This document shows, one piece after another, positions 1 to 40,360 of a stretch of DNA of 40,360 bases. Under the pieces are notes generated by a model that saw only the letters and a list, made by a program, of their open reading frames with translations, made no database searches and was not told the DNA's origin. Source of the DNA: Deltaproteobacteria bacterium. GTDB lineage: Bacteria > Myxococcota_A > UBA9160 > SMWR01. The stretch spans positions 1 through 40,360 of the forward strand of contig JAQBGU010000086.1 of NCBI GenBank assembly GCA_032128375.1, read 5' to 3'. Numbering within the stretch: position 1 is the stretch's first letter; every line of letters starts with the position of its first letter. Made by a program: the position numbers and the translations under genes.

Positions 1-960
1 CGGCGCACGCTGGAGGGCCTCGGTGCGGAGGGAGCCGGCGAACAGCTTCGCGAACTGCTGGGGCAACTCGAAGCGGCGGGGATGCCGCAGGAGCAACTCG
101 ACGCGCTGCGCGGATTGATCGACCGGCTGATGGAGGCGATCCGCAAGAGCGTTCGCAACTTCACGGAACGCGAACTCCAGAAGCAGAACCACGACTACAT
201 GGAGAAGTTCCGGCGCGAGACGCTGCTGGAGAAGAGCTTCTACCACCTCACCGAAGACGAAGTGAGAAAGATGCGCGAAGTCGTCGAGCGACTCGCGCAG
301 AAGATCAAGAATATCCTGACGATCCGACGCAAGCGAATGAAGCGCGGAAAGCTCGACTTGCACCAGACGCTGCGGCGCAACATGTCTCATGGCGGGATCC
401 CGTTCGAACTGGTCTGGAAGCACCGCAAGAAGGATCGGCCGAAGCTCGTGATCTTGTGCGACGTGTCGTCTTCGGTCGCGAATGTGTCGCGCTTCATGCT
501 GCAGTTCTGTTACACGCTACAAGAGGCGTTCACGAAGATTCGGGCCTTCATTTTCGTAGCCGAACTGGGAGAAGTCACCCACTTGTTTCAGGATGGCGAT
601 ATCAGCGAGTCGATCGAAGAAGCCCTGGAGGGCGGAGGTGTAATCAACGTCTATACGCGCTCGAACTTCGGCTACGCGTTCCACCATTTCTGGCAGAATT
701 TCCTGTCCTCGATCGACAACAAGACGACCGTCATCGTGCTCGGCGACGCGCGAAACAACTACAATGACGACAAAGCGTGGTGCTTGCGCGAGATCCACCA
801 GAAGGCCAAGAACGTGGTGTGGCTGAACCCGGAGAGTCCCAGTGCCTGGGGGTTCGGTGACAGTGTGATGGACCGCTACGCGCCGTACACCGACGTGGCC
901 GAAGAGTGTCGCAACCTGCGTCAATTGTCCGCGATGATCGACCGGCTCGTACTGCTGTAA
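1..960 (+). CDS. vWA domain-containing CoxE-like protein, 5' end outside the window
   Basis: Frame is open from position 1. Contains GKLDLHQTLRRN, a MIDAS-like DVSSSV, GDARNNY, WLNPE and WGFGDSVM, all typical of VWA_CoxE proteins. Confidence 0.85.
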   Translation, partial: RRTLEGLGAEGAGEQLRELLGQLEAAGMPQEQLDALRGLIDRLMEAIRKSVRNFTERELQKQNHDYMEKFRRETLLEKSFYHLTEDEVRKMREVVERLAQKIKNILTIRRKRMKRGKLDLHQTLRRNMSHGGIPFELVWKHRKKDRPKLVILCDVSSSVANVSRFMLQFCYTLQEAFTKIRAFIFVAELGEVTHLFQDGDISESIEEALEGGGVINVYTRSNFGYAFHHFWQNFLSSIDNKTTVIVLGDARNNYNDDKAWCLREIHQKAKNVVWLNPESPSAWGFGDSVMDRYAPYTDVAEECRNLRQLSAMIDRLVLL

Positions 961-1010
961 CAGCAACAACATCGACGACAACGACATCGACGACAACAAC
1001 AGCAATGACG
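961..1010 (+). repeat. Low-complexity (CAA/CGA)-rich tandem repeat directly after the stop codon
   Basis: ACATCGACGACAAC(G/A) occurs twice (969-998), flanked by CAGCAACA and AGCAAT. Confidence 0.7.
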
Positions 1011-1133
1011 AGCGCGCTCCGAGACACCGCGAGTCCTTCACCGGTTGTTGGCATAGACTAGAATCAAACGCTGTTCTCCGATCGTCCGGGCTGCCCACCC
1101 GGTATTTGCGAACGTCGAGATGTTGAAGGCGCT

Positions 1134-1171
1134 GGCACAACAGGCAAGAACAGGCAAAGACGGGCAAAAAA
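1134..1171. repeat. Degenerate ~10-bp tandem repeat (GGCA-A-rich) x4 at the terminator tail
   Basis: GGCACAACA GGCAAGAACA GGCAAAGACG GGCAAAAAA. Confidence 0.6.
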
Positions 1172-1200
1172 GGAAACGCCCCGCGTGAGCGGGGCGTTTC
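1166..1200 (-). terminator. Rho-independent terminator on the minus strand
   Basis: Perfect 12-bp stem GAAACGCCCCGC (1173-1184) / GCGGGGCGTTTC (1189-1200) with a 4-nt loop. A6 at 1166-1171 reads as a U-tract on the minus strand. Confidence 0.85.
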
Positions 1201-1435
1201 GGAGAGGGGAGAGACGGTGGACGGATGATGGGGGGTGAGAGGTTGGACATTTCGGTGAGAAATGCCAAATCCACCGCCGCTCCATAAACTACTTGACTAA
1301 AATCTCAGCTCTAAAACTCCGTTCCAAAACTCGGTTTTTGACGCCGATCTGGATTTCATCCGCTATTTCATCCTTTGAGGACTCGAAGACTTGAAGAGTT
1401 TTTGAAAGTTTCTGGTGACCTGCGATCAGTCACCT
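1166..1435 (-). ncRNA. Putative ~270-nt small RNA of unknown family
   Basis: Lies between a near-consensus sigma70 promoter (1441-1469, minus) and a minus-strand terminator. Has a 5' hairpin GGTGAC..GTCACC and an internal hairpin at ~1243-1268. No credible long ORF. Confidence 0.6.
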
Positions 1436-1440
1436 CGGGC

Positions 1441-1469
1441 ATTATGGAGTGGCAGCTCTGAATAGTCAA
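1441..1469 (-). promoter_or_regulatory. Sigma70-type promoter on the minus strand
   Basis: TTGACT (1469-1464), 17-bp spacer, CATAAT (1446-1441), with AT-rich sequence upstream (1470-1580). Confidence 0.75.
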
Positions 1470-1583
1470 ACCGTATTTGAGAAAATGATCGAATCTTGAA
1501 CAAATTCTGAAACCACAACAAAGTCATTTAGTTCAATAGTATTTTGAAAGGTAATTCTTGGAATTTCGCCATATTGTGTGATT

Positions 1584-1613
1584 TTGACGCGGTTCCGGCG
1601 GGTCGTGTACCGT
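1584..1613 (+). promoter_or_regulatory. Possible sigma70 promoter for miaB
   Basis: TTGACG, 18-bp spacer, TACCGT, ending ~40 nt before the GTG start. Confidence 0.35.
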
Positions 1614-1655
1614 CCGCCAACTCCGAAGTTACCGGCATTTGTCCAGGAGACCCGC

Positions 1656-3161
1656 GTGAACCCGCCCAGACGTTTTTCGATTCGCACCTACGGGTGCCAG
1701 ATGAACGTTCATGACTCCCAGAAGGTCAGCAACTTGCTGCACCACGACGGTTGGAGCGCGGCGGACTCGGCCGACTCGGCTGACTTGTTGATCATCAATA
1801 CCTGCTCGATTCGCGACAAGGCCGAACATCGGCTCTACAGCGAACTGGGCAAACTTCGGGAGTGGAAGTCCGCCCAGCCCGGTCGGATCATCGGTGTGGC
1901 GGGCTGCGTCGCCCAGCAGCAGGGCGACGCACTGCTGTCGCGATTCTCGCAACTCGACTTCGTTTACGGCACCCACAATCTGCGCCGGGTTCCGTCGATG
2001 GTGGAGGCGGCGCTGGCCGGGCATCGCGGGTCGAAGACCGACGAGGCGAGTACCCATGAGCGATTCGATCTGCCGGCGCCACATCGGGATTTGGCGGCCG
2101 ATCCGGCGGGTCGCGCGTACGTCACCGTGATGGAAGGCTGCGACATGTTCTGCAGCTTCTGCATCGTGCCGTTTACGCGGGGCCGCGAGATCAGCCGTCA
2201 CGCGGATGCCATCGTTGGCGAAGCCCGAGCGCTCGTCGATCGCGGCGTCCGGGAAATCACGTTGCTGGGCCAGACGGTAAACGCCTATGGGCGCCATGCA
2301 CTGAGGCGCGCGCGTGCGACCGGGGGCGTGCTACCCAACGACGTCATCGGCTTTGCTGAACTGCTCGCCGAACTCGACGCGCTCCCGGGGCTTCGGCGGC
2401 TTCGCTACATCAGTCCGCACCCGACCTTTTTCGATCCGACATTGATTCGCGCCCACGGCGACCTCGAATCGCTTTGTCCTCACATTCACCTGCCGGTTCA
2501 GTCAGGTTCCGATCGGATTCTCGAGCGCATGCGCCGCCGCTACACGGCCGGTGACTACCGAAAGCTCGTCGACCAGCTTCGCGACAGCCGTCCCGACCTG
2601 GCAATCACGACCGACCTGATCGTCGGGTTTCCGGGCGAGACCGATGCGGATTTCGAGGACACGCTCGGGCTCGTGCGGGACGTTGCTTTCACGGACAGCT
2701 TCATTTTCAAGTACTCGCCGCGACCCAAGACGGCCGCGGCCCCGATGGACGGAGCTGTCGCCGCCGATGTGGCGCAGCAGCGACTCGAGCAGCTTCAGAA
2801 TCTGCAGCGTTCACTGACTCTGGCCGCCCATCGCCACCGGGTGGGGAGACGCACGCAGGTCCTGGTCGAGGGAGTGAGTCGCCGGGGCGGCAACCAGCGG
2901 TATGGGCGGGATCCGTACAATCGAGTGGTAAATTTTCCGATCCAGGCAGACGATTCGATCGGACGAGCCGAACCGGGCCGATTGCTCGAGGTCGATCTCG
3001 TCGATGCGACGCCGCATTCGTTGATCGGCGAACCCGTCTCGGCTGACGGGCTGGGCACTTCACGGGCTCGGAATCGACAGCCCGTGGCGACAGGAGTGAA
3101 GCTCGGAGCAGGGTCCGCCGATGGTAACCTGCGAGACACCCGAGTCGGCGAATACACGTAG
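1656..3161 (+). CDS. miaB: tRNA-2-methylthio-N6-dimethylallyladenosine synthase MiaB
   Basis: TYGCQMNVHDS, NTCSIRDKAE, GCVAQ, radical-SAM CDMFCSFC, TTDLIVGFPGET and a C-terminal TRAM-like region. GTG at 1656 follows AGGAG. Confidence 0.96.
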   Translation: MNPPRRFSIRTYGCQMNVHDSQKVSNLLHHDGWSAADSADSADLLIINTCSIRDKAEHRLYSELGKLREWKSAQPGRIIGVAGCVAQQQGDALLSRFSQLDFVYGTHNLRRVPSMVEAALAGHRGSKTDEASTHERFDLPAPHRDLAADPAGRAYVTVMEGCDMFCSFCIVPFTRGREISRHADAIVGEARALVDRGVREITLLGQTVNAYGRHALRRARATGGVLPNDVIGFAELLAELDALPGLRRLRYISPHPTFFDPTLIRAHGDLESLCPHIHLPVQSGSDRILERMRRRYTAGDYRKLVDQLRDSRPDLAITTDLIVGFPGETDADFEDTLGLVRDVAFTDSFIFKYSPRPKTAAAPMDGAVAADVAQQRLEQLQNLQRSLTLAAHRHRVGRRTQVLVEGVSRRGGNQRYGRDPYNRVVNFPIQADDSIGRAEPGRLLEVDLVDATPHSLIGEPVSADGLGTSRARNRQPVATGVKLGAGSADGNLRDTRVGEYT

Positions 3162-3228
3162 TCGCGGCGGCGTGATGCTGGGACTGCCAACCATCGGCTG
3201 ACGTACCGATCGAGCGAAGGGGAATCGG

Positions 3229-5085
3229 ATGCCCAAGGGGCGCATCCTCGCAGTGGACGACCAGCGTTACTTCCGCGAGCTGCTGGAGGGAATGCTGGTG
3301 GAAGAAGGCTTCGAGGTTCAAACGGCCTCGAGCGGTCAGGAGGCTCTTCGCCTTCTGGGGCGCTCCAAGTTCGACATCGTGCTCACCGATCTGGTCATGC
3401 CCGAGATGGACGGCAACGAACTGGTCCACCGCGTAAAGCGGTTCGATCCCGACCAGGACATCGTAGTCGTGACCGGTGTCGTGGATGTGAGGACCGCCGT
3501 CGACTCGATGAAGCTCGGCGCGTCTGAATACCTGCTCAAGCCGTTCGATCGGGGAACGCTGGCGAACACGCTCGAAGGCGTGCTGCATCGCCGCAGGCTT
3601 CGCATCGAGCACTCGCGGCTACTCGAGGAGAACATCGAATACATGGGCGAGCGCACGCTCATCGAGCGCGCGATGGCGCTGTTCTCGTTCCTTTCTGTCG
3701 AACCGCTGGCAGAACGGATCGTCGAGGGTCTGTGTGTCGAGACGGGCGCGCAGGGGGGCATCCTGTGGATCGCGGACAAAGCCGGGGCCGATTCTCTGCG
3801 TCTGGTGTCCGCGCGCGGACTGGTGCGCGTCGATGAGGAGTCGGAGTCACTCGCCGTGTGCGAGTTGCTCGCCGATTTTCGCGACGGGACGCTCCGATCC
3901 CAGATCGTAGATCAACAGGGAAACGCGGCCGACGAGGGCGACAGCCTGTCGCTCGTGTTGCGAGATGAGTCTCGCGTGAGCGGTATCGTGAGGCTGACCG
4001 ACAAACTGGGTGGCGACCGATTCGATGCCATCGATCGAGCCAGCGCAGAGAAGTTCGTCGGATTCGCACAGACCGCGCTCGTCAATGCGGTCCGTTTTGG
4101 AGCGCTCGAGCGCCGCACGCTCGAGGATGCCGCTACGGGTGCGTACACGATCGAGCATTTCGAAAACGCCGTCCGCAAGGAGATCGAGAAATCGACTCGC
4201 CACGGGCGCGCGTTTTCGGTACTCGAGGTCGCGTTCACGCGGATAGAGGGAATCAATTCGCAGGCCGTGGAACGCGCCTACCGGGAATGGTTGGCGGATC
4301 TGGTTCAGCAGTTCTCCGCTCTGCAGAGGTCGACCGATTTGTTGGCGTTTGATGGCGAAGGCCAACTCATGGCGTTGCTTCCCGAAGCCGATGCTCTGGG
4401 CGCCACACTGATGAAGCAGCGGGCCGCGAAGACTTTCGAGTCGGTGTTGGAGGAGGCCTCGGCCGAAGGCGGCGCAATGGCGGGCTTGGCTCCCGAACGT
4501 CGACCCCAGCTGGGTCTGGCGGTCGTCACCTACCCGGCGGATGGAACGCAGCTCGAGAGCCTGATGCGCGCGCTCGACGAGCGCGTCGTACAGGACCGGG
4601 AGAGTCTGGTGCGGGAGTTGGAGCTGAATCGGCTTCCGTTGACGGTTTGTTTCGAGCTACTGCTGGAACGCGGCTTCGCAATGTCGCCCGACGAGGTCGC
4701 AAAAATGGGGGACCTCGTACTCGGCGAGCCTCTGCGCGGTTCGACGGGCCGAACACTGTTGTACGTGTCGCCGGGTCGCATGTTTGTCGATGCCGTCTCC
4801 AATAGCCTGTGTGGAAGACGTGATCTCGCGGACACCCTTGCCGACATGGAAGTCGCTGTGTTGAGCGGGGAGCCCCGACCGCGGGGTCTGGACGAGCGGG
4901 TCACCTGGGTAGCGGGCGATAGCCCCGGGAATGCACCGTTCGTGATCCGCTTCGGAGATGGGCCCGCCTATGCGCTGATCTGCGATGACGTGGCCGGTAC
5001 CGCGAACGGCCGGATGTTTCACACCGCTGATCGCTGTCTGGTCGAACACCTGGCGCTTCGCGTTCAACGGGGCCTGGCCGGATAG
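3229..5085 (+). CDS. Response regulator: REC + GAF + degenerate GGDEF + C-terminal (DICT-like?) domain
   Basis: REC motifs are intact (AVDD, LTDLVMP, VTG, LKP). A GAF-like middle region follows. The GGDEF fold shows DAATGAY...RSTDLLAFDGEGQL...YPADG. Confidence 0.85.
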   Translation: MPKGRILAVDDQRYFRELLEGMLVEEGFEVQTASSGQEALRLLGRSKFDIVLTDLVMPEMDGNELVHRVKRFDPDQDIVVVTGVVDVRTAVDSMKLGASEYLLKPFDRGTLANTLEGVLHRRRLRIEHSRLLEENIEYMGERTLIERAMALFSFLSVEPLAERIVEGLCVETGAQGGILWIADKAGADSLRLVSARGLVRVDEESESLAVCELLADFRDGTLRSQIVDQQGNAADEGDSLSLVLRDESRVSGIVRLTDKLGGDRFDAIDRASAEKFVGFAQTALVNAVRFGALERRTLEDAATGAYTIEHFENAVRKEIEKSTRHGRAFSVLEVAFTRIEGINSQAVERAYREWLADLVQQFSALQRSTDLLAFDGEGQLMALLPEADALGATLMKQRAAKTFESVLEEASAEGGAMAGLAPERRPQLGLAVVTYPADGTQLESLMRALDERVVQDRESLVRELELNRLPLTVCFELLLERGFAMSPDEVAKMGDLVLGEPLRGSTGRTLLYVSPGRMFVDAVSNSLCGRRDLADTLADMEVAVLSGEPRPRGLDERVTWVAGDSPGNAPFVIRFGDGPAYALICDDVAGTANGRMFHTADRCLVEHLALRVQRGLAG

Positions 5086-5143
5086 CCGGCTCGAATTGCG
5101 TGATTGCTCCGTGGTCGGAGCCCACGCGCAGGGGGGAGAAACG

Positions 5144-6691
5144 TTGGGTGGGGTGCTGATCGCAGACGCTGATAGCGACCGCGGCCAACGCATCGCGTCC
5201 GCCTGCTCCGAACTCGGGCTCGTTGTGCGGGTGGTCACGCATGGTGGGGCCGCGCTCGAAACAGCACTGGCCAAGCCGCCCGTGGTGATGATCGTTCAGC
5301 TCGAACTGCCGCTGATCGCCGGGGAGCAACTCGGCGAAATTCTTCTCGCGAACCCGCGGACCGGTGAGGTGGCTCTGGTTTTCCTGGCCGATACGACCGC
5401 CCAATCGGCTGTCCTGGGGTTGAAGGGCCAAGTATTCCCCCCGCGATCGCCCGCCACGGAGGTCGCTCGACTCGCACAGCGGCTACTCGAGCGACTCGGG
5501 CCGGCTTCACTCGCGCCGCCTGGATCGCCGGGTTCGGATGGCGTAGAAGGTGAACTCTCGCAGCTTCCGCTGGCGGACCTGGTCCAGCTCTTCCATGTCA
5601 GTCAGAAGAGTGGTCGCGTCGAATTGTCTCGGAAGACAGCTGACGGAGCGGTAGAAACGGGCACCGTCGTGCTGCGTGACGGAGACCTGATTCACGCCAC
5701 AACTGGTTCTGCGGTGGGAGAAAAGGCGCTGTATCGGTTGCTCGAGTGGGATCGGGGCAGGTTTGATTTCCATTCGAGCCAGCTGTCGGGCACCGACACA
5801 CAAACAAGGACTCTCGAGAAGCCAACCGGCGCGCTCGTGCGAGAGGGAGTGCGTCAGGCACAGGAGCGTGCGCGGCTGGCTCGCGATCTGCCACCGGCCG
5901 ACGCGCGGGTTCGGCTCAAGGTCCGGCGCGCATCGCTGCCGATCGTGATTCACCCACTGACCCAGGAGGTGCTGCTGGTTCTCGAAGGCTACACGCGGGT
6001 TGGTGATGTGGTCGATCACTGCTCGTTTTCTGACTACCAGGTGTTGCGAACACTACGGACCCTGATCGATCGCGACTTGGTCGAGTTGAGCCGCGGCTCG
6101 AAACCCGCGCAGAGCGAGTCGAAGCTCGGACTATTTGCAGCGGCGCGCGGGGATCGCTTGTGCGAGTGGTTGGGCACAGGGCCAGCAGATCACGCGCAGC
6201 CGACAGACGCGAAACTCCTGGTCGTCTCATCCGATTCCGAGGCCTCTCGCGGGTTCCTCAGGTTGGTGAGCCGACTGCCTGGTGCGACGCATGCGTCGGC
6301 ATTTGGCGCGAAAACGACCATCGGTTCGCTCGGAAGATTGGCTGTGAATTCGAAAGTCGGCATCGAATTCGTGCAGGTCCCGTCTGATGCCCGCTACGCG
6401 CCCCTGTGGCCGATCGCTGCTCACGGTGCGCTCGGCGTGCTGTTTGTGCTTTCCAGCCCCGTTTCGGCGGGACTCGAAGCGGTTCGATGCGCGGCCGAGA
6501 CCTTGTCGCGATTGCCTCGCGCGCGCATCTTTCATTTGCTCTTGCTCGAAAAAGAAGGCGATATCGAGCCCGATGCACTGCGGGAAAACCTGTCTCTTTT
6601 TGACGAGAGCGCACTTTTTCTGATCCCGCTCGCCAACCCAACCAGCACAGACGTCTTGCTGCGCGAAATGTTCGTGCGAATTCTGCCCTGA
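5144..6691 (+). CDS. Pseudo-receiver + DUF4388 (PatA-N) + wHTH + degenerate small-GTPase-like domain protein
   Basis: TTG start follows GGGGGAG. REC-like N-terminus has Q at the phospho-Asp position. DUF4388 signature GELSQLPLADLVQLF...KSG...GEKALYRLLEWDRGRFDF. C-terminus resembles the MglA/CvnD GTPase pattern. Confidence 0.75.
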   Translation: MGGVLIADADSDRGQRIASACSELGLVVRVVTHGGAALETALAKPPVVMIVQLELPLIAGEQLGEILLANPRTGEVALVFLADTTAQSAVLGLKGQVFPPRSPATEVARLAQRLLERLGPASLAPPGSPGSDGVEGELSQLPLADLVQLFHVSQKSGRVELSRKTADGAVETGTVVLRDGDLIHATTGSAVGEKALYRLLEWDRGRFDFHSSQLSGTDTQTRTLEKPTGALVREGVRQAQERARLARDLPPADARVRLKVRRASLPIVIHPLTQEVLLVLEGYTRVGDVVDHCSFSDYQVLRTLRTLIDRDLVELSRGSKPAQSESKLGLFAAARGDRLCEWLGTGPADHAQPTDAKLLVVSSDSEASRGFLRLVSRLPGATHASAFGAKTTIGSLGRLAVNSKVGIEFVQVPSDARYAPLWPIAAHGALGVLFVLSSPVSAGLEAVRCAAETLSRLPRARIFHLLLLEKEGDIEPDALRENLSLFDESALFLIPLANPTSTDVLLREMFVRILP

Positions 6692-6741
6692 TCGAACGCA
6701 TGACCCGGCACACCGAACCCGGTACGCAAAACCCCGGCGGC

Positions 6742-6770
6742 TTGACCTAACCCCCAGCAACCATTAAACT
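6742..6770 (+). promoter_or_regulatory. Sigma70 promoter of guaBA with GC-rich discriminator
   Basis: TTGACC (6742-6747), 17-bp spacer, TAAACT (6765-6770), then GCGCGCCC. Confidence 0.7.
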
Positions 6771-6876
6771 GCGCGCCCAATTGGGGGGGCGCGCGTATCA
6801 CTTCAGGACCTCGGCGCAGAATTTCCGGGTTCGATCCGCAGCGAACTGCGGCGACCCACGCGCGCCCGCGATCGAT

Positions 6877-8340
6877 ATGAGCGACCAGTTGATGCGCGAG
6901 GGACTGACGTTCGACGATGTCCTGCTGTCGCCTGGCGCCAGCGATGTCCTACCCGGTGATGTCGACCTCCGCTGCCAGCTGACCCGCGAAATCTCGTTGG
7001 ACATCCCGTTGCTGTCTGCGGCGATGGATACGATCACCGAGCACGAAACGGCGATCTGTCTGGCGCAGAACGGCGGTATAGGCATGCTTCACAAGAACAT
7101 GCCGGTATCGATTCAGGCCGCCGAAGTCGACAAGGTCAAGCGCAGCGAGTCTGGCATGATCGTCGACCCCATCACGATGCGACCCGAGCAACCCGTCTTC
7201 GAGGCGCTCGATGTGATGAAGCGTTACCGCATCTCGGGTGTTCCGGTCACGCGCGACGGCAAGGCCGTCGGAATCCTGACCAACCGCGATCTGCGCTTCG
7301 TGCGCGACACCGACCAGGAGATCTCGCGGGTCATGACCCGGGAAAACCTGGTGACGGTGCCGCCGGGCACCACGATCGATCGCGCCAAGGAATTGCTCCA
7401 CAAATACCGGATCGAGAAACTGCTCGTGGTCGACGACCACGGCATGCTGTGCGGGCTGATCACCATCAAAGATATCGAGAAGAGCGAACGCTTTCCCGAT
7501 GCGTCGAAAGACGAACTCGGCCGGCTCTTGTGCGGCGCCGCCGTCGGCGTGGGCGAAGACCGGCTGGAGCGAGCACAGGCCTTGGTGGATGCCGGAGTCG
7601 ATGTGGTGGTCGTGGATACCGCGCACGGTCACTCGTCGGGTGTACTTCGAGCGATCGAGGACCTGCACAGAACATTCCCTGAGTTGCCGTTGATCGGCGG
7701 CAACGTCGCCACGCCGGAAGGCTGTGAGGCGCTGATCAAGACGGGCGTATCGGCTGTCAAGGTGGGTGTTGGACCGGGATCGATCTGCACCACGCGCATC
7801 ATCGCGGGCATCGGTGTGCCGCAGTTCACCGCAGTGCTCGAATGCGCCAGGGTCGCCGCCAAGGCCGGCGTACCGGTCATCAGCGATGGCGGCATCAAGT
7901 TTTCCGGCGACGTCGTCAAGGCGCTGGCGGCGGGCGCGTCGACCGTGATGATTGGAGCACTATTCGCCGGGACCGATGAGGCTCCGGGAGAAGTCGTTCT
8001 CTACCAGGGGCGCTCCTACAAGGTCTATCGCGGCATGGGGTCGCTCGGGGCCATGTCAGACGGCAGCGCAGACCGCTACTTCCAAGCCGACGTGGACGAC
8101 TCGTCGAAGTTGGTTCCCGAGGGAATCGAAGGGCGCATCCCGTACCGCGGTAGCCTGACGAGCAACGTCTACCAGTTGATCGGAGGCTTGCGCTCGGGGA
8201 TGGGGTACATCGGTGCGCCCAACCTGACTGAACTCAAGCGACGCGCACGCTTCTTGCGAATTTCGTCCGCCGGGCTCCAAGAGAGCCACGTTCATGATGT
8301 CATCATCACAAAAGAAGCTCCGAATTACCGAATCGAGTAG
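6877..8340 (+). CDS. guaB: Inosine-5'-monophosphate dehydrogenase
   Basis: [15 protein letters not shown], a CBS pair, [22 protein letters not shown] and ESHVHDV. Confidence 0.98.
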
Positions 8341-8375
8341 TCGAATCGAGTAGTCGAATCGAGCGGATCGAGTAA
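8329..8375 (+). repeat. 13-bp tandem repeat spanning the guaB stop codon
   Basis: CGAATCGAGTAGT x2, then CGAATCGAG and a degenerate CGGATCGAGTAA. Confidence 0.8.
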
Positions 8376-8443
8376 CATCGACATCCCCTTGTCACTACAC
8401 CCTCGGACGCATCCCCGTCGCTTCGCCTTCCTCCGGTGAAACG

Positions 8444-10036
8444 ATGAACTTGGACGACTGGCGCATGCACCAAGGCCCGCTGACACGCGATCGCGCGGGC
8501 GATCGCATCTTGATCCTCGACTACGGATCGCAGTTTACGCAGTTGATCGCGCGCAGAATTCGCGAACAGCACATCTACTGCGAAATCCACCCCGGCGACC
8601 GCGATGCTGCGTTCGTCCGCGAGTGGGGACCGGCCGGCATCGTATTGTCTGGCGGACCGGCGAGTGTGCTCGACAGCGGCTCGCCGAAACTCGACCTCGG
8701 GATCCTCGACGTCGGCTGCCCCATTCTCGGGGTTTGCTACGGGCTGCAGTTGCTGACGCATCAATTGGGCGGCCTGGTCGAAGCCGCCGACGATCGTGAA
8801 TACGGGCGCGCAATGCTGAAGGTGGAAAAGGACGACCCTCTGTTTGCGAACCTCGACGGGGGTCCGGAGCGCACGGTCTGGATGAGCCATGGCGACTCCG
8901 TGCTGCGGCTTGCACCGGGGTTCGAGTTGCTGGCGAGCAGCGACAATTCGCCTTTTGCCGCCATGCGCCACACCGATCGACCCATCTGGGCCATCCAGTT
9001 CCACCCCGAAGTCGCCCATACCGATGGCGGCACACAGATGCTCACGAACTTCGCGATCGATATCTGTGGTGCGGCTCCGAGTTGGACCATGGAGTCGTTC
9101 ATCGACGATAGCGTGGCGCGAATCCGCGAGCGGGTCGGCGATCGGAGGGTGATCTGTGGCCTTTCGGGCGGCGTCGATTCGAGCGTGGCTGCGGTGCTCG
9201 TGCACCGAGCGATCGGAGACCAGCTCCGCTGTATCTTCGTCGACAACGGCCTGCTGCGAAAAAACGAGCGCGCGGACGTGGAGCGCCTGTTTGGAAGACT
9301 CCTCGATGTGCCGCTGATCATCGCGGACGCCGGAAAGCGTTTTCTCGACGCGCTGGCGGGCGAGACCGATCCGGAGCGCAAGCGCCGAATCATCGGACAC
9401 CTGTTCATCGAGGTGTTCGATGAACAGGCGAATGCGATCGGCGGAGCCGATTTCCTGGTTCAAGGTACGCTGTATCCGGACGTGATCGAAAGCGTCCCCG
9501 TGATGGGTCGGTCATCGACGATCAAGAGTCATCACAACGTCGGTGGATTGCCGGAGCGCATGAACCTGGAACTGCTCGAGCCGTTGCGTGAACTGTTCAA
9601 GGACGAAGTGCGCGATGTCGGACGCAAGCTCGGGCTCGATGCCGGAGTGGTGGGTCGACACCCGTTTCCCGGACCGGGCCTGGCCATTCGTGTGATCGGT
9701 GAGATTACCGGGGGAAAACTGGCGAGTCTGCGTGAGGCGGATGCCATCTTGATCGAAGAGATTCGCCGCGCGGGCCTCTACGACGAAATCTGGCAGGCCT
9801 TCGCGGTTTTCCTCCCCGTCCAGACTGTCGGCGTGATGGGCGACGAGCGAACCTATGAAAATGTCGTCGCGATCCGCTGCGTGAGTTCGGTCGATGCGAT
9901 GACCGCCGATTGGTCGCGGATTCCGCACGAAGTGTTGGCGACGATGTCGAGCCGGATCATCAATGAGGTGAAGGGGATCAACCGCGTCGTCTACGATATT
10001 TCTTCGAAGCCGCCTGCGACGATCGAGTGGGAGTGA
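8444..10036 (+). CDS. guaA: GMP synthase (glutamine-hydrolysing)
   Basis: [45 protein letters not shown] and KPPATIEWE. Confidence 0.98.
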
Positions 10037-10042
10037 CGTCAA

Positions 10043-13000
10043 GTGTCGGCTGAACCCTTTGTTCATCTTCACCTGCACTCTCAATATTCGCTGCTCGACG
10101 GTGCGATCAAGATTTCCCCCTTGTTCGAGCGCGCCAAAGAGCTGAACATGCCCGCGGTTGCGCTGACCGACCACGGCAATTTGTTCGGCTCGGTCGAGTT
10201 CTACGTCAAAGCGCGTGAAGCCGGAATCAAGCCGATCATCGGTTGTGAGATGTACATCGCTACCGGCTCGCGGTTTACGAAAGAAAAACGCGCGCACGAT
10301 TCGAGTGGCTACGACGCCATCAACCACCTGATCTTGTTGGCCATGAATGAGACCGGGTACCGAAACCTCGTGTATCTGTCGTCCAAGGCGTACCTGGACG
10401 GATTTTATTACAAGCCGCGCATCGATATGGACCTGCTCCGCGATCACAGCGAGGGGTTGATCGCCACCTCCGGTTGTTTGTCTTCGATGGTCTCGCGCGC
10501 AATCACCGGTGGTCGCACGACCGAAGCCTGGCAGCTGGTCGAAGATTTCGCGGGCGTGTTCAAGGACCGGTATTACCTGGAGCTGCAGCGCCATGGCATC
10601 GGCGACCAGGATGTCGTCAATGCCGAGTTGGTCAAGATGTCGCTGGACATGAACCTCCCGTTGCTCGCCACCAACGATTGTCACTACCTCGGTCACGCGG
10701 ACAACGACCATCACGATGCGCTGCTGTGTATCGGGACGGCGACAAACCTCGACGACCCGAACCGCTTCAAACTCGACGGCAAGGGGTTCTACCTGAAGTC
10801 GGGCGACGAGATGGCGGAGGTGTTTTCGGATCATCCTTCTGCGCTGCGCAATACGCTGGAGTTGGCCGAACGTTGCAATGTCGAACTCGCGGTAGATACA
10901 GGCGAATACCACCTGCCCGATTTTCAGGTTCCAGCTGGGGAAACCAAAGAGCAGGTGCTCGGGCGAGCGGCGTGGAGAGGGCTGAAAGAGCGACTCGGGT
11001 TGCAGCCAGACGAGCCACTCGGAAGCAAGTACGCCGCCTACGAAGAGCGCATGAAGACAGAACTCGGTGTGATCGAACCGATGGGTTTTGCGGGCTACTT
11101 CCTGATCGTCGCCGATTTCATCGATTTCGCGCGCCGGGAAGACATCCCAGTGGGTCCGGGTCGGGGCTCGGCTGCGGGCAGCCTGGTCGCGTACAGCATG
11201 GGTATTACCGGTGTGGATCCAATCGAGTACGACATTATCTTCGAGCGATTTCTCAACCCCGAGCGGATCTCGATGCCAGACGTCGACGTCGACTTCTGCA
11301 TGCGCGGCCGCGACCGGGTAATCCAGTACGTGGCGGAGAAGTACAACGGAGAAGGCGACGATGAACGCCGGGTCGCACAGATCATCACGTTCGGAAAGCT
11401 CCAGGCGCGCGCCGCGATTCGCGATGTGGGTCGCGTGCTCGGCATGGCCTACGGCGACGTCGATCGCATCTCGAAGCTGGTTCCCGACACGCTCGGAATC
11501 AGCTTGGACGAGGCAATCGAACAGAGTGTGGAGATTCGCGCACGCGCCCAGGCGGACGGCCAGGTCGCGCAACTGCTCGAGATCGCGCGTGGGCTCGAGG
11601 GCCTGACCCGGCACGCATCGACCCACGCGGCTGGAGTCGTGGTGTCCGATCGGCCGCTGATCGATTTGGTTCCGCTATACCGCGATCCGAAATCGGGCGA
11701 TGTGGTGACGCAATACGACATGACCGGCGTCGAGCGGCTCGGTTTGATCAAGTTCGACTTTCTCGGCCTCAAGACACTCACGACGATTCACGATGCAGAA
11801 CGCCGGATCCGCGAATCTGGACATCCCGACTTCCGCGTCGATAAGGCGCCACTCGACGATCCGGCGACCTACGAGATGCTCGCCAATGGAGACACCGAAG
11901 CGGTGTTCCAGGTCGAGTCCGCGGGGATGACCGACCTGGTCGTCAAGCTGCGACCGAAGACGTTCAAGGAAGTGATTCCGCTGGTTGCGTTGTATCGACC
12001 CGGACCGCTCGGTTCAGGCATGGTCGACGATTTCGTCAACCGCAGGAACGGCGTCACCCCGGTCGAGTACCTGTGTCCGGAGCTCGAGGAGCTGACGGCC
12101 GAGACGCTGGGCGTGATCGTCTACCAAGACCAGGTGCTGCAGATCGCCAACCGGTTGGCCGGTTACAGCCTGGGCGAAGCCGACCTGCTGCGTCGCGCAA
12201 TGGGCAAAAAGAAGCCTGAGGAGATGGAGCGCCAACGCGCGAAGTTCGTCGCCGGGGCGATCGCGCGAAACATCGACAGAGTCAAGGCTGAACAGGTGTT
12301 CAGCCTGATGGCCGAGTTTGCGGGCTACGGTTTCGCGAAGTCGCATTCGACCGCCTACGCGCTGATCACCTATCAGACCGCTTATCTGAAGGCGAACTTC
12401 CCGCTCGAGTATCTCGCTGCGGTGATGACGACCGAATCGGGTAATCACGACAAACTGTCGCGCTACATCACCCACATTCGCGGACGCGGTATCGAGCTGC
12501 TGCCGCCGGATGTGAACGAATCATCGCGCGACTTCACGGTCGTACCCGGCGGAATCCGCTTCGGCTTCTCGGGGATCAAGAACGTGGGGGAGGGTGCGAT
12601 CGATTTGATCCTGGCGGCGCGCTCCGGCGGCGGGCCCTTCGAAACTCTGTCTGGCTTCTGCGAGCGGGTCGAGGGACGCAAGGTCAACCGGCGCGTGGTG
12701 GAGAGCCTGATCAAATGCGGTGCATTCGATTCGATCCACGGCAACCGGGCAGCGGTCTGGGCTGGACTCGATGCCGCACTCGAATCCGGGGCCGCTACGC
12801 AGCGCGACCGAGAGATTGGCCAGGGGAGTCTTTTCGGAGGTTCGTCTGGGGACGCGCTGCCCGCCGCAGTGCTCCCGGAGACCCCGGCGTGGACCGACCG
12901 CCAGCAACTCGAGTACGAGAAACAGGTGCTGGGCTTCTTTGTGTCCGGACACCCGTTGTCCGCCGTTTCGGACCAGATGTCGAGGTTCGTGGATGTCGTC

Positions 13001-13552
13001 TCGAACGATACGGCGAAGTTCGATGGTCGCGAAGTCTGGGCTGGTGGCTTGTTGACGTCGATTCGCGAAACCCGGACCCGACGTGGTGCATTGATGGGAT
13101 TCGCTGAACTGGAAGATCTGGAGGGAACCTTCGAACTCGTCATGTTCAGTGAACCACACGCGCAGTTCGGAAGCCTGATGAAGAGCGCAATCGAGGGCAG
13201 CGAGGAGACGGGTCCGGTGCCGCTGCTGGTGTTCGGGACTCTGGAAGCAGGTGACACACCCAAGATCCTGGTGCGGCAGGTGTTGCCACTCGATCGCGCC
13301 GACGAGCGGCTGTCGAAGCAGCTCGATGTCACAGTGATCTCGGACGAGGCCACACCTGATCGACTGACTGCACTGCGTGATCTGCTGCACAGCAATCGCG
13401 GAGAATGCGAAGTGATCATTCGGCTGTTGATCCCGGGCGAGAGCGAAACGCTGATGACACTCAATGGTGCACCGGGAGTCCGGGCGAGCGCAGCGCTGCT
13501 CAAGGACATCGATGGACTGTTCGGGCGTCGTGTCACAGAGCTGTCGACATGA
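10043..13552 (+). CDS. dnaE: DNA polymerase III alpha subunit
   Basis: PHP domain (FVHLHLHSQYSLLDG), GPGRGSAAGS, ERFLNPERISMPDVDVDF, KFDFLGL and an OB fold. Confidence 0.98.
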   Translation: MSAEPFVHLHLHSQYSLLDGAIKISPLFERAKELNMPAVALTDHGNLFGSVEFYVKAREAGIKPIIGCEMYIATGSRFTKEKRAHDSSGYDAINHLILLAMNETGYRNLVYLSSKAYLDGFYYKPRIDMDLLRDHSEGLIATSGCLSSMVSRAITGGRTTEAWQLVEDFAGVFKDRYYLELQRHGIGDQDVVNAELVKMSLDMNLPLLATNDCHYLGHADNDHHDALLCIGTATNLDDPNRFKLDGKGFYLKSGDEMAEVFSDHPSALRNTLELAERCNVELAVDTGEYHLPDFQVPAGETKEQVLGRAAWRGLKERLGLQPDEPLGSKYAAYEERMKTELGVIEPMGFAGYFLIVADFIDFARREDIPVGPGRGSAAGSLVAYSMGITGVDPIEYDIIFERFLNPERISMPDVDVDFCMRGRDRVIQYVAEKYNGEGDDERRVAQIITFGKLQARAAIRDVGRVLGMAYGDVDRISKLVPDTLGISLDEAIEQSVEIRARAQADGQVAQLLEIARGLEGLTRHASTHAAGVVVSDRPLIDLVPLYRDPKSGDVVTQYDMTGVERLGLIKFDFLGLKTLTTIHDAERRIRESGHPDFRVDKAPLDDPATYEMLANGDTEAVFQVESAGMTDLVVKLRPKTFKEVIPLVALYRPGPLGSGMVDDFVNRRNGVTPVEYLCPELEELTAETLGVIVYQDQVLQIANRLAGYSLGEADLLRRAMGKKKPEEMERQRAKFVAGAIARNIDRVKAEQVFSLMAEFAGYGFAKSHSTAYALITYQTAYLKANFPLEYLAAVMTTESGNHDKLSRYITHIRGRGIELLPPDVNESSRDFTVVPGGIRFGFSGIKNVGEGAIDLILAARSGGGPFETLSGFCERVEGRKVNRRVVESLIKCGAFDSIHGNRAAVWAGLDAALESGAATQRDREIGQGSLFGGSSGDALPAAVLPETPAWTDRQQLEYEKQVLGFFVSGHPLSAVSDQMSRFVDVVSNDTAKFDGREVWAGGLLTSIRETRTRRGALMGFAELEDLEGTFELVMFSEPHAQFGSLMKSAIEGSEETGPVPLLVFGTLEAGDTPKILVRQVLPLDRADERLSKQLDVTVISDEATPDRLTALRDLLHSNRGECEVIIRLLIPGESETLMTLNGAPGVRASAALLKDIDGLFGRRVTELST

Positions 13553-14403
13553 GTCGAGGCTTTGGTTGGCGATCGTGGTGTAGCGTTGCGGTGGAATTCG
13601 AGGCCTGGCGGGTTGCCCTCGGGGTGGGGTTGGCTGTACTCGTTTTGACTGCGCCCGCCGCAGTCGCTCGGGATATCGAACAGATCGAATCAGTCGGGAG
13701 CGCAGCGATCTGGCGGGAGGCCGTATCGGACGAAACGGGAACTCCGCGGGACCGCGCCGTTCGCGACGCGTTGAAAGAAGCGGTTCACACGTCGGCGTTG
13801 TCATGGGTCGCGATCGTCGGCGAACTCGACCTCGATCGACTCGCTGCTGCGCTCGGAGACGACCCCTACGTGTTCGTTTCCCGGTTTCACGTCGTTGAAG
13901 ACCGAGGCGTACAGCCGGCTTTGTTCAATGCGAATCCGGAGGTCGAATCGGAATACCGCGTGATCGTCGAGGTCTACGTTGACCGGGATTTGATCCGCGA
14001 GCGACTCGTCGCGGGCGGGATGCTCGAAGCCCCCTCGGGGAAGGTTGCGACGAATCGAACCCGCATCGCGCTGGAAGGACTCGATGACTACCAAGCGTAC
14101 GAGTCCATCCGAATTGCGCTCCTGGGGGGTGTTGGCGCACGCTCCGCGACACCGGTGGAAGCGATGCCTGGCCGAATTGTGCTGGCCGTTGATTCGAACC
14201 TCACTGGCTTCGAATTGCTGAGAGCACTCGAGGGCGCGATTCCACGCCATTTGGAGCTGGTTCCTCTGCAAGTCGATCCGGATTTACTCCGACTGCGGGT
14301 GTCGATCGGCGCGCTGGACTTGCCCGAACCGGAAGGTGATTCGAGCTCCCAGTCGCAACCCGCGCTTGACCCGATTGACACAATAGGGCGAAATCGGTAT
14401 TGA
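13549..14403 (+). CDS. Exported hypothetical protein, weakly resembling the FlgT N-terminal domain
   Basis: ATGA overlap with the dnaE stop. Hydrophobic signal-like segment, then ESVGSAAI...RDRAVRDALKEAV. Confidence 0.65.
   Translation: MSRGFGWRSWCSVAVEFEAWRVALGVGLAVLVLTAPAAVARDIEQIESVGSAAIWREAVSDETGTPRDRAVRDALKEAVHTSALSWVAIVGELDLDRLAAALGDDPYVFVSRFHVVEDRGVQPALFNANPEVESEYRVIVEVYVDRDLIRERLVAGGMLEAPSGKVATNRTRIALEGLDDYQAYESIRIALLGGVGARSATPVEAMPGRIVLAVDSNLTGFELLRALEGAIPRHLELVPLQVDPDLLRLRVSIGALDLPEPEGDSSSQSQPALDPIDTIGRNRY
14375..14403 (+). promoter_or_regulatory. Probable sigma70 promoter for the tRNA-Val/thrS operon
   Basis: Perfect TTGACA (14375-14380), 17-bp spacer, imperfect -10 TATTGA. Confidence 0.45.
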
Positions 14404-14437
14404 ATTCGCGTTCTTAGACAGTATCCGAGATGATTTT

Positions 14438-14512
14438 TGGCACGTAGCTCAGTGGGAGAGCGCCGCCCTGACACGGCGGAGGTCGGCGGTTCGAAACCGC
14501 CCGTGCCAACCA
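14438..14512 (+). tRNA. tRNA-Val (GAC)
   Basis: Acceptor TGGCACG/CGTGCCA, anticodon arm CCGCC-CTGACAC-GGCGG, GGTTCGAA T-loop, encoded CCA. Confidence 0.97.
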
Positions 14513-14633
14513 CTTCCCAATCGACCATGGGGTCAGCAGCGTTCAAAGGCTCCCCAATCATGCTTCTGCCAGTTCTCTTGATGAGAAGGGATCGTGAACA
14601 CCGCATGACCTGTTGCCACCACCGCACCCCTCG

Positions 14634-16577
14634 ATGAGCGAGATTCAAATCCGCTTGCCTGACGGCAAGACGCTCACGATGTCTGCGGGTTCGACCCTGC
14701 TCGATGTGGCGGAAAGGATCGGACCCGGTTTGGCGCGCGCTGCGTTAGCCGGCCGCATCGACGGTAAACTCACCGATTTGCGTGTCCCGATCCAATTCGA
14801 TGCATCTATCGAAATTGTCACAGACAAGGACCCACAGGGCGGGGAGATCATCCGACACTCCGCCGAGCACGTCATGGCGGACGCCGTAAAGCGTCTATAC
14901 CCCGATGTTCAGATCGATGTCGGGCGTACAGATCACAGCGAGAAGTTTCAGTACGACTTCCTCGTCCCGCGACCCTTTACCCCCGACGATCTCGAACAGA
15001 TCGAAAAGGAGATGGGCAAGATCATCGCCGAGAAGGGCGAGTTCACGCGCGAGGTCATGACACGCGAACAGGCAAAGGCGTACTTTGCTGAGCGAGGAGA
15101 GCAGTTGAAGCTCTCTCGCATCGATGACATTCCCGGCGATCAGCAGATATCAGTCTACCGACACGGCGAATTTGCGGATTTGTGTCGCGGCCCACACGTT
15201 CGAAGCGTCGAGCAGATTGGGGCGTTTTCTCTGACGGAGTTGGCCGGTGCATACTGGCGTGGCGACGAGAGCAACCCGATGCTCCAGCGCGTCTACGGCA
15301 CGGCGTTCTCCACCCCCAAGCAACTTCGCGCACATCTGGCGCGAATCGAGCAAGCCAAAGCGCGCGACCATCGCCGCGTCGGTGCCGACCTGGAGCTGTT
15401 CTTTACGGATCCGATCTCGCCCGGATCGCCGTTCTACCTGCCGAAGGGGATGATTCTGTACAATGGGCTGGTCGACTACATGCGCGACCTCTACCCCCGG
15501 TACGGCTTCCAGGAAGTCATGACGCCGCAGTTGTTCCGGACTGCGCTGTTCAAGACCTCTGGCCATTACCAGCTGTTCAAGGACGACATGTTCTTGTTGG
15601 AGGGCGACGAGGACGAAGAACTCGGCGTCAAGCCGATGAACTGTCCCGGCCATTGCCATCTGTTCGGGACGAAGAAGCACTCTTATCGCGAACTCCCGAT
15701 CCGCTACGCGGAATTCTCGAGGCTGCACCGAAACGAGCGCAGTGGCACGCTGACCGGCTTGTCGCGCGTGCGCTCGATGGCGCAAGACGATGCCCATATC
15801 TTCTGCGAGCCGGAACAGGTCGATGCCGAACTCGACGCCTTCTTCGCGTTGACGATCGAGGTGTACCGCGCACTCGGGCTCGATGGGGTCGAGGTCGCGA
15901 TCGCTACTCGCCCCGCCGAATTCAGCGGTGAGCTCGAAGATTGGGAGCGGGCCGAGAAGCGGCTCGTCGATGCGGTCAAGCGCGCCGGATTCGACTGCAC
16001 GAGCAAGCCCGGCGACGGGGCCTTCTACGGTCCGAAGATCGAGTGCAATTTCGCCGACGTGATGGGTCGCCCATGGACGCTATCGACGGTTCAGATCGAC
16101 GTCGCGATGCCGGGCAGGTTCGGTTTGCAATATGTGGGGCGTGACAACGCGCTTCACCAGCCCGAGATGCTGCACCGGGCCGTGCTGGGCTCGCTGGAGC
16201 GCTTCATCGCTCTGTACACCGAGATGACGGGTGCGGACTTTCCCTTTTGGCTAGCGCCGGTACAGGTTTCCCTGCTACCGATTACCGAACGCCATTTGGC
16301 CTATGCTGAGAAGGTCCGAGATCAGCTGGAGAGTGTCGGGATCCGCGTCTTCCTGGACGCGCGCAACGAGAAGCTCGGCTACAAGGTTCGAGAGGCGGAA
16401 ACCCAGAAAATTCCACTGATGCTTGTCATGGGTGATCAGGAGGAGGCCGATGGGACGGTTACGCCGCGCCATCGGCGAGGCGATCAAAAGGCGAATAGTG
16501 CGATTGAGGTCGAAAGCCTGGTAGCGCAACTCGCAGAAGACGTGAGACTACGGCGCGTTTCGCGCCAGGAGGGTTGA
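14634..16577 (+). CDS. thrS: Threonine--tRNA ligase
   Basis: TGS domain, RHSAEH, DLCRGPH, RDHR, KPMNCPGH, GAFYGPKI and HRAVLGSLERF. Confidence 0.98.
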   Translation: MSEIQIRLPDGKTLTMSAGSTLLDVAERIGPGLARAALAGRIDGKLTDLRVPIQFDASIEIVTDKDPQGGEIIRHSAEHVMADAVKRLYPDVQIDVGRTDHSEKFQYDFLVPRPFTPDDLEQIEKEMGKIIAEKGEFTREVMTREQAKAYFAERGEQLKLSRIDDIPGDQQISVYRHGEFADLCRGPHVRSVEQIGAFSLTELAGAYWRGDESNPMLQRVYGTAFSTPKQLRAHLARIEQAKARDHRRVGADLELFFTDPISPGSPFYLPKGMILYNGLVDYMRDLYPRYGFQEVMTPQLFRTALFKTSGHYQLFKDDMFLLEGDEDEELGVKPMNCPGHCHLFGTKKHSYRELPIRYAEFSRLHRNERSGTLTGLSRVRSMAQDDAHIFCEPEQVDAELDAFFALTIEVYRALGLDGVEVAIATRPAEFSGELEDWERAEKRLVDAVKRAGFDCTSKPGDGAFYGPKIECNFADVMGRPWTLSTVQIDVAMPGRFGLQYVGRDNALHQPEMLHRAVLGSLERFIALYTEMTGADFPFWLAPVQVSLLPITERHLAYAEKVRDQLESVGIRVFLDARNEKLGYKVREAETQKIPLMLVMGDQEEADGTVTPRHRRGDQKANSAIEVESLVAQLAEDVRLRRVSRQEG

Positions 16578-16580
16578 GGT

Positions 16581-17366
16581 ATATCCGATTTCCGTAAGCC
16601 GGGTAAAAAAGAGGACGTGCCGCGCATGAATGAGTTGATTCGCGCGGCAGAAATCCGTGTGATCGCAGACGACGGCGAGCAACTGGGTGTGATGACGCCT
16701 GCGGACGCTATTGAGCGGGCGCGGTCGGTAGGGCTCGACTTGGTCGAAGTGGCTCCGGGCTCCAGGCCGCCGGTTTGCCGGATCATGGATTATGGTCGGT
16801 ACAAATACGAGCGCAAGAAGAAGTTGGGGAAGAGCAAGGGGCACGCCGCCGCGCTGAAAGAGGTGAAGCTGCGACCTCGAACCGATCAGCACGACCTCGA
16901 CTTCAAGCTGAAAAACGCCAGGCGCTTCCTGACCGGTGGCGACAAGGTCAAAGTCACGGTCATGTACCGGGGGCGCGAAATGGTCCATCGGGAGTTCGGC
17001 TACCAACAACTCGATCAAGTGAAGGATTTGTTGGCAGATATTGCTAACGTCGAGAACCCGCCTCGGATGGAAGGTCGATTCCTGTCGATGATTCTGGTCC
17101 CGATCCGGGAAGCGATCGAGGCTCTGCAACGGACAGAAGCGGCCGAGAGAACGGGCCGAGACAAACCCGGCGCGAGCAGCGAACCGAAGGTGGAAAAAGT
17201 AGAAAGTGTCGCGCAAGTCGCGGAAATCGATACAGTCGAGGACGCCGAAACCGCCGAAACCGCCGAAACCGTAGAAGCAGTCGAAGCCATTGCGACTGTT
17301 GAGAACATTGAGAAAACTGGGAAAGTTGAGAGAGTCATGGAAGCCGCCGCAGCCGACGCGGAATAG
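16581..17366 (+). CDS. infC: Translation initiation factor IF-3 with acidic C-terminal extension; probable non-canonical ATA start
   Basis: [35 protein letters not shown] and GDKVKV. An in-frame ATA at 16581 lies 8 nt after GGAGG. Confidence 0.95.
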
Positions 17367-17389
17367 GGAATAGGAAGGAAGCCGGTTCG

Positions 17390-17581
17390 ATGCCGAAAAT
17401 GAAGACCCATCGCGGTGCCGCCAAGCGTTTCAAGAAGACCGGCACCGGGAAGATCAAGAGAATGCGCCGCAACAAGCAGCATATTCTCACCAAGAAATCG
17501 CCGAAGCGAAAACGCCGTCTGCGCAAAGGGGCGCTCGTCAGCTCGGCGGACGCGAAGCGCATCAAGCAGATGATTCGGTAG
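17390..17581 (+). CDS. rpmI: 50S ribosomal protein L35
   Basis: [21 protein letters not shown]...[15 protein letters not shown]. Confidence 0.98.
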
Positions 17582-17619
17582 GCTCTAGCGCCCCAATCTG
17601 GGAACCCGCCCGGTTCGTC

Positions 17620-17672
17620 AGCTAGCGAGCAGGCGAGCAGGCAGGCAGGCAAGTAGCAAGTACAAGTAAAAG
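17620..17672 (+). repeat. Degenerate short tandem repeats in the rpmI-rplT spacer
   Basis: GCGAGCAG x2, then (GCAG)n, then CAAGTA x3. Confidence 0.65.
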
Positions 17673-17723
17673 AACGCCGGCAGGGAAGTCGCTCACTCTC
17701 TGACCCATGAAAGGAGAAGTCAC

Positions 17724-18080
17724 ATGGCGCGAGTCAAACGCGGCGTCGCTTCACGCAAGCGGCGGAATCGCGTTCTGCGGAACGCCAGAGGTTATTACGG
17801 TGCGCGAAGTCGGCTGTTCAAGGTCGCTCGCGAGACCGTCGAGAAGGGCTGGAAATACGCCTATCGAGATCGCAAGCAGAAGAAGCGGGTCTTCCGACGT
17901 CTATGGATCGCCCGAATCAATGCGGCGGCGCGAGAGAACGGGTTGTCATACAGCCGAATGATTCACGGGCTGGGAGTTGCCGGGGTCGAAATCGATCGAA
18001 AGGTGCTCGCGCAGTTGGCCGTGACCGATCCGAAGGCTTTCGGCGAACTCGCCGAGCTGGCTAAATCTCAAGCCGCTTGA
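17724..18080 (+). CDS. rplT: 50S ribosomal protein L20
   Basis: [31 protein letters not shown] and IDRKVLA. Preceded by an AAGGAG SD. Confidence 0.98.
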
Positions 18081-18092
18081 TCGTCCACCACG

Positions 18093-19112
18093 GTGGATGC
18101 CAACGAACTCGAACAGCTCGAATCGGATGCGCGCCGCGACGTGGCAAACGCGACGAGCCTCCCGGACCTGACGGCGATACGCGCTGGGTATCTGGGTAAG
18201 AAAGGTTCGCTGGCCGCCATCCTGCGCGGAATCGGCGAACTCGATGGCGCGGAGCGCGCAGCAGCCGGCCAGAGCGCGAACATTGCCAAGGGCCGGATCG
18301 AGCAGTGCGTTGCGGAGAGACGCGCAGCACTGGAAGCTTTCGTGCGCGAGCAGGCGCTTGGCGGGCGGGGTCTCGACATTTCGCTGCCTGGCGTCGAGGA
18401 GCCGCTTGGCAGGCTGCACCCTGTCACACGGGTGTTTCGCGACATGGTGGAATTTTTCTCGTCGATGGGCTTTGCGATCGAAGAGGGCCCCGAGGTCGAA
18501 ACCCAGTACAACAACTTCGAGGCATTGAACATGCCCGAGGTTCATCCGGCGCGGGACGAACAGGACACCTTCTACGTGGAAGGTGGCAACGTGTTGCGCA
18601 CGCAGACGTCGAACGTGCAGATCCGCACCATGACCGGCCGCACGCCACCGTTTCGCTTCATCGCGCCCGGACGCGTCTATCGCCACGACCTGAGTCCGCG
18701 CCACAGCCCGATGTTTCATCAGATCGAGGGGTTCTTGGTCGATGAGCAGGTGACATTCGCGGACCTGAAGGGCGTGCTGCTGGCATTCGGTCGCCACCTG
18801 ATGGGCAACGACATCGAATTGCGCTTTCGCGCGAACCATTTTCCGTTCACGGAACCCTCCGCGGAGCTGGACTACGTGTGCCTGCTGTGTGACAAGCAAG
18901 GCTGTGCGATGTGTTCAGGAAGCGGTTGGATAGAGTGGGGCGGTTGCGGAATGATCCATCCGCGCGTGTTGGAGAACTGCGGGATCGACTCCGAGCGCTA
19001 CCAGGGCTTCGCGTTCGGCATGGGCGTCGATCGCACCGCACTGCTGCGTTACGGGATCCCGCACATCCGGCTGTTGTTCGAAGGCGATCTGCGCGTGCTG
19101 GAGCGGATCTGA
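18093..19112 (+). CDS. pheS: Phenylalanine--tRNA ligase alpha subunit
   Basis: HPARDEQDTF, LRTQTS, HSPMFHQIEG, FPFTEPS and GFAFGMG. Confidence 0.98.
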   Translation: MDANELEQLESDARRDVANATSLPDLTAIRAGYLGKKGSLAAILRGIGELDGAERAAAGQSANIAKGRIEQCVAERRAALEAFVREQALGGRGLDISLPGVEEPLGRLHPVTRVFRDMVEFFSSMGFAIEEGPEVETQYNNFEALNMPEVHPARDEQDTFYVEGGNVLRTQTSNVQIRTMTGRTPPFRFIAPGRVYRHDLSPRHSPMFHQIEGFLVDEQVTFADLKGVLLAFGRHLMGNDIELRFRANHFPFTEPSAELDYVCLLCDKQGCAMCSGSGWIEWGGCGMIHPRVLENCGIDSERYQGFAFGMGVDRTALLRYGIPHIRLLFEGDLRVLERI

Positions 19113-21538
19113 TGCGTCTATCCCTCGGCTGGCTCGCAGAGTTCGTCGATCTGCCACCCGACGCAGAATTGATCGAACGGCTGACGATGTGCGGATTCGA
19201 AGACGTGGAGTTGATCGATACCGGTCCCGATCTGTCTGGCGTCCGCGTCGGACATGTCGTCGAGCGCAACACTCACCCGAATGCCGACCGGCTTTCAGTC
19301 TGCTCGGTGGACGTGGGCGACGGCGACCTGATCAGCGTGGTGTGCGGCGCACCGAACGTGGCCGCAGATCAGAAGATCGCTTTTGCGCCAGTCGGAACCA
19401 CGCTTCCGGACGGAACGAAGCTGAAGAAGGCGAAGATTCGCGGGGTGGAGTCGACCGGCATGATCTGCTCCAACCGCGAGCTGGGTCTTGGAGACGATCA
19501 CGACGGAATCCTGGTACTCGATCCCACTGCTCCGATCGGGGCCCCGCTTGGCGATGTGGTGTTGACTGGGCACCGTGAGTTGGAGGTCGGAATCACCCCG
19601 AACCGTGGCGATGTCGCTTCGGTGATCGGAGTCGCTCGCGAGGTCCACGCGCTGTTCGGTGGCGAATTGCGCTTGTCCGAAACGACGCCTCCCGAACCCG
19701 GACCCCCGGCAGAGCGCGACATTCGCATCGAAATCCATGCGCCCGACGACTGCTATCGATACGTGGCGAGGCTCGTTCGAGGCGTGACGGTGGGCCCATC
19801 GCCTGACTGGCTGGTCGCCAAGCTCGCGGCTTCGGGCATTCGCGCAATCAACAATATCGTCGACATCACCAACCTTGTGCTGCTCGAGTACGGCCAGCCA
19901 CTTCACGCATTCGATCTCGCAAAGCTATCCGGGGGCGTCGTGCGCGTGCGGCGCGCGACTTCCGGCGAGAAGCTGCCGACACTCGACGGCATGACGCGCG
20001 TACTCGAACCCGAGGATCTCGTCATCGCCGACGAAAAGAGCGCGATTGCACTGGCCGGTGTAATGGGCGGCGCGGGATCGGAAGTGAGCGATGCCACCAC
20101 CGACGTGCTGATCGAGAGCGCCCACTTCGAGCCGAAACGCGTGCGCGTTGCGGCGCGGCGCCACGGGCTGCGAACCGAGGCTTCCTATCGCTTCGAGCGC
20201 GGTGTCGACCGCGCCGGAATCGATCGCGCGGCAGACCGGGCCGCTCAGCTGATGGCGGAGCTTGCCGGTGGAGAGGTCGCGGCGGGTGCCGTCGTCGCGC
20301 AGGGAGCGGCCGTCCCGTATACCGAAACGATCCCGTTCCGACCGGATCGAGCCAATAAGCTGCTCGGGACGTCGCTCCGTTCGGAAGAAATGCAGTCGCT
20401 ACTCGAACGCGTAGGTGTGCGGTCCAAAGTGTGCGATTCAGATGCAGGTGAGCTGGTCTGCGCGATCCCGTCGCACCGAAATGACCTGCACATCCACCAG
20501 GACCTCACCGAAGAGGTGGCCCGAATTTTCGGCTACGAGCGCATCCCAACCACCGAGCCGGTTGGGATCTTGCGCGCCATTCGACCGCCCGCCGCCTGGT
20601 CGCTGGCGGAGCGGATACGCGATTCGTTGGTGGCAGCGGGCCTGATCGAATGTCAGACGCTTCCATTCCTGAACCCGGACTGGATCGATGCCCTGCGGCT
20701 GGATCCCGACGATCCGCGCCGCTCGGGGCTGAGGGTTACCAACCCGGTGCACGATGAGGAACCGCTGCTTCGGACCACGCTGCTGCCGTCTTTGCTTCGC
20801 TTGGTGCACCAGAACCGCAATCGCCAGACGGATCGAATCGAGGTTTTTGAGTTGAGTCGGCTGTTCGTTCCAGCTTCTGTCGAAATGGGCTACGCGAGCG
20901 AGCTGCCCAGCGAGCGTCTGAACCTGTTGGTTGCGATCGTCGAGCGGCAAGAGCCCCAGCTCTGGGCCGCCGCGCAACCTGCGCCATTGTTCTTTCGGGC
21001 CAAGGGCATTGCGAAAAAGCTTTTGAACCAGATGGGTTATATGGCATGGTTTCCGGGTGAGCGGATCCCGCCCTATCTGCACCCGGGCGCGGCCGCTGGA
21101 ATCGAGGTCAATGGCACGGTGATCGGGGCATTGGGCGAACTTCATCCGGACGTGGCGGCGAGCTTCGAGCTGGATTCGCGCTGTGCGGTGATAGAACTGG
21201 ACTTGGCCGCACTCGAGGAACTGCGGCCCACACCGCTTGCGTTCGTGGAGGTTTCGCGCCAGCCGCACGTCGCGCGTGACATCGCCGTGCTGGTGGACGC
21301 GAACCAACCCGCCGGGGACGTTATCGAGGCCGTCCGCACGGCCGCAGGAAAGGACCTGGAGCGAGTCGAGCTGTTCGATCGGTACACCGGAAAAGGTGTG
21401 CCGGAAGGCCGCGTGAGCCTCGCCTTTCGAATGGTGTTCCAGCGCGCGGATCGAACGCTGACAGACGCGGAAGTCACCAAGTCGACCGATCGCGTGGTGC
21501 GGATGCTGGCGCATCGGTTCAACGGGGAACTCCGTTAG
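19112..21538 (+). CDS. pheT: Phenylalanine--tRNA ligase beta subunit
   Basis: ATG overlaps the pheS TGA. MRLSLGWL, HPNADRL, VVCGAPN, ITPNRGD, YGQPLHAFD, ASYRFERG and an FDX-ACB C-terminus. Confidence 0.97.
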   Translation: MRLSLGWLAEFVDLPPDAELIERLTMCGFEDVELIDTGPDLSGVRVGHVVERNTHPNADRLSVCSVDVGDGDLISVVCGAPNVAADQKIAFAPVGTTLPDGTKLKKAKIRGVESTGMICSNRELGLGDDHDGILVLDPTAPIGAPLGDVVLTGHRELEVGITPNRGDVASVIGVAREVHALFGGELRLSETTPPEPGPPAERDIRIEIHAPDDCYRYVARLVRGVTVGPSPDWLVAKLAASGIRAINNIVDITNLVLLEYGQPLHAFDLAKLSGGVVRVRRATSGEKLPTLDGMTRVLEPEDLVIADEKSAIALAGVMGGAGSEVSDATTDVLIESAHFEPKRVRVAARRHGLRTEASYRFERGVDRAGIDRAADRAAQLMAELAGGEVAAGAVVAQGAAVPYTETIPFRPDRANKLLGTSLRSEEMQSLLERVGVRSKVCDSDAGELVCAIPSHRNDLHIHQDLTEEVARIFGYERIPTTEPVGILRAIRPPAAWSLAERIRDSLVAAGLIECQTLPFLNPDWIDALRLDPDDPRRSGLRVTNPVHDEEPLLRTTLLPSLLRLVHQNRNRQTDRIEVFELSRLFVPASVEMGYASELPSERLNLLVAIVERQEPQLWAAAQPAPLFFRAKGIAKKLLNQMGYMAWFPGERIPPYLHPGAAAGIEVNGTVIGALGELHPDVAASFELDSRCAVIELDLAALEELRPTPLAFVEVSRQPHVARDIAVLVDANQPAGDVIEAVRTAAGKDLERVELFDRYTGKGVPEGRVSLAFRMVFQRADRTLTDAEVTKSTDRVVRMLAHRFNGELR

Positions 21539-21596
21539 ATGCCAAACCATGTGAGGCCGGACCTATGCTGCCAGGACAAGAAGGGGAGGATGATTC

Positions 21597-21917
21597 ATGA
21601 CGAAGGCTGATATCGTCGAACAGATCTACGAACAGGTGGGGTTCTCGAAGAAGGAATCCGCTGAACTCGTCGAGAAAGTCTTCGATTCCATCAAGGATAC
21701 GCTGGCCGAAGGCGAGAAGGTCAAGATTTCTGGCTTCGGGAACTTCGTCGTGCGCGGAAAAAATTCGCGCAAGGGCCGCAATCCGCAAACCGGCCAAGAG
21801 ATTCTGCTCGAGGCGCGCAAAGTTTTGACATTCAAGCCGAGTCTCGTGCTAAAAAACTTATTGAACGAAACGGAAGTCGACACGCCAGGGGGTGGAGGCG
21901 AGAATCCGTATAGCTAG
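21597..21917 (+). CDS. ihfA: Integration host factor alpha subunit
   Basis: MTKADIVE...VKISGFGNF...GRNPQTG...TFKPS, in the canonical position after pheT. Confidence 0.95.
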   Translation: MTKADIVEQIYEQVGFSKKESAELVEKVFDSIKDTLAEGEKVKISGFGNFVVRGKNSRKGRNPQTGQEILLEARKVLTFKPSLVLKNLLNETEVDTPGGGGENPYS

Positions 21918-21980
21918 CTAGTGAGAGCTAGTGAGAGCTAGTGATGAGAGCTAGTGATGAGAGCTAGCGAGAGCTAGTGA
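21912..21980 (+). repeat. CTAG-containing 10/13-bp tandem repeat starting at the ihfA stop
   Basis: CTAGTGAGAG x2, CTAGTGATGAGAG x2, CTAGCGAGAG, CTAGTGA. Seven CTAG in ~70 bp. Confidence 0.85.
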
Positions 21981-22037
21981 CCACAGATCACAGCTGAACC
22001 ACAAAGCGAGTCCTATTGGACATCAGGCGGGGGGCCG

Positions 22038-22514
22038 ATGCCGAGCACGAACGACGGACGAGTGTCTAGGAAGCCAGCCAAGGCTGCGAGTACACATCGC
22101 AAATCGAGGTCTACAACGCGCGTACCCGAGCCAACGTCTGCAACGGGGTCTGCATCGGCTTCGCTGAGCGGACAAGCGCACGACAAGCGTTACTACCGAA
22201 TCGGTGAAGTCAGCAGGATCACCGATGTGAAGCCGTACGTGCTTCGGTACTGGGAATCCGAGTTCCGTTGGATGGCACCGCACAAATCGGCGTCGAAGCA
22301 GCGGCTTTATCGCCGGCGCGACATCGACATGATCCTGCTGATCAAGAAGTTGTTGTACGAGCAGCGCTTCACGATCGCGGGTGCGCGAAACATGCTGCGA
22401 GAGCAAGGTGCAGGGCGCGCATTGGAGAGCGGCAACCTGACAATCGAACTCGATCACCGCTCGCGATACCGCAAGATCCGCGGGGAACTAGAGTCGATTC
22501 GGGCTATGCTGTAG
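22038..22514 (+). CDS. MerR-family transcriptional regulator (ihfA-linked type)
   Basis: KRYYRIGEVS...VKPYVLRYWESEF...QRLYRRRDI...IKKLLYEQRFTIAGA. Start is uncertain. Confidence 0.9.
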   Translation: MPSTNDGRVSRKPAKAASTHRKSRSTTRVPEPTSATGSASASLSGQAHDKRYYRIGEVSRITDVKPYVLRYWESEFRWMAPHKSASKQRLYRRRDIDMILLIKKLLYEQRFTIAGARNMLREQGAGRALESGNLTIELDHRSRYRKIRGELESIRAML

Positions 22515-22551
22515 AACCCGGGATGCGCCGCATCTTCGAGGCCGGCGCGCG

Positions 22552-23103
22552 CTAGAAGGGTAGGGGTGTGATGTATAGGCCCCACAGCAGGAGCCATAAC
22601 ATCACGCTGGCTACGCCGTAGGTTCCGATTGCGCGCAGTGTCGTGAAGTCGAGTGCTTGGCGAATGGCAATGATGACCGCCACCGTGACCCACAATCGGG
22701 CTGCGGCGTCGATGCCGAGTCCGATGATGGGCGGCTGTAGGAACGCAAACAGCCGCAAAATCGAGGGGCCGAACGCGAAGCCGGTGGTTCGCAACACCTC
22801 CATGAAGTCCGATTCGGTTTCGGGGCCCTTGAAAAACGTGGCTCCGACCATCAACGAGAAGGCCGATCCGCCGATCCACAGCACCAGCGGCTCCAGGATC
22901 AATAGCGCGAGCTGGAACAACCGCTGGTTGGATGGCAATTCGGCGCCGCCGGTCTGAATCCAACTGCCGCCGCCGATCGCGAGGCACGCGACCAAGATCA
23001 CCAAGGTCGCCTGGCCGATCGAACTGCGATCGGCCTCGACCTCTTCGTAGGTCTCCGCGTGGAGCAGCGCGGCGCGCCAGACACGCCGCGAAAATGACGT
23101 CAT
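22552..23103 (-). CDS. Yip1-like multi-pass membrane protein
   Basis: YEEVEAD...QATLV, about five hydrophobic segments, VLRTTGFA and AIRQALDF. Confidence 0.7.
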   Translation of the reverse strand: MTSFSRRVWRAALLHAETYEEVEADRSSIGQATLVILVACLAIGGGSWIQTGGAELPSNQRLFQLALLILEPLVLWIGGSAFSLMVGATFFKGPETESDFMEVLRTTGFAFGPSILRLFAFLQPPIIGLGIDAAARLWVTVAVIIAIRQALDFTTLRAIGTYGVASVMLWLLLWGLYITPLPF

Positions 23104-23747
23104 GATCCGTCTCCGCCGGCGCGCTCGAGCAACTTTTGGAGCGCCCCACGGATTCCGATCTCGCTAGACGCCGCCGCATAGCCGCGCAGCAGGGCCTCGG
23201 TGGCGCTGCATTCGGCGGGTAGGCCCGCCTCGTCCAGGCATTCGATCGACACCTTCGGGGCGCGATTCTGCAGGTCGCGCGCGGCATCGAGCATGGCGGT
23301 CTGAAACTGTGGACTGTCCGCGCTGGCTTCGTACGCGCTAGACAGCAGCCGATTCAAGCGGTCGAGCCTGGCGACGACTTCGGGGTCTCCACCCGGCGCC
23401 GCGGCTGCTTGCTGCGCGATCCGGTAGTAGACCCAGGTGATCGAGTTGAGTGCCAGATAGGCATGGTCGGACCCCGCTCCGTCCGCGACGTCCGCTTCGA
23501 GGTTCTCGAGTTGCTCGTCGTTGATCGCACCGTCATCGAGTGCCTCGAAGACCAACTCGTATTGCTTACGTGCCGGATCGAGACATTGAGGGGTCTGGCC
23601 GGGCTCGGGCAGCGGACAATAGGCGCCCTTGGCCCCGCCAGCTCCCAGCGCGCGGATCGGGGCAAGCGCGAGCCCCAGAGCGAGCACCCAGACCGCGTAC
23701 GACAGGCCTTGGGAGAGGCCAGTTTTGGAGCCCTGCACCGATCGCAT
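23100..23747 (-). CDS. Secreted hypothetical protein with two cysteine pairs
   Basis: Signal-like AVWVLALGLALAPIRALG, CPLPEPGQTPQC and CLDEAGLPAEC. ATGA overlap with the downstream membrane gene. Confidence 0.65.
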   Translation of the reverse strand: MRSVQGSKTGLSQGLSYAVWVLALGLALAPIRALGAGGAKGAYCPLPEPGQTPQCLDPARKQYELVFEALDDGAINDEQLENLEADVADGAGSDHAYLALNSITWVYYRIAQQAAAAPGGDPEVVARLDRLNRLLSSAYEASADSPQFQTAMLDAARDLQNRAPKVSIECLDEAGLPAECSATEALLRGYAAASSEIGIRGALQKLLERAGGDGS

Positions 23748-24089
23748 CAGGCGTCGTCGAGCCGCGGAATCGGGTAGCGCCGCCGCGACGCAATGTCGCC
23801 GACCCACTCGAACCCCGTTGATCCGAGAAACGGCGCCATTCGGCTGTTTCTGGCTCCAAGTCGCCGCTGAATTCGAATCATCCGGATCGGTCACTTCTCT
23901 CCACGGCCGGCCGCCAGTTCTATCGAGAAGGCCAATGCCTGTCCACTCGGGCCACTCGAACGACAGGGTAGGCGGCGCCGGGCCGGGGCGGCAAGTCTGG
24001 CTCGAGAGTACCGGCCGGGGCGACTGCGAGACTGAAACGCTGATGCCAGTCGACAGAAGCCGCCGCAATCGCTACTCCTGCACGCGCGT

Positions 24090-24166
24090 CGGGCCGTGGC
24101 GCAGCTTGGTAGCGCGCTTGACTGGGGGTCAAGAGGTCGCGAGTTCGAATCTCGCCGGCCCGACCA
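24090..24166 (+). tRNA. tRNA-Pro (GGG)
   Basis: Acceptor CGGGCCG/CGGCCCG, anticodon arm CTTGA-CTGGGGG-TCAAG, GTTCGAAT, encoded CCA. Confidence 0.97.
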
Positions 24167-24199
24167 AACCTTGCCTCGTTTCCTCTCTCTGAGTGGGTC

Positions 24200-24682
24200 A
24201 CTTGCCCCGACGACCCACGCGCGTTGTGGCGAGACTGGATGACCCGCGGATGGTTCGAATGGGAAAGCGAGGGATACCCGTTCTGGTCGAATCTGCACCA
24301 CACCCAGACCTATTGGAACTACCGAGATCTGCCCAACTTTCTGTTCCTTCACTACAACGACATGTTGAAGGATCTCGAAGGCGCAGTCCGACAGATCGTG
24401 GATTTTGCAGACATCGATTGTTCGGGTGCAGATATCGATCGGGTCGTCGTTGACAACACCTTCGTCAACGCCCGAACGAAGGCCGTCGACGCGGCAGAGG
24501 ACGGCGATACCCAAAAGCCCTTCTCCAAGGCAAGGGCGGCGTGAAGGCGTTCTTCTTCAAGGGCTCGAACGGCCGATGGCTGGATGTGCTGACCCCCGGA
24601 GATCTCGAACTCTACAAAGGCCAGGCAGCGCGTGTTGTCTGCGGACTGCGCGGAGTGGTTGGAAAACGGAAGCCTGCCCTGA
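24200..24682 (+). pseudogene. C-terminal remnant of a PAPS-dependent sulfotransferase with two frameshifts
   Basis: WRDWMTRGW...FLFLHYNDMLKDL, then in a shifted frame GGVKAFFFKGSNGRWLDVLT, then RVLSADCAEWLENGSLP*. No N-terminal PAPS-binding motif. Confidence 0.75.
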
Positions 24683-24940
24683 GGCCATAGCCACCAGGTG
24701 CGGGAATGAAGTTCTCCCCTCAGGGATGAACGTCGCAGCTCCGATCCATCCGATTGGCGAAACCTATTCTGTTTCAATGAATTGGAATGGGTAGACGGCG
24801 CAATCGAACCCACTTGTCGTGCTGTTCGATCCAAGATTTTTTTGGGCAAGAGCTTCGAGGGCGCTTCACCCCAACGGTCGGGTGGCCGATAGGCATGGCT
24901 CGACGCTCGCAATGCGCTCGCAAACGGGAGGGGAAAGTCG

Positions 24941-25246
24941 ATGAAACGCTTGATTCGAGGCCTGAGTGTCACGCTCGTAGCCGTCACGCTTCTCGCGGTC
25001 CAGGTGGGCACCGCCACCGCAGCCGCGAAAGATTTGGAAGACCACGGAAAGGTAAACATCATCTTCGATGCGTTGATTCTGCGCCCGCTGGGGTTGGCGA
25101 TGACTGCGGTCGGAGGCGTGTTGTTTGCATTTCCTGTGGGTCCGCTGGTCGGAATCACCCGTCCCACGGACATCCGCGAACCGCTTGATTTCCTGGTCAT
25201 GCGCCCCGCCCGCTATACGTTTTCGGATCCGCTCGGGCACCACTAG
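24941..25246 (+). CDS. Small exported/membrane conserved hypothetical protein
   Basis: Signal peptide, then DALILRPLGLA...LVMRPARYTF.DPLG, a pattern seen in small conserved proteobacterial proteins. GGGAGG upstream. Confidence 0.75.
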   Translation: MKRLIRGLSVTLVAVTLLAVQVGTATAAAKDLEDHGKVNIIFDALILRPLGLAMTAVGGVLFAFPVGPLVGITRPTDIREPLDFLVMRPARYTFSDPLGHH

Positions 25247-25466
25247 AAACCGGACCCGCTTGGGTCGATGCGACGAAATGAAAGTATTGGCCGCTCTGCG
25301 GCGAACGCGCAACCAAGCGCGCGTCGTCGCTTGATGGCTGCTGGCGATTGTCGCCCAGACCCGGTTCGGGTCGACGTGGATCGAGGCTCGCGGTTAGGCG
25401 CACCCCCACACTCTGGCCAGCTAGCCGATCAAAGACTGTGAGCGCAAAGCTGGGCCCCTGCAGGCG

Positions 25467-26648
25467 GTGGTATCGATGACATCCGAGTCCGAGGAGCGCA
25501 ACAGGCTTCTGGCCGCGATCGATGCCGGTACGTCCCCGATTCTGGCGCTATCGCGTTGGATGTCGGCGAATCCCGAACTCTCGTGCGAAGAACGACAGAC
25601 CAGTAGTCGCTATATCGAGTACCTGAGCCAGCTGGGATTCTCGATTCAGCGGGGCGTTGCTGGGCTCGATACGGCGTTCGTCGCAGAAGCCGGCTCGCCC
25701 GAGGCCGCTTTCAGTGTGGCTCTGCTGGCCGAGATGGACGCACTGCCCGAGATCGGGCACGCCTGCGGACACAGCCTGTCCGGCCCGGCCAGTCTGCTTG
25801 CAGCGGCGGCGCTGCGCGAAGTGGTACCGGCCGAGCAGCTCAGGATTCTGGTCGTCGGGACCCCGGCGGAGGAGACTGGCGTTGGCAAACCCAAGCTCGT
25901 TTCGGCAGGGGTCTTCGATACCGTCGATGTTGCCATGATGGCTCACGCATCTGATATGCGACGCGCACACCGGCTTTTCCTGGGCAACCGGAAATTCGAA
26001 TTCGTCTTTCACGGTCACGCCGCACACGCAGCTGCGTATCCTGAGAAAGGCATCAACGCACTCGATGGCGTGATCGCGCTGTTCGTTGCGATCGGACTGC
26101 TGCGCCAGCAACTTCCACTGAGTGCTCGTGTTCACGGGATTGTGTCGGATGGCGGGCAGGCACCCAATATCATTCCGGAACGGGCCGCCGCACGCATCTG
26201 GGTTCGAGCGCTCGACGATGACGTCCTCGAAGACGCAGCTGCGCGCGTCACAGCCTGTGCCCACGGCGCCGCGACGGGAACAGGCACGCGTCTCGAAGTG
26301 CTTTCAGGGGGTAGCGCCTCACCTTCGATGCGCGCGAACCTCGCTTTGGCCGACACCTACCGGCGCCAGCTCGAGTACCTGGGGCTACCCGAAACCGCCC
26401 ATGCGCCCAACGAGGCGATCGGTTCGAGCGACATCACCCACGTCTCGCGCGTGGTGCCCACCATCCACCCGAATTTTCCGATCGGTATCGATCTGAAGCT
26501 CCACACCCGGGCGTTTGCCGAGGCCGCGGCAGGCCCCGGAGGCGAGCGGGGGCTGCTCGAGGGAGCGCGGGCGTTGGCGCTCACAGTCGCCGAACTGGCG
26601 CGAAACCCCACCGTTCGCGCGGCTGTCGCCGCAGCGGGCAAGCGCTGA
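25467..26648 (+). CDS. M20 family amidohydrolase/peptidase (Acy1L2/AbgB-like)
   Basis: NPELSCEE, AEMDALP..GHACGH, GTPAEE, GHAAHAA..P..GINALD, GGQAPNIIP and GSSD. Confidence 0.9.
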   Translation: MVSMTSESEERNRLLAAIDAGTSPILALSRWMSANPELSCEERQTSSRYIEYLSQLGFSIQRGVAGLDTAFVAEAGSPEAAFSVALLAEMDALPEIGHACGHSLSGPASLLAAAALREVVPAEQLRILVVGTPAEETGVGKPKLVSAGVFDTVDVAMMAHASDMRRAHRLFLGNRKFEFVFHGHAAHAAAYPEKGINALDGVIALFVAIGLLRQQLPLSARVHGIVSDGGQAPNIIPERAAARIWVRALDDDVLEDAAARVTACAHGAATGTGTRLEVLSGGSASPSMRANLALADTYRRQLEYLGLPETAHAPNEAIGSSDITHVSRVVPTIHPNFPIGIDLKLHTRAFAEAAAGPGGERGLLEGARALALTVAELARNPTVRAAVAAAGKR

Positions 26649-26715
26649 TTTTTACGGGTACGAAGTGTTGCAATTCCGCAGGCTTCGGTCCTAAGCTGCG
26701 GTTTTGGGGAGATCG

Positions 26716-27474
26716 ATGAAAGCCGATTCGAGGGCTGGGACCCGGGCTGCGGCCGGTACTGCATCCGGTACTACATCCAAAGCAACAGCCGAGCGAAGCA
26801 GCGGCTGGGCCACGGCTGGTGTCGGTCGCCGCGAGTTCGATGCCCCGCGGCGCAGGCTCGCCGAGCGACTCGCCGCGAGCGGAATCCGAAGCCGCCGACT
26901 CCTCGACGCCTTCGCGTCCGTCCCGCGTCACTTGCTGATTCCCGAGGCACTGCGCGGTGACGCGTACCGGAATATCTCGCTGCCGATTGGCGAAGGCCAG
27001 ACGATTTCGTCGCCTGGAACAGTGGCTCAGATGACCGAAGCGCTCGAATTGGACGGGGACGAGACGGTATTGGAAGTCGGCACCGGTTCGGGATACCAGG
27101 CGGCGATCCTGTCGAAGTTGGTCGCACGTGTGATTTCGATCGAGCGCGTTCCGCGGCTTGCAGCCAGTGCACGCACAGCGCTGGACGGGATCGGTGTCTC
27201 GAACGTGGTCGTTCATCTGGGCGACGGGACGGGCGGTCGACCCGCCGACGCGCCTTTCGATGCGATCATCGTGACCGCAGGAGGACCGGAGATCCCTAGG
27301 CCGCTCGTCGCGCAGCTGGCCGAAGGGGGACGTCTGGTCGGCCCGTTCGGCGCCCGCGGTCAACAGGAGTTGATTCGGATTCGTCGCCGGCCCGGCGGCG
27401 ATCTCACTCGCGAGGTTCTGGGACCCTGCAGATTCGTCGATCTACTCGGTACGCACGGATGGGCCGCCGTTTAG
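26716..27474 (+). CDS. pcm: Protein-L-isoaspartate O-methyltransferase
   Basis: VPRHL, LPIGEGQTISSP, VLEVGTGSGYQAAIL, APFDAIIVTA and QLAEGGRLVGP. Confidence 0.95.
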   Translation: MKADSRAGTRAAAGTASGTTSKATAERSSGWATAGVGRREFDAPRRRLAERLAASGIRSRRLLDAFASVPRHLLIPEALRGDAYRNISLPIGEGQTISSPGTVAQMTEALELDGDETVLEVGTGSGYQAAILSKLVARVISIERVPRLAASARTALDGIGVSNVVVHLGDGTGGRPADAPFDAIIVTAGGPEIPRPLVAQLAEGGRLVGPFGARGQQELIRIRRRPGGDLTREVLGPCRFVDLLGTHGWAAV

Positions 27475-28169
27475 CGAGACCTGCGGGCTGGCTCGTCGCG
27501 CTGCTACTCGGCGGGGCCTGCTCGTCGACGCCAGAGCAAGGCCCCGGGGCCGATCCGGGACGGCCCGATGGCGTCGTTCACTCGTTACGTGCGGGAGAGA
27601 ACGTCTACCGCCTCTCTCAGTTCTACGGCGTACCGGTCGAAGCGATCATCCGTGCCAACCGGCTTCACGACCTGACAGCACTTCGGGTCGGGCAGGAGAT
27701 CTGGATTCCCGGCACCACCAGGCGACTAGCGACGCAGGCGCTCGATGCTCGGGAGATGGCGATGCAAAACGATCGGGAGTCATCGGCCGAGGCGGCGTCG
27801 CTGGGGCTGGGTTGGCCGGTTCGCGGGCGCTTGAGTGCGCGTTTTGGTTGGAGAAATGGGCGGCGTCACGAAGGCATCGACATTCCCGCCCGCCGCGGGA
27901 CTCCGGTCTATGCTGCGCAGGCCGGCCGAGTCATCCACAGCGGTGGTGGGCTTGGCGACTACGGCAACGTGGTGATCGTAAAACACAGCGGACGCTATTC
28001 CACCGTGTATGCCCACAATGATCGGCTCCGGGTACGCAAGGGCCAGTTCATCGAAAAAGGTGACATCCTGGGTGAAGTGGGAACTTCCGGAAACGCCAGC
28101 GGCCCCCACATTCATTTCGAAGTTCGCCACGATCGCAAGCCATTGGATCCGCTGCTGTATCTCCCCTAG
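27459..28169 (+). CDS. nlpD: LysM + M23 peptidase lipoprotein (NlpD-like)
   Basis: Lipobox LGGAC, LysM (HSLRAGENVYRLS...IIRAN), M23 motifs HEGID, YGNVVIVKH, YAHN and GPHIHFE. Follows pcm. Confidence 0.85.
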   Translation: MGRRLARPAGWLVALLLGGACSSTPEQGPGADPGRPDGVVHSLRAGENVYRLSQFYGVPVEAIIRANRLHDLTALRVGQEIWIPGTTRRLATQALDAREMAMQNDRESSAEAASLGLGWPVRGRLSARFGWRNGRRHEGIDIPARRGTPVYAAQAGRVIHSGGGLGDYGNVVIVKHSGRYSTVYAHNDRLRVRKGQFIEKGDILGEVGTSGNASGPHIHFEVRHDRKPLDPLLYLP

Positions 28170-28293
28170 GCGCTGAGTGCGCGGGTGTCTCTCATCACAC
28201 CCAATTGACAACGTTTTGGCGAGAAATGCGGGCTAGCCTCGGGTCCGCTGCCCACTGGTTCGACTGGAATGGATCAGATTGACGGAGGTACCC

Positions 28294-30276
28294 GTGACCT
28301 GCGCGTTCGATTCGAGCGGTCAGCCTGACGACACCTCGAGCCTGAACCAAGCCGCAATCGCGATGGGCCTGATCGGGCTTCTGGCATTCGCATGTGGGGG
28401 CTGCAGCGAATCGGATCGCATCAGCCTTCAGGCACGCCTGGGTGATTCGGATGCGCAGAACCAGATGGCGCGCGAGGCTGCGCGCGCGACGGATTTCGAA
28501 CGAGCCGCGCAATGGTATCGCCAGGCCGCAGACGGTGGCGATGCGCCAGCACAGTTTGCGCTGGCAGAGTTGCTTTCGAGTGGGCGCGCGCAGCCGGAAG
28601 GCGGCGATGAAGTCGTGCTGCTGCTGGAGATGGCGGCCGAGCAGGGGCATGCTGCGGCGCAACGCGAGCTGGCCCACTTCTACGCAGGCATGGGGCCCAA
28701 AAAAGCTGACGAATCCATGCAGTGGTACGAGCGTGCGGCCCAAGCCGGTGACGCGATCGCGCAGCTCGAACTTGGACGGATGGCGGCTGCCGGTGACGGC
28801 GAGACGGCAGACTCCGTGCGGGCCGTCAGCTGGTTTCGAAAGGCGGCGCAGCAGGGCAACGCAGCCGCGCAGCGAGAACTCGCGATTCAACTCTCAACCG
28901 CCGGTCTGGGAAACGCTGAAGCATTGCAGTGGTATTCGGCGGCGGCGGAGCAGGGCGATGCGATCGCCCAGGTCTATCTGGGGCATGCCAGCCGTATCGG
29001 GCAAGGGGTAACGCTGGATCACGAGCAAGCGGCGATCTGGTATCGCGCTGCGGCCGAGCAAGGCCATGCCGAAGCCCAGTCGTCGCTCGGCTTCGTCTAT
29101 TCGCTCGGCCAAGGCGTACCCCTCGACTATCGATTAGCGGCGGAATGGTTGACGAAGGCGGCCTCTCAAGGCGACGCCGCTGGCCAAAACAGGCTGGGTG
29201 TGCTCTACACCAACGGATTGGTCAACGCGGACACCGCTGAAAATCTGCCAGAGTGGGCACGCAGCGCAATGGAGCGCGGCCTTTCACTACCCGATCAAGT
29301 ACTCGCCAGCATGACCGCGAACGGCGGCGAAGCCAGCCTCGACGAAAACGCGGTGGAGGCCGCGAAGTGGTACCGAGCCGCGGCCGAGCAGGGGCTTGCC
29401 AGCGCACAGCTCAACCTGGCTGCTGCCCACGAAATGGGTCGAGGGGTCGAGCGCGACACATCGACTGCATTCGAGTTGTATCAGAAGGCTGCTGCACAGG
29501 GGCTTGCGCTCGCGTCGGTTCGGCTCGGTCAGGCGTACGAGAACGGCGAGCTCGGTGTGACGCAAGACATGGGAAAGGCTATCGAGCATTTTCGCCGTGC
29601 AGCGGAAGGCGGTTCACGAGTTGCACAGGTTGCACTCGGAGTCCGCTACGAAAACGGCGTGCGCGTTCCTGTCGATTTGGAGGAGTCTGCACGTTGGTAT
29701 CTGGCCGCGGCGAACAGTGGAGATAGCATAGCAAAAATTAAAATGGGAATGCTCTACGAAGCGGGAAGAGGCGTCAAAGCGGATCTGGCGGCAGCGGTAC
29801 GCTGGTACAGCGCGGCAGCGCAGCAAGGCGAGGTCCTGGCGCAGCTTCGGATGGCGAAGATGTACTACGACGGTACAGGTGTCCCCCAGGACTACGCGCA
29901 GGCGCGCCCCTGGTACGAGCGCGCGGCGGCGCAGGGCTCGGCCATTGCCATGTTGAATCTCGGTGCCCTCTATTCGAACGGGCAAGGAGTCGAAAAGGAC
30001 GACAAGCAAGCCACGGCATGGTTCCTGAAGGCAGCCGAACTCGGCGATGGCTTGGCACAAGCCAAGGTCGGCGTTGCGTATCGATCCGGAAGCGGAGTGG
30101 GGCGCGATCTCGTCAAGGCACACATGTGGCTATCCCTCAGCGACAACGAGGGCGCCAAACAGTGGCGCGAGCTGGTCGAAAGTATGCTCTCTTCGTACGA
30201 AAAGGAGAAATCCAGGAAGCTGGTTCGCGAGTGGAAGCAGGCTCACGAGCCGACAGCGGCGAAGGCTACACCGTGA
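28294..30276 (+). CDS. Sel1-like repeat protein (~15 repeats), probably exported or a lipoprotein
   Basis: Repeated AQ..LG..Y..G.G....A..WY..AA.QG units. GTG start follows GGAGG. Hydrophobic segment ends in LLAFACGGC. Confidence 0.92.
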   Translation: MTCAFDSSGQPDDTSSLNQAAIAMGLIGLLAFACGGCSESDRISLQARLGDSDAQNQMAREAARATDFERAAQWYRQAADGGDAPAQFALAELLSSGRAQPEGGDEVVLLLEMAAEQGHAAAQRELAHFYAGMGPKKADESMQWYERAAQAGDAIAQLELGRMAAAGDGETADSVRAVSWFRKAAQQGNAAAQRELAIQLSTAGLGNAEALQWYSAAAEQGDAIAQVYLGHASRIGQGVTLDHEQAAIWYRAAAEQGHAEAQSSLGFVYSLGQGVPLDYRLAAEWLTKAASQGDAAGQNRLGVLYTNGLVNADTAENLPEWARSAMERGLSLPDQVLASMTANGGEASLDENAVEAAKWYRAAAEQGLASAQLNLAAAHEMGRGVERDTSTAFELYQKAAAQGLALASVRLGQAYENGELGVTQDMGKAIEHFRRAAEGGSRVAQVALGVRYENGVRVPVDLEESARWYLAAANSGDSIAKIKMGMLYEAGRGVKADLAAAVRWYSAAAQQGEVLAQLRMAKMYYDGTGVPQDYAQARPWYERAAAQGSAIAMLNLGALYSNGQGVEKDDKQATAWFLKAAELGDGLAQAKVGVAYRSGSGVGRDLVKAHMWLSLSDNEGAKQWRELVESMLSSYEKEKSRKLVREWKQAHEPTAAKATP

Positions 30277-30303
30277 CGCACTGGCGATGAGGGAGGAAGC
30301 GAT

Positions 30304-30870
30304 ATGATCTTGTTGATTCTCGGAATGCTGCTATGGAGCGGCGCCCACCTGCTACCGAGTGTGGCTCGGCCATTTCGCGCAAGCCTGATCAATCGCCTGG
30401 ACGCCCAGAAGTACCAGGGACTTTTCGCGCTTGTGATTCTGGTTTCACTTGCGCTGATCATCTTTGGCTGGCGTTCGACACCCCCAGTCCCTGTCTACGC
30501 GGTCCCCGCGTGGGGTCGAATGGCGGCGATCCTGTTGGTCCTGCCCGCTCTGGTGCTGTTCATCGCGTCCGGATTCCCGACCAACATCAAGCGCATCGTT
30601 CGGCATCCGCAACTCGCGGGCGTGGCGGTTTGGTCGCTCGGACACTTGGTCGCGAACGGTGAGTCCCGTTCGCTGGTATTGTTCGGCGGTATGGGCCTAT
30701 GGGCGCTCGTCGCGATGGCGACGATCAACCGCCGCGACGGTGCGTGGCAACGACCGGAACCAACGCCGCTTCTGGGCGACCTGAAGCCAGTGGTGGGCGC
30801 CGCGGTCGTGTATGCCGTGTTGCTCTTAGCGCATCCGTACTTGACGGGCGTGTCCGCGATGCCCGGTTAG
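30304..30870 (+). CDS. NnrU-family membrane protein
   Basis: LILGMLLWSGAHL, RIVRHPQL.G..VWSLGHL.ANG and a terminal AHPYL.GV. Confidence 0.88.
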   Translation: MILLILGMLLWSGAHLLPSVARPFRASLINRLDAQKYQGLFALVILVSLALIIFGWRSTPPVPVYAVPAWGRMAAILLVLPALVLFIASGFPTNIKRIVRHPQLAGVAVWSLGHLVANGESRSLVLFGGMGLWALVAMATINRRDGAWQRPEPTPLLGDLKPVVGAAVVYAVLLLAHPYLTGVSAMPG

Positions 30871-31154
30871 CGGAAGGGACGTCCCGACCCGGTCCCGACT
30901 GGGCCCGCTTGGCGGAGTGCGAGCGACGCGAAGTCGCTCGCGGTTGCGTGAGTCGCTGCTTTCCCTCGCCCAAAGCAGGGTGCACCCGTTGCGCGATTCG
31001 AGGGGCGTGGAATGCGCGCTACTGCGCTTACCGCGGCCGGAATTCGCGCATCCGGCGCCACGTTCGTCACGCTCACTTCCCACCAGAATGGTGATCGAGA
31101 GAGGGCAAACTCGCGGGCTCCAAGGGGCGCCCCGTGGGGCACCTGGAGCGGCAG

Positions 31155-31191
31155 CGGAAAAATATTATCGAATAGCGGAATTTTGTTTCCG
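31155..31191 (+). promoter_or_regulatory. Tandem palindromic upstream activator sites (putative bEBP binding)
   Basis: CGGAA-N6-TATCG (31155-31170) and perfect CGGAA-N6-TTCCG (31176-31191), with starts 21 bp apart. Confidence 0.55.
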
Positions 31192-31252
31192 TATCGGATC
31201 AGCATATCTCTATAAAAGTCATATAAATCAGCTAGTCAGAATCGACACATGC

Positions 31253-31270
31253 TCGGTATGTGCCTTGCAT
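31253..31270 (+). promoter_or_regulatory. Sigma54 (-24/-12) promoter of the PEP-CTERM gene
   Basis: CGGTAT-GTGCC-TTGCAT, with GG (31255-56), N10, GC (31267-68). Confidence 0.65.
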
Positions 31271-31311
31271 AACATGTTGCGGTCTCGCACTTACTCCCTT
31301 GGAGATCTCTG

Positions 31312-32127
31312 ATGCACAGCTACGCCCACGCCGCTCTCGTCGCCGGTCAACGACCGGAACCGGTCCTTGTGCGAAGTCGGCTGCTTTGTCTCGTTCTCGG
31401 TCTCGGATGGCTGGTGGTGGTCGCGTCGTCGGCTGGCGCGGTCCCCATCAACGTGACGGTTTCGTCGATCGACGAGTTCAATGTCGAGCTGTCGCAATCC
31501 GGTCAGTTCGATGCGACCGATTCGGATGGCGACGGGATCTTCAGCTACGACCTGGGCGACCTGCCCAGCAACGTCGGTTCGACCGGCCGCTGGGACATCA
31601 CCGAGTGGAGCGGGATCCTCAATCCGGACCCGGTAATCTCGAACTCCTTCAACGTGACGAACCTGCTCCCCGGCACGCAGACTTTCATTATCACATTGTC
31701 CACCGTGACCGGCCCGATCGGGGCTCCCACCACGCTCACCGGCGGTTCTGCCCAAGGCGGCGTCACCGACGCGAACGGCAACGGCGCGACTCTCAGCACC
31801 ACGGGCGCGGGTACCGCCTTCTATACATCGCTTCTCGACGGCGCGGACTTCGTGGCTCTCTACGCCGACCCCTCATCCGTTAGCGTTGGTGGCTTCCTGA
31901 GTGGAAACCTGTCCCCGCTCGAGGATTTCGGCACGCCGATCCCGAGCTTCCCCGGTCCAGCAGTGGCGAACTCGATCGGGATCCGCTTCCAGTTCGACCT
32001 GACGGGTACGGACCGGGCCACCGGTTCCGGTGTCTTCGTCGTGGAGCCGATCGTTCCCGAGCCGGGGACAGGGCTGCTATTGGGCTTCGGCCTGCTGGTC
32101 ATCGCGGGACTCCGCCGCAATTCCTGA
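31312..32127 (+). CDS. PEP-CTERM sorting-domain surface protein
   Basis: Signal peptide, Gly/Thr/Ser-rich beta-type body, C-terminal VPEPGTGLLLGFGLLVIAGLRR. Confidence 0.92.
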   Translation: MHSYAHAALVAGQRPEPVLVRSRLLCLVLGLGWLVVVASSAGAVPINVTVSSIDEFNVELSQSGQFDATDSDGDGIFSYDLGDLPSNVGSTGRWDITEWSGILNPDPVISNSFNVTNLLPGTQTFIITLSTVTGPIGAPTTLTGGSAQGGVTDANGNGATLSTTGAGTAFYTSLLDGADFVALYADPSSVSVGGFLSGNLSPLEDFGTPIPSFPGPAVANSIGIRFQFDLTGTDRATGSGVFVVEPIVPEPGTGLLLGFGLLVIAGLRRNS

Positions 32128-32131
32128 CCGG

Positions 32132-32155
32132 CGGTCGATCGTGTCCGATCGACCG
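32132..32155 (+). terminator. GC-rich hairpin after the PEP-CTERM gene (no U-tract)
   Basis: CGGTCGATCG-TGTC-CGATCGACCG, a 10-bp stem. Confidence 0.4.
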
Positions 32156-32748
32156 GCGCCGCGAGGAGTTCGCGGCCCGTCCCACCGGGTTCGGGTATCC
32201 GAGGATGACTTCCCCGATCCCCGTAACCGCTCCGGCTCCAGATTCAAGAGGGTGGGCGGACCCCCCGACAGCGCGCAGTGAAGCCGGTAGCCAAAGCCAG
32301 GCTATTCGCACCCCATCACGCTGCGCGTGACCTCCAACAGCAGAGCGAGTACCGGCGCAGCGTCGCCGCTAACCATCAACGCGGTCGGGGCGGACTTCGC
32401 GGGCAAGCTCGAGCTTCCGGCTGCGATGCTCGAGAGGTCGTCGTCTCGGGCACCCCGGCGCTCGGCGAGTTCCTCCTCCGCTCTCGCGCCCGACCTCCGA
32501 GGCCGAGAGCGTGAGATTCTCGCTCGTGGCGGACGCCGCGCTTGCGGCCGCCGTCGTCGAGAGCCCCGGCACGTTCTCGTCGCTCGGGCTCACCGCGCAG
32601 AGTTCATCGCAGCTGGACTTCACGGCCACGGGCAGCGGCAGCGCCGTGGGTTTAATCTGCTGGGCGGGACAAAGACCTCGAGGTGATCTGGGATCACTGA
32701 TATGTGAAAAAGCGCGGCGCGATCCGCGACGCTTGCAGCGCTGGCCGA

Positions 32749-33585
32749 TCAGGCGTGGGTGCGTCGGGACCGCGAGCCGGCGATCACGGATTTCAGCATC
32801 GCCCGCCTGGCTTTCATAGGCGGCGTCGCTTCCCAGATTTCGGCCTGAGCGAAGCTCGGTCTCTGCCGCAGCCGCTCGTAGTAGCTCGCCACCAGAGGAA
32901 ATCGGCCGTCCCCCCACAGTGAGGCCGCGAGCCCCAACATCTTGAGGCGGGCAAGAATGCAGGTCCACGCGACGTCAGCCAGCGAATACGTGTCAGCGGC
33001 GAGGTAGCGCGTCTTGCCGAGCTGCTCCTCGACGCGCCGCAACACCGATTCGAGATCGTTGCGGATCTCGGCGATCTCTGACCGGCTGGCGATGCTCGCT
33101 CGCCATTGACGCACATCTTCGATTTTCGCCTCATAGCGTTTGGCAAGGTCGGGGTTCGCGTCCCGCAGTCGGCGCAGCTTGGCGACGCGCAACGGCATGC
33201 TGATCTTGCGCAGGGCCATACCCATCACGCCCCGCAGGCTGGCGAAGGTCAGCTCGCGCATCCGCAGGCGATCCTGCTGCTCGATCCACTGCTCCATGCA
33301 CTCACGCTCGTCGCTGCCTTCCGGTATCAGAGGCGGCCCTTCGAACGCTTCGTCGATGTAGCGAATGATGAGTGCCGAGTCGGTCACCACGCGATCTCCG
33401 TGGACGAGCGTCGGAACCACGCCCCTCGGGTTGAGCCGCAGGTACCACGGTTCGAAATTTTCCAGCCGCAGCTCGATATCGATGAGCTGGTTTTCATACG
33501 GGACGCGCTTCTCGGCGAGCGCGAGGCGGACTTTCTGCGAACACAATGAGGCAGGAAATGCGTAGAGAGTCAGATCTGTTTTCAT
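32749..33585 (-). CDS. Glutathione S-transferase family protein, GDAP1-like
   Basis: SLCSQKVRLALAEK, EPWYLRLNPRGVVPTL, DSALIIRY and YSLADVAWTCILARL. ATG follows GGAGG. Confidence 0.92.
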   Translation of the reverse strand: MKTDLTLYAFPASLCSQKVRLALAEKRVPYENQLIDIELRLENFEPWYLRLNPRGVVPTLVHGDRVVTDSALIIRYIDEAFEGPPLIPEGSDERECMEQWIEQQDRLRMRELTFASLRGVMGMALRKISMPLRVAKLRRLRDANPDLAKRYEAKIEDVRQWRASIASRSEIAEIRNDLESVLRRVEEQLGKTRYLAADTYSLADVAWTCILARLKMLGLAASLWGDGRFPLVASYYERLRQRPSFAQAEIWEATPPMKARRAMLKSVIAGSRSRRTHA

Positions 33586-33772
33586 ACCGCCTCCCTGGAA
33601 GCATTTGAACTCGACGCCAGGGCACACGGTATCACGCGTTGACCGCTGGTCCTGCTGGATCTACCTCGGGTCGCGGCCGGGCAAGGCTTGACGCCGTGAC
33701 GTTCGAGAAGCGGATCGAGCCCCGCTTGCCGGGCCATTGAGTGACTCCGCGATTGACGTAGTATCGCAGGCC

Positions 33773-33902
33773 GTGGAGTTCGAGTGGGACGACGCGAAGG
33801 ATCTCGGCACCCAGCGGGCACGGCCTGTCTTTCCCGGAGGTGACAGAGCTCGTCGAGTCGGGTGGGGAGTACCTCGAGATCTTCGACGAGGCTCACTCGG
33901 AG
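33773..33902 (+). pseudogene. BrnT toxin N-terminal remnant, frameshifted and truncated
   Basis: (M)EFEWDDAKDLGTQR, frameshift, HGLSFPEVTELVESGGEYLEIFDEAHSE, matching the BrnT FEWD..K...N..KHG..F...D..HS pattern. Confidence 0.75.
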
Positions 33903-34306
33903 ATCGCCGCGGGTGCCATGTGGCTGTGCACGAAGATCGGCGTCAAGGTTCCGCCGGCGCGCGCATAGGTGGCGATCGAATCCGGCTCGAGCAGTGCATC
34001 GAGCCCTTCACCGGCCAGCTTCGAGAGTTGCCCCGCGTTCTCGCAGCGCGAGAGCTCCGCGAGCAACGTCTCGAAGCCCGCCATGCCGGTCGCCTGCTCG
34101 GCGAACAGGCGATGGTCGAGCCACGGGCGCAGCGAGCGATGCACGGGGATCAGCAAGCCGACCGCGCCACCGAGAGCGCCCACTCGCCAAACGAGCTGTC
34201 CAGCCCGAAGCCGCGGTCCCTGCGGCCAGCCCGGGCACCACCGCCAACGCGAACGCGAGAAAGCCGACGCCGAGGACCGTGACGCATGCGGTCGCGTCGC
34301 ACTCAA
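33893..34306 (-). pseudogene. Internal fragment of a membrane-bound sensor or cyclase-type protein
   Basis: TM segments split across frames (TVLGVGFLAFALAVVP; GGAVGLLIP), then PVHRSLRPWLDHRLFAE and the start of a GAF-like region. Truncated at both ends. Confidence 0.5.
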
Positions 34307-34432
34307 TTCCCTATCCTCGGACGCGGCGGGATAGTCCGATTACACTCGCAGTTGGTTACGAACGAGTTGGGCGGCGGGAGCGACCACCCCGGTGCACCGT
34401 GGCGTCGGGGAAAGGCGCGAAGGAGCGAACTC

Positions 34433-35247
34433 ATGTCCAAGCGACTGAAGCCGGCAGACCCGACGCTGGTCAGCGAGCTGCAGAGACCACTCTGGAATCG
34501 AAGCGCAGAGGCCTATGCCGACGTGTTCAGTGGCTCCGTCAGTCAAGCCATAGAGCCCACGCTCGACGCTGCTGGAATCGATGCGGGTTCTCGCGTACTC
34601 GACGTTGCTACCGGCCCTGGGATCATCGCGGCGGCTGCGTCGGAGCGGGGCGCGACAGCAAAGGGCATCGACTTCGCGGAGAACATGGTTGCTGTTGCCC
34701 AGCGCAGGTATCCAAATATCGATTTCACGGTTGCCGATGCCACCGACCTACCGTTCAGCGACGGAGACTTTGATGCAGTCGTGATGGGGTTCGCCCTGTT
34801 CATGATGGCCGAACCCGACAAGGCCTTACGCGAAGCGCATCGGGTACTCTCGCGCCTGGTGGGCGAGTCGCCTGCACGGTGTGGGATTGGCCGGTTCCTG
34901 GATTTGACCTGTTCTACTCCCCGATGGAGAGATTCGTTCCGGAAGAGTCTGTTCTCGGGGGCGATCCGCCTCTCTTCGGCGTGTCGGACCGCGATGTGTT
35001 GCAGGCGGTTCTCGTGGACGCGGGGTTTGCAGATCCAGCCGTGGAGGACCTTCCCATAGTCTGGGAGCTCGCATCACCAGACGAACTGTTCGATGCGTTG
35101 GCGACGCTCAGAGACTTCAGCCACGTCGCTGATGATCTCTTGAGCTCGTTTCGGTCCGAGGTCGCGAGCGGGGCGCAACAGTACAAGCGCGGTGGAAGCT
35201 ACTTCATTCCCTTTCCGGCTCTTCTTCTCACCGGTACGAGGCCCTAG
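34433..35247 (+). pseudogene. Class I SAM-dependent methyltransferase split by a 2-bp insertion
   Basis: VLDVATGPG, GIDF, ADATDLPF.DGDFDAV and ALREAHRVL. Removing TC at 34850-51 restores VLAPGGRVACTVW and an 813-nt frame to TAG 35247. Confidence 0.8.
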
Positions 35248-35289
35248 CTCGACGACGGGGGCTCCCATCGTAGGAGAAGGAGATGTTGG

Positions 35290-35518
35290 CCCGCCGCCCG
35301 TCGAGGTCGGTGGCCCCTGCATAGCCGGCGCCGATCCAGTTGCGTTCGTAGATGAAGAAGATCGCGACGTTGAAGACGAGCGCGAGCGAGATTCAGAAGG
35401 CACTCCAGGCAAGTGCTTCGCCCATGCCAATCACATGAACGCGTCGATGGAAGACTCCGAGGTCGAGAGCCAGAAGCGTCAGGACCATCAGGATGCACCC
35501 GGACCACAGCCAGATCAT
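35290..35518 (-). pseudogene. TerC/Alx-family membrane protein N-terminal remnant
   Basis: MIWLWSG...LLALDLGVFHRRVHVIGMGEALAWSAF*ISLALVFN. Codon 42 is TGA (35395-35393) where Trp is expected, and the rest of the gene is missing. Confidence 0.8.
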
Positions 35519-35599
35519 GGGTTAGTTCCTAGCGCATGCTTCTACCAAGTCGGACTCCAACTCGAACTCAGTGAGCGTAGCGGAGGCACTGTGCCGCCG

Positions 35600-36205
35600 A
35601 CCTCATCGCCATGAATACACGCTGTCAACGTGAATAGGAATGACAGCCGCATGACCCCGAACACCTTCGAGGCCATCACACGGCAAAAGCCCGAAGGAGA
35701 TCTCAAATTCACCACGGGCTACGCGTGGAGCATCAAGAGCCGCAATTCCGAAGAGTTCGTCTCCTTTTCCGGAAGCCATCGGACTCAACGAACACCGCGG
35801 GCTTGCTTGGGGCGGCGTGATCTGGGATCCGGACGTGAAATTTCCACGGTGGCGTGTACGCCGGCGGCGTTTCCGACGTCGGTGGCAAAGCGTACGGCGA
35901 GCTGGGCGTCGGACGTGATCTCGCGGACGGATGGCACGGGCGGATCGACGGGCAGTTCGCGTACCAATTCGACATCGGGGACGACCTCCTGGGCGACGCG
36001 GGGGACGACACGTGGACCCTCGCAATCCGCGCTGCTACCAGCCGTGCGGGAGCCGTGTTCCGGCTGGGCATGGCCTTTGCCGGCCCAAACGCGGATACGA
36101 GTTTCTTCGGCTCGCGCGCGAGCTACGTCGACCTCAAGAGGTCGACCTGACGATCGACTACCAATTGAAGCAGGGCTGGTTGACTCTCAAGGTTCGAGCG
36201 TTGAT
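35600..36205 (+). pseudogene. OprD-like outer-membrane porin remnant with multiple frameshifts and deletions
   Basis: NRNDSRMTPNTFEA...GYAWSIKSRNSEEF, then in other frames GWHGRIDGQFAYQFDIG...RLGMAF...SYVDL and EVDLTIDYQLKQGWL. Confidence 0.65.
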
Positions 36206-38505
36206 CCCTCGGGCGAATTCGAACCGGCCGGCTCCTCGCGCGTACGCTGCTCCTTCTTCTGCGGTGCGTCGGGCTCCGGCGAGCGCGAGCCCGCCACAGG
36301 GACGGGAGCCGCAACAGGCGGTGGTTTTGCCGGTGCGGCGAACGATGGATCGGATTCGGCTTCGTCTTGGGCCCCCCAGCCGAAGACGTCGCGCGCCATC
36401 GACCAGCGGCGTTTGTTTCCGGGAGGGTCCTTGCCTTCGAACCAGTATCGAAATAGCCGTTCGATCGTGCGGTCACTGCGTTTGAGCACCACCCAGGCGT
36501 CGATGAAGTCGGCCATCCGCCGATCGTCGCGTGCCGTCGCGTAGCCAACTGGCACGCGTAACAACACGGGGTGTGGCACCGCCACGGTGTACTGGGGGTA
36601 GATGAGCGTCCAGGCCGAGCCTGGCTCGGCGGCGAAGACGAGCGCGTCAAACTCTCTCTCATCGGCGCGAAAGACACGGCGCGGCGATTCCACAAGCGAG
36701 ATCTCGGCCTGCGGGAGGAACTCTCGGATCTTGGCGGCGTAGTGGTTGCGCTTCAACGTAGCCAGTCGGAGCGACGGGATCGCTTGCACCGCGGCGAGCG
36801 AACGGAACTCGTCGCGGCGATAGTCTCGCACCACGAAGGCCAGCGTCTCCTCGAGATAGGGCTCCGAGAAACTCATTCGTTCGAGCAGCTCAGGAGTGAT
36901 CGTGAGCCCTGTCATCGCCACGTCGAGCGCACCCGAGTCGAGCAGCTCGGGGAAGCGATCGCTGTTCGTGCGGAAGAAATCGGCTCGGACCTTCAGATCC
37001 CGCGCCAGCGCGTGCGCCATCTCCACGTCGAAACCGACGAGTTCACCCAGCGAATTGCGGAACGCGTACGGCACCTGGTCCGGCGCGTACCCGATGCGCA
37101 GCACCCCGCGCGCGCGCACTCGGCGAAGCGCGTCGCGATACGGTTCCGAGGGCGGCAGCGGATCGTCGTCCCGGTCGCGCCAAGCGACGACGGGCATCGA
37201 AAAGGAGCGCTGGATGAACGCGCGGTAGCCCTCGTAGGGTCGATCGAATCGCTCGAATCCCTGCCGAATGGCCAGCAGTGGCAGCGCGGCGAGGAGGGCC
37301 GACGTGAGCACCCACGTCAAGATCCTCCGAGGCTTCAAACGTACCCAGCCCACCGCTCCACAGCCGGCGACCAGCGAAAGGGCGAGAATGTTCATCGATC
37401 CCGCCAACGCACTGAAGCGCCCGCCGAGCACGCTGTCGAAGACCAGGTAAAGCTGGAACATGTCCGACGGGATGCGAAGCTGATCGAGCTGGAAGGGCAG
37501 TGAGACGGCAGAGCCGGCGAACGATGAAAACAGGCCGGTAAACGCGAATTCGGGGTAATCCAATCGAGAGACGGGGAAGCCCGACTGCCAGCCTGCGAAG
37601 AGCACGAACACCAAACCGAGTAGCTTGCCCGCACCCGCGAGGGTGAATGCGATCGGGACCACTACGCCCACCTGCCGACCGGCCTCCTCGTCGGCGCCCC
37701 GCTCGGCGAGTAACGATCGAGCGCGATCATCGAGGATCGGGAGCACGATGAACAGGCTACCCGTGGCGAAGGCCGTCACCAAAGCGTCTCGCGCCGGGCC
37801 GACGACCGCGCGATACGATAGCGGCGTGACGGCGGCCACCAGCGCGGGCAACACCCAGAAGGCGAGCACCAGCGACAACACCACGTGGGTGACGACGTAG
37901 ACTTCCATGCCGGCCAGCCGACTGGGTTCCATCGTCCCCGCGGCTTCCGCTGCGATCGCGAACAGGCCGTAGGGTGCAAGGCGCACCACGGCATTGCTGA
38001 TGCGCCGCAGCGCGTCTTGCGCAGCCAACAGGGTATCGAGCAGCGCCGCCTTGCGCTCGCTGGTCATCAAGGCCAGACCGAACGCGACGCTGAAGAAGAC
38101 CACCGCGGGCACGACGCCTTCGGACAGGGATCGGAATGGATTCGCGGGAATGTAGGCGTCGATGAAGTCGAACGCGGCGCGTTTCTCGACGAGGCCGACG
38201 CTGAAGTAGGAAGCCGTCGGCCACGCGGGAAAGGCGAGGGGTGAGGACAGGATGAGGAGGAGCACCACCCCCCAAATCACGAGCATGAAGCCGCCCGCGT
38301 ACCTGACGAGCGAACGCGTTCCTCGTCGATTCAGCCCCCCGAGCCCCGACATCAGCGAAATGGCCACGAACGGCAGCACGGCCATCTGGAGTAGCAGCAC
38401 GAAGCCGCGGCCAACGACTCCCATGAACGCCACTTGCTCGCCTGCGACGATGCCGGTCAGCACACCGAGGCCGAGGCTGATCAGTATTTTCGATGCAAAC
38501 GACAT
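36187..38505 (-). CDS. Cation:dicarboxylate/amino-acid symporter (DAACS/SDF) fused to a periplasmic amino-acid-binding (SBP_bac_3) domain
   Basis: KILISLGLG, FVLLLQM.VLPF, YIPANPFRSL, RLAPYGLFAI, then RGVLRIGY...GELVGFDVEMAHALA...FSEPY. Confidence 0.9.
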   Translation of the reverse strand: MSFASKILISLGLGVLTGIVAGEQVAFMGVVGRGFVLLLQMAVLPFVAISLMSGLGGLNRRGTRSLVRYAGGFMLVIWGVVLLLILSSPLAFPAWPTASYFSVGLVEKRAAFDFIDAYIPANPFRSLSEGVVPAVVFFSVAFGLALMTSERKAALLDTLLAAQDALRRISNAVVRLAPYGLFAIAAEAAGTMEPSRLAGMEVYVVTHVVLSLVLAFWVLPALVAAVTPLSYRAVVGPARDALVTAFATGSLFIVLPILDDRARSLLAERGADEEAGRQVGVVVPIAFTLAGAGKLLGLVFVLFAGWQSGFPVSRLDYPEFAFTGLFSSFAGSAVSLPFQLDQLRIPSDMFQLYLVFDSVLGGRFSALAGSMNILALSLVAGCGAVGWVRLKPRRILTWVLTSALLAALPLLAIRQGFERFDRPYEGYRAFIQRSFSMPVVAWRDRDDDPLPPSEPYRDALRRVRARGVLRIGYAPDQVPYAFRNSLGELVGFDVEMAHALARDLKVRADFFRTNSDRFPELLDSGALDVAMTGLTITPELLERMSFSEPYLEETLAFVVRDYRRDEFRSLAAVQAIPSLRLATLKRNHYAAKIREFLPQAEISLVESPRRVFRADEREFDALVFAAEPGSAWTLIYPQYTVAVPHPVLLRVPVGYATARDDRRMADFIDAWVVLKRSDRTIERLFRYWFEGKDPPGNKRRWSMARDVFGWGAQDEAESDPSFAAPAKPPPVAAPVPVAGSRSPEPDAPQKKEQRTREEPAGSNSPEGSTLEP

Positions 38506-38835
38506 CAGTGGAAGTTCCCTCGGCTCAGCTGTATGGACGCAGTGGCGAGCCGGCCCCAGGCTCCGGGGAAACGAGAGCCTCCGTGTCTGCACGCTGGCCC
38601 CAAGTTGCGGCCACAAACGGGTTGTCGACGCGATCGACGCTGCGCGTTCTCGAGGCGATCGCCCCCACGTGGACGTGACGGTAGCCGTTTTTCACGCTGC
38701 CGTTCCGCATCACCACGCCCGCCTCTACCCGTACATCGATCGTGGCGTCCGATCGTGGATAGGTCTCCAAACGGCTCTATCCGGCTCCGGCCACCGAGGA
38801 CGACTTTCCCGATCCCAATACCCCCGTGAATTCAA

Positions 38836-38911
38836 TGGCGCCCCCGGGAAGACTCGAACTTCCGACGCACGGTTTAGGAAACCGACGCTCTATCCTCTGA
38901 GCTACGGGGGC
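38836..38911 (-). tRNA. tRNA-Arg (CCT)
   Basis: Minus strand reads GCCCCCGTAGCTCAGAGGATAGAGCGTCGGTTTCCTAAACCGTGCGTCGGAAGTTCGAGTCTTCCCGGGGGCGCCA. Confidence 0.96.
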
Positions 38912-39262
38912 GTGGGGGACTACGCTACTGAATGTGAAAGCGTTTGCGAATTGTCGCAAGTCGCATGAGACTCGACGGCGCGAACTTCTCGAGCGAACTC
39001 CGCGAGCACTCGCGGGGGTCTGTCAGATCGCCGCTGAAGGCGTCACGGAAGTAACCCCACAAGTGTACGCGGGATGACTTTCACGACCAGTAGCCGCGCG
39101 GCGGTCTAGCAGGAATAGGTGCAGATACCAGCAACCGTCGCGAGGTCGTGCTCGAGAGGGCTTCTATCTGGTTGACCCTCGACGAAGCGTCGTGTCATTG
39201 TAATGGAGCCGCGCGGGCAATCGGTCTTTGCGGCTCCAAACCTGATGAACGGAGGTCGAGCG

Positions 39263-39946
39263 ATGGCACGGTCAATTCCGAGATGGACAACCTTGTTAGG
39301 TCTGCTTCTGTCGGTGCAGCTGGTCGCATCCAACGCCTCGGCGCTGGGCTGGCCGGAGGTCGGTGACGCAGGCGATCTCCTGCCGACGGCACAGGACACC
39401 GTTGGAAACGGCTCCCTGGATTTCGTTTCTGGCACGATCTTCACGTCGATCGACAAGGACATGTATCGGATCAACATCGTGGATCCGATCAACTTCAGTG
39501 CGAACGTCGCCGTTGGCGGATCGCTCTTGGATACGCAGGTCTTTCTCTTCGACTCATTGGGGTCAGGCATCTATGCGAATGACGATCCCAACGGCATCAA
39601 CCAGCTATCGAATCTTCCGGCCGGACTGGCGGCGGGTCCGACAGTTCCCGGTATTTACTACATCGCAATCTCGGGCCCGGACAACGACCCCACGACCCTC
39701 GGCGGCGAGATCTTCGACGACCTCAATCCCGGCGTTCAGATTCCGGTTCTATTGGGTGGGATCAGCGGCTGGTCGCCGACGGTTTCCGTGTTCGGGGGCA
39801 TTTATCAGATCGACCTGGTCGGCGCCGAGTTCGCGACAGCGGCTGTTCCCTCGCTGGGCGATTGGGGATTCGGGTTGCTCATTCTCGGACTTGCTGCGGG
39901 CAGCTCACGGATGCTTCGAACCGAGTTCGATCGAGCGGCGGGTTAG
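39263..39946 (+). CDS. DVUA0089-like exported protein with IPTL-CTERM sorting signal
   Basis: Signal peptide, EVGDAG.L..TAQ, D.DMYRI, DTQVFLFD..G.GI.ANDD and C-terminal VPSLGDWGFGLLILGL...RMLR. GGAGG SD. Confidence 0.85.
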   Translation: MARSIPRWTTLLGLLLSVQLVASNASALGWPEVGDAGDLLPTAQDTVGNGSLDFVSGTIFTSIDKDMYRINIVDPINFSANVAVGGSLLDTQVFLFDSLGSGIYANDDPNGINQLSNLPAGLAAGPTVPGIYYIAISGPDNDPTTLGGEIFDDLNPGVQIPVLLGGISGWSPTVSVFGGIYQIDLVGAEFATAAVPSLGDWGFGLLILGLAAGSSRMLRTEFDRAAG

Positions 39947-40089
39947 TCCCGACTCGACTCGGAATCCGACGCAGCGGTGATCCGCGACTCGACCACGTCT
40001 ACAAGGAAGTGACGGCGATTTTCTCGATCCACGACAAAAGCGACTCGATCGAGTGGGCGGGCTTGGGTAGATCGTCCGCGATTTCGAAT

Positions 40090-40359
40090 CTATCTCGGCT
40101 CGCGACGTGTTTTCATTGCGCACGTTGCGCGAGGTGTGTGATCGCCGCCAGGCAGAGTTCTGTTTGCGAGAAGCATCCAGCTGTCGAACTCGAGCAGTCT
40201 GTCGCCTCGAAAATCGTCGATATGGCGCATGTGAATGGCTTTGGCGGCCGCCGCGAGTTCAGGCGAACCTGGCGACGGAAGTGAATCGGGATCGAGCCCA
40301 AGTCGCGAAACGAGGACGTCGATCTCGGCCTCTTCCGGGTGGGCCCCGCAAGGAACGAA
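40090..40359 (-). CDS. 3' end of a hypothetical gene entering from the right edge, possibly degraded
   Basis: A 90-codon open frame (FVPCGAHPEEAEIDVLVSRLGLDP...). Protein-like sequence seems to continue in another frame to ~39998. Confidence 0.3.
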   Translation of the reverse strand, partial: FVPCGAHPEEAEIDVLVSRLGLDPDSLPSPGSPELAAAAKAIHMRHIDDFRGDRLLEFDSWMLLANRTLPGGDHTPRATCAMKTRREPR

Positions 40360-40360
40360 G

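Follow-up and report, generated by a model that had tools for sequence, protein, structure and literature searches.

To our knowledge, very few sRNAs target the core divisome. RoxS/RsaE of the Firmicutes and the CcsR-type sRNAs of the Alphaproteobacteria pair with G-rich Shine-Dalgarno regions through unpaired C-rich motifs, and Yfr1, a short cyanobacterial sRNA conserved throughout a phylum-level group, carries the ultra-conserved unpaired motif ACUCCUCACAC between its stems. Two further RNAs are relevant here: DicF, which is Hfq-associated and patchily distributed, and 6C (Rfam RF01066), an RNA of Actinobacteria (Mycobacterium, Corynebacterium, Streptomyces). DicF is a 53-nt RNA encoded on a defective prophage, the 3' part of which pairs with the ftsZ ribosome-binding site, blocking FtsZ synthesis and stopping division (PMC5069750). 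The 6C study reports that C-rich loops bind G-rich ribosome-binding sites (AGGGGGG in panD) without chaperones, Hfq and ProQ included, that the targets include DNA-replication genes, and that overexpression produces elongated cells; it explicitly excludes ftsZ from the 6C targets (PMC6486639).

Within the window, that is, the whole 40,360-nt stretch of DNA analysed, we found a probable sRNA gene with its own conserved promoter and intrinsic terminator, located between genes. By analogy, this sRNA is best read as a functional counterpart of DicF and 6C that belongs to neither family. Like 6C, it is conserved across a large high-GC clade and has an unpaired run of at least six C, the feature that in 6C binds G-rich ribosome-binding sites. 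Unlike 6C, it gave no sequence or covariance-model match to that family, comes from a different phylum, and has ftsA and ftsZ as its top predicted targets; 6C has two hairpin loops with at least six C each, whereas here there is one invariant C6, in an internal loop that a long stem (P1) closes. DicF is the closest analogue for predicted target and effect, and pairing with the ftsZ ribosome-binding site is predicted here within the window's order, where 19 of 29 genomes, the window's own not among them, have a complement of at least 8 nt. Unlike DicF, the sRNA is a core chromosomal gene with fixed synteny (VWA_CoxE-miaB), single-copy in about 90% of its class; there was no Rfam DicF match, Hfq was not found, and both ftsA and ftsZ carry a matching site. 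RoxS/RsaE and the CcsR-type sRNAs differ from it in architecture, clade, and predicted regulon, and Yfr1 differs in structure and targets; none of these families gave an Rfam match here.

Gene signals and genomic setting

A consensus scan of the minus strand identified a promoter-like site at 1469..1441 (TTGACT, 17-nt spacer, CATAAT; 10 of 12 consensus matches) and an intrinsic terminator at 1200..1166, comprising a 12-bp stem (1200..1173; nine G-C pairs, loop of 4) followed by CTTTTTT, that is, a C and a T6 tract (1171..1166). Both signals had been proposed in an earlier note made from the sequence alone, and both were confirmed. Together they bracket approximately 270 nt without a gene; as that note had also stated, no ORF of at least 60 aa with a plausible start was found between them. 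Promoter-like sites of this quality numbered 2 in 4 kb, compared with 0.6 ± 0.6 in shuffled sequence. The region of the unit is AT-rich, with a GC content of 0.40–0.49 against about 0.62 in its surroundings.

Alignment of upstream sequences supported the same two hexamers, the -35 element at 1469..1464 with an upstream AAA..G that is kept (AAAtnnnGTTTGAC, 1464..1478) and the -10 element at 1441..1446. Of 148 distinct upstream sequences, 129 shared the promoter AAAt...GTTTGACA-N16-18-CATAAT, the -10 box being CATAAT in 95 of these 129 and CATACT in 28. No further conserved box or transcription-factor box was found within 60 nt upstream of the promoter in these sequences. From the spacing, transcription probably starts at about 1435/1434.

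The unit is flanked by two plus-strand genes and overlaps neither. On one side is a convergent VWA_CoxE-family gene (1..960; PF05762, E 6.8e-39), the 5' end of which is cut by the contig end; on the other is a divergent miaB-type methylthiotransferase gene (1656..3161; UPF0004, Radical_SAM, and TRAM domains) with a probable GTG start at 1656, judged from an AGGAG 6 nt upstream. Among 31 related loci, the VWA_CoxE neighbour was present in 26 and the miaB neighbour in 30. This constancy of position, together with the placement of the terminator within a few nucleotides of the VWA_CoxE stop codon in some relatives, would suit a cis-acting element, for example one that terminates or insulates transcription of VWA_CoxE, or one that serves miaB as a divergent promoter element or an antisense regulator. 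We consider such an element very unlikely: the T-tract follows the hairpin on the minus strand only, the unit possesses a conserved promoter of its own, the conservation of its 90-nt structured core goes well beyond the needs of a terminator, and the RNA overlaps neither gene, while the miaB leaders are neither conserved nor complementary to it. As a target of the sRNA, miaB was likewise rejected, with a complement of at least 8 nt to the seed in 0 of 25 of these non-conserved leaders.

Covariance searches returned no Rfam family at gathering scores for the unit, and raising the limit to E 10 (positions 900–1700) gave only weak, terminator-driven matches, such as ncS54 at 25.9 bits against a cut-off of 43. 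The proposal of an orphan unit encoding an RNA of no Rfam family therefore held, as did its separation from 6S and SRP RNA. For 6S RNA, a rod of about 180 nt with a central bubble, no RF00013 match occurred at the locus or elsewhere in the window's own genome; the small SRP RNA (RF00169) was matched on another contig (C68:10441-10539, 62.1 bits). Full-length 6S-like matches were observed in 6 of 41 genomes of the class, on contigs other than that of the sRNA. Among the papers listed in literature searches, none concerned this RNA or RNA regulators of its class.

Short contigs (62–368 nt) in four RNA libraries from four studies cover only the core of the unit (1215-1290); they derive from relatives and cannot show strand or ends, and one of them also spans a promoter, so DNA carry-over is possible. 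No sequencing run contained half or more of the stretch, and the small shares found corresponded to the conserved core of relatives; lack of coverage elsewhere in the window carries no weight.

Structure and conservation of the RNA

The predicted RNA folded with a minimum free energy (MFE) of -90.1 kcal/mol (z = -4.0 against 200 shuffles). Its 5' leader (1288..1435, minus strand; about 148–157 nt, GC 0.43) is AU-rich and lineage-specific. The following features that the earlier note had read in this RNA were present: the opening hairpin GGUGAC/GUCACC (1434..1414) appeared in the MFE fold, and the duplicated GGAUGAAAU (ATTTCATCC twice on the plus strand), the three GAG(A)UUUU motifs (GAGUUUU twice plus GAGAUUUU), and the C/U-rich tract were readable in the sequence. 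The leader with its GGAUGAAAU repeats is single-copy in the window's own genome and had matches in 0 of 40 relatives, in which no counterparts of the hairpin, the repeats, or the GAG(A)UUUU motifs were found, and across 111 loci the -10 box and the conserved stem stood between 7 and 172 nt apart. Conservation was confined to the 3' portion of about 115 nt; 36 of the 40 relatives matched the core alone, with 77–96% identity. The signals of the proposed ~270-nt unit thus stand, but its conserved functional part is the 3' end only.

These results bear on the idea that the ~270-nt RNA titrates a CsrA-family protein, as a CsrA/RsmA-type sponge, through its repeated GGA triplets. There are indeed six such triplets, as had been counted, along with the duplicated GGAUGAAAU. 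Mononucleotide shuffles gave 3.2 ± 1.6, however, and 8% of them reached six, so the count is unremarkable; moreover, four of the triplets lie in the leader that is unmatched in relatives, and the other two lie in the 5' strand of P1 and are therefore paired. A check for the corresponding proteins found neither CsrA (PF02599; control genomes matched) nor Hfq in the window's own, 91%-complete genome. Since neither gene was found, the sponge idea fails, and we regard it as highly improbable.

The core matched covariance model R1, which was built here together with alignment A2, at 1198..1287 on the minus strand (95.7 bits). The conserved 3' portion comprises the long closing stem P1, the hairpin P2, a 25-nt block without variation, the end of which is the single-stranded CCAACCUCUCACCCCCCA, and the terminator. 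P1, of 13–14 bp, is formed by GGAGCGGCGGUGGA (1270..1283) and UCCACCGUCUCUCC (1208..1221) and closes a loop that holds P2 (GGCAUUUC-UCACC-GAAAUGUC, 1246..1266) and about 22 unpaired invariant bases (CCAACCUCUCACCCCCCAUCAU). The 25-nt block (GAAAUGUCCAACCUCUCACCCCCCA) occupies 1229..1253, and its single-stranded part, at about 1245..1222, is the proposed seed, which is unpaired in both the MFE fold and the consensus structure. The C/U-rich linker CCUCUCC (1201..1207) between P1 and the terminator corresponds to semi-conserved C-rich columns and is a possible second C-rich site.

Comparison of relatives, which had been suggested as a check, revealed covariation in both the core and the terminator in addition to the kept promoter. 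In the main helix of P1, 7 of 10 pairs showed two-sided changes, for example U-A replaced by C-G in 13 sequences and by A-U in one. Pairing was retained in 98.5% of alignment cells, compared with 45–56% when the partner strand was slid, and the two-sided changes, found in 9 of 20 pairs, were reached by none of 500 shuffles. All 13 pairs of the terminator consensus kept pairing, 11 of them with two-sided changes. This pattern also bears on a small protein encoded in a minus-strand ATG-GAG-CGG... or a plus-strand ATG-ATG-GGG... frame, a reading encouraged by a 73-codon ATG frame (1285..1064, minus strand) that begins where P1 begins. Substitutions in the core follow base-pairing rather than codons, the ATG is absent in many relatives (CGGAG, CUGGAG, UUGGAG), and the frame runs through the terminator. 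The P2 loop varies in length and sequence, and its indels are not multiples of 3, the changes of ±1 and 2 nt shifting the frame. The core is not protein-coding by these measures, and we find a small protein barely credible.

The distribution of the RNA is wide within one clade. An exact 26-mer of the core was present in about 130 stretches of the genome collection; among the 80 matches listed, all carriers were metagenome-assembled or uncultured genomes, with no cultured member of the class. Of 151 genomes from one uncultured Myxococcota class, 138 had a single match to model R1 (99/104 when only high-quality genomes are considered), among them 28 of the 32 genomes of the second order of the class. 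Elsewhere in the phylum, 123 genomes belonging to other classes gave no match. Of 20 second-order copies that the exact word had missed and the model recovered, 18 kept the 25-nt block. Few sRNAs are so conserved, with a 25-nt block invariant across two orders, and A2 and R1 would allow annotators to find the sRNA gene in metagenomes.

Over about 75 nt, stems included, the core is approximately 90% identical across the class, compared with only about 64% for MiaB. A seed by itself would not account for so much constraint, which hints at a protein partner. The whole core might be the protein-binding surface of a ribonucleoprotein, with an RNA that sequesters or scaffolds a bound protein, such as a KH-type protein with affinity for C-rich RNA or a ribosome/16S-maturation factor that normally recognises helix 45 and the anti-Shine-Dalgarno tail; its complementarity to ftsA and ftsZ would then be secondary or coincidental. 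Near-invariance of the stems fits such a role, as do the single-copy, near-universal occurrence, typical of housekeeping RNAs, and a promoter that looks constitutive, with an upstream A-tract. Of the two P2 strands, only the 5' one shows variation, and in our own reading the hairpin with its adjoining single strand resembles 16S helix 45 and its tail. No candidate protein was identified, however, and the conserved neighbours, VWA_CoxE and MiaB, are not known RNA-binding partners. The distribution of seed complements, described below, further reduces the appeal of this explanation.

Seed complementarity at ftsA and ftsZ start sites

The proposed seed UCACCCCCC resembles the 16S anti-Shine-Dalgarno tail UCACCUCC, and the C-rich block is the exact complement of a Shine-Dalgarno variant, GGGGGG(UGAGAG). 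The 16S 3' end was the canonical GGAUCACCUCCUUU in 4/4 complete genomes, which makes the G-run a variant rather than the norm here. As a partner of the sRNA, 16S rRNA itself was rejected, the longest exact complement in four 16S genes being 7 nt.

Start regions (-30..+3 for ftsA) were examined for G-runs of at least 6 and for at least 8 contiguous nucleotides of complement to the 19-nt seed. For ftsA, the window's order had G-runs in 23/30 genomes and the complement in 15/30; the corresponding figures were 8/19 and 3/19 in the second order and 0/20 and 0/20 in outgroup classes, and the coding control gave no complement (0/30). Upstream of ftsZ the pattern was similar, with G-runs in 23/29, 8/17, and 0/18 genomes of these three groups and complements in 19/29, 4/17, and 1/18. 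The miaB leaders, serving as a further control, contained one G-run in 25 and no complement (0/25). In five genomes, the 11-mer GGGGGTGAGAG occurred at 21 sites, five of which were the sRNA gene itself; 8 of the 16 non-self copies were ftsA or ftsZ start sites, and the same word read backwards gave only 5 sites. A ribonucleoprotein would leave unexplained both this concentration of half of the non-self exact complements on ftsA and ftsZ starts and the absence of G-run sites in classes without the RNA; we hold it to be unlikely.

The strength of the predicted pairing varied among genomes. In one relative (G038), the predicted duplexes with ftsA and ftsZ comprised 13 contiguous base pairs each (-31.6 and -31.5 kcal/mol). 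Pairing is predicted to be weaker in the window's own genome, where ftsA carries no more than G6 (6 G-C pairs, -15 kcal/mol) and ftsZ has GGAGGG, without the G-run motif. The motif is also weaker in the second order than in the window's order. The start regions of nrdJ often contained G5–G7, with G6 in about 11 of 29 by eye.

Genome-wide counts of seed complements showed no enrichment. Near starts in the window's own genome there were 88 complementary 8-mers against 89 for the reversed control and 17 9-mers against 23; across 31 genomes, near-full 16-mer complements occurred at 46 non-self sites against 39 in the control. The ftsA/ftsZ lead came only from inspecting where the seed-complement sites lie. 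As background, of 4055 ORFs in the window's own genome no more than 78 had G6, and no more than 5 had GGGGGTGA, at a distance of 2–14 nt upstream of an in-frame start; because the gene calls were crude (stop-to-stop ORFs filtered by GC3), these figures are upper bounds, and the G6 list is incomplete, since ftsA is missing from it. The association between the sRNA and the G-run sites rests on essentially one clade, in which kin are not independent. One genome (G032; 99% complete, 820 contigs) kept G-rich ftsA and ftsZ sites, and the sRNA was not found in it; in family f9, to which it belongs, G040 combines a divergent seed with a canonical ftsA site. The G-run on ftsA and ftsZ could be conserved for another reason.

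Proposed mode of action

Because the C-rich segment is an exact complement of the ftsA and ftsZ ribosome-binding sites, the sRNA probably controls division. We propose that it acts as a chaperone-independent mimic of the anti-Shine-Dalgarno sequence that occludes ribosome-binding sites of division genes, a reading to which we assign a probability of roughly 0.6. The earlier note had suggested that the C-rich strand is an anti-Shine-Dalgarno-type seed; this strand proved to be the most conserved part of the RNA, and the recurrence in relatives of its exact complement at ftsA and ftsZ ribosome-binding sites favours that suggestion.

Under this proposal, a strong sigma-70-type promoter would drive minus-strand transcription of a trans-acting sRNA as far as the intrinsic terminator, the conserved 3' portion of about 115 nt being the functional unit. 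Its C-rich strand would pair, without Hfq, with the variant GGGGGG(UGAGAG), which ftsA, ftsZ, and probably the class II ribonucleotide reductase gene nrdJ appear to carry in this class in place of GGAGG(UGA). The GGGGGG site is predicted to pair with 16S rRNA only through G.U wobble and perfectly with the sRNA, so the sRNA would compete with the 30S subunit. In cells, such pairing would be expected to lower translation of the target genes and thereby to tune divisome synthesis. If so, a core, vertically inherited sRNA and the non-canonical ribosome-binding sites of ftsA and ftsZ would represent a regulator and its target sites evolving together, and a small change in a Shine-Dalgarno sequence (A to G) would bring a gene previously controlled by the ribosome alone under competition from an sRNA.

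More tentatively, and with the odds somewhat against it, the class may run a private Shine-Dalgarno channel, in which re-coded ribosome-binding sites on ftsA, ftsZ, and probably the replication-supply gene nrdJ are matched by a constitutive sRNA acting as an anti-Shine-Dalgarno mimic. A single RNA would in that case compete directly with the ribosome for exactly these genes, linking DNA synthesis with division.

A conserved, perfect seed complement was also observed just downstream of nrdJ in the window's own genome (contig C234, about 12579) and in two relatives (G010 and G034). It could serve as a built-in decoy for the sRNA.

Transcription unit and extent of its conservation

A consensus scan confirmed the orphan transcription unit described in the earlier note: a strong promoter-like site (TTGACT, 17-nt spacer, CATAAT; minus strand, 1469..1441; 10 of 12 positions matching) and an intrinsic terminator (minus strand; 12-bp stem at 1200..1173, then C and T6 down to 1166) face each other without a gene between them, and the intervening ~270 nt contain no credible ORF. 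The first 4 kb contain two promoter-like sites, against 0.6 ± 0.6 in shuffled sequences. GC content is 0.40–0.49 within the unit versus ~0.62 in its surroundings, and the 270-nt RNA is predicted to fold at -90.1 kcal/mol (z = -4.0), better than its own shuffles. The sequence details listed for this RNA were all found, namely the 5' hairpin, GGAUGAAAU twice, GAG(A)UUUU three times, the C/U-rich tract and six GGA triplets. Six GGA triplets are not above chance (3.2 ± 1.6 in shuffles, 8% of which reach six) and CsrA was not found in the window's own 91%-complete genome, so the suggestion of a CsrA sponge was wrong; Hfq was likewise not found in this assembly.

As anticipated, Rfam gave no family at the locus at gathering scores; its only such matches in the whole window were three tRNA genes (14438-14509 and 24090-24163 on the plus strand, 38839-38911 on the minus strand), and at E up to 10 the locus showed weak, terminator-driven matches only. 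Replacement of a known housekeeping RNA was ruled out: SRP RNA lies elsewhere in the same genome, and 6S-like matches (6/41 class genomes) lie on contigs other than that of the sRNA. Two tandem repeats were noted on the plus strand: three copies of the 15-nt unit CAACAACATCGACGA directly after the VWA_CoxE stop codon (964-1008), and the 10-nt units AACAGGCAAG and AACAGGCAAA followed by GACGGGCAAA immediately downstream of the sRNA terminator (1139-1165).

A DNA search with window positions 1150-1500 (minus strand) found matches in 36 of 40 relatives at 77–96% identity, limited to query positions ~211-312 (window ~1290..1189), which we term the core; the promoter was also matched in two relatives, ~33 nt upstream of the core. 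The AU-rich 148-nt leader (1435..1288) with its repeats had no counterpart in any of the 40 relatives searched and is single-copy in its own genome, so the idea that function extends over the whole ~270 nt was not borne out. A promoter precedes the core in 111/138 loci under a strict pattern, and 7 to 172 nt separate the -10 box from the stem that comes first in the conserved part, the 157 nt in the window being the second longest spacing. At the shortest distances transcription must begin at the stem itself, giving a minimal RNA of ~115 nt.

Structure and distribution of the core

The exact 26-mer GAAATGTCCAACCTCTCACCCCCCAT from the core occurs in ~130 stored stretches among 185,579 species genomes; the 80 records listed are all metagenome-assembled or uncultured genomes, mostly labelled Myxococcota or Deltaproteobacteria, with a minority under other labels. 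In the consensus of 115 distinct sequences, most from loci picked by this 26-mer, a long closing stem, P1, pairs GGAGCGGCGGUGGAU with AUCCACCGCCCUCC and encloses a short hairpin, P2 (GRCAUUUC, loop, GAAAUGUC). An unpaired stretch of ~22 bases, CCAACCUCUCACCCCCCAUCAU, follows P2, and 3' of it lie a C-rich linker and a terminator with a freely covarying stem. Two-sided changes occur in 17/33 pairs of this alignment.

Because most of these loci had been chosen by the exact 26-mer, we built a covariance model, R1, for the 90-nt core; the copies collected with it, 20 of them from a second order, were aligned as 90 distinct sequences. Paired cells amount to 98.5%, versus 45–56% after shifting the partner column 1–3 positions, and two-sided changes occur in 9/20 pairs (41 cells) versus 2.8 ± 0.8 pairs in shuffles, none of 500 shuffles reaching the observed values; as this alignment was fitted to R1, these covariation figures are somewhat favoured. 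At one P1 position U-A, C-G and A-U all occur. Alignment of relatives with a covariation check, as proposed earlier, thus revealed a structured core with two-sided changes above shuffles. The block GAAAUGUCCAACCUCUCACCCCCCA is unchanged in 18/20 of the second-order copies found by R1; one divergent copy (G063) keeps AACCUCUCACCCCCC with compensating changes in P2, and another (G040) keeps only C6, which there sits in the loop of a hairpin. In relatives the length of the P2 loop differs by 1–2 nt and P1 frequently lacks the ATG, which contradicts a small-protein reading and indicates that the element is not coding.

R1 detected exactly one copy in 138/151 sampled genomes of one uncultured Myxococcota class (99/104 of the high-quality ones) and two copies in only one genome; the matches include 28/32 genomes of the second order. 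A phylum-wide sample gave matches in 26/27 class members besides the window's genome and in 0/123 genomes of other classes. The neighbours are a divergent miaB (30/31 loci) and a convergent VWA_CoxE gene (26/31). The promoter consensus AAAt...GTTTGACA-N16-18-CATAAT is present in 129/148 distinct sequences, with no further conserved element in the 60 nt upstream; by its sequence the promoter looks strong and constitutive and points to no regulator. Four metatranscriptomic libraries, each from a different study, contained short contigs that matched only the core (1215-1290); such contigs show neither strand nor ends, one also spans a promoter, and together they are weak evidence that relatives transcribe the core. 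The locus is almost certainly a real, structured, class-wide sRNA gene.

Seed complements at ftsA and ftsZ start sites

Complements of the seed, the unpaired C-rich strand, showed no excess near start codons of the window's own genome (8-mers, 88 vs 89 for the reversed control; 9-mers, 17 vs 23). Across 31 genomes, near-full 16-mer complements likewise showed no enrichment, with 46 non-self sites versus 39 in the control. Among 16 near-full-complement sites fetched, with genes assigned by Pfam, several lay exactly on ribosome-binding sites. The genes concerned were ftsZ (two genomes, from different families), ftsA (a third genome), a ParA/MinD-like ATPase and class II ribonucleotide reductase (nrdJ).

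The ftsA-ftsZ region was then compared across three sets of genomes: 30 from the window's order, 20 from the second order, and 20 representing other classes in which the RNA is absent. Within the window's order, caGGGGGGTGAGAGGcATG (ftsA of G038) and tGGGGGGTGAGAGATG (ftsZ of G028) are representative start sites. Between -30 and +3 of ftsA, a G-run of at least 6 occurs in 23/30, 8/19 and 0/20 genomes of these three sets, respectively, and a contiguous complement of at least 8 nt to the 19-nt seed in 15/30, 3/19 and 0/20. Upstream of ftsZ the corresponding counts are 23/29, 8/17 and 0/18 for the G-run and 19/29, 4/17 and 1/18 for the complement. The outgroup classes have the ordinary GGAGG or GGAAGG at these sites. 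A coding-region control gave complements of at least 8 nt in 0/30, and miaB leaders gave G6 in 1/25 and such complements in 0/25, contradicting a cis-element reading. As own-genome background, at most 78/4055 ORFs have G6 before an in-frame start, and no more than 5 have GGGGGTGA there.

The 11-mer GGGGGTGAGAG has 21 sites in five genomes of 3–6 Mb, versus five for its backwards control. Five of the 21 fall in the sRNA gene, which leaves 16 non-self sites, 8 of them at the starts of ftsA or ftsZ. The other eight comprise four start sites of other genes, two sites inside ORFs, one that lies upstream of a DnaA/Hda-like ORF, and one in a conserved element a short way downstream of nrdJ. The nrdJ start sites are often G5–G7, with G6 in ~11/29 as counted by eye. 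The earlier note was right to see an anti-SD-type seed in the C-rich strand, which is unpaired, conserved and exactly complementary, as predicted pairing, to sequence recurring at relatives' ftsA and ftsZ ribosome-binding sites.

We place at roughly 0.6 the probability that the sRNA works through base pairing to the G-run ribosome-binding sites of ftsA and ftsZ, as their sequences suggest. Several observations weigh against it. In the window's own genome the ftsZ site is GGAGGG and ftsA offers six G-C pairs only (-15 kcal/mol); the second order shows the motif less strongly; G032 keeps the G-rich sites, yet the sRNA was not found in its fragmented assembly; and co-occurrence of the RNA with G-run sites is essentially one clade-level event. 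The main rival reading is a further constraint on the core, such as a protein partner, suggested by the ~90% identity of the whole core, beyond the seed, across the class versus ~64% for MiaB. G040 (loci L154, L242, L306; family f9) may be a natural test case of seed-target co-evolution: its sRNA is strongly diverged, its ftsA site is canonical GGGAGGAG, and nrdJ keeps G6.

Predicted pairing, known systems and further sites

Four complete genomes of the order have the canonical 16S 3' end GGAUCACCUCCUUU, so that GGGGGUGA differs in a single base from GGAGGUGA, the full Shine-Dalgarno. This variant is predicted to pair with 16S through a G.U wobble and perfectly with UCACCCCC of the sRNA, so that the strand CUCUCACCCCCCA would be an anti-SD look-alike of altered specificity. 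Predicted duplexes in G038 reach 13 contiguous pairs (ftsA, -31.6 kcal/mol; ftsZ, -31.5 kcal/mol). On the simplest reading, the sRNA would compete with the 30S subunit at G-run sites, requiring no chaperone, and would lower translation of ftsA and ftsZ, and perhaps of nrdJ; we infer both the direction of this effect and its physiological trigger.

According to PMC6486639, the actinobacterial 6C sRNA needs no chaperone to bind, through C-rich loops, ribosome-binding sites that are rich in G (AGGGGGG, for example); 6C overexpression yields elongated cells, and ftsZ is not a 6C target. PMC5069750 describes DicF as a 53-nt prophage gene whose RNA pairs with the ftsZ ribosome-binding site. Of known systems, 6C is closest by mechanism (a C-rich strand against a G-rich ribosome-binding site, chaperone-free as proposed here) and DicF by predicted target; however, neither covariance model matched the sRNA, and architecture, clade and genomic status all differ. 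No description of the RNA was found in the literature searched, and on a comparison with the families of Rfam we class it as a putative new family among the C-rich-seed, chaperone-independent base-pairing sRNAs, a kind already known.

Outside the window but in the same genome, GGGGGGGTGAGAGG follows the gene for class II ribonucleotide reductase at a distance of ~75 nt (contig C234, ~12579-12595, plus strand), with homologous sites at G010:C243:42575-42590 and G034:C22:54160-54170. These sites, in three genomes of two families, share similar flanks and perfect seed complements of 11–14 nt, and could represent an sRNA decoy, a 3'-UTR target site or the next gene's leader. Between ftsA and ftsZ, relatives' loci L219-L232 share a conserved word resembling TGTTACATT (cATGTTACATTc or, in the second order, GAGTTACAGTG), about 30–45 nt upstream of the ftsZ G-run. 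It looks like an extended -10 element belonging to a promoter of ftsZ's own; such a promoter would yield a short leader carrying the G-run. The own genome's best seed match near a start codon (-36.3 kcal/mol) comprises GGAUGGGGGG and GGUGAGAGGUUG just upstream of the ATG of an IS21-type transposase, named from its N-terminal sequence (contig C65, ~50085-50123, plus strand). The at most 78 ORFs in which G6 closely precedes a possible start include lexA-, dnaK-, kdsA-, pyrB- and nrdJ-like genes, nrdJ alone checked with Pfam and the others read by eye from their N-termini; these genes are possible further members of the G-run ribosome-binding-site set.
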